From NCBI GenBank assembly GCA_963714275.1, contig CAVQNT010000006.1, forward strand, positions 364,149 through 428,148: a stretch of 64,000 nt of DNA, given 5' to 3'. This document shows positions 1-64,000 of the stretch, one piece after another; position 1 is the stretch's first letter, and every line of letters starts with the position of its first letter. The position numbers and the translations under genes were made by a program. The notes below the pieces were generated by a model. That model had not been told where the DNA came from. It was given only the letters and a program-made list of their open reading frames with translations, and did not search any database. The stretch is from Candidatus Bathyarchaeota archaeon (lineage in GTDB: Archaea > Thermoproteota > Bathyarchaeia > Bathyarchaeales > DTEX01).

Positions 1-79
1 GTTTCATAGGTTTAACCATTAATTATAAAAGAATGCTTGGCACAGCGATGGAACTGTTGCGGAATAAGGATGGATAAAG

Positions 80-277
80 ATGGACTTAAAAAATGAGAAA
101 GTGTTGACTGATGAGGAATTAATGAACCTGATCCAGGAATATTTGGAGAAGGATTTTGACGAGTTGTGGTTTGATTTAACTTCGAAAGAAAGAAAAAAAG
201 TGTTCTCGAAACTCCTCACTGAATACATGGTCTCATTGATTAAGAGGAAGGCTAAAGAGTACAATAAACAAGGATGA
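80..277 (+). CDS. small acidic hypothetical protein
   Basis: 65-aa ORF with purine-rich upstream sequence; no recognisable motif. Confidence 0.5.
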   Translation: MDLKNEKVLTDEELMNLIQEYLEKDFDELWFDLTSKERKKVFSKLLTEYMVSLIKRKAKEYNKQG

Positions 278-331
278 ATAGTCAAGATTTAACTGAGCTT
301 TTATTATGGTAAGATGTGTCTTTAAATGTTT

Positions 332-451
332 ATTTAGGGTGCGGATTTTCCCGCCCAACTTTTAGATGGCTTTCATAGTTAACTCGGAGCGGAAAACCAG
401 TTTTGAATGGCTTTTTGGTTAATTATGGGAATCGGGATCCGCACTCTAAAT
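332..451. repeat. imperfect inverted repeat pair (15-bp arms, 14/15 match)
   Basis: ATTTAGGGTGCGGAT (332-346) vs ATCCGCACTCTAAAT (437-451). Confidence 0.6.
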
Positions 452-580
452 TTATGAAGAGGTTTAAAGCCTCTCAGCTAGAACCAGTTAAGACTCAAGT
501 TGAATAGGCTCTAAACCTTTCCAGAGAAAGGAAGGGTCCTCTTTTCTTTATATAATTTTCCAAAGTTAAAAGCGAGTGCA

Positions 581-612
581 TTAAATTTTAACCCCCCAAC
601 CCTAAACTAACT
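581..612 (-). repeat. TTAAAwTTTAA + G/T-tract motif, copy 1
   Basis: TTAAATTTTAACCCCCCAACCCTAAACTAAC; related copies at 1082, 14958 and 53890. Confidence 0.55.
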
Positions 613-699
613 TTTCCGTTCCTTCTCTTTTCCTATTAGCAATGTATCTAATGCAAGAGAGTAAGCTTCTTAACTAGCCTTTTTTTTGTCTTAATACTT

Positions 700-1023
700 C
701 TATTTTCGCTCTAGCTTGAAGATTACTGGTCTTAATCCGTCTGGGCAACATGCTACTGCAACTCCAGGTTCCTCATACCACTCAGGATACCAGGGATTGC
801 CACCAAACCTGAGCGTCATAATCATCGCGAACATTGCCTCCCAAGCCCAGGTGCAAAACTCGCTTGGCCTACAACAGTATTCATCAACCTGGAATACCTG
901 TCCTTCTTTGAAGACGGGACATGGACCACTATACTTTGCCTTGATTGGAAGATCTTTGAATACCTCTTTGGTGTCAAAACGCTTGAGCACTGTAATCTCT
1001 AAGTAACTTGCCTTCCTCTCCAA
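700..1023 (-). CDS. TIGR04076-family protein
   Basis: CPVFKEGQ.F, FC.WAW and CCPDG.RPVIFKLER motifs typical of the family. Confidence 0.85.
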   Translation of the reverse strand: MERKASYLEITVLKRFDTKEVFKDLPIKAKYSGPCPVFKEGQVFQVDEYCCRPSEFCTWAWEAMFAMIMTLRFGGNPWYPEWYEEPGVAVACCPDGLRPVIFKLERK

Positions 1024-1081
1024 ATAAACACCTCACCCATTGTCTAACCCGCGCACTTTTATGGCTTATGGAAGGACCTTC

Positions 1082-1106
1082 GTTTGGGTTTGGTGTTAAA
1101 TTTTAA
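1082..1106 (+). repeat. TTAAAwTTTAA + G/T-tract motif, copy 2
   Basis: GTTTGGGTTTGGTGTTAAATTTTAA, inverted relative to the copy at 581. Confidence 0.55.
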
Positions 1107-1215
1107 TTAAAAAATAATAATAAGCCTTACGAAATAATGCCCTCTCTCCCCTTAGCTTCACGGATTCTTTAAGTAGGTTTTGAGCTAGCTAAAGCCCTTA
1201 AGGGATGGGTGTGTT

Positions 1216-1494
1216 TTGGGTAAGACTGTTCCTTCTTTCCATATGATGCTTGAGTCGGAGATTGCTAAGTGGAAAGAATTCGTGAAGGCTCTTCCAGGCA
1301 ATTCAGACAAAAAAGCGTTTGAAGAGTTGATGAACCACTGCCGCAGGCACACCATGGCTGCAGGAGCCTCCGTTAGACCAATCGTATCAGATGCCATGTT
1401 CATGTCCATTCTTCTAGCTCACGAAAAAGAACTGAGAGAAATCAAGGCTTCACTAAAAAAACTTAACGGTGCCACGAGTAATGACGAACGATAG
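1216..1494 (+). CDS. small helical protein resembling the PolB2-associated family (arCOG07300-like)
   Basis: MG.T.PS......E...W..F..AL...D...F..L pattern with C-terminal SILL..E. Confidence 0.65.
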   Translation: MGKTVPSFHMMLESEIAKWKEFVKALPGNSDKKAFEELMNHCRRHTMAAGASVRPIVSDAMFMSILLAHEKELREIKASLKKLNGATSNDER

Positions 1495-1898
1495 TTACCA
1501 CTAGTCTACTCTCCTTTCTATTTTCAAATTGCATTTCCTAAGCGCGCACCTGAAGCTCAAGCCAAGGAAATCAAGTTTAAAGTCACTAGTAAAAAGAATA
1601 AAACAGCATAAAATTTATTACGTGGAAAAGGAGATGATAACTCTCTGGGAGATCCAACCTGTCTAAACATATATTTTCTCATCTCCCCGGCAGTTTGGGT
1701 TTCCCAGAAATCCTTTGAAGATGGAGTAGTGAAGATAGTAAGTTACAATATAATTCTGAAGTAAACTTGAAACTTTCATAGGGACGGTTTGCGTAGATTA
1801 AATAATATTCAGAGAATAGAAAATTCTAAGATAAGATCCCCCTCTCCCTCTGTCTTCACAGACTGCTTAAATGGATTTAGTAGTGTCTCTAAATTGTT

Positions 1899-2210
1899 AT
1901 GTTGATAACTGACCAAAGGCGACCAAGGACCATCTGGGGTGAACTTGAGGCTGGGTTAGGAACCGGACCCAGGTTCAGAGTGTTGCTGCATTTAGCGTTG
2001 CATCCGGAGGAATCCTTCACAAAATACGCATTAGTCAAAGCAACTGGGCTGAGGACTCCAGCTGTAACGGAGCAGATAGAAAGGCTTTCAGAGCTTGGGT
2101 GGATCAAAAGGCATGAGTTATTTCCAGCCAAGCATCAAATATGCCTAAACAACATAGTTGCCAGACTCGTTCATGACCTTTTTTGCAGTTTTAGAGGTGT
2201 CAAAGCATAA
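1899..2210 (+). CDS. winged-helix DNA-binding protein
   Basis: FTKYALVKATGLRTPAV...IERLSELGWI HTH-wing pattern. Confidence 0.7.
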   Translation: MLITDQRRPRTIWGELEAGLGTGPRFRVLLHLALHPEESFTKYALVKATGLRTPAVTEQIERLSELGWIKRHELFPAKHQICLNNIVARLVHDLFCSFRGVKA

Positions 2211-2225
2211 CAAGCCAGAAAGAAA

Positions 2226-2453
2226 ATGGAGGAAGTGTGTTTGAGGATTTATCACCGTGTTTTGAAGCAGCAGTACCGTAAGAAAGGATTTTATGAGTAT
2301 GAACTGGTCGCTGTGCCCATTCCAAAAAAGTATAATGAATTCATGAAGCCCTTTCTTGACAAGAACCTCGAAATATCCGTCCAAGTTCTCCCGCCCCCAC
2401 AAGAAGGATTCATGATGGTTTTGAAGCCCAAAAAGAGCTCTAAACCCCCGTAA
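2226..2453 (+). CDS. small basic hypothetical protein
   Basis: 75-aa ORF directly after the wHTH gene; YEYE..VPIPKKY. Confidence 0.55.
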   Translation: MEEVCLRIYHRVLKQQYRKKGFYEYELVAVPIPKKYNEFMKPFLDKNLEISVQVLPPPQEGFMMVLKPKKSSKPP

Positions 2454-2458
2454 AAACG

Positions 2459-2620
2459 TTTCTACATGTAGAAAAATGCCCTTCTAAAACCAGAAAAAAC
2501 CATGCCTTGCAAGCTGGAACAGCAACAGTTTAAACATAAAAATGATTAATCTCCTTATATAGCTGGAATTTTCTACATGTAGAAAAAGTTTGCCTTATAG
2601 TGTTTTTCTACGCGTAGAAA
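2459..2620. promoter_or_regulatory. three palindromic operator-like sites TTTCTACRYGTAGAAA
   Basis: perfect 16-18 bp palindromes at 2459-2474, 2569-2586 and 2605-2620, lying between wHTH genes. Confidence 0.75.
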
Positions 2621-2746
2621 CGAATTCACCGCAGCTTGCACGAAAAATATGATACATAAACCTGTGTAAAAAGCTCAAAAACCCCAAGCCAGAGAATTCC
2701 TCACTCAGGCAGCCTTGATGTCTTAAGACAGTCTGCTTAAGGGCTT

Positions 2747-3142
2747 GTGGGGGACATGACAGGAAATGGGAAACCACGACTATCCGTCTTCAAGGGTATA
2801 GAAGCAAGACTGAACAGAATTATCCTTCTTATTCTTGGCAGGGAATGTTGTTTGAACATCTGGCAAGTTTACAAGAGAGTAAGAGAAACCCGAGGTTTTC
2901 GGCACCTCAGATACCATGTTATTAACAGACGCATAAGGGATCTGGAGCAGGAAGGATTCATAGAAGTAACGATGGTAAAAGAGACACCGCAAGGACAAAA
3001 AGTAAAATATTATCAGCCAACCACGAAAACCTACCTTGCTTTCCTCCTGGATGCCATTAACCTTGACCAACTCATACAATCAGCAAACAACACAGACATC
3101 ATCACATTACTCGCAGCCCTATCAGCCACAGCAATGTCTTAG
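2747..3142 (+). CDS. winged-helix transcriptional regulator
   Basis: LNIWQVYKRV...YHVINRRIRDLEQEGFI...KYYQPT; the start may be the ATG at 2757. Confidence 0.7.
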   Translation: MGDMTGNGKPRLSVFKGIEARLNRIILLILGRECCLNIWQVYKRVRETRGFRHLRYHVINRRIRDLEQEGFIEVTMVKETPQGQKVKYYQPTTKTYLAFLLDAINLDQLIQSANNTDIITLLAALSATAMS

Positions 3143-3273
3143 CGAGCTCAGCTATTGGATTAAATCGATTTTTCACAAGTTTTTTGGATTGAATCGAGTA
3201 AGGCATTATTAGTGAGCTAGCGATAATTTCTTATTTCTAACCAAACATACAATTAATAGAGGAATGAATTATA

Positions 3274-4083
3274 ATGGTTAAATGTTCGAAGTGTGGGTTT
3301 GACATCTTCGCTAAGAGTGCAGCTTTCTGCGTTAATTGTGGGGCACCCATTGAAAGGAAGACGACTGATGCTGATGTATCGAAGCTTAGCGCGCTACCGA
3401 ATAAGCAGGGAAAAAATGCAAAATCTAGGATTATTGAAGAGTTATCAAATAATCTAATCTCCTATAACAAAGAAATTGCTGAAATTGAGAAGTTTTCTGG
3501 AGAGAGTCTGAAAATATTCGCAAAAAATATTGAAGGAGACAAGAAGGATCAAAAAGAGCTTAAGCAATTCCAGCCACAATGCAAAGATTATAAGGACCCA
3601 GAAGGATATGAGCGGGATTACAGGAAATACAAACTTATGATAGAAGAGTTCATCAAAGATGCAGAAAAATTAGAGCAAGAATTGAAAACAGAAGTTAAAA
3701 AGGCTAATGTGTCCGCAGAGAATTATAAAAAACTTTACAACAATATCTCGGATGATAAAAAATTACTAGATTGGGTAAAGAAGTTAGAGCCAACAAGCAT
3801 ACTTCAAGACCTAGAAGGGAACTATACTAATCTAGTGCAAGAAGCGAATAGGAAAAAGGAAAAACCTTGTGAACTCTGCGACGAAGCAAACAAATTGATG
3901 GAAGACTTAAAAAAATGTATAGAAGATTTTCAGCTATTGAGCAATGATACCCATGAATGGCGCGAGGATACCCAAATGGTGGAGAAAAAAGGAATGATAC
4001 CAGACACACCGAGAAGAGAGGAAGTAAGAACAGGCCGGTATAGATGTGAAAACTGTGGTCAGGTTAGTTTCAAGCCAGATTGA
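3274..4083 (+). CDS. zinc-ribbon / coiled-coil protein
   Basis: N-terminal CSKC..CVNCG, long heptad-rich region, internal CELC, C-terminal CENCG; AT-rich. Confidence 0.7.
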   Translation: MVKCSKCGFDIFAKSAAFCVNCGAPIERKTTDADVSKLSALPNKQGKNAKSRIIEELSNNLISYNKEIAEIEKFSGESLKIFAKNIEGDKKDQKELKQFQPQCKDYKDPEGYERDYRKYKLMIEEFIKDAEKLEQELKTEVKKANVSAENYKKLYNNISDDKKLLDWVKKLEPTSILQDLEGNYTNLVQEANRKKEKPCELCDEANKLMEDLKKCIEDFQLLSNDTHEWREDTQMVEKKGMIPDTPRREEVRTGRYRCENCGQVSFKPD

Positions 4084-4568
4084 ATACCGTTAGATATTTT
4101 TAGGTCGCGCGCTAATCGATTGAGTTAATGTTTCATTTCCTTTTCTTAAGTCAGTGTAGAAGAAGAGAAACAAAAATCCATTTGAAGGGATATTTGAGGA
4201 AAAAGCCAATGTAACTAATCCTTAGACATTGGATTAGTATCTGTTTAAACCTAAGAATCTGTCTTGGAATCAGAACATTAAAACCCGATGTACACATCAA
4301 AAAAGCATTGGAAGAACTAGGACATGGAAAGAACGTCGAAGTATGTGAACTAATTTCCGAGTTAATCGGGTATTCTCCTCTGGAATTGGATCAGATATTC
4401 TGGTAAACGTGCCTACTCTATGATGAAAACGTGAACGATGAAAACCTTCTTTTTCTTCGAAGGTTTCCAGAATGTAGTATATTATCAAATTGTAAATTTT
4501 CTGTGTTGGATGTTAATTTTCAATGTGGACTTTCATTGTTCTTCCTAATAGTAAAGTTGTAACTTGAT

Positions 4569-4612
4569 ACTGTCCTTTGCAGACCCCGACAAAGGACAGT
4601 GTCCTTTGTTGG
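4569..4612. promoter_or_regulatory. three GTCCTTTG boxes in alternating orientation (overlapping inverted repeats)
   Basis: ACTGTCCTTTG / CAAAGGACAGT perfect 11-bp inverted repeat; CCGACAAAGGAC / GTCCTTTGTTGG second inverted repeat. Confidence 0.65.
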
Positions 4613-4663
4613 CGCCAGAAATGTCTTATAGTTTTGTTTCAACAAACATTCAAGGTGACATAA

Positions 4664-4924
4664 TTGGTCAGTTTAGTGGAGTCATGGGAAGACCTAGAAG
4701 AATACGCAAAGTGGTGCAGAACCGGCGCCTACCAGACACGGGAAACCGTTGAAGGCATCGAGCTTCGGGTCTTCACTGGCAGGTTTGGCTTTGTAAAATG
4801 TTTCAGGGAAACACAGGATCCCCTGTTCAATCACATCCTGGAGTTCTGCAAAACGGAAGGCTTCATAAAAGTCCTGGGCAACGTGCCAGACGACCTCTTC
4901 TTTTCGGTGCACAGAGAATCTTAA
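4664..4924 (+). CDS. hypothetical protein upstream of the recombinase
   Basis: 86-aa ORF preceded by an AAGGTGA SD-like motif; compact alpha/beta-like composition. Confidence 0.6.
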   Translation: MVSLVESWEDLEEYAKWCRTGAYQTRETVEGIELRVFTGRFGFVKCFRETQDPLFNHILEFCKTEGFIKVLGNVPDDLFFSVHRES

Positions 4925-4935
4925 GTCTTTCAGTA

Positions 4936-6160
4936 ATGAATGGGCAGGGGAGTGGCTGGCTTCCACAGCTCCGTCAACGCATTCTTTTCACCAAAGCAGG
5001 TTCAAACCCCAGATGGGAAGTCCGACATGCATAGCGTCGGCCTGCACCAGCCCCCCATATGCCCAGAATGTGGCTCATCCAAAGCCTGGAAAGATGGGTT
5101 TAGACATGCAGATCAAGGTCTAGTGCAAAGATGGCTCTGCAGAAGCTGCGGAAAAAGGTTTAGCCAATCAAGCCTAACCAATAAAAAGGAGGACCAGCAC
5201 ACTTTAATGTACCAAGTATGCGTTGCTGACGGAGCTACGAAAAACTTGGACACAGTAGAAACCCGAGAAGATGAGGCTAAGCGGGAAGCCACACCAACTT
5301 TAGAATTTGCATGGAAACAAAAGAAACGTGGATTATCTGATTCGACTATAATGACAAGAACATATAGACTTAAAGTGTTAATGCAAAAAGGAGCAGACCT
5401 TTACAATCCTGATAGTGTAGAAACAGTTTTAGCGACGAGCTCATGGACACAAGCAAATAAACAATTCTTCATCATGGCTTATCATTCGTTCTGTAAAACT
5501 ATGAACATATCTTGGATACCTGTTAAAGTCAAATATGAACCGAAACAGCCATTCATACCTTTAGAAACAGAGATAGATCAATTAATAGCAGGTTGCGGAA
5601 AGAGAACAGCCACATTCTTACAAACATTGAAAGAAACAGGTGCAAGAAGCGGAGAGGTCGCTAAGCTCAAGTGGACTGACGTAAACGAAAAAAACAACAC
5701 CATAGCCATAAACGATCCAGAGAAAAACAGTAACTCCAGAACCCTAAAAGTTTCAAGTAAATTAATAGCCATGTTAAACGCCATGCCAAAAAGCAGTATC
5801 TTCGTATTCTGCACACACGTAAGATCAATTTACGGCGCATTCTCAAGACAGAGAAATAAACTGTCAAGAACCCTTCAGAATCCAAGAATCAAGCAAATAC
5901 ACTTTCATACCTTAAGGCATTGGAAAGCCACAATGGAATACCACAGAACCCGAGACATACTTTACGTGAAACATCTATTAGGACATAAACGATTAGAGAA
6001 CACAGAAGGTTATACACACTTAATAGACTTTGAATCTGATGAATATTGCGTATCACACGCTAAAACCTTAAAAGAAGAAAATACACTCTTAGAAACAGGC
6101 TTTGAGTTTATACGATATTCTCAAGAGGATAAAGTAGCCATATACCGAAAGAGAAAGTAG
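4936..6160 (+). CDS. tyrosine recombinase/integrase with N-terminal zinc ribbon
   Basis: CPEC..CRSC ribbon; catalytic R (TGARSGE), K, HxxR (HTLRH), LGH, Y. Start is 4936 if the BHB intron is spliced, otherwise 4940 or an internal ATG. Confidence 0.92.
4941..5065 (+). other. bulge-helix-bulge motif enclosing a candidate 106-nt mRNA intron (4953-5058)
   Basis: TGGGCA-GGGG-AGT-GGCTGG ... CCAGCC-CCCC-ATA-TGCCCA: 6+4+6 Watson-Crick pairs with two 3-nt bulges in canonical geometry. Confidence 0.65.
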
Positions 6161-6219
6161 GAAAAGACGTGTTGATAACGAAAAAAGCATGCTACAAGAG
6201 CATTCATGCGTGATGAGAC

Positions 6220-7378
6220 ATGGCGTTGATTGATTTACGAAGCCAAAAAGTGGCAAAAACCAAGGATGAAATGATTAAACATCTGAAAAGTTTCCGTCTG
6301 GAACCCCGTTTCTCAGCAGGAGTGTGGTTCTTTTTTCCGGGAGGAAGCAGGTTCCACGAAGCATTCATAGAGAAAGGCTCAATCCAAGACATACTAGATA
6401 AAGTTGCAGCTCTCTACGACCGTGGCGTGGTTGATTCCAGCTTTGGTCTGGAAGCCCATTTCCCAAACGAAGTAAACGATGAGCTCATTGACAAGTACAA
6501 GAGTCTCCAGAAAGAAACGGGCATAAAGCTCGATTACCATAGTTCCCAACCTTTTCTATGAGAAGACGTTTGAGTTTGGTTCCCTCTCCAACCCGAACCC
6601 GAAGGTCAGAAGGAAAGCCATCGACAGAACCATCAAGTCTCTTGAACTCAACAAAGAACTGAATACAGAATTCAGTATTGTTTGGCCTGGCGGGGATGGC
6701 TATGAAAATCCAGCGGGAACCGAGTTCTACCTCATGTGGGACAACTTCGAAAAAGGATTAGCGGAAGCCATGGACGCCGTTCCTGGTGTAAGGGTCGCCA
6801 TTGAACCTAAGCCCTACGAACCCAGAGGAAACAACATCTACCGAAACACGGCGAACGGAATCCTCATGACCAGAAACGTCGAAGCCCTATTTTCATCCAA
6901 GGAAAATAAAAGATTACTCAGTGAAGGTCATGCATTAGTTGGATTGAATCCGGAAGTCGGTCACGTCCTGATGGGGCACGAGGAACTGGCGTATTCCTTC
7001 GCGTCCATCCTCCGGGAAGGCAGACTAGCCCACACGCACTGGAACAGCCAGCCTTTAGGCAATTACGATCAGGACTTAAACGTCGGAGTCTTAGGGCTTG
7101 ACCAAATGTTTGCCACGTTGTTTGTCCTGAGAATGTACGGGTATAGGTGCAGGTTTGGAATAGACATCAATCCGGAAAGGATGCCTGTGGAAAAGGCTTT
7201 GGTCCTGAACATCAATGCGCTTAGAGCTGCCTGCGACCGTGTGAACGAGGTGGACTGCGACAGACTCGTTGAAGCCATGCATAGTCCTGAACAGAACAGA
7301 GGCGTAGTTGAAGACGTGATGACGAGAGCCCTAGCTCCGCAGTCGACGCGCCTCATTAACCTCGACAATGTAGACTAG
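6220..7378 (+). CDS. xylose-isomerase-like TIM-barrel sugar isomerase (one apparent frameshift near 6530)
   Basis: WPGGDG, IEPKPYEPR, NPEVGH, HWNSQ..YDQD motifs; two ORFs joined by a 1-nt correction. Confidence 0.8.
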
Positions 7379-8346
7379 CTAAGACTTTTTCTGCAACCTG
7401 AAAATCATTCTTTGCTTCATCCACGGAGCCAACTCCGACCATGCAGGCGTCCACTTCGACTTTTTTGAAAACGTAGGTTAGTGCTTCCTCAGGCGGGATT
7501 CTGCCCCCAGCAAACGGTTTGATGGCGACTACGAGTTTTCCCTGTTTTTTCGCATCTTTAATGGACGTTTCCGCTATTTTCTGCGTTGGAAACATCATGG
7601 CGCCAAGTTTGTTAACTGGCGTAATGAATCCATCATACCCCTTAACGAATCTTTTAGAGATTAATTGATGGGACGCTCCAATATGGTGTGAACCTAATAA
7701 GACGTGATGTCCCGTTTGACTGGTCTTATCAAGGAGCTCCTCAAGTAAGTCTATCCGCGAGATTGCTAGGAAATCGGTTCCTGAGCCGGGTTCAATCCAG
7801 CCTACATTGTAGTCATTGAATTCATTAATCGATGCTTCCCAAACTTTCCAGTTGACCTTCAAATCATTTACGAGCTTATCGTGTTTATACGATTTTGCTG
7901 AATTGAGTCCTTCCTTCCATCCTTGTCGGTAGTTCAGGATTGGGTCTTCGAGGTATCTTTGCGTAATTATATTTCCGTATTGCCTAGCCTCATGTTCCAA
8001 ATGGGTTTTCCATCTTCGGTAGTCGTCTACTCTTTTTCCTTTGAACCTGAACGGCACGTCGATGCATGGTATGAGCCAAATCTGCTTTTCGTCCTCAGCC
8101 TCGATTTCTTTTACTGCGTCAAGGTAGTTTGGGGCAAGAGGGTTGAAGGTTCGGCTTGAGGCAGCAAAGAACTTCACGTCGTGGTTCAGGGCGGTTCTGA
8201 TGACTTTCTTCGTTTCAGCCTTGTTTCGGAATCTTTCATTGTATTCGCTGTCTTTAGTTGTGCCTTGGTAGCCTGACTCCAAGCATAGGAAGGTTGCCTA
8301 GAATTATCCTGTGCTTCCTCAGAATTTCGGTGGATGCTAAGGTCAT
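7356..8346 (-). CDS. hypothetical protein with aldo/keto-reductase-like C-terminus (frameshift near 8270)
   Basis: PVNKLG, AIKPFAGGRIPPEEAL.YV, MVGVGS..EA. Confidence 0.6.
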
Positions 8347-8441
8347 GTTTCTTCAACCTGTTAGCTTATGGTTCTTTAGGCGTTCGTAACAACATCTATG
8401 TATAACGTAAAATGTAGGAAGACGTTTTTTTTATGCCAGCC

Positions 8442-8756
8442 TTATTTGTTGTTTGCTTGTTTGGGGAGAACCTTGAAGTGCGGTTGAAGCCTGTCGGAGC
8501 TCAGCAACGCGTTCATGGAAAAGTAGGTGTCAGAGAACTTTTGTTTAACCATTTCTTCGAGGTCCTGCGCGGAATAGATTTTTCCGACTTCCAGCTTCAG
8601 CTGCTCATCGATCATCGCGTCCACGATGCTGGTTTGTTCGATCACGGTGCCGCAGTCGCCGCAGAAGGTTGCCTCAGTGTCTCTCAGGATGGTCCCTGAA
8701 CCGCATTTAGGGCATTTTATGCCTTTAACTTGAAAAAGGTCTTTTTCGACCATCAC
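8442..8756 (-). CDS. TFIIB-type zinc-ribbon protein
   Basis: CPKCGS...FCGDCGTVI. Confidence 0.6.
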   Translation of the reverse strand: MMVEKDLFQVKGIKCPKCGSGTILRDTEATFCGDCGTVIEQTSIVDAMIDEQLKLEVGKIYSAQDLEEMVKQKFSDTYFSMNALLSSDRLQPHFKVLPKQANNK

Positions 8757-8916
8757 CGCCCACGAATATAGAATGTGCAGACAAGATTAATACAACTTTC
8801 TATCATTGTTGAGAAAGTGATGTTAGAGTTATATGAGTGCCCTCTAGAAATGACTAATATAATTGAAGATGTTTATTGCAGTAAACCAAGACAAAAATGG
8901 AAGGAGAAAACAAGCA

Positions 8917-9790
8917 GTGAAGAAAGTTAAGTATGAAGAAATGTTTCCACACGAAATTGAGGAAATAATGCATGAAACACCCATCGCCTACCTCGCTTTA
9001 GGAACCTTGGAATGGCATGGACCGCATCTCGCACTGGGAAATGACGCCGTCAAAGCCTACGAGTCTGTGCCTACGCATAGCCACGAAAACGGGTGGCATC
9101 GTTGTGCCGCCTACGTTCTGGGCGATTGGCGGAATGCCCCAGCCGTGGACGACAAGGTTTACTGAAGAATTGATTGGACAGCTATTTTACGGAATTTTTG
9201 AACAACTGTCACATGTCGGCTTCAAAGTAATCGTTGCTGTAACTGGGCATTATGGGCATGAACAAGTGCTGACACTAAAGCAGGAAGCCCTCAAGTTCAT
9301 GTTGAGAAACAACACAGTGATTTTTCCCATAGCTGAATACGAAGTCACGACGGACAAGGGCTACCGTGGGGACCACGCCGCGAGATGGGAGACCTCTATT
9401 TTGTGGTATCTTCGCCCAGAACTTGTTGACATAAACCGACTACCCAAGACCGAAAAGATCCTGAACGTTTACGACCACGGAATAATGGGGGAAGACCCGA
9501 GAGCCAACGCGTCGCAGGAACTGGGAAAAGATATAGTCACCATAATAGTTAATCGCCTTGCTGAAACGTCGTTGCAGCTGTTAAAAAATACCTCGCAGTT
9601 CCAGCGTTCAATGTACATTACAGCCCTCTCTAGGCAAGTGCAAATATTGAACAAGAACATTCTAGCGAAGTTAAGGAAGGAGGGAGACGAAGCGAAGCTT
9701 GAAACTTATTATCAGTTCCTTGACCTCGTCTGGAAAGGAAACTATATTGAAGCAATAAAGACAGCAGATATTCTACTTGCAGAAGAGTAG
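8917..9790 (+). CDS. creatininase-family amidohydrolase (frameshift near 9064)
   Basis: G.LEWHGPHL..GND, TGH.G, DHA..WETS. Confidence 0.85.
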
Positions 9791-9811
9791 AAATGCCCAA
9801 AATTAAAAGAA

Positions 9812-10793
9812 TTAACGATACGGGTATCTTCCGTATTTTTGCCCCGTTTTCGACAAGGTTACCGCGTTGACGGGCGGGACTCCCTTGTAGATGCAGTTGC
9901 TTGTGGTCAGAAAGTATCCTCCTCCGGGAGATGCATCTCTTATGCATTGTTTTGCTTCTTCCGCGACCTGTTCAGGTGTCCCGTAAGCCATCGTCGTGGC
10001 TGCGTCCACATTTCCGCAGAGAGCCAACTTGTCGCCATAATGTTGTTTAACCTCAGCCAGCTTCATGCCTGCGCTCGGGTCCACGCTGTGCAGCGCGTCT
10101 ATTCCGGTTGCCACAAGGTCGTTGATGATGGACCAGATGTAGCCGTCCGTGTGCTTCACAAAGTAGATGCCTTTACTGTGAGCAGCCTCAACCATCTGCC
10201 TAAGGTACGGAAAAACCAAGTCGCGGTAAACCCACAAGGAATAGAAGGGACCCTCCTTAAGGCAGTAGTCTGTGCAGTCGAACACGAGCTCAACCCCAGC
10301 GTCCGCCTGCTCCTTAATGTTTTCGACTGACACTTTGATCATCTCGTCCATCATCTTCCTTAACTCGGTGGATTTCGAATAAATTTGGTGCACGAGGCTA
10401 GCCATGTTTTTGCCATCTGGAATGCCAATGGTTCCCGAGGCTGACCCAGCGATCATGTGGTCAGGCGCGATTTTCCTGAGAATTTTAACCGCCTTGATTG
10501 GATCTGGAACGAACCCGACTCTTATGATGTCATAGCCCATTTTTTTGCAGGTTTCAGCCAAAACGTGCGCGTTGTGTTCTGTGATATCTAAGCCTTTTCC
10601 CCGTTCGGTCATTTCTGCGTCTTGTTTAAGGAAGTCTTTGAAAACCGTTTTTGTCCATTCGTCCGGTTCCGAGCTGATGGCGTAGCCTTCGCCGATTATT
10701 TCCTCGGGATACTGGAACTCGAGCTCAAACATCGGCACACGGTCAGGCTCTTCGAGACTCCAAGGCGCAAATTGCCCTTTCACGCGACTTCAT
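9812..10793 (-). CDS. uroporphyrinogen decarboxylase / MtaA-like family protein
   Basis: EPDRVP, HTDG, LCGNVD, GGGYFL..SN; N-terminal MKSRER recovered by a 1-nt correction at 10757. Confidence 0.85.
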
Positions 10794-10923
10794 CCAAGAC
10801 CCTCAAATGTTGAAGACCCAATAATTGAACTCCGACTATTTTAGTGTTAAGCCATCCAATCAACTATATTGTTAGCTGAAATCCAAAAAAAAGTTTTCTG
10901 GGTTCATGACTATATCTTAAACC

Positions 10924-11989
10924 TTAACTGAAAAATCCCTTCAAAATCCTTAGAGCATTCAATGTGATCCATTTACTTTGTTTACCTCTTTGTTCGAGGT
11001 TCGTGCCGAAGTTTTTGTAAAAAGTTCCTTGAGGAGAAGGAAGGCTTTCCTGTTTCCACCTGCCGTTTTCGTCCTGCTTAGAAATCACTAAATCTATGGC
11101 TTCCTGCATACGTTCATCTCTGTAGCCAAGTTCGGTCAATACCAATAGAACCTCCAACGCATCCGTCTGCCATAAGAGGGGAAAGCCGAATTTCAGCCAG
11201 CTTAGGATTAGATATACGACTTAGATCGTGGCTTCTTTTGTGGACGTGATGCTTGAGCAGGTATTCCGCCCCTTTCTTTATGGTTTTTTTCATGTCCTTG
11301 GACCTTTTATTTGGGGGAATTTCTGCCAACGCCTTCAATGCTTTAACTACGCCCATGTGGCATGTATGTATGGAATGCATCCGAGTGTATCCCCAGCAAT
11401 GTGGGTGACCTTGCCTGTCGTAAGGCCAACCCTTAAGCTCCTCGTCGATTCCGTCGTCGAACCGTTGATACGCAACGATCCATTCGATTCCACGTTGAAC
11501 TCTAGGATCTCCCAAATAACCGAATCTGATTAAGCTCCAAACCATGTTGCCTGTTAAGCAGGGCAACACTCCATCATGTGATCCACCACCTGTTTTAGAC
11601 TTAGATTCAGAAAAACCGCCACTTTCTCTGTCTTGAGAATTTTCGAGAATAAATTCGCAGGCTTTTCTGATGCGTTCGTCCTTTCCTTCCGCTCCCAATT
11701 CTGCAAGAACAATGAGCTGCCAAATTGTCCCCCTGTACTTGGCTGTGTAGAAGTTTTCAGGAGTTTCCCAATGACTGTCGTTCCGTTGCTTAGCCAAAAT
11801 TTTGGGCACAACACCTGTTAACATGATTTCCCGTTTTGCTTCTGTTACTTCAGGATCGTTCTCAGGCTTTTCTAGAATGTTGGTTAAAGCGAAATAACGC
11901 ACGGACGGATTGTCTCTTTCTAGCAGCCACCCCGTTGAATCTCCCTTCAACGCAGACCTCCATTCGCCCATGTTTTTTGGCACATCCAA
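10924..11989 (-). CDS. prenyltransferase/squalene-cyclase-like alpha-toroid protein (frameshift near 11200)
   Basis: WLLE..NPSVRY, YT.KY.GT.W, PCLTGN, KQDENGRW, SKWITL.AL. Confidence 0.7.
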
Positions 11990-12252
11990 GCCTTAGACCA
12001 CGACAAATAAATGGACACTATTAAATATAGAATAAATAGTTATACACGATTTCTCGCCGAGAAAATTTTTTTTTCAATCATTTGACAAGAACTGTAATCT
12101 TGAGGATACCATAAACGTTTCAGAAAAGAATTTTGTTCAAGATTTTTGATTTTTTTGATGAACTAGATTTCGTTTTTTATATCTAGAGTGCTTAAGATTC
12201 AGGATTAGTTTGGTATGAAACCAATGCATAATGAGAATAGCAATTGCATCTA

Positions 12253-12480
12253 TTATTTTATTTGAACAACATTTTTGATGCCTTCAAAGTGGGGGTCTCC
12301 TGTCAGGATTTTTGACTCAGTAATTTTTGACACAGCTGATACGTAAGCGTACGACAGTCCGAAATCCTTCTTGGTCTTCCCCACATTAGCATGTAATGTA
12401 CCTGCATCCCCTGAGACTTCGATGTCAATATCCACGATAACCGAGTTGCCTGTTTGAATATTATAGGCTGTTTCAGCGTT
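12253..12480 (-). pseudogene. PIN-domain (VapC-like) C-terminal remnant
   Basis: FGLS.A...ILTGDPHF; N-terminal half missing. Confidence 0.65.
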
Positions 12481-12521
12481 CCGCCCTTCTCGAATGGTCT
12501 AGCTCGACTGCTGGCTAGCAA

Positions 12522-12821
12522 ATGATCCTAAAAAAACAGGTTGAGCTAACGGTGGGCGATTTGTCAATCGCGAAAGAAAGACAACGCCATAGAGACCTCG
12601 AATGGATCAAGAAGCCAATTAACAATGATTCAGACGTCACTATCGGAGACCTCTCTATCGCACAAAAAGATAACAGGGGCTTAGACGAGTCTCACGAGGA
12701 TCCAAAAGCAAGCGACATAAAACCGTGTACGTCGGAATCTCAGAGACTTCAATGGGAACTTAATAAAGATTGGCGAGAGAAGCAACAAAAAGTTCAAGGG
12801 ATAAAAGTCGGCAACAGATAG
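12522..12821 (+). CDS. hypothetical protein with duplicated T(V/I)GDLSIA motif
   Basis: VELTVGDLSIAKE and SDVTIGDLSIAQK. Confidence 0.5.
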   Translation: MILKKQVELTVGDLSIAKERQRHRDLEWIKKPINNDSDVTIGDLSIAQKDNRGLDESHEDPKASDIKPCTSESQRLQWELNKDWREKQQKVQGIKVGNR

Positions 12822-12982
12822 ACCCTTGAAATCCTGATTAACGAAGACTCTCTTATCCGCTAAATACCTTAGAGGCGAACGACAGACTTGGATTCTTAGA
12901 ATAGTAGAGCCTTTTGCTAGTGTTAGAAATAAACTAATAAATCATAATATATAGTCAATTCAAATTTATAATAGGGAAGATT

Positions 12983-14365
12983 ATGTTAAAAAATACCTCC
13001 ATCTACAATTTTAAAAGCATACAAAAAATAGAAACCTTGGAGCTTAAACCTTTAACTATACTAACGGGTGTCAACTCGTCAGGAAAAAGCAACATATTAG
13101 AAGCTTTATCTTTTTTTGCTCAAGCATCGCGATTTCGTGAAGTTTTTCCCGATCGTAGACCAACCATGGAAGCTGTTTTTGTGGATAGTGAAATGAAAAG
13201 GTATCCGATCGAGATAGGAAAATTCATTGTCTTCAAGGGGAATGCAAATAACTCGGTGACACTGGAAATTTCCACTGGATTGATTGATCCACTTGCTGAC
13301 TATATTGGAGAGAAATTAGAAACAATCAAGAAAGCAGTTATTGTTTTCCCTAAAGGAATTACTAGAATAATTCAAAAATCATTACTCGAGACAGTCGGCT
13401 ATTCTATCTCATTTAAACTATCTACCCCAATATCTTATTCACAAAGAATTTTAATTAATGGAGATACATTAATCGAAATAAATCAAATCTTGGGGGAAAC
13501 TCCTGCCAGAGTAATTTTTCCTAAGGGTTTTGAGCAAACACAAGTTTTGTCTCAATTGAATGAGGTTTTCAATACTGAAGTATTTAGGCTACAAAAAGCT
13601 GATCCTCAAATTGATTTATTTGAGCTCACTGTTCTTTTTGATATTGCTCGTTCAATCCTTGAATATATCAAAAGTATTGCAGAAAAAATCTATTTCATAT
13701 CTGGAGAAAGAGGTCAAATAAACGCAGAGGAGCGTATTAGGGATGACCAACGAGGGTTTCCACCATCTTGGATAGGTTTTAAAGGTCAACACTTAATGGA
13801 AATTCTATCTCGTTGTCATATACGCGACCCTGAGAAGTTCAGAAGAATTCAAGAATGGGGAGAGAAATTTCAGCTCTCTAATATCAGAGCAGGCTATACG
13901 GAAAGGAACATACTCGAATCCCAGTTTCTTGACGATACTATAGGAGTTAGCTTAAATTCTGCTTTGGCAGGACTTGGCTCTAGACAAATTTTATCAGTAA
14001 TCACTCAGATCTTTTGGTCTGAACCAGATAGTCTTATCATGATAGAAGAACCCGAAATTAGTCTTCATCCGAAGAACCAAGTATTGCTACACGAATTGTT
14101 TGCTGAAGCAATCTCAGAAGGAAAACAGATCATTTGTTCAACACATAGCCCATTCTTTATACTAGCCTTATCGAAGATAATTAAGAAAAAGCTACTGAAT
14201 CTTGATGACGTTGCTGTATATCATATAAAGAAGGATTCCAAAGGAACATGTGTCGAACCAATGTCATTAAACAAACATGGATTCATAAAAAAGGGAGTAC
14301 CTAACTTCATGGAAGTTGAAGAGGATTTATTCAAGGATTGGTCTGAAACTCTAGAGGAAAAGTAA
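12983..14365 (+). CDS. ABC/SMC-like ATPase (AAA_15/AAA_21 type)
   Basis: NFKS, Walker A GVNSSGKS, signature-like AGLGSRQ, Walker B IEEPEISLHP, STHS; low GC. Confidence 0.9.
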   Translation: MLKNTSIYNFKSIQKIETLELKPLTILTGVNSSGKSNILEALSFFAQASRFREVFPDRRPTMEAVFVDSEMKRYPIEIGKFIVFKGNANNSVTLEISTGLIDPLADYIGEKLETIKKAVIVFPKGITRIIQKSLLETVGYSISFKLSTPISYSQRILINGDTLIEINQILGETPARVIFPKGFEQTQVLSQLNEVFNTEVFRLQKADPQIDLFELTVLFDIARSILEYIKSIAEKIYFISGERGQINAEERIRDDQRGFPPSWIGFKGQHLMEILSRCHIRDPEKFRRIQEWGEKFQLSNIRAGYTERNILESQFLDDTIGVSLNSALAGLGSRQILSVITQIFWSEPDSLIMIEEPEISLHPKNQVLLHELFAEAISEGKQIICSTHSPFFILALSKIIKKKLLNLDDVAVYHIKKDSKGTCVEPMSLNKHGFIKKGVPNFMEVEEDLFKDWSETLEEK

Positions 14366-14366
14366 C

Positions 14367-14802
14367 TTGTCCTATATTCTAATTGATACTTGTGTCTTCC
14401 TAAGATTGCCAGCTGATTATAGACAAGCGTTCGAATGTTTCATGGTAACTTCCGATGTGATTGCTATAACGAAGGGGATTCTTAATGAGTATAAGTCTCG
14501 AGCATATACAAGCAAAATAATCCTACAAGCGTTTTTTCAAGCATTGGAGGCAAAGGACAAACTGAAATTCTTCAATCGAAGCTATATTGAATCTCGTATA
14601 AATCGATATCATAGAACCGTAAATTATCCTGTCCATAAACGCGATAAAAAATGGATCAATGTAGCCATTGCAATTAAAAGCTACTTACATCATAAGTACT
14701 AACAGTCATCTACTAGATATTTCTCCAATTAAGATTAATGAAAAATTCGTGGAGACAGTTTTGCCTTCTCAATATACTGAAATACGTTGTCCTAGCTCCT
14801 AA
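14367..14802 (+). CDS. PIN-domain protein coupled to the ATPase (frameshift near 14678)
   Basis: ILIDTCV, ILNEY, RDKKWINVA, corrected YIISTNSHLL; starts 1 nt after the ATPase stop. Confidence 0.7.
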
Positions 14803-14957
14803 CTTGTCTACATACACAAAGTTGGGTATCTTATATTCTCGTGTATGTGTCTGTCTCTCTCTGTGTGCACTGTGTGTCACTCTGTATAGTGTGAGAGAGA
14901 GCGCGATAGCGCGTGAGAACGTTATTGCGTGCGTGTGCGGGAGCAAGGGGAAAAAGG

Positions 14958-14983
14958 TTAAAATTTAATCCCTAAGCCTAAAC
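14958..14983 (-). repeat. TTAAAwTTTAA + G/T-tract motif, copy 3
   Basis: TTAAAATTTAATCCCTAAGCCTAAAC. Confidence 0.5.
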
Positions 14984-15144
14984 TCTCTACAAAACCAGCG
15001 AAGCATAAATCATGTGATTTTACGGTTGTATGTCCATCAGCTATAAAAATCTAAAAACACAAAATTCTCTTCAGTCATTTTTATGGGTCAAACATTCTGA
15101 ACCTATTTGAAGAGTTCATATGTTGAAATTAAATAGTTTCCAGA

Positions 15145-15435
15145 TTGTATATACACTGTATATACAGTTTAAGGAGAAACAAAAAAATAAGGCAGGTTTT
15201 CAGCATAAGAATCAACCCGGAAGTGTGGATGGCAGCCCATAAAAAAGGCTTAAATATCAGCCAGATTTGTGAACAGACCCTGAAAACAGCAGTTCAAAAG
15301 GGAGGAAACCTCGGAACCGTAGGTTCTGGATGGTGGACTGGGGGGGATTTGAACCCCCGACCTCCTGAGTGCAAGTCAGGCGTTCATGCCAGGCTGAACT
15401 ACCAGCCCAGTGCGTGTAACAGTTTCTGTCATTAA
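15145..15435 (+). pseudogene. CcdA/RHH-like ORF reading into the antisense tRNA; possible int(N) fragment
   Basis: SIRINPEVW..A.KKGLNISQICE..L, followed by tRNA-derived WWTGGDLNPRPP. Confidence 0.5.
15331..15408 (-). tRNA. tRNA-Ala(TGC), CCA encoded
   Basis: GGGCTGG/CCAGTCC acceptor with G3:U70, CCTGA-CTTGCAC-TCAGG anticodon arm, GGTTCAAATCC T-arm. Confidence 0.97.
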
Positions 15436-15512
15436 AGGCTGAAACGGGCTATTTTAGGTTTTATGATGGTGTGCGCGAAAAGTTTTTTATGCTACATTAG
15501 ACAGTCTCGTTC

Positions 15513-16580
15513 TTGGTGTTTAGTGTGAAGGCGAAGAAGATTTTTTTCCCACAGCCCCAACGGGCGGAAATCGTTGAGTACGAACTGGACGAGGCTCCGG
15601 GCGAGTATGAGCTGCTTGTGCAAACCTTGTATTCGATTGTGAGCTCTGGAACGGAAGGAGCAAACTTCGCTAGATACGACCTTGAAAGCATAGACAGCAA
15701 CTCGTGGATGAAGAATCCTGGCTACGGAAACGTGGGCAAAGTCTTAGCCATCGGAAAAAAAGTTAAGGATTTCAAGGTAGGCGACCTCGTGTTCAGCACC
15801 GAAAGACACTGTTCCAACTACATGATTGACACGCGATACGATCCTTCGAGGTATTCACTTTTCATGACAAAGGTTCCCGAACAGTTGGACCCCCTGAAGG
15901 CTGTTTTTGCCCGTATCGTGGATGTTTCCATGAGTGCAATCCGCCAAGCAGACCTCGGGATGGGAGACACCGTTCTCGTAATAGGACTCGGTATGGTCGG
16001 GAACTTCGCCACCCAACTGTTTCAGCTGGCTGGAGCAGACGTTTTAGCCGTTGACCTCGTTGATTTTCGCATTGAATGTGCAAAACAGTGCAGCATAAAA
16101 AAGACCATGAATTCGCGGAATTGGGACGATCTGAAAAAGGCGGTGATGGAGTGGACGGACGGTAAGGGAGCCCAAATCGTGGTCGAAGCCATAGGCTACT
16201 CGCCTGTTATCGCTAAGGCAGTGGGTTTCGCACGTTCTCATGGTGAAGTCATACTTCTCGGCAGCCCACGAGGCGAAGCGGTGATGGATGTGACTCCAAT
16301 GCTTTCCGACGTTCACCTTCGGCACGTGACGATTAAGGGCGGGTTGGAGTGGCTGTGGTCGGTTCCTGAAAGTCCGCTTTATCATCCAAGCCGATTTACG
16401 AAAATGGGCAACTTGAAGCTGATTTTCTCTTACCTCAAGTCTGGAGCTCTCGTCACGGAACCTCTTTTGACCCACATTGTTCCACCTGAAAAGTGCCAAG
16501 AAGTCTATGAAGGATTAGCGGGAGGCATAAAAGGAACCCTGAAAACCACGTACCTAGGCGTGGTCTACGATTGGACTTAG
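15513..16580 (+). CDS. zinc-binding alcohol dehydrogenase (MDR) family
   Basis: S.GTE, GY.NVG, GLGMVG Rossmann motif. Confidence 0.88.
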   Translation: MVFSVKAKKIFFPQPQRAEIVEYELDEAPGEYELLVQTLYSIVSSGTEGANFARYDLESIDSNSWMKNPGYGNVGKVLAIGKKVKDFKVGDLVFSTERHCSNYMIDTRYDPSRYSLFMTKVPEQLDPLKAVFARIVDVSMSAIRQADLGMGDTVLVIGLGMVGNFATQLFQLAGADVLAVDLVDFRIECAKQCSIKKTMNSRNWDDLKKAVMEWTDGKGAQIVVEAIGYSPVIAKAVGFARSHGEVILLGSPRGEAVMDVTPMLSDVHLRHVTIKGGLEWLWSVPESPLYHPSRFTKMGNLKLIFSYLKSGALVTEPLLTHIVPPEKCQEVYEGLAGGIKGTLKTTYLGVVYDWT

Positions 16581-16626
16581 GTTTCAACTCATTGCCCACA
16601 TTTTTTTTGGAGAAAACAAGCTGAAA

Positions 16627-17482
16627 ATGTCGCAAAGTTCAACAGACAAAGAGCTAACAGCTTGTCTGAAAAAGGTTTTTTCGAGCATCAATTGGGACAT
16701 GGATAGTTTAGAGCCTTTCCTCAAAGCCGTAGGCATAATGAATCCAAACGGAAAGCTGTATGCGGAACGGGAAAAAAAGTTATACGAAGTCATCTACTTT
16801 TCAAGCCACATTGCCTTATGCGTTGACAAAATTTCGCGAAAGCGAGACACGGTTATGTTGGACTGCGGCTGCGGACGCTCATACCTTCCGTTCTTCCTGA
16901 ATTATGTTCTAAAGGAAAAACGGAGAAACGTATCGTACATGGGTGTCGACGCAAACGCAAAGCTTGTTGAAAAGTCGGTTCAAACAGCAAAAGTCCTAGG
17001 CTATATAAATATGGAATTTTTTAAAAGCAGCATAATCGGGTTCGAACCGAAACAAGAACCAAACATCGTGTGTGCACTTCACGCGTGCGACACTGCTACT
17101 GACGAAGCTATAACTAAAGGCGTAGAACTGAACGCAAGGTTCATCGTCGCCGCGCCTTGTTGTCAACGCCAAATCGTTAGGCAGCTGAAATAATGTCTCA
17201 GAAAAGGTTCCGCAAATAAAACCGTTTGTCGACTCAAAGATTTCTAAAGAGTACGTTGGCGTCGCTCTCACCGAAACATTAAGGAAACTCGCGCTTGAAG
17301 GCTTCGGCTACAAAGTGGACATGTTCGAATTCGTGTCCATGCAGTACACTCCCAAAAATATCATGCTTCGCGCAGAAAAAATCCGAGGATGGAACGCTGC
17401 AGTTTTAAAAGAATTCCAAGACCTTAGAGACTACTTCAACCTTAAACCAAAAATCCAAGAATATCTGCCCCAACTAAAATAA
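16627..17482 (+). CDS. SAM-dependent methyltransferase (frameshift near 17190)
   Basis: LDCGCGRSY, ALHACDTATD, APCC; second frame gives FEFV..YTPKNIMLRA. Confidence 0.85.
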
Positions 17483-17502
17483 ATAGAGACCATTTCGATG
17501 GA

Positions 17503-17605
17503 GGCCGCTGCTGGGATTTGAACCCAGCCTCCAGGCTCCACAGGCCTGTTCGCTACCAGGTTCCGTGGAATTTTGCTTAAGATTTTCCTCTACGTTACAG
17601 CGGCC
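17503..17605 (-). tRNA. tRNA-His(GTG) with encoded G-1 and a 29-nt D-loop intron (17561-17589)
   Basis: G-GCCGCTG/CAGCGGC-C acceptor, CAGGC-CTGTGGA-GCCTG, CTGGG-TTCAAAT-CCCAG; intron removal restores the AGCCTGGTA D-loop. Confidence 0.9.
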
Positions 17606-17692
17606 ACATACTACTTTCAGTTTAACTTGGTTGTGTATTCCAGATGTTAGCCTTTAATATCAATGTTGATTATATAGGTTTGGCGGTTTTGG

Positions 17693-18151
17693 ATGAGCGA
17701 GGTTTCCGAGGCTGAGATTGAGTCCCAGCTTAAGGGAAAAACCCTTCTAGTCTACTGGTTTCTGCTTAAATCTCATGAGTCGCCGGTCGGCGTCCGCGAG
17801 ATTCAGCGTGGACTTGGGTTTTCGAGCCCCAGCGTTTCCGCTCATCATTTGAACAAGCTTCATTCTTTAGGATTGGTCGAAAAGACGATTCAGGGAGAGT
17901 ACATTCTGGCACGCGAGGTAAAAGTCGGCGTGTTAAGATTTTTTACGAGATTTGGGAAGTTCATGGTTCCCCGTTACCTTTTCTACTCAGTGTGGTTCTC
18001 CACGATGTTTCTGGTTTATCTGATTCTCTGTTTCACATTGTACGGTTACAGCGGCAGCATACATAACCTCGTAGCCATCATTTTCGGATTTGCTGCGTGC
18101 GCTATATTGTGGTACGAGACGGTCAGGCTGTGGAAAGAAAAACCTGCGTAA
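17693..18151 (+). CDS. membrane-anchored wHTH regulator
   Basis: GVREIQRGLGFSSPSVS.HHL.KL plus two C-terminal hydrophobic helices. Confidence 0.8.
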   Translation: MSEVSEAEIESQLKGKTLLVYWFLLKSHESPVGVREIQRGLGFSSPSVSAHHLNKLHSLGLVEKTIQGEYILAREVKVGVLRFFTRFGKFMVPRYLFYSVWFSTMFLVYLILCFTLYGYSGSIHNLVAIIFGFAACAILWYETVRLWKEKPA

Positions 18152-18219
18152 AACTAATCCGAAACATTATATCTTTAGATTCCCATTTTGCTGTCAGAAC
18201 GAAAAGAAGGTTGATTTGA

Positions 18220-19005
18220 ATGAAGTTGTCTGTTCAAGAAAACCTTGTTCCCGGAAAAACCATTCCTGAAAAACTCCGCAGCATCGAAAAGTATGGATAC
18301 GAAGGAGTCGAAGTTAGCTGCGGCGTGATGCCCCAAAAATTCGATGAAATAAAAAAATCGTTGCCTTCCTCAAAGATTAAGTTCTCAACTGTGTGCGGAA
18401 CACCAAACGGTCTCCTCGGACCGGACAGAAAAACGCGTGAAGCAGCGATAGAAGGAACGAAAAGTCTGCTAAAAATGTGCGCTGACCTTGACGGCGTAGG
18501 TGTCATATGCGCCCCGATTTTTGGAGGTCCCCAAATATCGGACTTGTATCCTTGGCAGCCCGATGTTAGGCAGCTCGAGAAAAACATTCTCGTGGAAGAG
18601 TTCAAGATTCTAGGCAAGACCGCTGACGACTTAGGCGTCTACTTGATGTTGGAGCCGCTCAACCGTTACGAAACCCACCTCGTCAACAGGCTTGAACAGG
18701 CAGTCGAAATAATCGGAGAAGTTAACAGGGAACATGTCCAGATTATGGCGGACTTCTTTCACATGAGCATCGAGGAAGCGGACATCACCTCCAGCATAGA
18801 AGCAACCTCAAACCACATTATCCACATTCACCTCGCGGACAGCAACAGGCTGCTTCCAGGACACGGACATACAGATTTCGAAAAACCGTTTCAAGCCCTC
18901 AAGAAGGCTGAATTCAAATATTATATGGCTTTGGAATGCGGTGTCCCCGGAGACCCTAATATAACTTTGCCTGAATGCACAAAATTCCTTAGGCGCTTCA
19001 TGTAA
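18220..19005 (+). CDS. sugar phosphate isomerase/epimerase (TIM barrel)
   Basis: LEPLNRYE, DFFHM, HIHLADSNR..PG.GH.DF. Confidence 0.9.
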   Translation: MKLSVQENLVPGKTIPEKLRSIEKYGYEGVEVSCGVMPQKFDEIKKSLPSSKIKFSTVCGTPNGLLGPDRKTREAAIEGTKSLLKMCADLDGVGVICAPIFGGPQISDLYPWQPDVRQLEKNILVEEFKILGKTADDLGVYLMLEPLNRYETHLVNRLEQAVEIIGEVNREHVQIMADFFHMSIEEADITSSIEATSNHIIHIHLADSNRLLPGHGHTDFEKPFQALKKAEFKYYMALECGVPGDPNITLPECTKFLRRFM

Positions 19006-19022
19006 AGTTATGGAGGAATGAC

Positions 19023-20036
19023 GTGGTGGCTGACAAACTTCGAGTCGGATTCGTGGGTTGCGGAGGAATCGCTGAATCTCATCTCAAAGGACTCGTCAAC
19101 AACCCGTTTGTGATGCTTTCAGCGTTTTGCGACGTTAACCTTGAACGAGCTAAAACCGTGGCACAAAAATACGACCAAGGAGCATCAGTCTACAATAACG
19201 CAGAAGCCATGTTCAACGCAGTCGAGCTTGATGTTGCATATTTCTGTGTGCCACCCTTCGCTCACGGCGTAGAATATAAGGCGATTGAACGCAGCATTCC
19301 GTTTTTTGTTGAGAAACCCCTTCACTTGGACCTTAATCAGGCGAAACTCATCGCTTCCGCGGCAGCAAAAAAAGGGATTCTTACAAGCGTTGGCTACATG
19401 AACCGTTACCGAAAAGGCGTGCAGAGAGTCCGAGATGTGCTTAAAGAGGACCCACCGATTCTTCTGCTCGGGGGCTGGATAAGCGGTTCACCAAAATTCG
19501 ATTCTTCTGCTCCAATTTTTGGCTGGTGGGTCGAAAAAACCAAAAGCGGAGGACAAATTCACGAGCAGGTGACGCACACGTTTGACCTTGCACGTTTCTT
19601 CTGCGGAGAAGTCTCGGAGGTTCATGCCTTTCCCGCTAAGGGCTTCAACAAGGGAACGCCACCAAACTACACAATCGAGGACGCAAGTGTGGTTAACCTG
19701 AAATTCCGCAACGGAGCAGTCGGCAACCTTTGGGCTTCATGCTCAACCAACGCTGGAGACGGCGAAATTAGTTTAAGGATTTTCGCTTTTAGGACGACTG
19801 CTTTGTTTACGAAGTGGGAGCACAACCTGAGGCTGCTTCAGGTGGACAAGTGGCACGAAGAGTATCCGGGCGAACCAAACATCTTCGAAATTGAGGACAA
19901 CAGTTTCATAGATGCCGTCCGCTTAAACGATGCCTCAAAGATACTATGTCCATACTCCGACGGATTGAAGACACTTGAAGTCACATTAGCAGTCAACACT
20001 TCGATGGAAACGGGACAGCCAGTCAAAATATCTTAA
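19023..20036 (+). CDS. Gfo/Idh/MocA oxidoreductase
   Basis: GCGGIA, EKP, SGG...EQ.TH..D. Confidence 0.9.
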   Translation: MVADKLRVGFVGCGGIAESHLKGLVNNPFVMLSAFCDVNLERAKTVAQKYDQGASVYNNAEAMFNAVELDVAYFCVPPFAHGVEYKAIERSIPFFVEKPLHLDLNQAKLIASAAAKKGILTSVGYMNRYRKGVQRVRDVLKEDPPILLLGGWISGSPKFDSSAPIFGWWVEKTKSGGQIHEQVTHTFDLARFFCGEVSEVHAFPAKGFNKGTPPNYTIEDASVVNLKFRNGAVGNLWASCSTNAGDGEISLRIFAFRTTALFTKWEHNLRLLQVDKWHEEYPGEPNIFEIEDNSFIDAVRLNDASKILCPYSDGLKTLEVTLAVNTSMETGQPVKIS

Positions 20037-20073
20037 AAGAATTTCAACAAAAATTTTTACTATTCTTAATAAA

Positions 20074-21192
20074 GTGAAAGTTAAGGTGCAAAGCTTGGAA
20101 AAAGTAAGGTTTGGCGTTATCGGAGCGAAGGGCATCGGCAGAACCCACATGGAAGGCATCGGTTCCTGCGGGAAAGCAAAGCTTGTGGCTGTGGCTGACA
20201 TAAATGAGGCTGAAGGAAGGGTGGCAGCTTCAAAGTACGGCGCCAAATGGTACATGGACTACGAAAAAATGCTTGAACGGAAAGACTTGGACGCAGTTTC
20301 TATTTGCACTCCACACTTCCTGCATTGCCCAATGACGCTGAAGGCTCTGGAGCACGGCAAACACGTTTTGGTCGAGAAGCCCATGGCGATTTCGGTCAGC
20401 GAAGCCGACAGGATGGTTGATAAAGCCAGAAGCGTAGGGTTAAAGCTGGGTGTGGTCTTTCAATATAGGACTTTTCCTGTTTACAGGGAGATTAAGCAGC
20501 TCATAGAATACGGTGAAATCGGCAAAATCTACAGAGTCAACATGGAAGCCTGCACTTTCCGAACCCAAACCTACTACGAAAGCGACTCTTGGAGGGGCAA
20601 ATGGGCAACCGAAGGCGGCGGGGCTTTGATTAACCAGACGATTCACAACATCGATTTGCTTCAATGGCTCGTCGGAAAACCCTCGAGGCTCATGGGGCAA
20701 ATAGACACGATGTACCACAACGTTGAGGTTGAGGACATAGCCTCCGCAGCGATAAAGTTTGAGAACGGAGCCCACGGAACACTACAAGCGAGCATCGTCG
20801 ATGTCGTCGAAGCGACGAGGCTCGAAATCTGTGGCGAAAAAGGAAAAATCGAATCCGACGGAGACGCCAAACGGGCGGTCATGAGTAAAACCCTCAAGGA
20901 ATGCATCGCTGACAAAAAGGTTTGGGGCGGAAGACCTGAATGCCAGTGGCACGAAGTCAAGCCAAAAACGGAGGATAAGGGAGGACATACAGCCGTTATA
21001 AAGGAATATTGCGAAGCTTTGATCGAGGGCAGAGAGCCACCTATTCCCGGAGAAGACGGACGAAATTCCATAGAAATCATAAATGCCATTATCCTCTCGT
21101 CGTTCGAAGGACGGGCAGTCACTTTCCCAGTGGACAGAAACGCCTACGACAACCTAATGCAAAAACTATCGAAAAAATCTAGGACAATTTGA
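20074..21192 (+). CDS. Gfo/Idh/MocA oxidoreductase
   Basis: EKPMA, GGGALINQ.IH.ID. Confidence 0.9.
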   Translation: MKVKVQSLEKVRFGVIGAKGIGRTHMEGIGSCGKAKLVAVADINEAEGRVAASKYGAKWYMDYEKMLERKDLDAVSICTPHFLHCPMTLKALEHGKHVLVEKPMAISVSEADRMVDKARSVGLKLGVVFQYRTFPVYREIKQLIEYGEIGKIYRVNMEACTFRTQTYYESDSWRGKWATEGGGALINQTIHNIDLLQWLVGKPSRLMGQIDTMYHNVEVEDIASAAIKFENGAHGTLQASIVDVVEATRLEICGEKGKIESDGDAKRAVMSKTLKECIADKKVWGGRPECQWHEVKPKTEDKGGHTAVIKEYCEALIEGREPPIPGEDGRNSIEIINAIILSSFEGRAVTFPVDRNAYDNLMQKLSKKSRTI

Positions 21193-21253
21193 GCTGCTTT
21201 TGACTTTTTTGTGTTAATAAGGCTTTAATATATAGTCAGCTTTTACTTTTTTT

Positions 21254-21505
21254 ATGCAATATGTAGCAAGGGTTGAAGTTGGTCTTAAGCCAGGCCATTC
21301 TGACCCTGAAGGCGAAACGACGAAGGACTCTCTTGTGGAACTGAATTATGCAGTTGATTCCGTTAAGGTCAGCAAGGTCTACGAGCTGCACATCGAGGCT
21401 TCGTCTCTTGAGGCTGCGAAGAAACTGGTTGACGAAATGTGCCGTAGGCTTCTCGCTAACCCCGTGAAGGACAATTACATTATTCGTGTAGAGGAAAACC
21501 GATGA
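21254..21505 (+). CDS. purS: FGAM synthase subunit PurS
   Basis: DPEG, LLANPV; first gene of purSLQ. Confidence 0.95.
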   Translation: MQYVARVEVGLKPGHSDPEGETTKDSLVELNYAVDSVKVSKVYELHIEASSLEAAKKLVDEMCRRLLANPVKDNYIIRVEENR

Positions 21506-23883
21506 GCCAACATCCGTATGTAAAGAAAGAGGTTCCGTTCGAGCTGTACGAAGTTAAGATCACAAAATCTGATAAACGTCAGCTCACCCAAATCAGCGAA
21601 GAAATGGGTCTGGCTCTTAACCTCAACGAAATGGTGGCTGTACAAAAATATTTTGCCCAAAAAAATAGGAATCCGACGGACGTTGAGCTCCAGACTTTAG
21701 GTCAAACGTGGTCTGAACACTGTTTCCACAAAACCTTCAAGGGAACAGTTGTAACGCCTGAAGGCAAGGAGATAAAATCTCTTTTCAAGACGTACATCGC
21801 CAAAGCCACGCGTGAGCTGAACAAGCCGTGGTGTATCTCAGTTTTTGAGGACAACGCGGGCATAGTTCAATTCCAAGGCGACATAGCCATTGCAGCGAAG
21901 GTCGAAACCCACAACCACCCGTCAGCCATTGAGCCTTTCGGCGGAGCTGCAACTGGGACAGGCGGAGTAATCCGTGACATACTCGGTGTGTGGGCTGACC
22001 CCATAGCCTGCACCGACGTTCTCGGGTTTGGCCCGCTTGACTACGATTTCAACAAGTTGCCCCAAGGCGTCAAGCATCCTAAGTACGTTTATAGAGGCGT
22101 CGTCGCTGGAATTGGGAGTTACGGGAACAACATGGGCATCCCAACAGTCAATGGAGCCATCTACTTTGACGAGAGCTACATGGGAAACGTGGTCGTCTAC
22201 TGCGGATGCATAGGAACGCTGCCAGTAAAGAAGTACGTAAAGGACGCTAAGCCGGGGCACCGCCTCGTCTTGGCTGGGGGAAGAACGGGAAGAGACGGAA
22301 TCCACGGTGTAACCTTCGCCTCGTTGGAGCTCACCGAAAAATCAGAGGAAGTTTCTAGACCAGCTGTCCAGATTGCCAACCCTATAGAGGAGGAGAAGCT
22401 TAAACGAGCAATCGTAAAAATCAGGGACATGGAGATGGCTTCGTCCATTACTGACCTTGGAGGTGGAGGACTGTCCAGCGCCCTAGGCGAGGCTGCTCAC
22501 AGATTTGAGTGTGGAGCAAACGTCGAGCTTGAGAGGGTTTCACTGAAGTACCCGAACATTCCGCCTTGGGAGATCTACATCTCCGAATCTCAGGAAAGAA
22601 TGCTTATCACCGTGCCCGAGAAGAATCTGAAGAAAGTCTTGGAGATTTTCGCATCCGAAGACGTTGAAGCCACCAACATAGGATTTTTATCATCTGAGCA
22701 AGTTTTGATGTTAAGTTACGATGGGAATGTAGTTGCTGAAATAGACATGGGATTCCTCTTTAACCCTCCGAAGGTTCAGAGAAGGGCTGAATGGGAAAAA
22801 CCCAAGCATGTTGAGCCAAGTTTTGATGAACCCGAAGGCTTAACGGATGTTTTGGTTGATTTGTTGTCTTCACCGAACATCGCCAGCAAAGAGGCAGTGA
22901 TAAGGTCCTACGACCATGAAGTTAAGGGAAACACGGTCCTGAAGCCTCTGTGCGGAAAATGTGCGGGTCCAAGCGACGCTGCGGTCATTAAACCATTGGA
23001 TGATTCCTATCGGGGGCTCGTGATTTCGTGCGGGATGAACCCGCAATACGGGAAAATCGACGCTTACTGGATGGCGGCTTCAAACATTGACGAAGCCATA
23101 CGGAACAACGTTGCGGTAGGTGGGCAGAGAATCGCGCTTCTAGACAACTTCGTTTGGGGCAGCCCCGAAAAACCCGACAGAATTGGCTCACTCGTCAAAG
23201 CCTGTGAAGCCTGCTACGATTTCACCAAGGGCTTCGAAACCCCGTTCATCTCGGGCAAAGACAGCCTATACAATGAGTCGCCTTTGGGACCGGTTACGCC
23301 GACGCTTTTGATAACTGCAATTGGCATAATCTCTGATGTTAAGAAAACGGTTTCGATGGACCTGAAGACGCCGGGAGACCTTGTTTACCTTTTTGGGCAG
23401 ACGTATCCGGAGCTAGGCGGCTCAGAATACTACAGGACGAAAGGTTTCATTGGACGCTCAGTTCCATTGGTCAGACTGAACGAAGCTAAACGGACAATGG
23501 ATTTTATCTCAAAAGCCATCGAGGCTGGCTACGTAAGAGCTTGCCACGACTTGTCTGAGGGTGGATTGGCTGTAGCAGCAGCTGAGATGGCATTCTCAAG
23601 CGGTTTTGGATTGGATGTTTGGTTAAACAAGTTTCCTCAATCTGAACCTGTAAGAAGAAATGATTATGTCCTGTTCTCTGAGTCGAACAGCCGGTTTCTA
23701 ATTGAAGTCTCCGAAAAAATGATAGGCGATTTCGAGGCTACAATGAAAGGCGCAAACTTTGCTCAAATCGGTAAAATCAAGAAAGAAAAATGCTTGTCGA
23801 TTCACGGTTTAGGCGAAGAAACAGTCATCGAGGCTGATTTGGACGACTTGAGAGACGCTTGGAAGAAAACTTTTGGAGGATGA
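21502..23883 (+). CDS. purL: FGAM synthase subunit PurL
   Basis: WSEHC, ETHNHPS, GRDGIHG, SESQERM, HDLSEGG. Confidence 0.97.
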   Translation: MSQHPYVKKEVPFELYEVKITKSDKRQLTQISEEMGLALNLNEMVAVQKYFAQKNRNPTDVELQTLGQTWSEHCFHKTFKGTVVTPEGKEIKSLFKTYIAKATRELNKPWCISVFEDNAGIVQFQGDIAIAAKVETHNHPSAIEPFGGAATGTGGVIRDILGVWADPIACTDVLGFGPLDYDFNKLPQGVKHPKYVYRGVVAGIGSYGNNMGIPTVNGAIYFDESYMGNVVVYCGCIGTLPVKKYVKDAKPGHRLVLAGGRTGRDGIHGVTFASLELTEKSEEVSRPAVQIANPIEEEKLKRAIVKIRDMEMASSITDLGGGGLSSALGEAAHRFECGANVELERVSLKYPNIPPWEIYISESQERMLITVPEKNLKKVLEIFASEDVEATNIGFLSSEQVLMLSYDGNVVAEIDMGFLFNPPKVQRRAEWEKPKHVEPSFDEPEGLTDVLVDLLSSPNIASKEAVIRSYDHEVKGNTVLKPLCGKCAGPSDAAVIKPLDDSYRGLVISCGMNPQYGKIDAYWMAASNIDEAIRNNVAVGGQRIALLDNFVWGSPEKPDRIGSLVKACEACYDFTKGFETPFISGKDSLYNESPLGPVTPTLLITAIGIISDVKKTVSMDLKTPGDLVYLFGQTYPELGGSEYYRTKGFIGRSVPLVRLNEAKRTMDFISKAIEAGYVRACHDLSEGGLAVAAAEMAFSSGFGLDVWLNKFPQSEPVRRNDYVLFSESNSRFLIEVSEKMIGDFEATMKGANFAQIGKIKKEKCLSIHGLGEETVIEADLDDLRDAWKKTFGG

Positions 23884-23886
23884 CTG

Positions 23887-24705
23887 ATGAAAAAGGAAGA
23901 CATAAAAGTATGCATTATTAGGGTGGGCGGAACTAACTGCGACGCTGAAACAAGACGGTCCTTCGAAGACCTCGACGTCAGGGCGGAAGTCCTCCATCTG
24001 AACGAGATTGTAAAGAAAAAATGCCTGCTTAAATACGATGTTTTGGTGTTTCCGGGGGGTTTCTCCTTCGGCGACTATGTAAGGGCTGGAGCCATTCTGG
24101 CAAAAGACTTCTCTGCCAAGCTTGGAAAGTGCTTGAGAGCCTTTATTGAGGAAGGTAAACCTGTTCTAGGCATATGCAACGGTTTCCAAGTTCTCGTTGA
24201 GTCCGGTCTTCTGCCAGCATTCAACGGAGTCAGTAAATATCCAGAGGCTGTCCTTGCCACGAATGTGCCAATCGGTTATAGGTGCAGGTGGGTCTACTTA
24301 AGACACGAAAATTTAGGCAACTGTCTTTTTACGAGAAAAATTCCAAAAGGTAAGGTTCTGAGAATCCCCGTTGCTCATGGTGAGGGCAGGTTTATTTTCC
24401 CCAAAGACGCTGAAGACGAGTGTCTTAAAAAACTCAAAGACAATGATCAGCTTGTCTTCAGGTACTGCGACGAGACGGGACAAGAGGCGCAAGGAAAATA
24501 TCCAGATAATCCGAACGGATCATTCAGCGACATTGCAGGAATCTGCAGCCCAGATGGAACTGTTTTCGGGTTGATGCCTCATCCTGAAAGAGCCTTTTAT
24601 GGCTGGCAGCTACCAGACTGGACAAGAGACGGAAAGCCAACGGAATATGGCGACGGAAAACTCATCTTTGAATCCATTGTCGAATATGTTACGAAGAAAT
24701 TTTAG
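23887..24705 (+). CDS. purQ: FGAM synthase glutaminase PurQ
   Basis: GTNCD, GGFSFGD, GICNGFQ, MPHPER. Confidence 0.97.
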   Translation: MKKEDIKVCIIRVGGTNCDAETRRSFEDLDVRAEVLHLNEIVKKKCLLKYDVLVFPGGFSFGDYVRAGAILAKDFSAKLGKCLRAFIEEGKPVLGICNGFQVLVESGLLPAFNGVSKYPEAVLATNVPIGYRCRWVYLRHENLGNCLFTRKIPKGKVLRIPVAHGEGRFIFPKDAEDECLKKLKDNDQLVFRYCDETGQEAQGKYPDNPNGSFSDIAGICSPDGTVFGLMPHPERAFYGWQLPDWTRDGKPTEYGDGKLIFESIVEYVTKKF

Positions 24706-24814
24706 TCAAATTTGCAGTTTCCTTCTTCCTCAAGCATTATTAGTTTCTATCGGCATACTAAGAAAGCCAAATTCGCGTTCAAACATGTTGAGGTCGGAGT
24801 GTAAACAAAAGTTG

Positions 24815-25889
24815 ATGAAGGACGGCAAACTTTACGGAAAACCGAAACTGAAAGTGGTCCTCTACGGCGCAGGATGGATAGGCAGCAGCATAACACAATT
24901 ACTAACAAAGAAAAAGGGAGTAGAAATCGTCGGAGCAGTTGACTCTTCGCCAAGCAAAATTGGACGTGACTTAGGCTCAATTATAGGAACCGACAAACCC
25001 TTAGGTGTCGTCGTAACGAATGACATAGCGAAATTGCTGTCCGAAGTAAAACCCGATGTTGTCGTTCACGCTACATCTTCTTTTCTCAAGGACGTTTATC
25101 CGCAGTTCGAAGAAATCGTCAAACACGGCGTAAACGTGGTTTCAACGTGCGAGGAGCTTTCATACCCCTATGTCTCAAGTAGCGATTTGACGGCTAAACT
25201 TGACAAACTGGCAAAAAAACACAGGGTCACAGTTTTGGGCACAGGAATCAATCCCGGATTCGTCATGGACGCTCTGCCGATTACTTTAACAAGCGTCTGC
25301 CAAGAAATTAGGCGCATTCAAGTTGAAAGGGTCATGGACGCGGCGGGTCGAAGGGCGCCTTTCCAGAAAAAGATCGGTGCTGGGCTTTCGGTTGACGAAT
25401 TCAAAGAAAAAATCGCGGACAAACAGATTACGGGTCACATTGGCTTGGAGCAGTCGGTCGCCATGATAGACTGATGCGTTGAGGTGGAAGCTTCAAGCCG
25501 TCGAAATAGGCGCTGTTGAACCCATCGTCGCTGAGAAACCTGTTGAAAGCAATGCTGTGAAGGTTGAACGTGGAAAAGTTGCTGGTCTAAGGCAATCCGT
25601 TCGCGGCATAATGGATGGCAAGCCCGTCATAACGTTGTTGTTCAAGGCGTACATTGGCGCGGAAGAGGAATACGATTCAATTACGATCGAGGGCACGCCC
25701 AACATACACGAAAAGATCAGCCCATGCGTACACGGCGACCTCGCGACAGCAGCCATGATCGTCAATTCAATTCCCAAAGTCATCAACGCGGAGCCTGGCT
25801 TGAAAACGATGAAGGACTTGCCTATGCCATCCGCTGTTCTTGAGGACATTAGGCTTTACGTGGATTCGTTTATATCCAAAAATGCGTAA
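24815..25889 (+). CDS. DapB-like / 2,4-diaminopentanoate dehydrogenase (Ord)-family oxidoreductase (frameshift near 25470)
   Basis: YGAGWIG, VVSTCEEL, GTGINPGF, GD.ATA...VNSIP. Confidence 0.8.
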
Positions 25890-25928
25890 AAACTGAAAAA
25901 ACCAAGAGAATTACGTTTAACGATCTTT

Positions 25929-26915
25929 TTAGATTGGCGGCAGCGCACGTTTTCTTTCCTGTAACGGAATCTTCGTCCATTTCATGAATTCTTGGGAAGG
26001 CGGCTCAGTTTTGTAAAGGATTTTTCTATGTGCCTCCAAAAGTTTGTTTGTTTGCCCAGTGTACTCAGCAGCTGTCAATATTTGATGCCCAAGACCAGAC
26101 GCCTTGTCGATGGCGGATTGCGTGGTTTTCGTCCAGTTTTCGTCTCTGAGGATGTGGTGGTCCAGAATTGTTTCTGGCACGTTTTCCCCGATGGTTTCAA
26201 GGTTCAACATTGCTGCCTCGATTTTTTGTGGGCTAACCTTATACTGGGCAAGGTAAACTGGAGGACCACCCACAATTGCCAGCATAGGCTTTTCTTCTAG
26301 GATGATTTTGGCTGTTCTGTCAGACATGGGTCCTTGAACATCAGGCGCGAAAAGCACCTTTTCCTCTTTATGTTCAATTGCCGTCATTAGTACCCAGCCC
26401 AGCTCTGAACCTTCTTCGCCATGGCAAACTGGGACAGAAAACCTCATAGACGTTTCTCCGAACCTGAATGTTCTGCCATCAACGAACTCGAGCCTTGAAG
26501 CCTTTTTTCCAGACGTTTTATGGAACATCCAACCCCGCTGCCTTTGGCTGGGATTAATGTTCGACTTGTAACTCTTCACGAAAACAATTTTACCCGCATA
26601 AATCTTCTCGGCAATCTCAGCCGAAGACCAGTGGTTCACCCAGTCAGTGAACGAAGGCGTGTGATGGTCAAAATGGTAATGGCTGATGGTCACAACGTCC
26701 GCTTTTTTAGCTAGATCTAGCATCCTATTTCGGCACTCCCTCAAAGCCACGTACTCCTTGGGATGAGGAGTCAGTCCATAACGGTTCGGACACAACGAGA
26801 CACCAGCATCCAAAAGAATGTTAATATCAGGAGTTTCAACATAGGTACACATGGAACGGACGCCTAAGCTTTCGAAGGCTACGGGAACAATCTTGATGAA
26901 GCTAAGGTTTCTCAT
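25929..26915 (-). CDS. UPF0282-like metallo-beta-lactamase-fold protein
   Basis: ESLGVRSM, SHYHFDH, DVQGP, LDHHILRD. Confidence 0.85.
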   Translation of the reverse strand: MRNLSFIKIVPVAFESLGVRSMCTYVETPDINILLDAGVSLCPNRYGLTPHPKEYVALRECRNRMLDLAKKADVVTISHYHFDHHTPSFTDWVNHWSSAEIAEKIYAGKIVFVKSYKSNINPSQRQRGWMFHKTSGKKASRLEFVDGRTFRFGETSMRFSVPVCHGEEGSELGWVLMTAIEHKEEKVLFAPDVQGPMSDRTAKIILEEKPMLAIVGGPPVYLAQYKVSPQKIEAAMLNLETIGENVPETILDHHILRDENWTKTTQSAIDKASGLGHQILTAAEYTGQTNKLLEAHRKILYKTEPPSQEFMKWTKIPLQERKRALPPI

Positions 26916-27210
26916 CTAAACACCATATGCGTTGCTGTCCGTGTCGATGTATTGTTTAAAGAATCGGTTTTCGCTTCTTATCTCAGTTCCTATAACAAAA
27001 GAAGCCTAACTATGATGGTGGCAATTTAATGTGTGGGTTCCACACTCAAGATCTACATCATGCCTTATGAATCAGTAGGGTCAGAGCTGTCATCACCCAC
27101 AAACATGGAATTGCATATGAACAATATTTAAGTTAACACCTGTTTCAGCTCAGACTGGAATTCATACCCATTTAGTCAAGCTTTTACCGAATTAACATGA
27201 ATCAGACCCT

Positions 27211-27375
27211 TTATCATACAAACGGAAAATTCTATTGTCACACAAAACAGGACAGGTCTAAGACAGCACTGTTCGTTACACAAAATTGAAAATCGAATGT
27301 TACACAAATCAGATAGGTCTTAGACGATATTGTTTGTTGTTCAAAATGCAAATTCAGTTGATGAACAAATCAGAC
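27211..27375 (-). repeat. dispersed ~103-bp repeat, copy A (plus an extra ~61-bp unit)
   Basis: reverse complement aligns with 48526-48628 and 51792-51894. Confidence 0.85.
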
Positions 27376-27495
27376 CAGACAGATCCGCATAAATCGAATA
27401 ATAGAATAGTATAAACTTTTTTTTAAAAAAAATGAAATTGTTTCTTTACATGAAATAGAACTTTTGCAGAGTCAAACATACTAAGAATTATTGGA

Positions 27496-27696
27496 TTACC
27501 TTATTGTGGATTTTTCTTCTTTCTGGTAGTAGTCTGTCCATTTGAGTTTTCGTGCGTCTCGCTTCAGTTTCACAGCGCTTTTCCTACATTTGCTTGAACA
27601 GAACCACAGGATTGCGCCATCGCCTCTAATGTACATCATTCCTGTGCCCCGCGGAAACTCGTGACCGCAGAACGCGCATTTTTGGGATTTAGGCAT
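27496..27696 (-). CDS. rpl24e: 50S ribosomal protein L24e
   Basis: C.FCG...GTG..Y...G....FCSSKC. Confidence 0.95.
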   Translation of the reverse strand: MPKSQKCAFCGHEFPRGTGMMYIRGDGAILWFCSSKCRKSAVKLKRDARKLKWTDYYQKEEKSTIR

Positions 27697-27765
27697 TTTC
27701 AGTTTCTCCGAATGTTAACTGCAAATAATCATCCAAGGTGGCTGATGCGAGGTTCAGTTGGTTTG

Positions 27766-27984
27766 CTACCTAATTTTTCGGGCTTCCCTTTCTGTCTCTC
27801 TCAACATAAGGATGTCTTCCAACCGAATTGGTCCCTTAATGTTCCTTGTTATAATGCGTCCTTTGTCGGGACCTTCGAGGATTCTGACCCTAACCTGAAT
27901 GATTTCGCCTGTTGATCCCGTTCTGCCGACAATTTGAATGACTTGCGCAGGAGTTTGGGCTACCTCGCTTTCTTTCTGGCTCAT
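27766..27984 (-). CDS. rps28e: 30S ribosomal protein S28e
   Basis: [27 protein letters not shown]. Confidence 0.97.
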
Positions 27985-28370
27985 TAACTGGAACCTTCCT
28001 TGATCCTCCGTATCCGAGTCACAATTTCTGCGACTAGGTCGGATGCTTCTCCAGTCTCAACGATGCACACAGCGGCAGATTGAACATCGATTCCCACAGA
28101 ATTTCCAAGTTTAACTTTACTTGGGACAAAAACGAAAGTGATCTTCCTTTCGTCGCATAGTATTGGAAGATGGGCAACCACTTCAGGCGGATCAACGTCC
28201 TCAGCTATGATGACAAGCTTCGCCTGTCCCCTTTCTATCGCTTTGGTTGTTTCATTGGTACCTTTACGTATGCTACCCGTTCGCGTTGCTATTTGAAGCG
28301 CCTCGTACGCAGCGTTGGCTACTTCTGCTGGTGTCTCAAACTTTATGAAGAATGGTTTCGACATGTTCAT
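27984..28370 (-). CDS. rpl7ae: 50S ribosomal protein L7Ae
   Basis: [27 protein letters not shown]. Confidence 0.97.
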
Positions 28371-28376
28371 TCACCG

Positions 28377-28403
28377 AAACTTCATCAACACATGTTTCAG
28401 TTT
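28377..28403 (-). promoter_or_regulatory. kink-turn in the rpl7ae 5' UTR
   Basis: AAACU-GA-AAC-AUGU-GUU-GAU-GA-AGUUU: NC stem, tandem G.A pairs, 3-nt bulge, short C stem, adjacent to the GGUGA SD. Confidence 0.75.
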
Positions 28404-28538
28404 ACGTTTAACCCTAACTGTGAACGTCTCCCTATATATGTTACGGTTTTAATGTCAACATTGTAACCTAGAGATCAATAGGATATTAAAACAAAATGGC
28501 GAAAAATACTATTATAGGAAAAACGTAGACTCTACGGC

Positions 28539-28763
28539 TTAAACGCTTATGACTTTTTTGACTTGGGGAACCTTGCTTTTCAGGTATCGTTCAACGCCTA
28601 ACTGCAGAGTCATCTGAGACATGGGGCATCCTGCGCATGCACCCTTCAGCTTAACCTTGACGGTTCCTTCCTTGTCAACATCAACGAGTTCGATGTCTCC
28701 GCCGTCCGCCACAAGGTGCGGTCTAATCTCATTGATTATTTTCTCAACCTCGTCTTTCAACAC
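28539..28763 (-). CDS. NifU/Nfu-family Fe-S carrier
   Basis: IRP.L..DGGDIEL, GAC.GCP. Confidence 0.93.
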   Translation of the reverse strand: MLKDEVEKIINEIRPHLVADGGDIELVDVDKEGTVKVKLKGACAGCPMSQMTLQLGVERYLKSKVPQVKKVISV

Positions 28764-28823
28764 CCATTCGCTCCTGACCTGATTGACTTTGTTGTGATAC
28801 CTTTCCGAAAATATAAACGTTCC

Positions 28824-30587
28824 TTATCTATGGGCATAAACCACCCCGATTTTTTCGTTCTTCTGATCAACCCTCACGAACCCAAAACGTTCAAACTGAA
28901 CAATCTGACCGACCGAAACGTTACGGAACGCATCTTCCGCCAAACCTTTCACTGATGAGCCGTCGGGTATCAAAACCTCGCATGAGACTCCTTCATCCAC
29001 TGGCAACCAGTGAACCAATGGCACCCTTAGCCGTCTCGCATCATCGTAGGCTTCGCTGAAATAAGTAGCAGAGAATCCTGTTTCGGTTGCATCTTGAACT
29101 TTAACGTTGAAGATCTCCATCAACCGAATGACAGAACCATTCGCAAACAAAGCTTTATCCCTGCTTGAAACAAGAATCTCCGCTTCATCATTCCGAGGTT
29201 TAACGATAAGAGTTCGGTGTCCCCGTTCAGGATGGTCAGGAAGAAAGGGAATATGAGCCGCATACGGTTTTTTGACTCCTTTTACAGTAAGTTTTAACGG
29301 TTCTTGAACGAAGAAGAACCTGTCTGCTGTCGGATCAATAATTTTTTTATTGTAAGCGTAAAGGTTCTCCCAACTGAGGGTAATGTCAACGGGTCTCGGA
29401 CCAATGTCCAGTATGAGATGCCTTAGGGCGCCAGGCTGTATTCCCCTGCGACTCAAAGCCCTGAAAGTTGCAAGCCTAGGATCATCCCAACCCGTGTAGG
29501 TTCCATCCTGAACGCCGTGGACAATCTTCGACTTGCTCAATGTGGCTCCAACAATCTTGAGCCTGCCGTAATGGATTGCTTCCGGATACTTCCACCCAAG
29601 ATATGCGTAAAGGTACTCCTGCCTTCTCTGGTTTGCCAAGTGTTCTTTGCCACGAATAACATGGGTGATGTCGTTAAGGTGATCGTCGACGCCGTTCGCA
29701 AAAGCAAAAAGCGGCCAGACACGATACTTCCTGCCTACCCTTGGATGAGGATACTTCTTGGGATCAACAATTCTGAAAGCTGGCCACTCTCGGATTGCGG
29801 GGTTCGGATGATCAAGGTCCGTTTTGACTCGTACGACAGCTTCACCTTCGCCGTATTCTCCGCTAAGCATGGCTTGCCAACGGTTCATGCTCTCTTCAGG
29901 GCTAAGGATTCTGCATGGACACGGTTCTCTGACGGTTACTTTTTCGTGGAAATCCTCACGTTTGCATGTGCAGACGTAGGCGTGTCCGTCTTTCAGCAAC
30001 TTCTCCGCATGCTTGTAGTAAATTTCGATGCGGTCGCTTTGTATGTATTCAGCATCCCATTCGCACCCAAGCCACCTTAGGTCTTCTCTGATTAAATCGT
30101 AAAATTTCAGGGCAGATTTCTTTAAGCGTGTATCTGTGTCTTCGAACCTCAAAATAAACAAGCCATCATACATATGTGCGTACTCGTGACTCAAAATCAC
30201 AGCACGAGTCGACCCGATGTGAAGAACCGCGTCAGGGTTAGGAGCAAAACGCGTGACAACCTGCTTGTACTTTTCGACATTCGGCAACAGCGGAAGTCCT
30301 TTCTTCTCTTCAATTTTTCCCTTCTCCTCTAAGAGTGTTGGCCAAAGCTTTCTAACAATTTCCTTCTGTTTTTCCAAGGTGAAAGAGTTAACTTCGTGAA
30401 CAACAGTGTCCACTAAAGAAGTGGCTTCTGCGACTTTCCCTCTTAACTCAGGATTTTCAGCCAGCAACCTCCCGAGAATAGGTTTCGGTTGTGCCTTTCC
30501 TTCATGCTCGATGGCGTTTGTTAGGGCTATTTTGCGAATGGTTTCTTTGATTTCTAAATGTTTCCCGGAGTCTCTTGAACATACCAT
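28824..30587 (-). CDS. gltX: glutamate--tRNA ligase
   Basis: RFAPNP, HIGS, RFEDTD, LSKS, QFERFGF. Confidence 0.96.
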   Translation of the reverse strand: MVCSRDSGKHLEIKETIRKIALTNAIEHEGKAQPKPILGRLLAENPELRGKVAEATSLVDTVVHEVNSFTLEKQKEIVRKLWPTLLEEKGKIEEKKGLPLLPNVEKYKQVVTRFAPNPDAVLHIGSTRAVILSHEYAHMYDGLFILRFEDTDTRLKKSALKFYDLIREDLRWLGCEWDAEYIQSDRIEIYYKHAEKLLKDGHAYVCTCKREDFHEKVTVREPCPCRILSPEESMNRWQAMLSGEYGEGEAVVRVKTDLDHPNPAIREWPAFRIVDPKKYPHPRVGRKYRVWPLFAFANGVDDHLNDITHVIRGKEHLANQRRQEYLYAYLGWKYPEAIHYGRLKIVGATLSKSKIVHGVQDGTYTGWDDPRLATFRALSRRGIQPGALRHLILDIGPRPVDITLSWENLYAYNKKIIDPTADRFFFVQEPLKLTVKGVKKPYAAHIPFLPDHPERGHRTLIVKPRNDEAEILVSSRDKALFANGSVIRLMEIFNVKVQDATETGFSATYFSEAYDDARRLRVPLVHWLPVDEGVSCEVLIPDGSSVKGLAEDAFRNVSVGQIVQFERFGFVRVDQKNEKIGVVYAHR

Positions 30588-30618
30588 TCTTTCTTGCCAC
30601 CGAGGTCATGTAGATTGT

Positions 30619-31701
30619 TTACGTGTTTCTTTCTATAAGATAGTCGGCGAGTGCCTTCAAAACATTCTTTGAATCAGAAGGCAGAAGAATTTTATCAACT
30701 TCATCCCAGCTCTCACGAACCAACGTTGATGCACATTTCTTAGCGTACTCTATTGAGCCATATTTGTTGAATAACTGGATTGCTTTTCTCCTCAACGTTA
30801 CGTCGGTTGTGTGCAGGCTGAGAATCTGCGTTAACTCTTTTTTGTCCGCAGAAGACGATTTTCTGAAAGTATGAATGACAATTAACGTCAGCTTTCCTTC
30901 AGTGATGTCCATTCCCAATCCGCCTTTTCCTTTGGCAAACTGTTCGCCAACAAGGTCCAAAACGTCGTCCTGAATTTGGAAAGCCACACCGACGGACTCA
31001 GCGAACTTCCCCATCTTCTCAACTGTGTCATCGTCAGCAGCTGCAAGCACTGCTGCCATTCTTGCTGCCATTCTCGCGAGGGTTCCAGTTTTGTAGGAAC
31101 ACATTTGTAGGTATTGTTCCTCAGAAACCTCGTTTATTGGTGATAAGCCGTTGTGCCACGCTATGTCGATTGCTTGCCCGAAGTTAATGTTAACCATCTC
31201 TTGGACGTAAATTTCGTACAGTCTCTTCGCCCGTTTAGACGTAAGGCAACCAGCGTTCTCGTTCAATGCGAGCATAGGCAGGAAGTACATCACGTTTGAA
31301 AGGTTAATTGCAACATCAACCCCAAACAGTTCGTAGGTGCACGGCTTTCCCCGCCTCATCTTTGAGGAATCCTCAATGTCGTCCGCAATCAAGGTTCCGT
31401 TATGAATGATTTCAGGAATCGTGGCAAAGTCCAAAAATCTCTCAGAATCCCCACCTAAAGCGTCGCAAACTAGAACAAAAAGTGCTGGTCTCCAACGTTT
31501 GCCCCCTCGGTCCATGAAGTCCCAAAAAGGCTTAGCCACTGTCTTGTTTAAGGCACTCAAGTCAAGATTGTTTCTTGGAAGGCAGATTTTCAGGATTAAG
31601 GAGTCATCTTTGAATTCCCTAGGCACGTACTTCTCGATATAGCGGTCGATTAATTCCGCCTTCTGCCTTAGTATTCGTTCTATTGTGTCATCGACGCTCA
31701 T
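30619..31701 (-). CDS. idsA: geranylgeranyl diphosphate synthase
   Basis: GGKRWRP, DDIED..RRG, FQIQDD. Confidence 0.9.
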   Translation of the reverse strand: MSVDDTIERILRQKAELIDRYIEKYVPREFKDDSLILKICLPRNNLDLSALNKTVAKPFWDFMDRGGKRWRPALFVLVCDALGGDSERFLDFATIPEIIHNGTLIADDIEDSSKMRRGKPCTYELFGVDVAINLSNVMYFLPMLALNENAGCLTSKRAKRLYEIYVQEMVNINFGQAIDIAWHNGLSPINEVSEEQYLQMCSYKTGTLARMAARMAAVLAAADDDTVEKMGKFAESVGVAFQIQDDVLDLVGEQFAKGKGGLGMDITEGKLTLIVIHTFRKSSSADKKELTQILSLHTTDVTLRRKAIQLFNKYGSIEYAKKCASTLVRESWDEVDKILLPSDSKNVLKALADYLIERNT

Positions 31702-31710
31702 CCCGACTGG

Positions 31711-32827
31711 TCAACCTCCTCGTCCCGCATAGCTCACCAAGTTGAAACCTCTTGCCCGTAGCCATTCCGCAGTTTTTCCGCTTACTATAACTGGAACAGC
31801 CTTTAACCCTTCAATCGAAGAAGCCCCAACAAGAAACATGATGGTTCGCAGTTGGCGAATGACGAGGTCAAGTTTCATCTTAACTTCTTCGCTGTCCTTC
31901 AAAGATGGACCTAAAACAGGAAGCGCAAATCCCGCCAAAGATGCCCCTAAAGTTAAAGACTTCGCGACGTCGCTGCCTGTGCGGACGCCGCCAGATGCAA
32001 TTACGGGCACACTGACTGACTGAACCGCCTCAATAAGCGTGACAACAGTCGGTATCCCCCAATCCCACAGGTCCTTGCCAATTTCCTGCCCCAAAATGTC
32101 ACCGCGTTGTTTGGCTCTGTAATATTCAACTGCTGCCCAGCTCGGTTCCCCCTGCTCCTGCAACGTCGATGCCTGAGACTCCAGCATCCACAAGTTTCTT
32201 AGTGTCTTCAGTCGATATACCCGCGCCTGTCTCCTTAACGATAACTGGAACATCAAGGCTTTTCGCAAGTTCCCCTATTTTCTGTAGAATTCCTGTATAA
32301 TTGGTTTCTCCTTCTGGCTGCACGGCTTCCTGAAGAGGATTAAGGTGGACTGCCAAAGCGTCAGCGTTCACCATGTCTACTGCTTTTTTGATTTGGCCTA
32401 AGCTGTATCCCTTCTTAATCTGTGGAGCACCAATGTTAGTGAGAATGAAGGCGTTTGGTGCTTTTTTCCTGACGATTGAGTAGGTTCGTTCAAGTTTCAG
32501 GTTTTCAAGGGCTGCTCTTTGGCTCCCGACTCCCATGCCGAGTCCAAGTTCCTCAACAGCTTCAGCGATAGCTGCATTAATCTGGAATGCCTTTTCGGTT
32601 CCTCCAGTTATTCCGGTGATTATCAAAGGCGCTGAGAACTTGTGACCGAAGACTTGCGTTGAAAGGTCAACGTCTTTTTGGTTGATTTCGGGAAGTGCCC
32701 TGTGAATCAGAAAGACATCCTCGAAGCCTGTTGATGTTTTCTTTGCCTTTACATCTTCCTCTAGGCATATACATATGTGTTCAGTTTTCCTTTCCTCTGT
32801 CTGCTTAGCTTGGGATTTACGGTTCAA
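31711..32827 (-). CDS. fni: type 2 isopentenyl-diphosphate isomerase (frameshift near 32140)
   Basis: RK.EHI, GSQR, HLNPLQE, KETGAG, GGTSW, WGIPT. Confidence 0.93.
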
Positions 32828-33611
32828 TTTTTGTGCCAACAACCTTCTCTCCTTTAAGGACTTTGTATATATTACCTGATTTGGAAGCATTCACTATCAT
32901 AGTCTCGATACCTTTCGTGACTAGTAAAGTGAGCTCTGAAACTTTGCCCAACATTCCGCCTGTAACATCAGTAACTCCTGTTCCGCTAATTCTATTTTTT
33001 GGGTTTTTAAGCTCAGCTAACGTTAAGTGCTGAATCAAACGGGCTGAGGGATTCTTTTTTGGGTCATCTGTGAAAATTCCGTCAACATCAACTCCCATTA
33101 TGAGCCTTTGAGCCTTCATTTTTTCCGCTAGAAAAGACGCTAATTGGTCTCCTGAAAGAACTGTGAAACCCATGTTCAAGTCTAGAACAACATCTCCATA
33201 TAAAACTGGAACAAGACCCATCTTAACTGCCTGTTTTAGAGTTTCCTTATTAAAAACGTGGATTCGACCCGACTTCGTGATTATAAAAGATGAAGGAGCC
33301 ATCCCGAAAGCTGGAACTCCCTTCCTAAGTAGGCTTTCCAGTATTATCTTGTTCAAAGAAACCATAGCCTCATGGGTCTCCGAAAATCCCGCGAGCTGAG
33401 ACTTGTCTTTAAACCCGTCTGCGATGCCATATTTTTCGGCAATCGGGTGACCGAAGCTTCCTCCCCCATGAACCAAAATGAGCTTTGATGGCTGTGCTTG
33501 GAAGATTTCGTCTGCAAGCCTTTTTATAGCTGGAAAATTAGGCGTTAAGGGTCTAGCCTTTTCCGTGATGACGGAGCCTCCGAGCTTCAACACCAAAAGT
33601 TTATTCCTCAA
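32817..33611 (-). CDS. ipk: isopentenyl phosphate kinase
   Basis: [27 protein letters not shown]. Confidence 0.93.
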
Positions 33612-34586
33612 TCCTCACTCCTTCCATGGTCATCTTTGTTACGAAGGCTTCTTCTCCCGCCTGTTTTATGGCTTCCGCCACATCCTGAACGCGTTCAGGC
33701 TTCGAAAGGGCAACAATGCATCCTCCTCCGCCACCTCCCGTAAGCTTTGCGCCAAAAGCACCAGCTTTCGTGCTGCGTAGACCATTTTGTCAATGGATTC
33801 GTTTGAGACGCCTACTGCGCAGAGAAGAGCATGGTTAATGTTCATCATTTCGCCCAACGTTTCGAGGTCACCTTGGTCCAAAGCCTCGATGCTTCGGGCA
33901 ACGATTTCACCACCAGCTCCAATAATTTTGTCAATGACAGATTGATATTGGTTTCTTAACTCGCCCACGTGGGCAACCATCTCTCCCATTGACCGCTCAA
34001 TGCCGGTGTTCCCAACCACAAGAGGCAAGTCAGTGCCAACATTCAGTTTCTGAATATTCTCGCCTTTACGATAACATAAGACGCCACCGTATGTCGAGAT
34101 GGCTGGATCGAGGCCTGAAGAGTTTCCATGGGCAATCTTTTCCGCATCAAAGTCTACCTGAAAAATGTCTTTCTCATTTAAGCCTGCATCAAAGAGATGG
34201 TTTAATGCAGCAGCAGAAGCAACAGCCACAGCAGCAGAGGAACCTAGCCCAGCTGCCACAGGAATTGGTGAATCAACCTTAAGACTAACGTCGACATCTC
34301 TGCCCGAGAAATTCAAAACGCTTTTAACAACTATATAAATTGGGTCAAGTCTCTTTTTTATTAAATGCTCATCGCCTTTTTTACTGTAAAACTTATCATT
34401 TTCGAAGTAGCCCGAACATTTCATTGCTTTGGATTTTATCCATACCTTCCTGTCTTTTCGTGGTTCTGCAGTAACTGTTGCCCTTCGGTCAATAGCTAAG
34501 ACTACCGCTGGCTCTCCGTGTACCACAAAGTGTTCGCCTAACAGTATCACCTTTGCTGGAGCTGAAGCCTTGGCTTGAGTTTTCAG
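33601..34586 (-). CDS. mvk: mevalonate kinase (frameshift near 33767)
   Basis: [31 protein letters not shown]; apparent CTG start 6 nt after GGAGGT. Confidence 0.92.
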
Positions 34587-34733
34587 ACCATTACCTCCAA
34601 TGCAGATTAGTCTTGGACGTAGTCAATACCGAGAGATTTTAACCGTTTGGGTTTATCAGATAATCTGTCGAATCTTCGATATAAAACACTTTGATTTTCG
34701 AAACGTTAAGAAAGAAACCGAAAAATGCTTCCG

Positions 34734-35436
34734 CTATTGAGTCTGCTGGCTTTTTTCGACTAGCTTAACCTCAAAGTCCTCGAGTGAGACAGATAATTCC
34801 CCGTCAGGAGCAATTTCGCCTCTTTCGCGTATAACCTGCCTTGCCAGAAGCCAATAGATCACTGCGAGTGCTCTCCTGCCTTTATTGTTTGTGGGTATAA
34901 CTAAGTCCGCGTAAGCTAAAATCATTGTCCGTGCTGCATAGAGCGATTATGGGGATTCCCAAGCTTGAAGCTTCTTTCACTGCTTGAAAATCAGCCCTAG
35001 GATCAGACACAAAAATCACATCTGGTTCTATCCTATGGAGATAAATGGGATTTAGAAGCATGCCGGGAACAAACCGTCCGGTGATGGGAGTAGCGCCTAC
35101 TATCTCGCAGAACTTCATGACTGGTTCACGGGCATAAAGTCTAGCTGCTGCAACAGCAATTTTTGTTGGTTCAAAGCGTGCAAGAAATTTCGCGGTGACT
35201 CTTATCCGCTCGTCGGTCTTCTTTAGGTCCAAGACGAAGAGTCCGTCACCTCTGATGCGGTAGATGAAGGGCTCCATGTCTTTGGTTTTGATTTTTGTGC
35301 CTATGTGGATGCCTGTTGAAAGCAGCGAATCTTGGGATAAAAGCAAACCTTCCATCGGAGCAACAGTTGTTTCATCAACAACCTCTTCTTTTTTGACTTC
35401 TTCTTCCTCTTTGATTTCTTCTGACACACACATCAA
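34734..35436 (-). CDS. rps2: 30S ribosomal protein S2 (frameshift near 34915)
   Basis: [29 protein letters not shown]. Confidence 0.95.
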
Positions 35437-35440
35437 CTCC

Positions 35441-36693
35441 TCAAATCTTCAGTATTGCCATTCGAGCCTTTTCACCTAAACTTTCCTCGATGCGTATAAG
35501 CTCATTCAGCTTTGCAATTCTTTCTCCACCAACTACGCCAGTCTTGATAACAGGGGCTTTGAACGCCACAGCAAGATGAGCTATGTGAGTTGACGCGGTT
35601 TCGCCAGACCTGTGCGACACAACCGGAACATAACCGTTTTCCAGCGCCAACCTTGTTGTATACCAGGTTTCCGTTAAGGTTCCAACCTGGTTCATTTTAA
35701 TGATTATGGCGTTTCCAGCGTGAACCTTTATGCCTTGGCTAAGCCTTTTCACGTTTGTGACGAAAAGGTCGTCGCCACAGATTAGGCATCTGCTGGACTT
35801 TTGGGTGAGATCCTTGAAGCCTTGATAATCGTCTTCGTGAACTGGGTCCTCGACATAAACAAGTCTTGTATTTCCCAATAAGATCAAGAATATAGTCTAA
35901 CTGTTCACCTGAGTCTCGGCTTATGCCGTCTCTTGTGTAGACGTAGCTTTTCTTTTTTGGTTCCCACAATGACGAGGCTGCCACATCTAATCCGGGTCTG
36001 CAGTCGAACCCAAGTTCTGTTGAAGCTTCTTTGCAAGTGTTAAACACTGCTTCGAGGGCCTGATCGTTGGTTACGTTTGGCGCCCACGCTCCTTCATCTC
36101 CTCTTCCGCCAGTAAAGGACGAATCAACTTTCTTGAGGATATCCTTCAATTTCTTATGTATTTTCGTGTTAGACTTCCATTGCAGCTGAGAAGGAGGGAG
36201 CACCGACTGGTAGAACGAGAAACTCCTGAATGTCAGTAGCCTTGCCCAAAGCGTGTTTTCCCCCACCAACAACGTTGCCTAGAGGATACGGAAGATCGGA
36301 GGCAAGAGAACCACCTAAATATTGGTACAGAGGAAGATCATACGAGTTTGATGCAGCGTCAGCCACAGCCAACGAAACAGCGAACGCAGTGTTTCCACCG
36401 ATGTTTTGGAAGTTTTCTGTTCCGTCAAGCTCTCGGAGAAGCCTGTCAACTTCCTCTTGTTCATCTGCGTAGAGCCCAATTATTTCGGGAGCCACAAGCT
36501 CCTCAACCTTCCTTACGGCTTCTTCTACTCCGCCTTCAGGAAAGGGGATTGCTTCTGCTTTTCCTGTGCTTGCTCCACTTGGTGCTGAGGCGTTTCCGAA
36601 TCCGTCGATTGTGGTCACGTCGACTTCTATTGTTGAGTCTCCGCGGCTGTTGATGATCTTTCGGGCTGTCACGTCCTCTATGAGAGCTGACAA
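35441..36693 (-). CDS. eno: enolase (frameshifts near 36173 and 35864)
   Basis: [41 protein letters not shown]. Confidence 0.95.
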
Positions 36694-36694
36694 G

Positions 36695-36922
36695 TTACGT
36701 TGTTTCCTCCTCTTTTTCCATGGATGGTCTTTCGTAAAACTTTATGATCTCGTCTATTATCTCAACGTGCGACAAAAGCATGCGTCGGCAACAATAACGA
36801 GTGATACCCAAATCGTCCAAGACTTTCCCCGAATTTTCTCCCGCCTTAACTCTCTTAGCGAACTCTTCCCACTTGTCGCCGACGAGTTTTCCGCATGTGA
36901 AACACCTAACAGGTATAATCGT
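36695..36922 (-). CDS. rpoN: RNA polymerase subunit Rpo10 (N); absent from the ORF track, begins at ACG
   Basis: manual translation (T)[11 protein letters not shown]...[12 protein letters not shown]; syntenic between rps9 and eno. Confidence 0.95.
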
Positions 36923-36959
36923 CTTTGTTCCCTTCCTTCACATCATTATTTTATGCTGT

Positions 36960-37382
36960 TTATCTGTAACTTTTCTGGTCCTTCGCTCTGGCGCCGGGTC
37001 CGCCGAACTTTTTCGGTTCCTTACGCCGAGGGTCTCCGGCTACCATTGTCCTGTCATATTTGAGAAACACGCTTCGCAGGTGCGAACTCTTTGTCCACTT
37101 CAAAAGAGCGTTGGCAAGAGTCATCCTGCTAGCTTCGGCTTGACCCATGAATCCGCCGCCCTTTACTTTGATGCTGATGTCTAACTGTTTCCAGACATCT
37201 TCGCCAGCTTGGATAAGGGGTTCTCGGATTTTTTCGCGAGCTACTTCGGGTTCAAAAATTTCTAGAGGGATATTGTTAACGCGTATTCTACCCGCGCCTG
37301 TTCTCACGGTTGCTTTTGCAATTGCTGTTTTGCGTTTTCCGCTGACTACCAGAACCTTTTTTGTGCTTGACATGTCATGCAC
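36960..37382 (-). CDS. rps9: 30S ribosomal protein S9
   Basis: [27 protein letters not shown]. Confidence 0.97.
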
Positions 37383-37832
37383 CTAATCTTTCCATCCGAT
37401 GTTGCGTGCTAAATCTGAGACTTTTATGTAAGGACCTCTTAAATTGCTAGCGTCCGCGTTTGAAAGCATGATTTTTCCTTTGTCCCTAAGCCCTTCTGGA
37501 GAGCCAGTATAGACTTTGAGTCTCTTTAGAGCCTCAATTCCGCATGGTTTTGTTCGTGGAAGCATGCCTCTGACAACCTTTTTCACGATTCTTTCTGGAT
37601 TTCGGAAGTGCAGTGGTCCTTTTCTATGATGACCTACTTGGAGGAATTCTTCAGCGTTTCGAAAGATGCTTAGTCTCTTGCCTGAGATAACGGCTTCTTC
37701 AGCGTTAATAATCATTATACTTTCGCCATTCAGTAACCGTTTGGCGACTTCGCTTGCCATTCTTCCGAGTACTAGGCCTTTCGCGTCGACGATTATTGAT
37801 TTTAGTTCACTGCTTTTGCTCATTGCTTTCAC
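37383..37832 (-). CDS. rpl13: 50S ribosomal protein L13
   Basis: DA....LGR.AS.VAK, VRGMLP. Confidence 0.95.
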   Translation of the reverse strand: MKAMSKSSELKSIIVDAKGLVLGRMASEVAKRLLNGESIMIINAEEAVISGKRLSIFRNAEEFLQVGHHRKGPLHFRNPERIVKKVVRGMLPRTKPCGIEALKRLKVYTGSPEGLRDKGKIMLSNADASNLRGPYIKVSDLARNIGWKD

Positions 37833-38199
37833 CGTATTATCCTTAAATTAGCGCCTTTAGGATTCACTTCGAGGACCTCTGGTAAAGTCAGGCATTTTCC
37901 CTTAGCACTAACTATCTTGGATGAAGCTTCGTCCGAAAAATCTAAAGCCGCGACTGTTGCTGGATGGTTCATTATTCCAGAGCCAAGAACCTTTCCAGAA
38001 ACTACGACTTCTTCGTTTTCTTTCGTGTGTCTATTAATTTTGCTTATGTTTACTGCTATGCGTTTGCTTTTTGGTTGAGACAGCTTTTCACTACATCTCG
38101 CCATATGGCAGCGTTGTTTTCTCTAGACTTCTTTTTCAATAACCGAATGAGGTTTACGAAGTTTTGGTTAGTGCTTTTAATCAGTCTTTTCGGGCACAT
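37829..38199 (-). CDS. rpl18e: 50S ribosomal protein L18e (frameshift near 38093)
   Basis: KSTN, AAIW, VNISKINR, GKVLGSG. Confidence 0.93.
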
Positions 38200-39010
38200 T
38201 TAATACCGCCACCATCTGGTTCATGAAGTCTGAGCATTTTTCATCATATATTTTTAGTGCTTCAGAGAATATACGTTCAACGGGAAGGGCGCCTGTGGAT
38301 TCTATGTAAAAAATGAAAGCGTTCTCCTTCTTGTCTACCTTTATGGCTGAAGGATTTTTATCACAGGCTTCGACGCAATCCTCGCATAATATGCATTCTA
38401 TCTCGTTGGCTACCTTCACTTTGTTTCCGTTTTTCTCAAAAACTTTTTTGGGGCAAATGTCGACGCATTTACCGCAGCCGTCGCATTTGGTTTGATCTAT
38501 CTTGACAACGGGCACATACCTGTAGATGCAGGAGGATACGGGCTGCCACTTTGCGTGAGCCATGCCCTTACCTAGTTTTGCATATGCTTCCAGTCTTACC
38601 TTTTGTCCTGTCGCTAATTTTACTAACGGGATCTTTTCGCTGACTGGAGCGATGTGAGGATCTTCTGGAACCATGTCTCCTGAATAGACGGTTCGTTGTC
38701 CATCTTTGGCTTCAACGTCCAATGTTAAGACGGTTCTGCACAGATGGCATCCGAGTTCGCTTTTGCAGTTGCATTTTTCTGGAAGGTTGTAAGCGTCAAG
38801 GTCGGTTTTAAGTGGAACCAAGCCTAACCTTAAGGAAAGTATTTCGTCATGTATAACCGAGGAGTTTTCAATCATTACAACATCGTCGACCGCCATCACT
38901 GGAACTTCGGAAAGAACAATGCGCCTAAGCGTGTTAGCCATAGGAGTGTCTATACCCTCCACCATGAAACGCATCGAATCCTCGTTTTTGTTAAGGAAGT
39001 TTATGTTCAT
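38177..39010 (-). CDS. rpoD: RNA polymerase subunit Rpo3 (D) with ferredoxin-like insert
   Basis: AN.LRR, N.SV..DE.L..RLGL.PL, HAKWQP, CxxCxxCxxxCP. Confidence 0.96.
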   Translation of the reverse strand: MNINFLNKNEDSMRFMVEGIDTPMANTLRRIVLSEVPVMAVDDVVMIENSSVIHDEILSLRLGLVPLKTDLDAYNLPEKCNCKSELGCHLCRTVLTLDVEAKDGQRTVYSGDMVPEDPHIAPVSEKIPLVKLATGQKVRLEAYAKLGKGMAHAKWQPVSSCIYRYVPVVKIDQTKCDGCGKCVDICPKKVFEKNGNKVKVANEIECILCEDCVEACDKNPSAIKVDKKENAFIFYIESTGALPVERIFSEALKIYDEKCSDFMNQMVAVLNVPEKTD

Positions 39011-39078
39011 GTTTTAATCCTCTTAGTAAAATCGATAAATGTTCGAACAATATTCCCTCATAAGAATCAAATACTTTC

Positions 39079-39477
39079 CTATACCCTTCTTCCCCTACGT
39101 CCGCCTTTACGTCTTGTTCCATCATGGGGAAGCGGCGTAACCTCCTCTATACGACCTATGGACCTGAATCCAGCACGCGCAAGAGCTCTGATTGCTGCCT
39201 GTGCCCCTGGTCCCGGCGTGCGTGGACCTGATCCGCCTGGAGCACGGACTTTTATGTGTATTGCTGTTATGCCTTTGTCTTGGGCGATTGTTGCAACGTG
39301 TGACGCTGCTCTCATTGCGGCGTAAGGTGAGGACTGTAGCCTGTCCGCTTTAACGAACATGCCTCCGCACGCTGTGGATATTGTTTCTGCTCCTGAAAGG
39401 TCTGTTATGTGGACTATGGTGTTGTTGTATGAGCTGAAAATGTGGACGACTCCCCATCTCTCGTCTTTCTTACTCAT
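39079..39477 (-). CDS. rps11: 30S ribosomal protein S11
   Basis: [29 protein letters not shown]. Confidence 0.96.
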
Positions 39478-40019
39478 TCGTTTCACTCCGTTAACTCTAG
39501 GTTCTATTGCCTGCCTGATTGGATGCTCTGGATTGTTCAGAAGGCTTCTTGATGCGTAGGAAATACTGTTTTCTTTTCTGCTGGGCACGAGGAAACTTGG
39601 AGAAGAAACTTTTCGGTCGCCTAAGGCTATGTGCCCATGCGTTATTAGTTGACGGGCTTGATACATGGATTTGGCTAGTCCTTTTCTCTGAACAAGCGTC
39701 TGAAGTCGACGTTCCAGTATCGATTCCATACCTAAGTCCAAGACATTGTCCAAAACAGACTGACTCTGGCAGTATGCCCAGATTCTTCAGCCGACCTAGA
39801 AGCTGGGACTCAAGTTCAGCTCTGTCAGAAGTCGACATGCTTAAAAGAGACCTTGCCATGCTTCGGAACTTTGAAAGCATTGTTCTGTGTTGCCAAAGTT
39901 CACGTTTGTTCCTTAAACCGTACCCACCGAGCAACCTGAGACTCGCTGTCGAGAATGTCTGACCGCCAAGGAAACCTTGGGGTTTCATACTTCTTTTTCT
40001 GTTTCCTAGGGTCCCCCAA
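39478..40019 (-). CDS. rps4: 30S ribosomal protein S4 (frameshifts near 39941 and 39759; stop unresolved)
   Basis: [39 protein letters not shown]. Confidence 0.93.
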
Positions 40020-40476
40020 CAGGTTTCACCAACGCCTTTTTCTTTACACCGGTAACTTTTCCTTTTCTGCCACTTGTTCTAGTTCTTTGTCCCCGAGTTT
40101 TAAGACCGTAGGAATGCCTGTAACCTCGCCAAGACCTCATCGTTGTCATCCTTTCAACATCCTGCTTCATTTGAAGGTCAAGGTCAGAGGTTGTAAGGTG
40201 GATGTCTTTCCCGGTTTCTACATCTTTTCGGCGATTCAACAGCCAAGAAGGTAAACTTTGTCCTTCAATGTTGCCAAGGATTTCTACGAGCCTTCTAACT
40301 TCAACATCAGAAAGGAAACCTAACCTTTTTTCTTGCGGAATATTGGCTTTCTTTACCAAGACATTTGCTAATCGTATGTTTATGCCCTTTATTACAGTTA
40401 GGGCGAAGACTACGTTTATTGTTCCGTCCAAGTCTTTGCCTAATAGGCGAACTATGTGTTTAAACTCAGAGGACAT
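40006..40476 (-). CDS. rps13: 30S ribosomal protein S13
   Basis: P.WLLNRRKD..TG.D.H, RG.RH..GL..RGQRT. Confidence 0.96.
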   Translation of the reverse strand: MSSEFKHIVRLLGKDLDGTINVVFALTVIKGINIRLANVLVKKANIPQEKRLGFLSDVEVRRLVEILGNIEGQSLPSWLLNRRKDVETGKDIHLTTSDLDLQMKQDVERMTTMRSWRGYRHSYGLKTRGQRTRTSGRKGKVTGVKKKALVKPVGGP

Positions 40477-40872
40477 TACGGTTTATGCAGCTCCTCACGA
40501 ATTAGGTAACTTTGAAGACGCCATTCCTTTTTTAAGCTATGCCTAACCTGTATCTTCTGGTGGTTAGACGCTTTTTACCTTGTATTTATTGCGTGTTTAT
40601 GAAGACAACTTGCGGAATATTTAAAGGTTTTTCCATTCGTGCAGCCAACTTTCGTATTCATTTAACAACCTTATTCGTGATTTCCTTGAAGGAATTTTAC
40701 AAAATAATATGAATTTTAATTTAACTCGGTCCGATCTTAAAGCGGAAAAAGGCTAATGATAGAACCACAAGAATCAACATGAAATAAATGAAAATAAATC
40801 TAACTGAATCCAGTTATAGAACTTGGTCTTTTTTTTGGTTTAGCGTTTCTCACTACTTTACGTTATTCTTGA

Positions 40873-41894
40873 TTATGGTTTTAACATGATTTTAAGGGTC
40901 TTTCCCTTCTTTTCATGCATCAGTTCGAAGCCTTCTTGCGTTTTTTCCAGAGGCAATATGTTCGTTATTAAGGGTTTCACATCGATCTTGCGGTTTACTA
41001 TGTAACTAAAGCCTCTTCTGAAATCGTCCGAAGCGTAGGCGTAAGAGCCTCTAATCTGAAGTTCTCTAGACACAATAGACAAAACATTCAAAGTCATGGT
41101 TTTCGACATCATTCCCACAACAGTCAGCTTTCCCCCAATCGCTAACATATTTATTCCTTGCTGAACCGTTGCTTCTAAGCCTACAGCTTCGAAAACGACC
41201 TCCGCTCCTGAACCGTTAGTTAATTCAATTATTCTTGAGACAGGGTCTTCAGTCATTGAGTTAATTGTTATGTCTGCGCCTAAGGTTTTGGCAAAATCTA
41301 ACCTGTAATCAACAACGTCTGTTACAATGAGTCGTCCTGCGCCTGCTGCCTTTGCTGCTTGCAGAATCGACAACCCGATTATGCCTGCTCCGATGACGAC
41401 GACGGTGTCCCCAAGTTTAACATCCGTGTTGTTAACCGCGCGTAAAGCCACAGAAAGCGGCTCAGTCATTGCTCCTTCCTCGTAAGTCACATGGTCTGGC
41501 AGCACATAACAATTCAACGCTGGGACAGACTACATACTCAGCGAAAGCCCCGCCTGTGTGCAACCCAAACAGCTTTACGTTGCGGCAAACGTTGCCCTGA
41601 CCGCGGACGCAAGGTGTGCATACGCCGCACCGTTTAAGTGGGTCAACGGTAATCCTTTCGCCCAACTTGAGGTCTTTCACGTCTTTCCCGATTTCTGCCA
41701 CTTCACCTGTGAATTCGTGGCCCATGACAAGCGGCGGCGTCCTTCTTTGGGAGACTCCTTCGTATGCGTGGAGTTCCGAACCGCATATTCCCACAGCCTG
41801 AACCTTGACTAAAACTTCGTTGTTTCTTATTTTTGGCTTAGGCATGTCTTCGATTCTGATGTCTTTTCCGCCGTACCAAACAGTCTGCTTTCAT
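40873..41894 (-). CDS. zinc-dependent (sorbitol/threonine-type) dehydrogenase (two frameshifts)
   Basis: GICGS, GHEF.G, CxxCxxCx7C, GAGIIG. Confidence 0.88.
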
Positions 41895-42041
41895 CGTCAT
41901 TCGCCATATCCATCTACTGTGTTTTGTGCATTTATTTTTTATTAGTCTAAGTTAAGGTGTAATAAGTGTTTATCAAAAACAATATCAGCACACAATGTAC
42001 TAAAAACAATCGTTAAGACACTACTACCATGGGGAAAGGAA

Positions 42042-43233
42042 ATGAAGTCCGTTGCCAGAACTCTTTTAAAGAAAATTCGTGAACACAATCCGCAACCTAA
42101 CGTTGAACGGTTGAACGCTGCTCTTTCAAGGTCAAGGATTCCGGACCGCGTGCCGTTCATGGAGATTTTCGCCGACAACGAGGTGATGGCTGCGGTTTTG
42201 GGCAAACGTCTGAACTATTTTGGTAAAAAGATGCGAAGCCGAAGACAGTGGGAGGAACGGACGCTTGCTCTGATGGAGTTTCATGAAATGTTGGGTTATG
42301 ACTATGTCCGCGCTGACACACAAGATTACGAAGCTGCAGTCAAGCAGTCCAAGATTGACGAGAAACTTTTGGCAGCAGGCGAAGTTGGCACCAGAGCCTA
42401 CAGGTACAAAACTGCAGACAAAGCTGCTGAGCTCAACCGTGGAGAAAGGACGTGGGCAAACGAGGCTACGGGCGTAATCGCAGACTGGAAAGACTTTAAT
42501 TCGTATCCCTGGGAGGAGCCTGAACAGATTGCTGAGGAAGGAAACGCTGGGTTGGAATGGGTATGCGACCACGTTCCTTCAGGCATGGGTGTTGTCACGG
42601 GTGCCGGTGCGGTTCTTGAGCCTGTGATGTGGATGATGGGCATAAAGAACTTCTACGTTAGCCTTTACAAGCAGAAAGACCTCGTTGAAGCCATGTTTAG
42701 GAAGGCTACTGAAATAAATGTTGCCCGTTTCAAGCTCTGCAGCTGACACAAGCAGAAAAATTGTGGCTTTCTGGGGGTCCGACGATTGGGGTTACAAGAA
42801 CGGGCTTATGATTTCGCCTTCAATGATGAGACGGTGGGTCTTTCCGGTTCATAAGAAAATGGCTGAGATGGCGCATTCCAAAGGCTCGCTTTACGTTTTG
42901 CATTCATGTGGCGATCTTAAGGTTGTAATGGACAACATAATAAACGATGTTAAAGTGGACGCCAAGCACTCGTTTGAGGACACTTACCTTCCAGTGACCG
43001 AAGCCAAGAAAATCTATGGACACCGAATTGGCTTAATCGGAGGCATCGACATGGACGTGTTTTCTAGGTGTAAACCGAAAGAAGTCCAAGAGTACGTAAG
43101 CCGAGTTTTGAAAGCATGCAAAATAGGTGGAGGGTATTGCCTAGGAAGCGGAAACACGGTTGCCAATTATGTTCCATTAGAAAACTTTTTGACGATGCTC
43201 AATGTTGGATTGAACGAAGGCTGGTACACCTAA
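42042..43233 (+). CDS. UroD/MtaA-like family protein (frameshift near 42740)
   Basis: PDRVPF.E, DD.GYK, LHSCG, HSFED, GGID.D, LGSGN. Confidence 0.85.
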
Positions 43234-43515
43234 AAAAAGTCGTAAACCGTTTTTTGTGTAAACACCTGTTGCATGCCTTTAAGATATGATAGCTGAGCTG
43301 AGTTAACTACATATGTAATAACATGGGACAAATGGAAATGATACTGCTTTCTTTGTAATATTATGGATTACTTGCTAGCTGACTAAAATAGGTTGGTTAG
43401 AAAACATTCATCTCAGTTATAAAAATAAGTCTGTAAAAACTTTGTTATAAGAGAATTTCCATTTAATTGACTGTTGTGTTGGTTTAATAAAGTTTTGATT
43501 TTTTGTTCTCCTTTT

Positions 43516-44856
43516 TTAGCCGCTGCAGACGTATTGTTCTTGTCCCGTTTTTAGGGGGCAGCCTCCTCCACAGATGTTTAGGGTTGGGCAGTCGTGGCAT
43601 TTTTCTGGGACGTACTTTCGGGCTCTGATCTCAACGCATAAAGGATTTCGCCAAATCTTCTTCCAACTGTCTTTCAGGATGTTGCCCAATGGCGCGAAGT
43701 AGCTTTGGCATGGAATAACCGTTCCATCAGGTTCGATGCACATGCTTATGCGGCAGGCGCTGCAGCTCTTTATTCCCAGCTCGACCTGAAGCGGATTGAG
43801 GACACAGTACTCCGTGGGCGTGTACCACGTGAACTCCATGCCCAGCCTTCGGGCGTGGTTTCTGATTTTTGTCAGAATAGGCTCCAACAAAGCTTCGTCT
43901 AAGGCAAACTCTTTCGCGACTTCTGGAGCTTTCCCTGAGTAGATGAGGCTATTGCAGGCGAACTGTTTCAGCCCAAGGCTGCTGAGGAAGTCAATCGTCT
44001 TCAAGATGTCTCGGACGTTGTATTGGTTCAGAGTCGTGTTGCTAAGCGTGTAGATTGGCGAGGCGATGGCGTTCTTGAGCCCTTGAACTGTTTCTTCCCA
44101 GCTTCCCTTGACTCCCGTGATCTTGTCGTGAACCTTTGGGTCGTAGGACTCAACCGTCACTTGAACGTGGTCCAAGCCAGCATCAACGAGAGAATTGAAG
44201 TAGGACTCTTCCCTGAGTCTGCGACCGTTCGTGACGAGTCCGCTGACTAACCCGATCTCTTGGGTGTAGGCGACGAGCTTAGGGAGGTCGTCTCTCAACG
44301 TCGGTTCGCCGCCTGTGAAGACCACGTGAGGGATGCCAAGCTTCAAAAGTTTGTCCATCACTTTTCGCCATTCTTCGGTTGTCAGCTCCTTGGTCTCTCT
44401 TGGTCCCCCAGCATAACAATGAAGACACTTATTGTTGCAGTGGTAGGTTATGGCTAAGTCCATTCTATAGGGCGCGCTTAACTCCTTCTGGAAGGGTTCC
44501 ATCTTGTCAACGCCGAGGTAAGAGACGGGGCACACGTCAGGCGTCTTCGCGAAAGTGTTAACAACAAACAAGACATCTTGGTAATCCTTGAGCGCGGTTT
44601 CAGCGTCAACCTTGTACCGTTTTTGGACTTTTCTGATTACTTCTTCTTCTGTCTCGTTCTCTATGAAGGAGTGGACGTATTCTGCTGCTGTGCGGTTGAG
44701 GAAAAGGACACGGGACCCGTTGATGATGAGTACGCCGTCGCCATCCTCTTCAAAGCGAAGATGAAGACGAAGCCCCCGATAGTCGCCGTTCTCAACCTTA
44801 AGGTGATGTAGAGAAACCTTCCGTTTCGAACCTAAAATCTTTCCCAGTTTACTCAA
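43516..44856 (-). CDS. radical SAM/SPASM protein with N-terminal PqqD/RRE-like region
   Basis: CNNKCLHC, FTGGEP, SPASM cysteines C..C(IPC)..CHDC.....CGGGC; N-terminal VLFLN.TAA...helical domain. Confidence 0.9.
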   Translation of the reverse strand: MSKLGKILGSKRKVSLHHLKVENGDYRGLRLHLRFEEDGDGVLIINGSRVLFLNRTAAEYVHSFIENETEEEVIRKVQKRYKVDAETALKDYQDVLFVVNTFAKTPDVCPVSYLGVDKMEPFQKELSAPYRMDLAITYHCNNKCLHCYAGGPRETKELTTEEWRKVMDKLLKLGIPHVVFTGGEPTLRDDLPKLVAYTQEIGLVSGLVTNGRRLREESYFNSLVDAGLDHVQVTVESYDPKVHDKITGVKGSWEETVQGLKNAIASPIYTLSNTTLNQYNVRDILKTIDFLSSLGLKQFACNSLIYSGKAPEVAKEFALDEALLEPILTKIRNHARRLGMEFTWYTPTEYCVLNPLQVELGIKSCSACRISMCIEPDGTVIPCQSYFAPLGNILKDSWKKIWRNPLCVEIRARKYVPEKCHDCPTLNICGGGCPLKTGQEQYVCSG

Positions 44857-46474
44857 CTACCTTGCACCTCCATGGGCACAGGCGCACGCACAACTCACGC
44901 AGGCACATGCGCACGCGCAGTGAGCACAGGCACACACGCAACTTGGGGAGCCTCTAACTGAACCTTGGCTTACTGGCGTTGGAGCCTGAACTATGCGGTT
45001 TGTGAAGGCTTGAACGTTTTTCACCATACTGTTCGCGGATGTTTGTAAGCCTTTGACGATGTTGTTAGCAAAGTCTTGTCCAGGTATGGGTTGGCTCGGA
45101 GTCTTAGCAGGAACAGGGATTCCTGCTGGGACTGCTACTGGACCAGATGGGTTTTGAGGACCATGCCAGTACCACCACCATCCGGGGCTGGGAACAATGA
45201 CAATGTTTGATGGGAAGGCGTCTTTGAACTTGTTGTCGAACCTGTCATCTGCGAGGAGCCACTCTATGTTTTGGTCCAGAGCATCCCCCTTTAATTCAGG
45301 TGTGCCAGCCTGCGTAACTTGGTCCCAAGCCTTGTTGACCACGGATTGATAGTAGTTCACTGTGTCGTTCCTCGAGTAACCTCGCATCTTCTGGTCAACA
45401 TTGTCCCTTAGGTCCAAGAAGGTCCGTGCGAGCTTCACTTCGTCTAGGCTTCCATCTGGCTGTAAAGCTTCTAAATATTCAATTTCGTAATATCGCAGAT
45501 CGGGAGGAGACTCAACAACGCTCTTTAGCCTTTGAATCTTGATAAGAGGGTCAGTTTCAGTGACCATGACAACCCGTTTATAGAGAAGCCCAAAAAGAAC
45601 CATTGAAAGAACGCGAACAGGCTTCAAGTCGAGGACAACAGCTGCCTCAACAGATGTGAGATTCCGCGCCGCACCAAGCGCCTCAACAGTCTATCAGTGG
45701 CTTTACATAATCGACTTTTCTGAAGTTCGAAACGATCACCATTACAACGCCAACTGCAGTCAATATTGCTGCTCCAATAATAACATAAGTCAGAGTGTCG
45801 GGGCCTGGAAGATTTATGTAATTTTCCGGGAAAGAAACTCCTACCAAAAATTCTTGACCAGGCGACCAATTATTTCTTTCCCAATAGACAACAAGGTTGC
45901 TATCCTGTGAATAGACATTATCAAAGGTCACGTTGTCGAAGTACATTACTTCGTTACTGTTGACCCCACTTGGAAGCACTATTGCCACGCGAATATTGCC
46001 TATTGTGCCCTGAGCATCAGGAAAGGTTGTGGGGTAAAATTGCATTCCATAATATCCTTGGTTCGTCTGATCTGGGGAAAGCATTTCGGGAACCATGGCA
46101 TATACTAGAAAAGTGTTAGGTTGGTTCAAAACTGGTCGGGAGTTTAAGGTCACATCAATAACGAAGTTATCGCCACTTGAAACATCTGTGTAGTCGAGGG
46201 TATTGCCTGAAAGGTCCTGAACTGAAGTGATTTGGAACCCTCCTTTAGGCATTCCCACAGTAACGATTCCTTGAGGATTTCCACCCATATAGGTCATTGT
46301 AATGTTATACATGAGGTTGATGGAACGATCCGTGTTTACCGTGATTTGAACCCATACTTTGTCTACAGTATACGTTATGGGATTCTGAGCTTTATTTACA
46401 GACAAAGGAACACAGAGAACAAGTGCGACAAGAAAGACTAAGACTAGGCTGAAGGACCGATTCTTTGTTACCAT
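44857..46474 (-). CDS. membrane protein with extracellular DUF2207-like domain and Cys-rich C-terminal tail (frameshift near 45690)
   Basis: signal peptide, beta-rich domain, TM helix, ends SCVCACAHCACACACVSCACACAHGGAR; removing one base joins the two ORFs. Confidence 0.8.
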
Positions 46475-46824
46475 GTCGGCTCCTCTGTTAACTCGAACTT
46501 GCTATTGCAGTAGCTGCAGGTGAGATACGGTTTTCCAGTTATTATTTCAACTTTGGTTGGGTCCACAACTGCGTTACATGTCGGGCAACGAACTTCTTTC
46601 ACAGCCACGGGTCCTGTTACGATTAGGGTTTGCTTGATTTCTATCGGCTTCTTTTCTCTTGTGAAGATTATGATCAGGATTGCGACTCCGAGGAAGACTA
46701 GTCCTTCGAAGAAATATGTTATCCCGAGGTTCGAGGACATTATGAAAATGATTGCCAAAAAAATGAGGATGACAGAAGCGGCGTAGTAAGATATTTCAGT
46801 GGTCCTTTGGCCATCTTTCGTCAA
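46468..46824 (-). CDS. two-TM protein with C-terminal zinc ribbon
   Basis: two hydrophobic helices, CPTC..CSYC, ends EEPTW. Confidence 0.8.
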   Translation of the reverse strand: MTKDGQRTTEISYYAASVILIFLAIIFIMSSNLGITYFFEGLVFLGVAILIIIFTREKKPIEIKQTLIVTGPVAVKEVRCPTCNAVVDPTKVEIITGKPYLTCSYCNSKFELTEEPTW

Positions 46825-46885
46825 CCCGCCAGTAACAACGCCTGCTGTTGTTCGAATGCTTCTGCTTCAATTTCTTCTCTGAGGA

Positions 46886-47863
46886 TTATGCGAACTTTTC
46901 TCCGCATTCAGGGCAGAACTTGGAGCTCGTAGGAATTGAGTGACCGCATTTGGGGCATTTCATTATGGCGGCTGAGGGAGGCGTAAGAGAGGTTCCGCAT
47001 TCAGGACAGAACTTTGATGTAGCTGGAACATGTGCGTTGCATTTGGGGCATATCACTAGTACGGCAGTGAGCGCTTGTGTCTGACCCTGAGGGGTCATAA
47101 TTTGAGGTATGAGCACCATGCCCGTTCCCAAGGCTGCTCCGCCACCACCGGACTTCCCAAGCTCTGCAGCAGCTGTTTTCACCGTTTCCATGCGTAGGAC
47201 CGTGTCCGCTGAAGTTCCACCAGTTTTAAGCCAAAATAGCCGTTCACGATACTCAGGTGTGGTGTCGATGCCTTCGAAACGTAGATCGGTTAGTTCGATG
47301 CCTAAGCGTTGGAAGTAGTCTAAGACCGAATTTTTAACAATCACAGACGTCTCGTTAAGCCTAGTGAAGACAGTGACCAAGTCGTAGTGGGAAAGTTCTC
47401 CGATTATCTTTTCGTTTAGGAAGCCTCGGAGGAAGTTGTTGACATCTTCTGTTGTGTAGACGTTTTGTCCGCCGACGACTTCGTTCACGAACAGCGATGC
47501 GTTTTCGATTTTGAACAGGAACTGCCCAAATATTTGAAGCGGAGCCAACTCAGTAGTTTGTGCGCGTGTACCCCATTTGCCATTAAAAACTTTAGTGCTG
47601 ATGTAGATGACTGCTGCTTTAAATGGCTTGTTGCTGCCGAACCCTGCAAGACGCGTCAGCAAACCTGTAAGCAAAGGCAGATTCAACGTTGTCAGTGTAT
47701 GCCTGCCAGCATTGAAAACATCGTAGGATTTGCCATCCCTAAAGAACACTGCCATTTCGTACTCATGCACGATAAGTTGGGCGCCCCATGTAATATCTTC
47801 GTTTGGGTACCTCCAAATTATATCGTCTGGACCAGCATTTGTCCATTCTATAACTTGTGGCAT
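46886..47863 (-). CDS. SPFH (band 7) domain protein with double zinc ribbon
   Basis: IIWRYP, QLIV.E...AVF.RDGK, GRHTL.T.NLP, CPKC..KFCPECG twice. Confidence 0.9.
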   Translation of the reverse strand: MPQVIEWTNAGPDDIIWRYPNEDITWGAQLIVHEYEMAVFFRDGKSYDVFNAGRHTLTTLNLPLLTGLLTRLAGFGSNKPFKAAVIYISTKVFNGKWGTRAQTTELAPLQIFGQFLFKIENASLFVNEVVGGQNVYTTEDVNNFLRGFLNEKIIGELSHYDLVTVFTRLNETSVIVKNSVLDYFQRLGIELTDLRFEGIDTTPEYRERLFWLKTGGTSADTVLRMETVKTAAAELGKSGGGGAALGTGMVLIPQIMTPQGQTQALTAVLVICPKCNAHVPATSKFCPECGTSLTPPSAAIMKCPKCGHSIPTSSKFCPECGEKFA

Positions 47864-47864
47864 G

Positions 47865-48401
47865 TTAATTCACTCCTAAGATTACTTCTTCACGTTTATC
47901 AAACGTGTCCTCTAAACTTTCAAGTTTGTCAGTAACATTCTGAAGCCGAGTCTTCAGGTTCGCAGTTACGCCGCTGGCTAATTCTGCTTTCAAAGCGTCG
48001 ATTTCAGTAGCCAATGCATTTATGCCTTCTAGAAGCTGGTTATCGAAATCTATCATACGATCAAGGTTTTTCTCTCTGACTTTGACAGCGTCAAAAAAGC
48101 CGCTATACCCGTAAGACGCATGATTAACTTTCTCAACGAGACGATCCATCTTAGCTAATAGGCGGTCCATTTCAGTCAGGACGTCGAAGTAACGGCGGTC
48201 AGCCAACTTCTGCGAAATTTCCCTGAGGTTAGTCTTAGCCGTGGACAGTTTCAGATATAGGTGATTCCTGATTAGCCTGTCGGATTCTCTGCGGAGTTCC
48301 TTCTCTTTGTAGCCTTTGAACCCCGGAACCTTATCCATAACCTTTTCTGAAAGCCGCATTTCTTCCTTGGCTTTCCCGTAAACGTCTTTTCTTTCGCTCA
48401 A
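47865..48401 (-). CDS. conserved helical hypothetical protein (first gene of the SPFH operon)
   Basis: PGF.GY..KE.RRE.D.L.R, YGYSGFFDAVK, L...D; likely TTG start at 48401. Confidence 0.75.
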   Translation of the reverse strand: MSERKDVYGKAKEEMRLSEKVMDKVPGFKGYKEKELRRESDRLIRNHLYLKLSTAKTNLREISQKLADRRYFDVLTEMDRLLAKMDRLVEKVNHASYGYSGFFDAVKVREKNLDRMIDFDNQLLEGINALATEIDALKAELASGVTANLKTRLQNVTDKLESLEDTFDKREEVILGVN

Positions 48402-48525
48402 AGATTTTCCCTCTCCAATATCTGTTAAAGTCGAGAGATTTAAAGTATAACCCTGTTTTTGGGCATTTTTAATAATTTTCCCGAGCAGCCATACCATTTC
48501 GCGTCATTAAACCATCTTCTGACTG

Positions 48526-48628
48526 GTCTGATTTGTGTAATATCCAACTTTCAATTTTGTGTAACATACGGTGCTGTCTTCGACCTGTCTGTTTTGTGTG
48601 ACATTTGAATTTTCCGTTTGTATAACAA
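48526..48628 (+). repeat. dispersed ~103-bp repeat, copy B
   Basis: GTCTGATTTGTGTAA...GACCTGTCTGTTTTGTGTGACA...TTTTCCGTTTG. Confidence 0.85.
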
Positions 48629-48905
48629 TAGCCTATCTATCTATTTGCAGTGTTAGCTAGCTATAGCCAAATCTTCTAAGATACTCAGGATGAGACATCA
48701 CATCAATAACATGGGGATAAATGCCTTCTTTCAGCCATTTATGTTTTGTTCAATGTTAAACATCAATTTTTTAGTAGCTAGATAATAATAACCGTCGTCT
48801 GTGAGCTAGCTGAGCTGAAGTTTATGAAAGCTAGCTGACTTTTCGTCTTTTTCGCTTTTTTCTTGACGAGATAAGCTTAATATATCTTGGTTTCTTTATC
48901 AAGGT

Positions 48906-49020
48906 GAAGTAGGATGGGTCTAAAGTAAGAAGAATTCAGAAAGTTCAAGTTGCTTTAACTTCTTTTTGTCTTCTCCTATACTTTGTCGCGATCTTACTTC
49001 TCGTTGACCAGAAGCGAGGT
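48906..49020 (+). promoter_or_regulatory. structured 5' leader of the TRAM gene
   Basis: GAAGTAGGAT/ATCTTACTTC outer stem with nested pairings, plus a small hairpin overlapping the GAGGTG SD. Confidence 0.45.
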
Positions 49021-49027
49021 GAAACAT

Positions 49028-49283
49028 ATGGCATACAGAGATAGAGGTAGCGGTTTTCGGAGCAACAGACTTCAGCTACAAGGCTCCAGTGGAGCTGGGA
49101 AAAGTCTACGAAGCTGATATTGTAGAGATGAGTCAAAGGGGAGACGCGGGAGTAGCTAAGGTTCAGGGCTTCGTGGTCTTCGTCTCGGAGGCTAAACCTG
49201 GTGATCACGTCAAGATTAAGATTACCAAGATTGGCAGACGATATGCTACAGCTGAAGTTGTTAAAACTGAAGATGAAAAGTAG
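49028..49283 (+). CDS. single-TRAM-domain RNA chaperone (frameshift near 49069)
   Basis: APVE.G..Y...I......GD.GVAKV.GFVVFV...KPGD.V.I.I. Confidence 0.9.
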
Positions 49284-49341
49284 GTTCGAGCGAAAATAAG
49301 CGTATGTAAAGTAAGGTAATACAGTTTAGGGAACGAATGCG

Positions 49342-49989
49342 ATGCGAAAAGAGTTCTGGAATTATAGTAGTAGGGGGAGGCGTCCCGGCAGCGACAACTC
49401 ATACAAAGACAGAAAAGCGATTGAGTATCTTTCCATTATCGCGTTGAAGTACAACGTTAAATCGAGCGAGTTCTTTGATTGTGTCGTGAAAGCTTGGAAT
49501 CAGGAGAAAACAAAATGTAACAAACTTGACATCGTCTGTCGGCAAAAAACGAAAGACTCAGCGACGTTCCTCTTTACGTCGAACCAGGATGTTGTGTCCC
49601 AATTTTCTATTCCAACTTCGATTTTTCAAAGGAAGGATCCGCTTAAGGATTGCATACGGATGATTTCTGATAGGACGTCGACGGAGGATGTTGCGAATCC
49701 TAAGATTGAGGATTTGAAAGCTGGGATGAAACGGATCAATCTTTCGGCGAAGGTTCTTGAGGTTCCTGAACCGAACAGGGTCTACACGAGGTCTGGCACA
49801 GAAGCATACGTTTCAAACGTTCTCATCGGCGACGAAACCGGGAAAATCAGGATGAGCTTATGGAACCAGCAGATTAACGCGATATCTAAAGGTGTAACGG
49901 TCAGGGTTCAGAATGGCGCGGTGACTAGGTTCCGAGGCGACCTTCAGTTGAGGATTGGAAAGAACGGAAGACTAAACGTCATCGGATAA
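49342..49989 (+). CDS. OB-fold (SSB/RPA-like) protein with N-terminal extension
   Basis: KI.DLK.GM..INL.AKV, GDETG.I...LW, FRG.LQL.IG. Confidence 0.85.
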   Translation: MRKEFWNYSSRGRRPGSDNSYKDRKAIEYLSIIALKYNVKSSEFFDCVVKAWNQEKTKCNKLDIVCRQKTKDSATFLFTSNQDVVSQFSIPTSIFQRKDPLKDCIRMISDRTSTEDVANPKIEDLKAGMKRINLSAKVLEVPEPNRVYTRSGTEAYVSNVLIGDETGKIRMSLWNQQINAISKGVTVRVQNGAVTRFRGDLQLRIGKNGRLNVIG

Positions 49990-50434
49990 AGCATATACGA
50001 AGATATTCTGTCTTAAGATGACCAAATCCAGAATAGATTCTTAATTGTGCAGTAACAACTGGCAATCAATCTAACTAAGAAGGTTTAGTTCAGCCATCAA
50101 GTTTACTCTAGAGAATAATATTTTGTAAGCAAAAATATTATGCAGTTTTGGATGGAGATGCCTTTTTTTCTTCTTTTTTCGGGGGGTGCGCTTTTTGGGT
50201 GTGTGCGTCAAGTTCTTTCTTGCTTGCGAAGGCTCTTCCGCAGACGGTGCACTTATAATTTTTTGCCATTTGTATCCACAGTTTGTATGTGTTCAGCCGT
50301 CCATATTAAACTTTCTAGTTTTGTCTTAGATAAGTTTAAAAGGAAGGTCAACTGTTTTGTGGGCAGCGCAGGAAGCAAAGATTCTAGAATTAGACTTTAT
50401 TCTTGCAAGCAAAATGAACAGGAGTGAAAGTAGT

Positions 50435-50590
50435 ATGGAAAGACGTGAAATGCACAAAGCAGTTTGCGCTGATTGTGGTCAGGAATGCGAAGTTCCCTTC
50501 AAACCCGACGGCACAAGACCAGTATACTGCAAAGAGTGCTTTGCTAAGAGAAGGCCAGCAAGATCAGATCGTTCTTATAGGCGATACTAA
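50435..50590 (+). CDS. CxxC-x17-CxxC domain protein
   Basis: CADC-17 aa-CKEC with VPFKP...RPVY. Confidence 0.9.
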   Translation: MERREMHKAVCADCGQECEVPFKPDGTRPVYCKECFAKRRPARSDRSYRRY

Positions 50591-50727
50591 ACATTGAACG
50601 TACTGGTTAACAGCAGATTTTAGTTTCAATTAATTTTTTTTCTTTTTTATTTTTTTCGTTTTCTCGCAGTCTGTTTTATTATCGTTTTTGATTAGGTTTA
50701 AGTGTCGGTCTCAACATTTCTGTCGGT

Positions 50728-51739
50728 ATGGATAAAGAGAATGTTTTTGTCGTTTTTGTTAAGCCGAACACGGTTGCCCTTGAACGTGGACCTGTGCCTC
50801 AGGCTAAAGAGGGACAGGTGTTAATCAGGACCCGGAAGACGCTCATCAGCACGGGCACGGAGACTCACCATTTTAAGTGGCGAATTTCCCAAGGATTCTG
50901 TTTGGGCAAAGTACGGCGTGTTTCCGTTTCAGGCTGGGTACGACAACATCGGCACGGTTGTTGATGTCGGAAAAAATGTCAATAGTGAACTTTTTGGAAA
51001 GAGGGTGGCAACGTACAGTGTACACGCAAAGTATGTTACATCAGGTCAGGATGAGTTAAGGCTTGTGAGGGACGAGGTCTCGGATGAGGAGGCTGTTTTC
51101 TTCACGATTGCTGAAATAGTTTTGAACGGCGTGAGGCGGGCAAATGTTAGACTCGGTGACTCGGTCGTCATTTATGGCGCTGGGCTGCTGGGGCAGCTTG
51201 CTGCAAGGTTTTGTAGGCTTTGCGGCGCAAGACCTGTGATGGTCGTCGACGTTTCAGACGAGAGGCTGAAGATGCTTCCTCAAGACTCTGCGGTTATCAG
51301 GGTTAATCCTAAGGATTGTGATGTAGAAAAAACAGTTTTTACGCATACTAAGGGAAGGAAGGCTAACGTAGTCTTTGAGGTCACGGGGAATCCGAGTTTG
51401 ATTCCTTCCGAGTTTAAGGCTCTCGGCATGCAGGGACGCTTCGTTGTCTTAAGCAGCCCCAGAGGTCCCACGTTGTTCGATTTTCATGACTTGTGCAATT
51501 CGCCGAGCTTCACGATTATTGGCACCCACAATAGTTCGCATCCGCCTGTTGAATCGCCTGACAACCCGTGGACCAAGAAGAGGAACGACGAGTTTTTCTT
51601 CGACCTGATCGCTTCAGACGAAATTAACGTTAAGGGACTCATTTCGCACCGCGAATCCTACAAGAAAGCGTCTGAACTGTACCAAATGCTGCTGAAGGAC
51701 AGAACCCAAGCAATGGGCGTAATACTGGATTGGACATAA
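50728..51739 (+). CDS. zinc-binding alcohol dehydrogenase family (frameshift near 50863)
   Basis: IS.GTE, GY..IG, GAGLLG. Confidence 0.85.
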
Positions 51740-51791
51740 TCAATTATTCAAATTATTTTTTTTGTGCTTACGAGCTGAAGCTTCTCGTCTA

Positions 51792-51894
51792 GTCTGATTT
51801 GTGTAACATCCGACTTTCAATTATGCATAACAAACGGAATCGTCCTAGACCTGTCTGTTTTGTGTGACATTAGAATTTTCCGTTTGCATGACAA
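51792..51894 (+). repeat. dispersed ~103-bp repeat, copy C
   Basis: colinear with copy B over the same length. Confidence 0.85.
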
Positions 51895-51955
51895 TACTTA
51901 ATCCGTGAAGGCAGTCCTGTTTTGCGGCTTATTATTTCCATTGTTTTGGGGTTTT

Positions 51956-53209
51956 TTAGAGGGTTGTGTCGAGATAAACTTGTTCCGTAAGCTCTGCAAC
52001 ATTTCCAATGCTTTCGACAGCAGCACAATTTACGGTGTGTGTTCCATCACCATACCCTGCGAGCGTAAAAGAACCCGTATATTCTTGCCATTCCCCGCTG
52101 TCTATTCTGTACATGGTTGCCAGTATCCCGCTCGCATCGTATGCTGAAATGGTGAAGGTCGTTTGGTAATTGACGTGCTTCTCAGCGCCCTCCGAACTGT
52201 ATGAAAGCGCTAAATCGGGGGGAGTCTTATCGGTACCGTAGCTCAACACCAAGCTTTCTATCCCCGCCATGAACGCGTTCGAAGGGTTCATATCTGACCC
52301 TTCCACCTCGAAATATCTCGCCCTTGCGGTCCACCCCATTCTTCCGAGCCATTCTGTTCCCGTCTGAGTTGTTGCTATGCCTTGATCTATGAAGTACCAG
52401 TCTTGTATGCTTTCTCCCAGCAGGTTTTGGAAGCGGCTGGTCATTGCGTAGGCGTATTCGCCAGAATACCAAATCTGCGTGGGGAAGTTTGTGGCAAAAG
52501 TTGTCACGAGAGCTTCTTTCCATTCTGTTTGGTTAAACCAGCCGTCTGCTGTTCCTCGCTCGTAAACCGTTTGCCATGCGTAGCTCGGCTCCGACCACAT
52601 GACCTTCTTCCCCATCTTCCATGCTTCGTGTATGCAGTCGTTTACATAGTCCCAATCGGTGTTGTTTATTGCGGTGTTCCAGTTCCAACCATTTTGGGAA
52701 GCCACGTATGTCATTAATTCGTGTATGTACAATCCTGCGCACCATGGTCTGTTTAGGGCGTTCTTGACTTGATCTAGATTTTTGTCCAAGTATATGTCCT
52801 TCCCGTCGTAACTGACGAAGTCTGATGAGATGGCAGTGTAGTAGTACATTACTTTGTTGTTCTCCGCAAACAGCATGTCCGACGTTGGGACGCTTACGCT
52901 GCTTCTCGTCTTGAAGAACGCGCAACTCCAGCTTTTGTAGGCATTGTACCAGCTTGGATTACTGCCATACGCATGCAACGAATAAATGAAGCGTGCGCTG
53001 TCGGCGGGAGGCAAAGGCGGAAAAGACTCTGAAGCGATTATGTTCTGAAGGAAGTTTATTTGGGAATTCAAGAAGTCTATTTGAGAATTTAGACTACTGA
53101 TTATTGAGGCGTAATTTATTATCGCCCCCACTAAACTGGCTACCAGCATTACGCATATTATCATTAAGATGATGGCTACATTTCTGAATACAGCTTTCTT
53201 CTCACTCAC
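51956..53209 (-). CDS. secreted/membrane-anchored protein with C-terminal Ig-like (OmpL47-type) domain
   Basis: N-terminal TM, short coiled coil, aromatic-rich core, D.TPP...D.SG....YRID...W..Y...F...G.HTV. Confidence 0.75.
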   Translation of the reverse strand: MSEKKAVFRNVAIILMIICVMLVASLVGAIINYASIISSLNSQIDFLNSQINFLQNIIASESFPPLPPADSARFIYSLHAYGSNPSWYNAYKSWSCAFFKTRSSVSVPTSDMLFAENNKVMYYYTAISSDFVSYDGKDIYLDKNLDQVKNALNRPWCAGLYIHELMTYVASQNGWNWNTAINNTDWDYVNDCIHEAWKMGKKVMWSEPSYAWQTVYERGTADGWFNQTEWKEALVTTFATNFPTQIWYSGEYAYAMTSRFQNLLGESIQDWYFIDQGIATTQTGTEWLGRMGWTARARYFEVEGSDMNPSNAFMAGIESLVLSYGTDKTPPDLALSYSSEGAEKHVNYQTTFTISAYDASGILATMYRIDSGEWQEYTGSFTLAGYGDGTHTVNCAAVESIGNVAELTEQVYLDTTL

Positions 53210-53339
53210 TGTTGATAACCTTACACTGTTTTTTTATGTTGTTCAACTTGACGCGGTAAATAGTTTCTGGAACAAAAAGAGAGTTGAACTTCCTAAAATA
53301 GGCATTTCTGAATGCTTACGAGCTAAAACTAATTATCCG

Positions 53340-53396
53340 GTCTGTTTTGTGTAACAAATGGCAACTAAAAAAAGATAGGTCTGATTTGTTCGACAA
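53340..53396 (+). repeat. partial copy D of the dispersed repeat
   Basis: GTCTGTTTTGTGTAACA and GTCTGATTTGTTCGACAAC boxes. Confidence 0.6.
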
Positions 53397-53457
53397 CCAA
53401 AAAACAATAATGAACAATAAATTATGATCCAAATACATTTTTTGTTAAAAAAAATTT

Positions 53458-53834
53458 CGGTTCAGTTTGGGAAGCCTAGTCTAGTGTGCGATTTTCAAGA
53501 GCTGTACCGTTACCTCATGGACGATTTTCTAATCCAATACTGCCAGAATCTCAAGGTTAGAGACTTTACGGTTAAATCTGAAAGGCTTTCTAGAAACAAG
53601 ATGGCGAAGAGGGAATACTTGAATGATCCTAAAACCTCAGACTTGATGAAGAAGCTTAACCTGTATTTTGAAGGCAAGGTTGAAATTCCCAGAATAAAAT
53701 ATGGTAGAAGGCAGTCTCTTGAGACCTTGATTAACGAAGAAGCCTTACTATTCGCCAAGTTTCTAAGAGATGAAAGAGAAGCATGGAATCCTAGAATCGC
53801 AAGTCTCTTGGTGTACGTCTACCTCTACGTCTAG
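53458..53834 (+). pseudogene. cas1: C-terminal fragment of Cas1 (solo/casposase-like)
   Basis: SVQFGKPSLVCDFQELYRYL.DD resembles the Cas1 SL..D..E.YR..VD motif; ends ETLI.EEA..FAK.LR....W.PR; no array or other cas genes in the window. Confidence 0.75.
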
Positions 53835-53889
53835 GGGGGTATATATAATAAGGAGGGAAGGGGAGGGGAAGGATATAGGGAAGGATAAG

Positions 53890-53927
53890 AGTTAGTTTGG
53901 GGTTTGGGTTTGGGGATTAAATTTTAA
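53890..53927 (+). repeat. TTAAAwTTTAA + G/T-tract motif, copy 4
   Basis: AGTTAGTTTGGGGTTTGGGTTTGGGGATTAAATTTTAA downstream of the cas1 fragment. Confidence 0.55.
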
Positions 53928-53957
53928 TATCAAAACATGAATGTTTAATATTTTTTG

Positions 53958-55068
53958 TCAGCCTGACTTTTTTGGGTATTTTCCATGTTTGGTTCCGATT
54001 TTTAGCATTGCTTTGTAGTTTTCGATTTTCATGTAGTTCGTTATCGAGTTTCCTGAGCCTAAGGCGTAGCCTCCTCCGGGCATGCACTTTTCGAGAATCA
54101 CGCGCGTGTATGCTTCCAATTCAGCCACAGGGAGGCGGGAAAGCTTGTCCACGTCCACTCCCCCGAGCAGTGCGACTCTGTGCCCGTATTTTTCTTTGGC
54201 TTCCGTAACGGGCATGATGTTGTCCTGAAAAGAGTGCCAAGCATCTATCCCAACATAGTCAATCAAGTCGTCAATGACCCTTCTCAAGTTGCCGCACGAA
54301 TGAAGAATAAATGGCTTCCTATGACTATGGGCTATCTCGACACACCGTTTTTGCCAAGGGAAAACGTACTTGCGGAGGTTCTCAGGAGAAATCATGGTTC
54401 CAGACTTATACGCCATGTCGTCCCCCATCCTCATCGCACCGACCCTATTGTTTTCAGTGATGCGCTTGTCCACCTCCACGATCATAGAACCAATCCTGTC
54501 GAACATACTTTCAATCAGCTTCGGGTCTCTGAAAAGGGCTATCGAGAAAGGGCGGAGACCCATCAGCCACAAAGCATGCTCCAAGACCCCCCCAGCTACC
54601 CCCGAAACCGAGCTTCATGTTTTCAGGCAGAATCTTGCACATCCTTTCAAGCACATCGTATTCGACAAGATCTTCACTGTCTGGCCACGGATAACTTTCA
54701 AAGTCTTCCCGCTTTTCGATTGTCCCACGGTTCTCGTCAACCCACATCCTCGTTCCTCTCGAAAGGGGAGCTGGGTCCTTGCCCAGTCTGATGTTCGTCC
54801 GTGGAAGGTTAAGAGGCAACTCCAAAGGAACATAGTCGTACCCCAAACCCTTGTAGAACCTAAGAAGACAGTTCACGAAGCCCTCTTTAACCGAGTCCGC
54901 CTTGGAAGCTTCACCTGAACGTGGCACGCCAGGCTCCAGAAGGGCGGGAACGGGTTCACCGATTATGGCTTCTATCACTTCGTTGTCTACCAAATGCTCG
55001 TAGAACGGAACATGGTCAGGCTCCTCGCCCCACAAAACCTTAACAAACCTTTCAAAATCGGGCTCCAT
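53958..55068 (-). CDS. UroD/MtaA-like family protein (frameshift near 54610)
   Basis: EPD.VPF.E, GDD.AYK, LHSCG, HSFQD, GGVDVD, LGSGNS. Confidence 0.85.
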
Positions 55069-55181
55069 GTCAAATCACTATATAGAGTAAGAAAATTATT
55101 TTTAAGCCTTAGTTTCCCGTGTTCAGAAAAATAATATAAGTAAAGAGTGTCTATTAAAGAGGAAACAAGGAGTGTATAGTT

Positions 55182-56734
55182 ATGCAGTTTAATAACAGCT
55201 TAACACTCAAAAAGCGCGTACTAATTTTGTCCATGATCATAATCTTCATCACTTTCCCAGCATTAGCATCCGTCCAACAGACCAAAGCGATAGATGAAAA
55301 CTACACATACTACGGTGTCGTGCCCTCTAAAATCTATAGATACACACTCGCTGATGGAAACAACCGCAACTCAGGTTGGTCACTCGGAACTGACGACACC
55401 ACTCTCCTATCAGGAGCCATCAGCCTCAACGGGCACCTCGTCGCCATAGAGTCTTTGCTAGCGATTGTAGCTTATGAGGACGACACAAATGTAGAAGTTC
55501 GCGATTTGACACTTGGGATGTTGCTGGCTGAAGGCAACTTAGCAAGCATGGAAAAGAAGCTCGTGTTGCTGCCCAATGGCACTCACTTTAAGGTAGTTTC
55601 AGACAAGATGGTCTCTATCCTTCTTCTCAACTACCAACAAGAGCCATCTGCGACTGTCAGTGAAGGACCGCTTCCACACACCTTCTACACGTCAGTTGAC
55701 GGCTTATACGTCGGAAAAAGGTTTGTTTTCATGGCATCTGAACAGACAAACGTAATACCGACTCAGTCTACATAATACTCGCCTTGGAAAAGTCCACAAT
55801 AACCGTGACCGATGAGGATGGAGGACAGGACAGTTACAGTCTAGAAGTGAACTCGTATCAAGACATGGCATTAACGCCCTTCAAGGTCTACGAGATCGAG
55901 TCGACGGGCAACATCATGGTCCAATCAATGTTCCTAAGACACGACATATCAGATCCCGCTTCAAGTATCGTCCCATGCTATCCCGTTCCATCCGCTCAAG
56001 GAGGCTTCGTGGGAACCTTCTTCATCGCAAGATGTATCACAGGCTGGGACGCCAGCAAAGACTACGGATACCGAATAGCAACCTCAGAAGACGCCCACGT
56101 GCTGGTGTACGACCTTGAAACACAACAAGTCAAAAACGACCTCACTGTGACAGGAGGAAGCGGAATATCCATCAAACCCTCAGCGAACGCGATAATCGTA
56201 CAAAGCGACAAGCCGATCACGTTGACGCTGATCCACAACGCCAGCATCGAACAGAGACGTACCGAACAGGTGGGAGGTTTGAATGGAGAATTCCAGGGAT
56301 ACGGTCACGGAGTTATGTTCATGGGCATCCAACCAAACCAGGATACAATGATTCACCTACCAGTTGACGCGAACGTCGAAGCGTACTTCTTCGCCAGCGA
56401 GGAAACCCAGCTAACGATTGATGACAACACCCAAACGATTCAAGCAAACACGGGCTTTCTGTACACTGTTCTGGGAACCCACACAGTACGATCCGACCAC
56501 AACGTTGTTCTACAGATCAACTTCTGGCCGCTTGAACCAGAAAACCAAGGACTCTGGTACACTGGAGCAGTAATACCATGCATCGAAACAGTAAATAATA
56601 ACCCAACTGTCACAATAACCTCGATTGGAGGAGGCTTCCCAATCATGTATGTGATAGTTGGTGCAGGTGCTGCTGCGGTCGCTGTTATCGTCGTTTTTTT
56701 GGTAATGAAAAAACGCAGTAGTAACCCTAGCTAG
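55182..56734 (+). CDS. cell-surface beta-rich protein (IgGFc-binding-like repeats) with C-terminal TM anchor (frameshift near 55770)
   Basis: signal peptide, repeated A.ED.T.V / SDKPI motifs, C-terminal TM followed by KKR. Confidence 0.7.
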
Positions 56735-56886
56735 AGTACTACAGATTTGCATAGTTAGGTCCTGTTAGTAGGCACGAAGTTACCTTTTTTATAAGCAAAG
56801 GAAATTAGTCATGAATTTAAATTTGAGAATTACGTGTTTAAAAACATCTTACAGTATATATGAAGAGAATGCTGGAGAAACCTTGA

Positions 56887-57646
56887 TTGTCAAAAGTTGA
56901 GGTATTCCCGGTTACCAACCTTCCGATCATCAAAACAGGAGACGACCTCGGAGAACTGATTTGCAGAGCTGCGAAGAAACAGGACACACCCATTCAGGGA
57001 GGAGACATAATCGTAGTCACGCACATCGTGGTTTCGCGGGCTGAAGGGAACATAATAAACCTTGACGACATAGTTCCTTCACCAACCGCCAAAGCCATAG
57101 CCAAAGACATGGACAAAGACCCAGCCTTAATCGAAGTTATCCTCAGAGAAACAAAATCAATCATCCGAATTGGAGACGGACACCTAATCACCGAAACTAA
57201 GCATGGCCTAATTTGCGCTAACGCAGGAGTCGACAGGTCAAACATTCCAGGAGAAAGAAACGTTGCTCCACTACCAAAAGACCCAGACCTCTCGGCACGT
57301 CGAATCAGACAAAGAATAATGGACTTCGCGGGAAAAGAAGTACGCTGTTTTAATTTCAGACACTCATGGACGTGCATTGCGAAGTGGCCAAATCAACGTT
57401 GCGGTGGGAATCGCTGGAATGAAACCGATGCGGGACCGAAGAGGCGAAAACGACCTTTTTGGCTACACCCTCCGAGTTAAACAGACCGCCATAGCAGACG
57501 AGTTATGTTCAGCTGCTGAGCTGGTAATCGGACAGGCAAACGAGGGAATACCCGTTGCCATCATAAGGGGATACCCATATCAAAAATCCGAAGAAGCATC
57601 CCTGAACGAATTGTTGTGGCCTAGGGAAAAAGCTCTTTTCTATTGA
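56887..57646 (+). CDS. cofE: coenzyme F420:L-glutamate ligase (frameshift near 57342)
   Basis: P.I..GDDL, VSRAEG, ANAGVD.SN, DLFGY.L, ADEL..AA.LV.GQ..EG.P...IRG. Confidence 0.92.
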
Positions 57647-57671
57647 GCATACAGCCACGATCCAATCGATA

Positions 57672-58298
57672 TTATGTAACTGTTCCTTTCTTCATCATCT
57701 CTTCGGCTCTAACCAAATCCAATGGCGTGTTAACGTTGAAAAATGTCATCAATTGAGGGTCCAGCTGCTGGATGACCAACGTCGAAAGGTACCTCATTCT
57801 CCTCAGGAGACGAATCATGTTTAAAGGCCTTTTTTCCTCATGCTTTAAGGCTTGCCTCGTAGCATCAAGAGCGGAACTCGTCCTGTAAACTGCCTGCAAA
57901 GGTTCAATGTAATCATTTGGCCACCTCGGAACAGCAGCGTCAACGCCTACACATGTCTCGAACAGCAGTTCAATAACCTTTCCTGAGATAAAGGGCGTAT
58001 CACATGGCAACAAAAGCGAATATTCAGCACATGTATTGGTTAAACCAGTTAGGGCACCGATAAGGGGGTTTTGAATGTTCTCGTTGTCAACAAATATCTT
58101 GTTTTTGTTCGGAACAACCAAGGAATAAGCTTCCCTTTGACTTTCTGAGCTTACGACAACCAGAACCTCATCCACAACTTCACTTGCCCTTTCAAGCACA
58201 TGTGTCACGAGAGGTTTACCCGCAAGTTTCACAAGACCCTTGTCCTGCCCGAGCCTTTTCGAAAAACCGCCAGCAAGGACAACAGCTGCTCTTTCCAT
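57672..58298 (-). CDS. mobA: molybdenum cofactor guanylyltransferase
   Basis: LAGG.S.R.G.DK, CD.PF, EPL.AVY, FFNVNTP.DL. Confidence 0.9.
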   Translation of the reverse strand: MERAAVVLAGGFSKRLGQDKGLVKLAGKPLVTHVLERASEVVDEVLVVVSSESQREAYSLVVPNKNKIFVDNENIQNPLIGALTGLTNTCAEYSLLLPCDTPFISGKVIELLFETCVGVDAAVPRWPNDYIEPLQAVYRTSSALDATRQALKHEEKRPLNMIRLLRRMRYLSTLVIQQLDPQLMTFFNVNTPLDLVRAEEMMKKGTVT

Positions 58299-58311
58299 TC
58301 TGCTTTTTCAC

Positions 58312-59189
58312 CTAACTTTTTATTTTGTTAAGGATGTGGCGCACAATCTCGTCCGCAATGTTAACCTCGGTCACGGACTGCAGCCCTTTCCAGCCTGGTT
58401 GACTGTTGAGCTCAATTAACAAGGGACCCTTCTCCATTTCCAAAATATCTACGCCAGCAACCTCGCAGTCGACCGTTTCTGCAGCCTTAATAGCCAACTT
58501 CTCAACCTCTTTTGAAGGATTATAAGGTTCAGGTTTTGCACCTCGACTTACATTGGTCTTCCAGTTTTCAGCAATCCTCCGCATCGAAGCCAACACTTTT
58601 CCGCCAAGAACAAAAATTCGGAAATCACAGTTTCCGTGAGGAACAAACTCCTGAATGTACACAACTTGGTGATGGAACTCTAACGCGCGAAAAACCCTTT
58701 CAGCCACATCAGCATCCGAAATTCGGGTGGAGCCGATGCCGCGTGAACCAAAAATGGGCTTGACAACAACGTCTCCACCGAGTTCACAAAAACCACGTAA
58801 AGCAGCATCAGCATTTTCAGCGACAACAGTTCGGGGAACAGGAAGCCCAGCCTCCTCCAACAAGGCTAAGGCATAGTATTTGTCAATGGACCTTTCGATT
58901 GCAGGAGGCGAATTCAGAACATACATACCAAGCCTAACAAGCCTGTGCAGAAGGTCCATACGAAAGATAATTTCCTCAAGTGAACCTCGCCCAACAGGGC
59001 GGACAATGACGGCTTTAAGTTCACCGAGGACGTCGTGTGCATTAACCGTTAATTGAGGCTTGAATCCGACACGTGCAACTAACCTTCGGAAATCGAAACA
59101 CACGGGAAAGGCACCGTGCTTGAGGATTGAGGTTTTAAGTCGACTGAACACCAAGATTCCTCGTTCCGTGTCAGGATTCCGATCTTCAA
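58312..59189 (-). CDS. RimK-family ATP-grasp alpha-L-glutamate ligase (MptN/CofF-like; frameshift near 59140)
   Basis: GSLEEI.FR.D.L, KP.FGS.G.G, W.TN..RG, E.NSQPGW.GLQ. Confidence 0.88.
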
Positions 59190-59262
59190 ATATCCAGCCT
59201 CCCTTATTATGTTCAGCCTTAGATACTATTGGAATTGTCTCCTGAAGTTGGCTTGTTACAGG

Positions 59263-59634
59263 TTATTCTTTTTGTTGTTTCAGCCAATTTGCTACCTTCC
59301 GAATTAAGGAATTGGACGAAAGGTCGATGATTGGGATCATGATTTTCTCTTTGGTCTCAATCATTGGCTGATACTTAGGCATCAAGGCGTAGCCGACGAG
59401 CGTCCAGTAGACTCTTCCACTCTCCATCAAGGCTTTAGCAGCAGTCTCCGTTGACGCTGGAAGAACGAAATTTAAAAACACTACACCTTCAGCCCAGTTT
59501 AATCCTGCTACTTTTCCTCCTGAAACTATCGAGGCAAACCTTGCCAAGTCATCTGATGAATCAAAATGGTTTCTATCCAAAATCACAATTTCCTTTATTG
59601 GCTCATATTTTATGTCAACTTCTCTGTCATCCAT
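59263..59634 (-). CDS. conserved archaeal hypothetical protein
   Basis: clean 123-aa ORF with upstream GGTGG; L.WAEGVVF. Confidence 0.7.
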   Translation of the reverse strand: MDDREVDIKYEPIKEIVILDRNHFDSSDDLARFASIVSGGKVAGLNWAEGVVFLNFVLPASTETAAKALMESGRVYWTLVGYALMPKYQPMIETKEKIMIPIIDLSSNSLIRKVANWLKQQKE

Positions 59635-59745
59635 GGAAAACCCACCACCACACGAACAAAACCAAAACCTACATTGACCTTCACATTTTATTCAGCAGTC
59701 GATCGTATTTAAGGGTATTACCTGAAACTCAAATCTTATTAAGAA

Positions 59746-60096
59746 GTGGAACCATTTTTCTCAGAACAACCCAAAAATCAGTGGTTGAAGGTGTCAGAGA
59801 AACCAATGACCAAACTGGAAAGCAAGGTGCTGGCTGAAATCGAAAAGATTGTTGACTTAGAAACTGAGCTCACGATCGGAGAAATGAAGATGATACGGTT
59901 GGTGAAAGAAACCGAGCCCGGCGTAATCAGGGTGGACTTTACACCCACAAGCCCGGTTTGCCCGATGGCTGTTAAACTGGCTATCGAAATAAGGGACAAG
60001 GCTGAAAACATCGAAGGCGTAGAAAGAGCAGTCGTCTACGTTCGTGGACACATCATGGAACAAGAAATTAACAAAAGAGTCAACAACCCAGCTTAA
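59746..60096 (+). CDS. DUF59 / Fe-S cluster assembly protein
   Basis: D.E....I..M..I, PTSP.CP.A; true start may be downstream. Confidence 0.85.
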   Translation: MEPFFSEQPKNQWLKVSEKPMTKLESKVLAEIEKIVDLETELTIGEMKMIRLVKETEPGVIRVDFTPTSPVCPMAVKLAIEIRDKAENIEGVERAVVYVRGHIMEQEINKRVNNPA

Positions 60097-60134
60097 AGTC
60101 GCAACCAAAAATACTTTTTGATCGTTTGCCTTAA

Positions 60135-61505
60135 CTACTCAACTGTTTCAGCTTCCAAATACGTCGATAATGCCCTCGTTATTCTAATATTCATGAACCT
60201 TCCGAGAAGACCGTTATTGTCTTTAATGACGATGGGTTTGTAGGCAAAGTTCCTTCCAATCCACGATTGACCCTTACCCTTTTCGTCGACAAGTATCTCG
60301 CCCGTCCACCCGACCCATTTTCCGTTTTTTTCCAAAGCCAATTTTTTAACTAGGCTTGTTAATACTCGGCTTCTGCTCTTTACCTCTTCAACATCGACCT
60401 GTTCCATTCTTTCAGCAGGCGTGCTAGGGCGAGGAAAGAACCTTGAAATGTTAACAATGTCAGGTTTCACCTCCTCAACAAGATCAAGAGTTCCCTTGAA
60501 AGCTTCTTGGGTCTCGCCTGGAAACCCGCAAATAACGTCGGTTGAAAGAGTTAAATCTAGACACTCCTTCCTGAATTTGTTTATTATGGTCTTATAGTCA
60601 CTAACAGAGTATCTACGGTTCATCCGTTTCAGGGTGTCATCGTCTCCGCTTTGAACTGGAAGGTGCAGGAACTTGAAAACCTTGTCATCCTTGTAGTCAT
60701 CTATCAGTTCATCCAGAATGGGCAGAACATGATCAGGATTCATCATCCCAACCCTAATCCAAAATTTGCCCTCAACCTTACAGCATTCCCTGATAAGATC
60801 AGCAAGGTTTGTCCCAATCTCCATTCCGTAAGCCCCTGTATCCTGCGAGGTCAGCCAAATCTCCTTTGCGCCGTTTTGGACTGCTTGATCCAAACTTTTT
60901 ACAACTGATTCCTTAGGAAACGAAGAAAGAGTTCCTCGAGCGAACCTGACGCAGCAAAAAGCGCATACTCCAGCGCAACCCTCTGAAATGGCGATTATAT
61001 CGATGGGTAGTTTGAGATTGATTTTTGGCTGCTCAAGCTTAACAACGGGCTTCTCTGAAAAGAAAATCTGCCCAGCTTCACTGTTCTCCGTACACTTTAT
61101 GGCTTCAAGTATCTTGTCAACACTTCGCGGGTCAAGAGCTGCCGAGAAATTTGGAGCAGCCTTCAAGATTGCCTTAAAGTTTATTTTTGGAAGACAACCC
61201 GTGATTATAAGCGGCTTTCGGGTTTGGCTCAGTTTACGTAACCTTCCGATTATTCGGTCCTCGGTCGGCTTCTTCACTCCACATGTGTTCACCAAAATAA
61301 TGTCAGCTGAGCCGATATCGTTTGTAGGATGGTAATTTAAGCTAGCCAAGTGACCTAATAGGACTTCGAAGTCGAATGTGTTAGCAGCACAACCATAGTT
61401 TTCCGCATAAACCATTTTATTGCTGCATTGAAAAGCGGTTTGTTTTGTTTTTGGGGATTCATGAACCTCTGGAACGAGTCTAGACGCCAAAGCAATCAAG
61501 GACAT
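60135..61505 (-). CDS. mtaB: tRNA t6A37 methylthiotransferase (MiaB-like radical SAM, TRAM)
   Basis: YGC..N, NTC.VK, GCL, CAGVCAFC, GMMNP, HLPVQSG, C-terminal TRAM. Confidence 0.9.
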   Translation of the reverse strand: MSLIALASRLVPEVHESPKTKQTAFQCSNKMVYAENYGCAANTFDFEVLLGHLASLNYHPTNDIGSADIILVNTCGVKKPTEDRIIGRLRKLSQTRKPLIITGCLPKINFKAILKAAPNFSAALDPRSVDKILEAIKCTENSEAGQIFFSEKPVVKLEQPKINLKLPIDIIAISEGCAGVCAFCCVRFARGTLSSFPKESVVKSLDQAVQNGAKEIWLTSQDTGAYGMEIGTNLADLIRECCKVEGKFWIRVGMMNPDHVLPILDELIDDYKDDKVFKFLHLPVQSGDDDTLKRMNRRYSVSDYKTIINKFRKECLDLTLSTDVICGFPGETQEAFKGTLDLVEEVKPDIVNISRFFPRPSTPAERMEQVDVEEVKSRSRVLTSLVKKLALEKNGKWVGWTGEILVDEKGKGQSWIGRNFAYKPIVIKDNNGLLGRFMNIRITRALSTYLEAETVE

Positions 61506-61671
61506 CCTCGCGGAAAATGAATATAAGTGTAACTATCCTTAGCAGTGAGAGAGCGACAATGACCCTTAGCATTATTACCGTTAAAAATATATAATTAGAA
61601 CTCGAATATTGACATAAACTCGCCACAGGCATTACGAGAGATAGAGAAAGTTTTATAAGATGATGTAACGT

Positions 61672-61704
61672 TCATGTATGAATCATGTTTGAATCATGTT
61701 ATAC
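61672..61704 (+). promoter_or_regulatory. three tandem 11-bp TCATGTwTGAA repeats downstream of a TATA box
   Basis: TCATGTATGAA TCATGTTTGAA TCATGTTATAC after TTTTATAA (~61651). Confidence 0.55.
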
Positions 61705-61749
61705 ACGTATTTATGACAAAATATGTCTCCTATAGTTTCGGTGAAAAAA

Positions 61750-61914
61750 TTGAAACTTATTACGCTGTATCTTCCCGAACCATACTTGGAAGCGTTGGAC
61801 GAGCTGGTGTCTAAGCGGTATTATCCGCACAGAGCTGAAGCCATTCGGGTGGCAATACGAGACCTAATCTCTACGGAGTTGTGGGGAAGAGAAAAAGATG
61901 CCAAAGATAGCTGA
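61750..61914 (+). CDS. cdrS: ribbon-helix-helix regulator, CdrS-like
   Basis: ITL.LPE..LE.LD.LV....YP.R.EAIR.AIRDL, directly upstream of ftsZ. Confidence 0.8.
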   Translation: MKLITLYLPEPYLEALDELVSKRYYPHRAEAIRVAIRDLISTELWGREKDAKDS

Positions 61915-63001
61915 TAAAGCCCTGCAGTACACGTGGGACGAAACCATTCCTGAGGGAGTCCGAGACCCAGGATACTGCCGCATAATGGTCATGGGAGTCG
62001 GAGGGGCAGGAAACAACACCATCAATCGGCTGATGGAAGCAGGTAATGTAGCCGCCGAATGCGTTGCCCTAAACACGGATATGCAGCACCTGAAAGTTAC
62101 TCACGCGAAAATTAAGCTTCTGATAGGCGAGAAACTTACCCGCGGTTTAGGTTCAGGCGGCGACCCGGAGGTTGGCAAAGCAGCCATCGAGGAATCTACT
62201 GAACAGGTGTCAAAAATCCTTGAAGGCGTCGACATAAGCTTTTGTTACAGCAGGCATGGGAGGCGGAACAGGCACAGGCGCAGCTCCTGTCGTGGCGAAA
62301 CTAGCTCGAGAAAAAGGAGCCATCGTTGTAGGCGTGGTAACGATGCCTTTCAAGATTGAAAAAGGACGGATCGCCTATGCTATCAAGGGCTTAACTGAAA
62401 TTCGGAGAGAATGTGACACCGTTATCGTCATAGACAACAACAAGTTGATGAGGCTGGTTCCCCAGCTACCCATAAACGAAGCGTTCAAGGTCGGAGACAG
62501 CGTCCTAGACTAACATGATAAGCGGAATAACTGAAACAATTTCCCTGCCTGAGCTTGATTAACCTTGACTTTGCAGACTTCAGGACAATCATAAAGAAAG
62601 GTGGCGTTGCTGTGGCAGGCGTCGGACAGTCTGACGCTCCGAACCGTGCTGAAGAGGCGGTGCAGAAAGCCTTGAGGATGCCATTGTTGGACGTTGATTA
62701 CGCAGGGGCAAAGGGCGCATTGATCCATGTTGCTGGCGACGACCAGATGACGATTGACGAAGCCAACAGGGTAGGCGAGATTGTGACGCAGATGATGAGC
62801 GACGACGCTCTGGTAATCTGGGGAGCAAGAATCGACCCAGCTCTGGGAGGAACACTGAAAGTAACACTCGTGATGACTGGAGTTCACTCGCAGTACCTCT
62901 TAAACGGATACGGGTCAGGGATGCCCGAAATATTCAAGTTGGACCAAAACGGAGAAACCGCGAAACCCCACAACGTTAACCTAGGTTTATATCAAATCTA
63001 G
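61898..63001 (+). CDS. ftsZ: cell division protein FtsZ (frameshifts near 62238 and 62509)
   Basis: [29 protein letters not shown]. Confidence 0.95.
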
Positions 63002-63026
63002 AGTTAACATTTTTCATTTTTTTCTT

Positions 63027-64000
63027 TTAGCTTATTTCTGCGCCATTTTTTAAGGGTTTTTCTGGTTGAAGCAGTACGACGTTCTTTTCGTCTTGGGCAG
63101 CTAGAATCATCACTTCGGATTCTATGCCGTAGATTTTTCGGGGTTCAAGGTTCACTATGATTGCGAGCTGCTGACCTACAAGCTGTTCAGGCGAGTAGTA
63201 TTTGGCTATTCCTGCCACCGCGGGTTTCACTTGGTTGTCGCCTATGTCGATTGAAAGTTTCAGTAGATTGCTTGAGCCCTGAACTTGTTCTGCCTTAACA
63301 ATTTTTCCAATACGCAGGTTCATCTTGGAAAATTCTTCGTATGAAACTTTCTGGGACGTTGCTCTCACTTTCTCCAACTTCTCCTGAATCTTTTCTTCTG
63401 AGTCTTCAATCTTGCTAAATAAAGGTTCAGGTTCATTAATCTTGTGACCTGTCAGGAGAGGCTTAACCGCGTCTTCCCATTTTAGGTTGGGGGGCAGATT
63501 CAGGAATTCTCGAAGTTTCTCGCATGTGAAGGGAATAATGGGTTCCAACAAGACAGACAGAGCCTTGACGATCTGAACAGAAACGTAAAGCGTGTTTGCT
63601 GTTAACTGGATGTCTTCTTTGATGGTTTTCCAGGGCTTTTTGTCATTCAGGTACTTGTTTCCTTCTCGGCTTAAATCGAGGATTTCGCGCGTTGCATCTT
63701 GCAGTTGAAACTTTTCAAAACCATTGTCTACTTTCTCGAACGTTTTTTGGATCAGTTGAAGTACCTTTTTGTCTATTTCATCTAAGTCTTTTGAGGTTGG
63801 AACCTGCCCAGCGTAATATCTGGTTATGAACGTAAGAGTGCGGTGGACAAAGTTGCCCAGAGTGTCGTTGAGGTCCGCGTTCACTTTTTCAAGAAAAATT
63901 GCCCAGCTAAAATTGGTGTCTTTCGTTTCAGGTCGGTTGGCGATTAACGTGTACCTCCAGTAATCTGCGGGAAATAGTTCAAGGGCTTCGTCTATCCAGA
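63027..64000 (-). CDS. metG: methionine--tRNA ligase, C-terminal part (5' end outside the window)
   Basis: D.WRY, N..L...LGNF..R, anticodon-binding domain, C-terminal tRNA-binding OB domain. Confidence 0.95.
   Translation of the reverse strand, partial: WIDEALELFPADYWRYTLIANRPETKDTNFSWAIFLEKVNADLNDTLGNFVHRTLTFITRYYAGQVPTSKDLDEIDKKVLQLIQKTFEKVDNGFEKFQLQDATREILDLSREGNKYLNDKKPWKTIKEDIQLTANTLYVSVQIVKALSVLLEPIIPFTCEKLREFLNLPPNLKWEDAVKPLLTGHKINEPEPLFSKIEDSEEKIQEKLEKVRATSQKVSYEEFSKMNLRIGKIVKAEQVQGSSNLLKLSIDIGDNQVKPAVAGIAKYYSPEQLVGQQLAIIVNLEPRKIYGIESEVMILAAQDEKNVVLLQPEKPLKNGAEIS

What the first reader, a model, noticed from the sequence alone, without database searches (positions are those of the whole stretch)
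4936..5065. Candidate BHB intron in a tyrosine-integrase mRNA: splicing-gated recombinase
Seen: TGGGCA|GGGG|AGT|GGCTGG (4941-4959) pairs with CCAGCC|CCCC|ATA|TGCCCA (5047-5065): 16 Watson-Crick pairs, a 4-bp central helix and two 3-nt bulges, with canonical polarity only on the coding strand. Established: the archaeal splicing endonuclease EndA cuts after the second nt of each bulge, and BHB introns are known mainly in tRNA/rRNA and rarely in mRNA (crenarchaeal cbf5). Seen: applying that rule removes 4953-5058 (106 nt) and joins ATG4936-AAT-GGG-CAG-GGG-AG/A-TGC-CCA-GAA-TGT = MNGQGRCPECG, placing a start right before the zinc ribbon. Unspliced, that ATG frame stops at 5034. The interior is itself structured (CCGAC/GTCGG, GCAGG/CCTGC) and has a T-loop-like GGTTCAAACCC. 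Inference: host tRNA splicing controls integrase expression and releases a ~106-nt circular RNA that may have its own role. Caveats: ATG4940 and an internal ATG give unspliced in-frame products; the first bulge ends in U rather than the usual A; an AGCT at 4967 is error-prone in this assembly, so intron length could be off by one (the spliced junction is unaffected).
Basis: partly seen in the sequence, partly recalled or inferred. Interest (0 to 1): 0.9.

Follow-up and report, generated by a model that had tools for sequence, protein, structure and literature searches.

The report
Conserved splicing-type fold heading integrase genes
The start of a mobile-element integrase gene in this archaeon folds into the RNA shape that the cell's tRNA-splicing enzyme cuts, and related integrase genes keep that shape with different letters, but cutting there would usually remove the start codon rather than supply one.

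Summary
The bulge-helix-bulge (BHB) motif is at the stated coordinates: 6+4+6 Watson-Crick pairs and two 3-nt bulges, with canonical polarity on the coding strand. One such motif is not beyond chance; the genome holds about 40 of equal strength, as do control geometries. Its recurrence is. 14 of 83 distinct upstream regions of homologous Zn-ribbon tyrosine integrases carry a strict 3-4-3 BHB abutting the first Cys codon, against 0 of 83 elsewhere on the sense strand and 2 of 83 antisense. The letters differ and the pairs covary. Two inner helices also covary. A covariance model finds the element in 17 of 101 related genomes, and 13 of 17 new hits are followed at once by a CPxC reading frame. 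The genome has two EndA genes and RtcB. The family start codon lies in the 5' bulge, in frame with the zinc ribbon across ten leader lengths. Cleavage would split it. Splicing leaves a start plus an intact first Cys in only 3-4 of 22 loci, the window copy among them. The best reading is a BHB-closed leader RNA through which host splicing enzymes switch off or alter integrase translation and release a 76-120 nt structured RNA. No RNA data were available.

The parts
4664..4924 (+). Upstream 86-aa ORF of the same mobile element. Its stop lies 16 nt before the outer helix, so the integrase is probably co-transcribed with it.
   Evidence: ORF list. No Pfam family. The same ORF precedes 4 of the 5 copies in this genome.
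4936..4938 (+). ATG that would be in frame with the zinc ribbon only after removal of 4953-5058.
   Evidence: It is present in the window copy only among the five own-genome copies. L057 has a GTG at the same position.
4940..6160 (+). Integrase ORF as read without splicing (406 aa). It comprises a leader peptide (aa 1-40), a CPxC...CxxC zinc ribbon (5060-5149) and the tyrosine-recombinase catalytic domain (about 5567-6022).
   Evidence: Pfam PF00589 with E 5.8e-18 at aa 210-361, plus weak zinc-ribbon hits at aa 38-74. Invariant Cys, Arg, Lys, His and Tyr columns in 12 homologues.
4941..4946 (+). BHB outer helix, 5' strand. It pairs with 5060-5065.
4947..4950 (+). BHB central 4-bp helix, 5' strand. 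It pairs with 5053-5056. It is purine-rich and may double as the ribosome-binding site (inference).
   Evidence: All 4 pairs show changes on both sides across the family (helix 1).
4951..4953 (+). 5' bulge of 3 nt, with the predicted EndA cut after 4952. GTG 4952-4954 occupies the position where the family start codon lies.
   Evidence: Cleavage rule from passages of PMC12397907.
4953..5058 (+). Segment bounded by the two predicted cuts (106 nt). If cleaved and ligated it would be released, probably as a circle. In the unspliced mRNA it encodes the leader peptide.
4954..4959 (+). BHB inner helix, 5' strand. It pairs with 5047-5052.
   Evidence: helix 2.
4960..4964 (+). Inner helix P3, 5' strand. 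It pairs with 5016-5020. The middle pair covaries (C-G, A-U, U-A) at sites that fall on third or first codon positions.
   Evidence: helix 3; pair at columns 28/106: CG 7, AU 5, UA 4, GC 1
5016..5020 (+). Inner helix P3, 3' strand.
5022..5040 (+). Hairpin P4 (5022-5026 pairs with 5036-5040).
   Evidence: in the MFE fold. helix 4: all 5 pairs have changes on both sides.
5047..5052 (+). BHB inner helix, 3' strand.
5053..5056 (+). BHB central helix, 3' strand.
5057..5059 (+). 3' bulge of 3 nt, with the predicted cut after 5058.
5060..5065 (+). BHB outer helix, 3' strand. These bases are the Cys-Pro codons that open the zinc ribbon.

Best explanation
The region is a conserved, structured leader RNA at the 5' end of the mRNA of a Zn-ribbon tyrosine integrase. 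The integrase belongs to integrated elements or proviruses of Bathyarchaeia-like archaea. A strict bulge-helix-bulge motif closes the leader, and two further helices (P3, P4) lie inside it. The 5' strand of the motif covers the probable ribosome-binding stretch. The start codon sits in the 5' bulge. The 3' strand is made of the codons just before and including the first zinc-binding Cys. The unspliced mRNA is the conserved coding form: start codon, then a leader peptide of about 25-40 aa, then the zinc ribbon. When the motif folds, the host splicing endonuclease (two EndA genes here) is expected to cut after the second nucleotide of each bulge, and RtcB is expected to join the ends. That removes the start codon and the leader, and in most relatives it leaves no way to make the integrase. 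In this window copy the ATG at 4936 happens to allow a shorter, leaderless protein. So splicing most likely turns integrase translation off or changes it, and it releases a structured RNA of 76-120 nt, probably circular. Shown here: the motif, its conservation, covariation, strand and position specificity, the conserved reading frame, and the presence of the enzymes. Inferred: cleavage in vivo, ligation, circularisation, and the direction of the regulatory effect.
For: A strict 3-4-3 BHB is present in all 5 copies in this genome, with one compensatory G-C to A-U change and one G-U change. It is also present, with different letters, in L010, L014, L015, L016, L021, L057, L086, L105, L106, viral contigs L125, L128, L129, L131, L133, L134, and L147, L149, L160. 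Position, strand and geometry controls: 14 of 83 distinct regions have it abutting CPxC, 0 of 83 elsewhere in the same 360 nt, and 2 of 83 on the antisense strand. Bulge sizes 2-2 and 1-1, central helices of 5 or 6 bp, and asymmetric bulges give 0-1 hits. The 4-4, 5-5 and 3-bp-centre hits are mostly the same loci slid by one pair. RNAalifold, run without my scanner, returned the central and inner helices plus P3 and P4, with 14 of 18 pairs compensated. On the stated structure, 93.6% of cells pair against 80.6% when shuffled (0 of 500 shuffles reach it). 14 pairs have double changes against 6.9 (0 of 500). Slid partners pair at 36-54%. In the core helices G-U outnumbers A-C by 6 to 1, which points to sense-strand RNA. 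Model R1 finds 5 matches in the own genome and 26 matches in 17 of 101 related genomes. 13 of the 17 new hits are followed at once by a CPxC reading frame, most of them 350-440 aa long. Reading frame: an [A/G]TG lies on bulge nt 2-3 in 15 of 22 homologous loci, always in frame with CPxC. With near-BHB leaders counted, this holds across leader lengths of 76, 78, 96, 100, 106, 109, 111, 114, 117 and 120 nt. Enzymes: two PF01974 genes (98.4 and 76.2 bits) and RtcB (592 bits). Precedent for BHB cleavage in mRNAs: cbf5 and the 5' UTR of HVO_1309 (passages of PMC7714728).
Against: There is no RNA evidence of any kind, so cleavage, ligation and circles are untested. Only 14 of 83 family members keep a strict motif. 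Several leader-bearing alleles have a weak or bulged outer helix (L121, L124, L127, L135) or a mismatch in the central helix (L009/L054, L089, L115), so selection for an exact EndA substrate is not universal. The fold energy of the window copy is not unusual. The tRNA introns of this genome could not be used to calibrate what its EndA accepts. A constitutive off switch on a needed gene has no demonstrated rationale. Three or four loci, including the window, do keep a start in the spliced frame. The leader peptide has recurring residues, so part of the conservation could act at protein level. The partner-shuffle test is partly circular, because the loci were chosen for pairing.
Confidence: 0.5

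Rival explanations
1. One reading: the segment is a true intron, and splicing creates the functional ORF by placing a start codon just before the zinc ribbon, so tRNA-splicing enzymes switch the integrase on.
For: In the window copy ATG4936 joins the integrase frame after removal of 4953-5058 and keeps the first Cys. L057 has a GTG at the same relative position, and L016 has a GTG in the spliced frame. Relatives without the insert start 2-9 codons before CPxC, and the spliced window product would resemble them.
Against: Of 22 homologous loci, 10 lose the first Cys codon on splicing. Most of the rest have a stop and no start in the spliced frame, including L002, L003 and L005 of this same genome. 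The unspliced frame is open with a start in 21 of 22. The start codon in the 5' bulge stays in frame through ten different leader lengths, which would not be maintained if the segment were always removed.
Confidence: 0.08
2. The fold is a translational operator or protein-binding structure that hides the ribosome-binding site and start codon. It is opened by ribosomes finishing the upstream ORF or by a factor, and EndA does not cut it in vivo. On this reading the BHB geometry is tolerated or mimicked but not used.
For: The start codon and the purine-rich stretch before it lie inside the helices. The upstream ORF ends 16 nt before the outer helix. Many family members keep the central and inner helices but have a weak outer helix. 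The reading frame is conserved.
Against: A simple occluding hairpin has no need for two 3-nt bulges exactly 4 bp apart on opposite strands. Other geometries are absent from 83 regions. The genome encodes the enzymes that cut this shape, and strict BHBs are cut in other archaeal mRNAs (PMC7714728 passages).
Confidence: 0.2
3. The main product is the excised RNA itself. On this reading the integrase leader is a host-processed precursor of a stable circular non-coding RNA that acts on the element, for example as a cofactor, decoy or regulator of integration or excision.
For: Inside the BHB two helices covary, including at synonymous codon positions (P3 middle pair CG 7, AU 5, UA 4; P4 has 5 of 5 pairs with double changes). 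That is more structure than a passive intron needs. BHB-released introns are circularised in other archaea (PMC7714728 and PMC12558985 passages).
Against: The same bases are held in frame as coding sequence. No C/D-box or Rfam family matches. There is no complementarity beyond 6-7 nt between the copy-D leader and the adjacent tRNA-Pro region. No repeat of the region of 13 nt or more lies within 60 kb either side. No RNA data exist.
Confidence: 0.12
4. A chance inverted repeat or a DNA-level feature (attachment site, cruciform, remnant of a tRNA gene) unrelated to RNA processing.
For: A single motif of this strength is expected about once per 64 kb. Integrases of some archaeal elements carry their attachment site inside the gene (abstract of PMC7253208 in the listing).
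Against: It recurs at the homologous place with covariation. G-U pairs occur on the sense strand. It is strand-specific. No tRNA or Rfam match was found. No repeat of the region lies within 60 kb or elsewhere in the genome apart from the 5 paralogues.
Confidence: 0.03

Closest known systems
BHB intron in the cbf5 pre-mRNA of Crenarchaeota (Watanabe 2002, recalled; Yokobori 2009, PMC2738675, listing and abstract seen; mentioned in PMC7714728 passages)
   Same: A BHB motif inside a protein-coding transcript of an archaeon with a two-subunit-type endonuclease. It is patchy in phylogeny, with gain and loss.
   Different: The cbf5 intron interrupts the ORF and must be removed to make the protein. 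Here the unspliced form carries the conserved start and frame, the 5' cut falls inside the start codon, and the gene belongs to a mobile element.
BHB intron in the 5' UTR of HVO_1309, Haloferax volcanii (PMC7714728, passages read)
   Same: A BHB at the 5' end of an mRNA, released as a circle and cut in vitro by the recombinant endonuclease. A regulatory role is suspected.
   Different: That intron (46 nt) lies wholly in the UTR of a cellular peptidase gene, and its removal seems to favour expression. This element overlaps the start codon and the first 25-40 codons, has conserved inner helices, and its removal should usually abolish translation.
tRNA and rRNA BHB processing with circular products, including the tRNA-Trp intron that is a C/D-box RNA (PMC12558985 and PMC7714728 passages)
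   Same: The same motif geometry and the same enzymes (EndA, RtcB). The excised piece can be a functional structured RNA.
   Different: The substrate is not a stable-RNA precursor. No C/D boxes or known RNA family were found.
Ire1/RtcB unconventional splicing of HAC1/XBP1 mRNA in eukaryotes (recalled, no paper read)
   Same: Non-spliceosomal endonuclease cuts at paired stem-loop sites in an mRNA followed by RtcB-type ligation, which changes the reading frame or product.
   Different: A different nuclease and motif. There splicing activates the product, whereas here the comparative data point the other way.
SSV-type archaeal integrases with the attachment site inside the ORF (PMC7253208, abstract in listing only)
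   Same: An archaeal mobile-element tyrosine recombinase whose 5' coding region carries an extra, non-protein signal.
   Different: No att-like repeat was found, the gene is intact in all integrated copies, and the signal is an RNA fold.

Membership tests
Archaeal BHB (hBHBh') splicing-endonuclease substrate | Two 3-nt bulges on opposite strands separated by a 4-bp helix | tested here: met
   4951-4953 and 5057-5059 flank 4947-4950/5053-5056. The same geometry is in 14 of 83 homologous regions, and other geometries are absent.
Archaeal BHB (hBHBh') splicing-endonuclease substrate | Flanking outer and inner helices, with canonical 5'-to-3' order on the transcribed strand | tested here: met
   6-bp outer and 6-bp inner helices. 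The strict motif is on the sense strand in 14 of 83 regions and on the antisense strand in 2 of 83.
Archaeal BHB (hBHBh') splicing-endonuclease substrate | Host encodes the splicing endonuclease and an RNA ligase | tested here: met
   Two PF01974 genes and one RtcB gene. That these form an (alpha-beta)2 enzyme is inferred from the presence of two separate genes with open frames of 191 and 211 aa.
Archaeal BHB (hBHBh') splicing-endonuclease substrate | Cleavage at both bulges and ligation of the ends observed | not testable with these tools
   No RNA run was listed. Read laying could not be used.
Protein-coding BHB intron (cbf5 type) | Removal restores a continuous, conserved ORF with its start codon | tested here: not met
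   A spliced frame with a start and an intact first Cys is found in only 3-4 of 22 loci. 10 of 22 lose the Cys codon.
Protein-coding BHB intron (cbf5 type) | Intron sequence free of coding constraint | tested here: not met
   The unspliced frame is open with a start in 21 of 22. Indels keep the frame across ten lengths.
Tyrosine recombinase / phage integrase (PF00589) | Catalytic domain match and conserved catalytic Arg, Lys, His-x-x-Arg, His and Tyr | tested here: met
   PF00589 at 65.7 bits against a cut-off of 27.1. Invariant or nearly invariant columns R196, K222, R286/H287, H309 and Y318 in 12 homologues. Assigning these columns to catalytic roles is recalled knowledge.
SSV-type integrase with attP inside the gene | A copy of the intragenic site at the other end of the element or in a tRNA gene | tested here: not met
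   No repeat of 13 nt or more within 60 kb either side. Only the 5 paralogous leaders match genome-wide.
tRNA or known RNA family | Match to ARAGORN or an Rfam model | tested here: not met
   The only match was a chance-level hit at E 8.1.

The most novel reading that the evidence does not exclude
Archaeal proviruses have put their integrase under the control of the host tRNA-splicing machinery through a dedicated structured leader. EndA cuts inside the start codon, a mode of gene control not described before. The released circular RNA of about 100 nt, with its covarying inner helices, has a job of its own in the element's life cycle, for example sensing host RNA-processing capacity or acting with or against the integrase. 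In the window copy the same event would switch between a leader-bearing and a leaderless integrase isoform.
Probability: 0.2. Interest if true: 0.9.

Novelty: new variant of a known kind. Interest (0 to 1): 0.72.

Why it matters
In the passages read, only two archaeal mRNAs are named as carrying BHB introns, cbf5 and HVO_1309, both cellular genes (PMC7714728). My four literature searches found no paper linking a BHB to an integrase or to any mobile-element gene. Here a whole family of provirus or integrative-element integrases carries a covarying BHB-closed leader RNA. That gives a concrete, testable link between host tRNA-splicing enzymes and control of integration or excision. It is also a case where the 'intron' is coding sequence in the unspliced form and the cut site lies in the start codon. 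It adds a new structured RNA family of about 130 positions and 20 or more pairs in an uncultured, abundant archaeal class, and a natural template for BHB-based circular-RNA or switch designs.

Tried and rejected
RNA evidence. The look-up of sequencing runs on window 1-10000 (kind rna) listed no RNA holder. This says nothing either way.

tRNA or known RNA. ARAGORN and Rfam found nothing at 4850-5150, so the 'T-loop-like' reading was dropped.

Calibrating the cut rule on this genome's own tRNA introns. ARAGORN lists 12 intron-bearing tRNAs, but its intron calls and my strict scanner did not agree on any of them. Their motifs seem relaxed, so the check was inconclusive. I took the cut position from passages of PMC12397907 instead.

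Attachment site or DNA repeat. No repeat of 4900-5100 of 13 nt or more lies within 60 kb either side. No repeat of the tRNA-Pro region next to copy D was found on its contig. Leader-to-tRNA complementarity was at most 6-7 nt. The guide-RNA idea therefore has no support from this one test.

Single-instance significance. It was rejected. My first back-of-envelope estimate was too optimistic.

Fold energy. It is not unusual on either strand.

Codon-position test of the leader. Only one pair (L105/L106) was cleanly alignable. The leader had 16 differences in 96 nt (4, 3, 9 by codon position) against 19 in 300 nt in the body. That is too little to decide. The other pairs were misaligned by indels and were discarded.

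Partner shuffle. The result was 263 of 280 pairs against 208 +/- 5.8. I treat it as weak because the loci were chosen for pairing, and I rely.

Rows dropped. In one search, 27 of 112 distinct regions passed a looser threshold. I set aside five of them (L027, L044, L076, L109, L112) as probable chance hits. Their 5' bulge does not begin with A, their inner helix is unrelated to the family's, and their lengths are outliers (68, 73, 151, 172, 174). That left 22. Frameshifted paralogues (L002-L005, L010, L021) could not enter the protein tree.

Clean intron loss. The close pair L043 (long leader) and L044 (short) differ by replacement of the whole stretch between the upstream stop and the first Cys codon, not by excision at the bulges.

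Not done. I did not search collections for the DNA of the spliced junction, since that would have meant typing a joined sequence. I did not scan metagenome contigs or make a protein structure prediction. Supplementary files of papers were not opened. Those of PMC7714728 (circRNA tables) might list further mRNA BHBs.
Full report
What is there. The window lies in a 2.64-Mb archaeal genome of 10 contigs. At 4940-6160 (+) there is a 406-aa ORF with a Phage_integrase domain (PF00589, E 5.8e-18, aa 210-361). A CPxC...CxxC zinc ribbon begins at codon 41, nt 5060. An 86-aa ORF without a Pfam family ends at 4924. The outer helix is 4941-4946/5060-5065, the central helix is 4947-4950/5053-5056, the bulges are 4951-4953 and 5057-5059, and the inner helix is 4954-4959/5047-5052. 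The repeat finder reports it (I6), and the minimum-free-energy fold of 4930-5075 adopts it. The order of the elements is the canonical BHB order only on the coding strand. Passages of PMC12397907 place the scissile phosphate at the third bulged nucleotide, that is, after the second. The bounded segment is therefore 4953-5058, which is 106 nt.

Is one such motif more than chance? No. The fold energy is ordinary: z = 0.21, and 108 of 200 shuffles fold at least as well. A vectorised scan of both strands of the whole genome used loop sizes 14-300 and required both flanking helices to be at least 4 bp. It found 42 BHB-geometry hits with at least 16 Watson-Crick pairs. Control geometries with 5-5, 1-1 and 4-4 bulges gave 48, 40 and 37. 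That is roughly one per 64 kb. The case rests on comparison.

Recurrence. The 146-nt region has five copies in this genome, at 100, 93, 78, 80 and 78% identity. Each heads a paralogous integrase. A sixth paralogue lacks it. All five keep a strict BHB. Two of them carry a compensatory G-C to A-U change in the central helix and a G-U in the inner helix. A protein search of 61 related genomes found the integrase in 52. Of 19 upstream regions examined, 10 had a strict BHB whose 3' arm abuts the first Cys codon. Five of those are from other genomes and have quite different letters and lengths of 78-109 nt. A scan of the named genome collection returned 80 loci, nearly all Bathyarchaeia MAGs. The host is therefore most likely of that class, which is an inference. 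Four further distinct BHB loci appeared there. Viral contigs gave 21 loci, often at contig ends, and 6 of them have a strict BHB.

Controls. Among 83 distinct upstream regions, 14 have the strict 3-4-3 motif ending within -40 to +12 of CPxC. None has it elsewhere in the same 360 nt, and 2 have it on the antisense strand. Bulges of 2-2 or 1-1, central helices of 5 or 6 bp, and asymmetric bulges gave 0 or 1 region. The hits for 4-4, 5-5 and a 3-bp centre were mostly the same loci with a pair opened.

Covariation. RNAalifold on 19 sequences made no use of my scanner. It predicted the central helix, a 3-column gap, the inner helix, and two further helices inside. 14 of its 18 pairs have compensatory changes. 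On a 20-pair structure, 93.6% of cells pair against 80.6% in shuffles (0 of 500). 14 pairs have double changes against 6.9 (0 of 500). The covariation score is 0.376 against 0.157 (0 of 500), and slid partners pair at only 36-54%. The middle pair of inner helix P3 (window 4963/5017) reads C-G, A-U or U-A, at what are third or first codon positions. Hairpin P4 (5022-5026/5036-5040) has double changes in all 5 pairs. In 17 loci the 16 motif pairs comprised 245 Watson-Crick, 9 G-U, 5 A-C and 13 other. Within the core the ratio of G-U to A-C is 6 to 1, as expected for sense-strand RNA. A covariance model (R1) finds the 5 own copies (84-112 bits) and 26 matches in 17 of 101 genomes of the same order. 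13 of the 17 new hits are followed at once by a CPxC reading frame, most of them 350-440 aa. The element is thus a cis feature of this integrase family.

What splicing would do. In a consolidated table, 27 of 112 distinct regions passed a looser threshold. Five were set aside as probable chance hits, which left 22. Of these 22, 21 have an open unspliced frame from an ATG or GTG at or before the 5' bulge. In 15 the start codon occupies bulge nucleotides 2-3 plus the first base of the inner helix, and it is in frame with CPxC. The one out-of-frame case is a broken gene. Counting near-BHB leaders as well, this holds through lengths of 76, 78, 96, 100, 106, 109, 111, 114, 117 and 120 nt. In the window the same position is GTG 4952-4954, with ATG4940 four codons upstream in the same frame. 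The predicted 5' cut therefore falls inside the start codon. The 3' cut falls at or inside the first Cys codon. After splicing that codon becomes Ser in 10 of 22. A start codon wholly in the 5' exon with Cys intact remains only in the window copy (ATG4936), L057 (GTG at the same position), L016 (GTG), and L004 (a far-upstream start). L002, L003 and L005 of this genome have no start there. So the unspliced mRNA is the conserved coding form, and the ATG4936 arrangement looks like a local accident or a recent addition.

Relatives without the element. Many relatives begin 2-9 codons before CPxC. On a tree of 81 integrases the BHB state is patchy: 8 rows need 6 changes, and BHB plus near-BHB need 8. 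Near-identical integrases can differ in the whole leader cassette (L043 versus L044). In this genome copies A and B are 93% identical across the leader although their integrase bodies share only 45-49% of residues. The leader module therefore moves or recombines independently of the enzyme.

Mechanism. The genome has two EndA-domain genes and RtcB. Strict BHBs in two other archaeal mRNAs are cut, and one is released as a circle (passages of PMC7714728). I therefore think it most likely (0.5) that the leader is an EndA substrate. Folding would compete with translation initiation, because the purine-rich stretch and the start codon lie inside the motif. Cleavage and ligation would then remove the start and the leader, which silences the integrase or, in the window copy, changes it. 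A structured RNA of 76-120 nt would be released. The covarying inner helices leave open that this RNA has a role of its own.

What is missing. No RNA run was listed. The tRNA introns of this genome did not let me calibrate its endonuclease. Only 14 of 83 family members keep a strict motif, and several leader-bearing alleles are degenerate.

Novelty. Four full-text searches found no paper that links a BHB to an integrase or to another mobile-element mRNA. Passages of PMC7714728 name cbf5 and HVO_1309 as the known mRNA cases. This is a new variant of a known kind: the known motif and enzymes, in a new setting (provirus integrase leaders), with a new arrangement in which the start codon lies in the bulge, the 'intron' is coding, and the inner structure is conserved.

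Noticed in passing
window 353-436 (- strand): Another hit of strict BHB geometry (outer helix 8 bp, centre 4, inner 4, 83 nt between the cut-defining points). It lies in a stretch without ORFs of 60 aa or more. The MFE fold keeps the 8-bp outer helix but not the BHB (z = -2.89, 0 of 200 shuffles as stable).
   Followed up: partly
G000 C5:9418-9620 (+) and C4:120978-121251 (+): The two strongest BHB-geometry hits in the whole genome (13+4+9 and 8+4+7 pairs; 202 and 273 nt). Their context was not examined.
   Followed up: no
L001/L002 (G000 C6:369k and C2:559k): Mosaic elements. The upstream ORF plus leader are 93% identical between two copies whose integrase bodies share only about 45-49% of residues. 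This points to recombination or gene conversion of the 5' module.
   Followed up: partly
L002, L003, L004, L005 (own-genome paralogues): Four of the five BHB-bearing paralogues have frameshifts in the integrase. One is an extra A in an A-run, and another is a 1-nt loss just after CPECG. Copies D and E differ by one base at a CAGCTG site.
   Followed up: partly
G000 C4:15550-15625: A tRNA-Pro(GGG) gene lies 24 nt beyond the end of the copy-D integrase, on the opposite strand, as is usual for tRNA-targeting elements. No direct repeat of it was found on that contig.
   Followed up: partly
whole genome G000: ARAGORN tRNA genes with introns, several at non-canonical positions or with more than one insert. 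This fits a broad-specificity two-subunit endonuclease.
   Followed up: partly
L011 (G001:C35): The 3' half of the leader is present, but the 5' half is replaced by AT-rich sequence with no start codon. It is a truncated or rearranged leader.
   Followed up: no
window 1899-2210 (+) and 8442-8756 (-): A MarR-type winged-helix protein lies upstream of the integrase and a TFIIB-type zinc-ribbon protein lies downstream. The ORFs at 6220-8282 have no Pfam family, so the element's right-hand border was not defined.
   Followed up: no
L121, L127 (viral contigs): Their outer helix forms only if one A is bulged out after the first pair (1 bp, a bulged A, then about 6 bp). The conserved 'Cys' codon four residues before the start codon in these leaders is explained by this pairing.
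   Followed up: partly

What the first reader, a model, noticed from the sequence alone, without database searches (positions are those of the whole stretch)
43516..48401. SPFH + Cys-tail membrane protein + radical SAM/SPASM operon: RiPP-like modification of a membrane protein?
Seen: five tightly packed co-oriented genes: helical protein, SPFH-double zinc ribbon, 2-TM zinc ribbon, a ~540-aa single-pass protein ending in SCVCACAHCACACACVSCACACAHGGAR (10 Cys in 21 residues), and, with zero gap, a radical SAM/SPASM enzyme with a PqqD/RRE-like N-terminus. Established: RRE-bearing SPASM enzymes install thioether or C-C crosslinks on Cys-rich peptides (ranthi/sactipeptides), and SPFH proteins scaffold membrane complexes. 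I saw no short precursor ORF. Inference: the substrate is the cytoplasmic (CA)n tail of the large membrane protein, i.e. a precursor fused to a receptor-like protein, or the tail is a metal/Fe-S cluster site matured by the enzyme. I know of no characterised system with this layout.
Basis: partly seen in the sequence, partly recalled or inferred. Interest (0 to 1): 0.82.

Follow-up and report, generated by a model that had tools for sequence, protein, structure and literature searches.

The report
Radical-SAM enzyme paired with Cys-Ala membrane tail
A membrane protein of an uncultured archaeon ends in an almost unchanging run of alternating cysteines and alanines and is nearly always encoded directly in front of a peptide-modifying radical-SAM enzyme, in many anaerobic bacteria and archaea, which points to an untested chemical modification of a whole membrane protein.

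Summary
The gene row is real, with one correction. In this window the ~540-aa protein is split into two frames (263 + 277 aa). Contigs from three public runs lack one base at 45690, and relatives have one 525-545 aa frame, so the break is probably an assembly error.

The conserved unit has three genes, not five: a 2-TM zinc-ribbon protein, a DUF2207-like single-pass membrane protein ending in the (Cys-Ala)n tail, and an RRE/radical-SAM/SPASM enzyme. SPFH and the helical gene accompany it only in a few close relatives.

- In 401 genomes of the class, 105 have the tail protein, 102 the enzyme and 101 both.
- 99 of 101 tail ends have the enzyme directly downstream.
- A DNA-pattern scan found the same cassette in Chloroflexota, Acidobacteriota, Asgard archaea and others, with the enzyme within 400 nt in 91 of 99 loci. 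In the other 8 genomes it lies elsewhere.
- The enzyme model resembles SkfB and SuiB, including the N-terminal recognition domain.

The most likely reading is that the enzyme modifies the cytoplasmic tail, perhaps with thioether crosslinks. No chemistry is shown. I found no publication on this system. The nearest precedent is CrpC/CrpA (2026). Earlier notes of this scan report the same system in other genomes.

The parts
43516..44856 (-). RRE/radical-SAM/SPASM enzyme, 446 aa, the probable tail-modifying enzyme
   Evidence: Pfam Radical_SAM 9.1e-29, SPASM 2e-11, PqqD 1.5e-4. CX3CX2C at C140/C144/C147 and 7 further invariant Cys in 53 orthologues. AF2 pLDDT 91. Best solved matches are SkfB Z 29.2 and SuiB Z 28.1.
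44545..44811 (-). N-terminal RRE-like (PqqD-like) domain of the enzyme, residues 16-104
   Evidence: Four strands then three helices in the model. PqqD match at residues 46-96, 22.5 bits against a cut-off of 23.4. The SuiB alignment covers it.
44860..44943 (-). (Cys-Ala)n tail, the last 28 residues, 10 Cys in blocks of 3 + 4 + 3, then a Gly-Gly-x-Arg end
   Evidence: Sequence read. Same pattern in 120 of 120 closest homologues. 83 DNA versions encode 3 peptide versions of the 15-codon core in 84 genes.
44857..45690 (-). C-terminal (cytoplasmic) half of the tail protein, a 277-aa stop-to-stop frame
   Evidence: It matches residues 261-534 of the intact relative at 82% identity.
45683..46474 (-). 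N-terminal half of the tail protein: signal or anchor helix, beta-sandwich ectodomain, TM helix (263 aa)
   Evidence: The model of the intact relative has strands at 33-216 and a TM helix at 227-251. The ectodomain resembles ribophorin I/Ost1, Z 15.7 and 15.0. 9 of 46 family members touch Pfam DUF2207.
45690..45690 (.). Frameshift site: one base present here that contigs of three public runs lack
   Evidence: 'Left out 1' at 45690 in X1, X2 and X4. Frames read.
46468..46824 (-). 2-TM protein with a C-terminal zinc ribbon, the third core gene; it overlaps the start of the tail gene by 7 nt
   Evidence: A homologue lies upstream of the tail gene in 71 of 78 loci across phyla. No family reaches its curated cut-off.
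46886..47863 (-). SPFH/Band-7 protein with a double zinc ribbon; a lineage-specific neighbour, not core
   Evidence: Band_7_1 1.1e-30, DZR 2.1e-12. Adjacent in 5 loci of close relatives, not found in the flanks of L016 and L018-L020.
47865..48497 (-). Helical protein, whose start is perhaps at 48401 as in relatives; a lineage-specific neighbour
   Evidence: Only sub-threshold matches (NCBIfam LIMLP_15305 family, 67.5 bits against a cut-off of 210). It travels with the SPFH gene.

Best explanation
The window holds a conserved three-gene cassette of anaerobes: a small 2-TM zinc-ribbon protein, a DUF2207-like single-pass membrane protein, and an RRE/radical-SAM/SPASM enzyme.

The membrane protein has a ribophorin-I-like beta-sandwich outside the cell and a helical domain inside. 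It ends in a flexible linker and an almost invariant (Cys-Ala)n tail.

Shown: the gene pairing, the conservation of the tail at the protein level, and the enzyme's RiPP-maturase architecture.

Inferred: the tail lies in the cytoplasm, where the oxygen-sensitive enzyme can reach it. The enzyme docks on the membrane protein through its RRE, perhaps on the conserved helical segment just upstream of the linker. It then modifies the cysteines of the tail by radical chemistry. The most likely product is intramolecular thioether crosslinks, sactionine- or ranthionine-like. That would turn a floppy thiol-rich tail into a fixed structure on the inner face of the membrane.

The frameshift in this window is most likely an assembly error, so the system is probably intact in the organism.
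For: Pairing:
- In 401 genomes of the class, 105 have the tail protein, 102 have the enzyme orthologue and 101 have both.
- 99 of 101 tail ends have the enzyme downstream on the same strand within 300 nt.
- Of 119 loci found by a tail DNA pattern in bacteria and archaea, 99 have at least 600 nt downstream, and 91 of those have the enzyme within 400 nt.
- The 8 exception genomes all hold an orthologue elsewhere.
- In G033 both genes are broken together.

Selection on the peptide:
- 120 of 120 closest homologues keep the 10-Cys pattern although the rest of the protein drops to about 50% identity.
- 103 of 105 cluster representatives of at least 500 aa end in a Cys-Ala tail.
- 84 genes give 83 DNA versions but only 3 peptide versions of the 15-codon core.

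Enzyme:
- CX3CX2C and 7 further invariant Cys.
- Pfam Radical_SAM, SPASM and borderline PqqD.
- Model pLDDT 91, with strands followed by three helices at the N-terminus.
- Nearest solved structures are the peptide maturases SkfB (Z 29.2), SuiB (28.1) and CteB (25.7).

Topology:
- Signal or anchor helix, ectodomain and one TM helix, followed by basic residues.

No rival substrate:
- No Cys-rich small ORF was found in the only gap of the row.

Precedent:
- CrpC, an RRE/rSAM/SPASM enzyme, installs thioethers on the 28.8-kDa protein CrpA (PMC13692751; abstract and sections 8, 12, 13, 14 read).

Frameshift:
-, plus two neighbouring genes that are split here but whole in the relative.
Against: - No biochemical datum exists for this family. 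Modification, binding and product are all inferred from gene linkage and fold.
- The PqqD match is below Pfam's cut-off.
- The enzyme reaches no curated NCBIfam cut-off among the 25 of 74 families shown, so its reaction cannot be read from a family name.
- The tail offers few of the acceptor residues (Asp, Asn, Thr, Gln) seen in known ranthipeptide motifs. It contains only Ala, Val, Gly, Ser and His.
- A run of alternating Cys could equally serve as a metal or Fe-S ligand set.
- The loci from the pattern scan were chosen by the motif, so their tail invariance is partly circular.
- Related genomes are not independent counts.
- The cassette is not always contiguous (8 of 99 loci).
Confidence: 0.6

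Rival explanations
1. The tail is a metal or iron-sulfur binding site. The alternating Cys lie on one face of a short hairpin or meander and ligate a cluster or metal ions. The radical-SAM enzyme either builds or inserts that cofactor, or is linked for another reason.
For: The tail has 7-10 thiols in 15-21 residues, with two-residue turn-like spacers between the blocks. The system is found in lineages known mainly from anoxic habitats (record titles). The Crp paper notes that most Cys-rich archaeal proteins are predicted to bind metals and suspects that CrpA itself binds metals (PMC13692751, sections 8 and 14).
Against: An RRE and the nearest structural neighbours (SkfB, SuiB, CteB at Z 25-29, against NifB and HydE at Z 17-18) fit a peptide-modifying enzyme better than a cluster-building one. 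The alanines are as invariant as the cysteines, which metal ligation alone does not require. The two readings can both be true: crosslinked first, metal-binding afterwards.
Confidence: 0.2
2. The large protein is an oversized precursor. After modification the tail is cut off and released or exported as a small RiPP natural product.
For: The layout resembles a leader, linker and core, with a conserved segment, a variable Gly/Ser/Pro-rich linker and an invariant core. Chloroflexota cassettes add a methyltransferase, as tailoring clusters do.
Against: Recurrent-neighbour clustering over the fetched loci found no protease or transporter. In two long representatives the Cys-Ala block is internal and about 95 further residues follow it. 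The ectodomain, TM helix and cytoplasmic domain are conserved together with the tail over hundreds of homologues, which is not expected of a mere leader.
Confidence: 0.07
3. The enzyme's substrate is something else: the small zinc-ribbon protein, a lipid or a cofactor. The tail protein would then be only a membrane docking partner.
For: The zinc-ribbon protein is co-conserved (71 of 78 loci). Radical-SAM enzymes acting on lipids appear further down the structure list (GDGT-MAS, Z 21.3).
Against: The zinc-ribbon gene was not found upstream of the tail gene in 7 of 78 loci, whereas the tail-enzyme pairing held in every genome examined. The enzyme gene directly follows the tail's stop codon. The enzyme tree splits along tail type.
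Confidence: 0.08
4. In this particular genome the tail-protein gene is a true pseudogene and the cassette is decaying.
For: The window as assembled has a frameshift at 45690. Joint decay does occur in a relative, G033.
Against: Contigs of three runs from three studies lack the extra base. Both halves are otherwise intact and 57-82% identical to the relative. Two neighbouring housekeeping-type genes are also split here but whole in the relative, which fits indel errors in the assembly.
Confidence: 0.05

Closest known systems
CrpC/CrpA of Methanococcus voltae (PMC13692751, 2026)
   Same: An RRE/radical-SAM/SPASM enzyme with three [4Fe-4S] clusters and seven SPASM cysteines acts on a whole Cys-rich protein encoded beside it, not on a short peptide. 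The cysteines sit in a C-terminal repeat region. Substrate engagement goes beyond a short leader.
   Different: CrpA is a soluble 28.8-kDa protein with ten 17-residue repeats and C-x-x-Q/D motifs, and its recognition part is N-terminal. Here the substrate candidate is a ~540-aa membrane protein with about 2% Cys overall, below that paper's search filter. Its 15-21 residue Cys-Ala tail lacks Asp/Gln acceptors, and a zinc-ribbon membrane protein is co-conserved. The paper assigns CrpC to TIGR04463, which is not among the 25 best NCBIfam matches shown for this enzyme.
Sactipeptide and ranthipeptide maturases with their precursors (SkfB/SkfA, CteB/SCIFF, AlbA/subtilosin, PapB)
   Same: Same domain order and the best structural matches: SkfB Z 29.2, CteB Z 25.7. 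The AlbA NCBIfam model aligns over residues 49-437. The substrates are Cys-rich and are encoded next to the enzyme.
   Different: Those substrates are short, released peptides with N-terminal leaders. All NCBIfam scores lie far below the cut-offs (for example AlbA 72 against 850 bits, SkfB 92 against 300). No export or protease gene recurs here.
SuiB/SuiA (streptide Lys-Trp crosslink)
   Same: The full-length structural alignment includes the RRE (model 18-442 against chain 4-428, Z 28.1).
   Different: It forms a C-C crosslink between Lys and Trp, residues that the tail does not contain.
DUF2207 membrane proteins (Pfam PF09972)
   Same: The ectodomain is a distant relative: 9 of 46 family members match PF09972, best E 6.4e-6. 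Atlas neighbours carry DUF2207. One NCBI record uses the name.
   Different: Neither window half nor the two full-length members tested matches at E <= 0.01. The Cys-Ala tail and its enzyme define a separate branch.
Other Cys-repeat tails on DUF2207-like proteins with their own radical-SAM enzymes
   Same: By those notes, the same logic applies: a membrane-protein tail made of a Cys repeat, coupled to a SPASM enzyme.
   Different: The repeat units and enzyme subfamilies differ. I did not test those notes, and the tail protein here matches no NCBIfam model.

Membership tests
Radical SAM superfamily | CX3CX2C motif for the SAM-binding [4Fe-4S] cluster within a partial TIM barrel | tested here: met
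   C140, C144 and C147 are invariant in 53 orthologues. Pfam PF04055 9.1e-29. The barrel aligns with SkfB, SuiB and anSME.
SPASM subgroup | C-terminal domain with a seven-Cys pattern for two auxiliary clusters | tested here: met
   PF13186 2e-11. C351, C365, C383, C420, C423, C429 and C433 are invariant. The clusters themselves are not testable here.
RRE-bearing RiPP maturases | N-terminal PqqD-like recognition element (three-stranded sheet plus three helices) | tested here: met
   The model has strands at 16-53 and helices at 55-65, 70-81 and 85-104. The SuiB alignment spans the domain. By sequence it is only borderline: PqqD 22.5 bits against a cut-off of 23.4, and 22.9 bits in the Ornatilinea orthologue.
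Sactisynthase / ranthisynthase (thioether-forming) | Demonstrated Cys S to C-alpha or C-beta/gamma crosslink on the substrate | not testable with these tools
   This needs mass spectrometry of the co-expressed substrate.
Curated NCBIfam radical-SAM equivalogs (AlbA, SkfB, PqqE, MftC, NirJ, ScmE, GeoRSP and others) | Score at or above the model's curated cut-off | tested here: not met
   The best is NirJ2 at 145 bits against 500. All 25 shown of 74 are below their cut-offs. The Ornatilinea orthologue gives the same result.
CrpC family (TIGR04463, as named in PMC13692751) | Membership of TIGR04463; neighbouring protein with at least 5-10% Cys | tested here: inconclusive
   TIGR04463 is not among the 25 best families shown of 74, and the remaining 49 were not visible. 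The tail protein has 10 Cys in the last 32 of about 534 residues, roughly 2% overall.
DUF2207 (PF09972) | Match to the N-terminal domain model | tested here: inconclusive
   No hit for the window halves, L013 or L076 at E <= 0.01. 9 of 46 family members match at E <= 1, best 6.4e-6.
SPFH / Band 7 | SPFH domain | tested here: met
   PF13421 1.1e-30 and PF01145 1.1e-15 for 46886-47863. However, the gene is not part of the conserved cassette.

The most novel reading that the evidence does not exclude
The Cys-Ala tail is not an ordinary crosslinked peptide. It is a membrane-tethered scaffold that folds as a hairpin (4 + 3 Cys) or a three-strand meander (3 + 4 + 3 Cys), with one all-cysteine face. 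On that face the radical-SAM enzyme would build a covalent thioether ladder or lock in a metal-sulfur cluster. This would give anaerobic bacteria and archaea a new kind of redox- or metal-sensing module, coupling an extracellular ribophorin-I-like domain to the cytoplasm.
Probability: 0.15. Interest if true: 0.9.

Novelty: new variant of a known kind. Interest (0 to 1): 0.7.

Why it matters
Radical-SAM/SPASM maturases are known almost only from short secreted peptides. One whole-protein substrate, CrpA, was shown in 2026.

Here a second and much more widespread case is suggested. The fixed cytoplasmic tail of a conserved membrane protein is paired with its own enzyme in hundreds of anaerobic lineages of both domains, and no curated family or paper was found for it. 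If the tail is modified, this is a new post-translational modification of membrane proteins, and it gives a function handle on a DUF2207-like family.

One carrier, Ornatilinea apprima, is a named strain (P3M-1) by its record title, and I recall it as cultured. Co-expression in E. coli has a published protocol for the Crp system. The question can therefore be tested directly.

Tried and rejected
- Complex prediction of the enzyme with the last 82 residues of the tail protein, plus three 4Fe-4S clusters and SAM. The verdict was 'no answer' (score 0.02, mark 0.32). This is not evidence either way.
- Expression: no RNA holder was listed among 22 public runs. Nothing follows from that.
- Small precursor ORF: none that is Cys-rich in the 283-nt gap after the enzyme gene. 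The other gaps in the row are 61 nt or less.
- Sigma-70 promoter and terminator scans of 43000-49200 were at chance level and do not apply to archaea.
- Family names:
  - No Pfam or NCBIfam match at E <= 0.01 for either half of the tail protein, the intact relative or the Ornatilinea homologue.
  - Only sub-threshold matches for the zinc-ribbon protein.
  - No PDB sequence relative of the cytoplasmic half at E <= 1.
  - Its only fold match is weak (GOLPH3, Z 7.1).
- Literature: searches for DUF2207 with radical SAM, SPASM with cysteine-rich, tail and membrane terms, radical SAM with Anaerolineae, RiPP and cysteine-rich, DUF2207 alone (listing only) and Cys-Ala or alternating-cysteine terms. 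None gave a paper on this system. One search failed on a term-length rule and was not repeated.
- The Crp paper's supplementary data set of radical-SAM-associated Cys-rich proteins could not be seen and might list this family.
- SPFH as scaffold of the system: rejected as a core part.
- A second enzyme copy in G123 that looked like a counter-example has lost its Cys motifs. The tail-only case G163 is a gene truncated at a contig end.


Full report
**What is in the window**

On the minus strand there is a tight row of ORFs:
- a helical protein (47865-48497);
- an SPFH/Band-7 protein with a double zinc ribbon (46886-47863; Band_7_1 1.1e-30, DZR 2.1e-12);
- a 118-aa protein with two hydrophobic helices and a C-terminal zinc ribbon (46468-46824);
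- a membrane protein;
- a radical-SAM/SPASM enzyme (43516-44856; Radical_SAM 9.1e-29, SPASM 2e-11, PqqD 1.5e-4 at 22.5 bits against a cut-off of 23.4).

Its TAG stop (44857-44859) is followed at once by the enzyme's TTG start.

The membrane protein is not one frame here. It is a 263-aa ORF ending at 45683 plus a 277-aa frame that opens at 45690.

**The frameshift**

- Eight relatives have a single open frame of 528-545 aa.
- Contigs of three public runs from three studies (X1, X2, X4) leave out one base at window 45690.
- Leaving out that base joins the two frames at a point where the reading then lines up with the relatives.
- Two neighbouring genes are also split here but whole in the closest relative: an alcohol-dehydrogenase-like gene (40873-41845) and a URO-D-like gene (42042-43233).

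I therefore read the break as an indel error of the assembly and not as a pseudogene. Only raw reads of the source sample can settle it.

**The tail is under strong selection as a peptide**

- A word-indexed search gave 355 homologues. The 120 listed ones, down to about 50% identity, all have ten Cys in the same 3 + 4 + 3 arrangement followed by Gly-Gly-x-Arg/His. Named ones are from Candidatus Bathyarchaeia.
- An exhaustive HMMER search of 1.84 billion cluster representatives gave 536 hits at E <= 0.001.
  - Of the 150 best, 105 are at least 500 aa long, and 103 of those end in a Cys-Ala tail of 5-10 cysteines.
  - The other two carry the block internally, followed by about 95 further residues.
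  - The shorter hits without a tail look like fragments.
- In 84 genes the 15-codon core occurs in 83 different DNA versions that encode only three peptide versions, using all synonymous codons. The conservation is therefore not a DNA repeat.
- Caveat: most of those 84 genes were found with a pattern that demanded these residues.

**Pairing with the enzyme within the class**

In an even sample of 401 genomes:
- 105 have a match to the tail protein and 102 have an enzyme match at E <= 1e-50;
- 101 have both;
- 4 have only a tail-protein match (two weak, two partial or at contig ends; one is confirmed as truncated);
- 1 has only an enzyme fragment on a short contig;
- 295 have neither.

Of 101 matches that include the tail end, 99 have the enzyme match downstream on the same strand within 300 nt. 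The two exceptions are a gene at a contig end and G033, where both genes are broken. A second enzyme copy in G123 that stands alone has lost its cysteine motifs. Related genomes are not independent, so these are counts and not a test.

**The same cassette far outside the class**

By record title they come from Chloroflexota (68 loci, including the named strain Ornatilinea apprima P3M-1), Bathyarchaeia, other Thermoproteota, Promethearchaeota, Nanoarchaeia, Acidobacteriota, Fermentibacterota, Zixibacteria, Coatesbacteria, Planctomycetota, Bacillota and others.

- 113 loci have an ORF with the motif. In 110 it lies within 7 residues of the C-terminus, and 105 of the ORFs are detectable homologues of the window protein.
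- Of 99 loci with at least 600 nt downstream, 91 have an enzyme homologue within 400 nt.
- All 8 exception genomes hold an orthologue elsewhere, at 41-57% identity and E <= 1e-100.
- The zinc-ribbon membrane protein sits upstream in 71 of 78 loci.
- The bacterial tail is shorter (usually 7 Cys, with an Ala-Gly spacer and a Gly-Gly-Gly-Arg end) and follows a Gly/Ser-rich linker.
- The enzyme tree (53 rows, quick search) splits into a half with the archaeal three-block tail and a half with the bacterial type. The latter includes an Asgard genome, on a long branch. This split is confounded with taxonomy.

**What is core and what is not**

- SPFH and the helical gene accompany the cassette in five loci of close relatives (G001, G002, G004, G005, G010). 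They were not found in the flanks of four other family members.
- Across all fetched loci the only recurrent gene clusters are the tail protein, the enzyme and the zinc-ribbon protein.
- In 27 mostly Chloroflexota loci there is also a class I SAM methyltransferase.
- Chloroflexota also carry a paralogue of the enzyme that keeps the RRE-like N-terminus but has no CX3CX2C and only two cysteines.

**Anatomy of the enzyme**

- In 53 orthologues C140, C144 and C147 are invariant, as are seven further cysteines (351, 365, 383, 420, 423, 429, 433). C109 is nearly invariant.
- The AlphaFold2 model has pLDDT 91. It shows four strands and three helices at residues 16-104, before the barrel.
- The best solved matches are SkfB (Z 29.2, 344 aligned), SuiB (Z 28.1, model 18-442 against chain 4-428, so including SuiB's recognition domain), CteB (25.7), anSME (25.3), ChlB and PqqE. 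NifB and HydE score about 17-18.
- No curated NCBIfam model reaches its cut-off.

**Anatomy of the tail protein**

The model is of the intact relative, pLDDT 84.
- An N-terminal hydrophobic helix.
- A beta-sandwich at 33-216 that resembles ribophorin I/Ost1 (Z 15.7 and 15.0) and the N-domain of M1 aminopeptidases.
- One TM helix at 227-251, followed by basic residues.
- A helical cytoplasmic domain with strongly conserved motifs.
- Two conserved helices at 461-492, then a low-confidence linker and the tail.

With one TM helix after an exported domain, the tail should be cytoplasmic. This is inferred from the sequence and not shown.

**How it most likely works, and the rivals**

Shown: the linkage, the peptide-level conservation, and an enzyme built like a peptide maturase.

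Inferred: the enzyme recognises the membrane protein through its RRE and modifies the tail cysteines. The most likely product is thioether crosslinks, by analogy with SkfB, CteB and the newly described CrpC.

The strict conservation of the alanines as well as the cysteines suggests that both take part, or that the tail must fit a narrow active site. The turn-like two-residue spacers suggest a hairpin or meander with one all-cysteine face. That is my own inference.

The main rival is a metal or Fe-S site, which could also be the purpose of a crosslinked tail. Less likely rivals are:
- a released peptide: no recurrent protease or exporter, and two representatives with an internal block;
- another substrate for the enzyme;
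- a real pseudogene in this genome.

**Comparison with what is known**

The closest published system is CrpC/CrpA of Methanococcus voltae (PMC13692751; abstract and sections 8, 12, 13 and 14 read, and term searches in the text). There an RRE/rSAM/SPASM enzyme installs ranthionine-type thioethers on a 28.8-kDa soluble Cys-rich protein. That paper does not contain the words membrane, transmembrane or Bathyarchaea. Its filter of at least 5% Cys would miss this protein.

Five literature searches found nothing on the present system. The supplements of the Crp paper were not visible.

Earlier notes of this scan (read after my own analysis) describe the same cassette in Asgard and bacterial genomes and reach the same reading. 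They are not independent evidence, but they show that this window is a further instance and not a first sighting.

**Verdict**

It has three core genes rather than five, and one assembly artefact. It is a new variant of a known kind of system, a SPASM maturase with a Cys-rich substrate, with an unusual substrate and a wide, unexplained distribution. The chemistry and purpose remain open and are testable.

Noticed in passing
window 40873-41845 and 42042-43233: An alcohol-dehydrogenase-like gene (127 + 214 aa) and a URO-D-like gene (234 + 171 aa) are each split into two overlapping ORFs here. In the closest relative (L013) they are single frames of 345 and 396 aa. Together with 45690 that makes three frame breaks in about 6 kb, which suggests indel errors in this assembly.
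   Followed up: partly
L013:7249-8853 (model me61320a28b85), residues 30-224: The extracellular domain of the tail protein resembles the luminal domain of ribophorin I/Ost1 of eukaryotic oligosaccharyltransferase (Z 15.7 and 15.0) and the N-domain of M1 aminopeptidases.
   Followed up: partly
L013 model, residues 530-534: The last four residues of the tail protein have pLDDT about 84, while the preceding 30 are under 50. Several structural alignments run from the ectodomain to residue 534, as if the model lays the C-terminus on the beta-sandwich, which should lie on the other side of the membrane. Unexplained, and possibly a modelling artefact.
   Followed up: no
L076:2118-3278 (Ornatilinea apprima) and homologues in many Chloroflexota loci: A paralogue of the enzyme directly downstream keeps the RRE-like N-terminus but has no CX3CX2C motif and only two cysteines. 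It is a probable inactive partner or chaperone.
   Followed up: partly
L025:5292-6044, L065:5977-6744 and 25 further loci: A class I SAM methyltransferase (PF08241, 2e-20) follows the cassette in 27 mostly Chloroflexota loci. It is not present in the window.
   Followed up: partly
L022 (G033:C55), about 5900-7730: In one genome of the same order both the tail gene (one TAG inside) and the enzyme gene (four fragments) are broken. This looks like joint decay of the pair.
   Followed up: partly
L148 (G123:C69) 2134-3420: A second, stand-alone copy of the enzyme (61% identity) has lost the third Cys of the radical-SAM motif and several SPASM cysteines, and it is truncated.
   Followed up: yes
L085:5941-7596 (contig labelled Halobacteria): This tail protein has a CxxC...CxxC zinc ribbon inserted in its cytoplasmic domain. 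No separate zinc-ribbon gene was found, but only 404 nt upstream were available. It may be a fusion of two core parts.
   Followed up: no
P0151, P0199; L037, L119, L136: Variant layouts exist. Two long homologues have the Cys-Ala block internal, with about 95 residues after it. A 190-aa Bacillota protein has the block 34 residues from its end. Two Bacillota loci have a tail ending in Gly-Gly-Gly-Gly-Cys-Thr.
   Followed up: no
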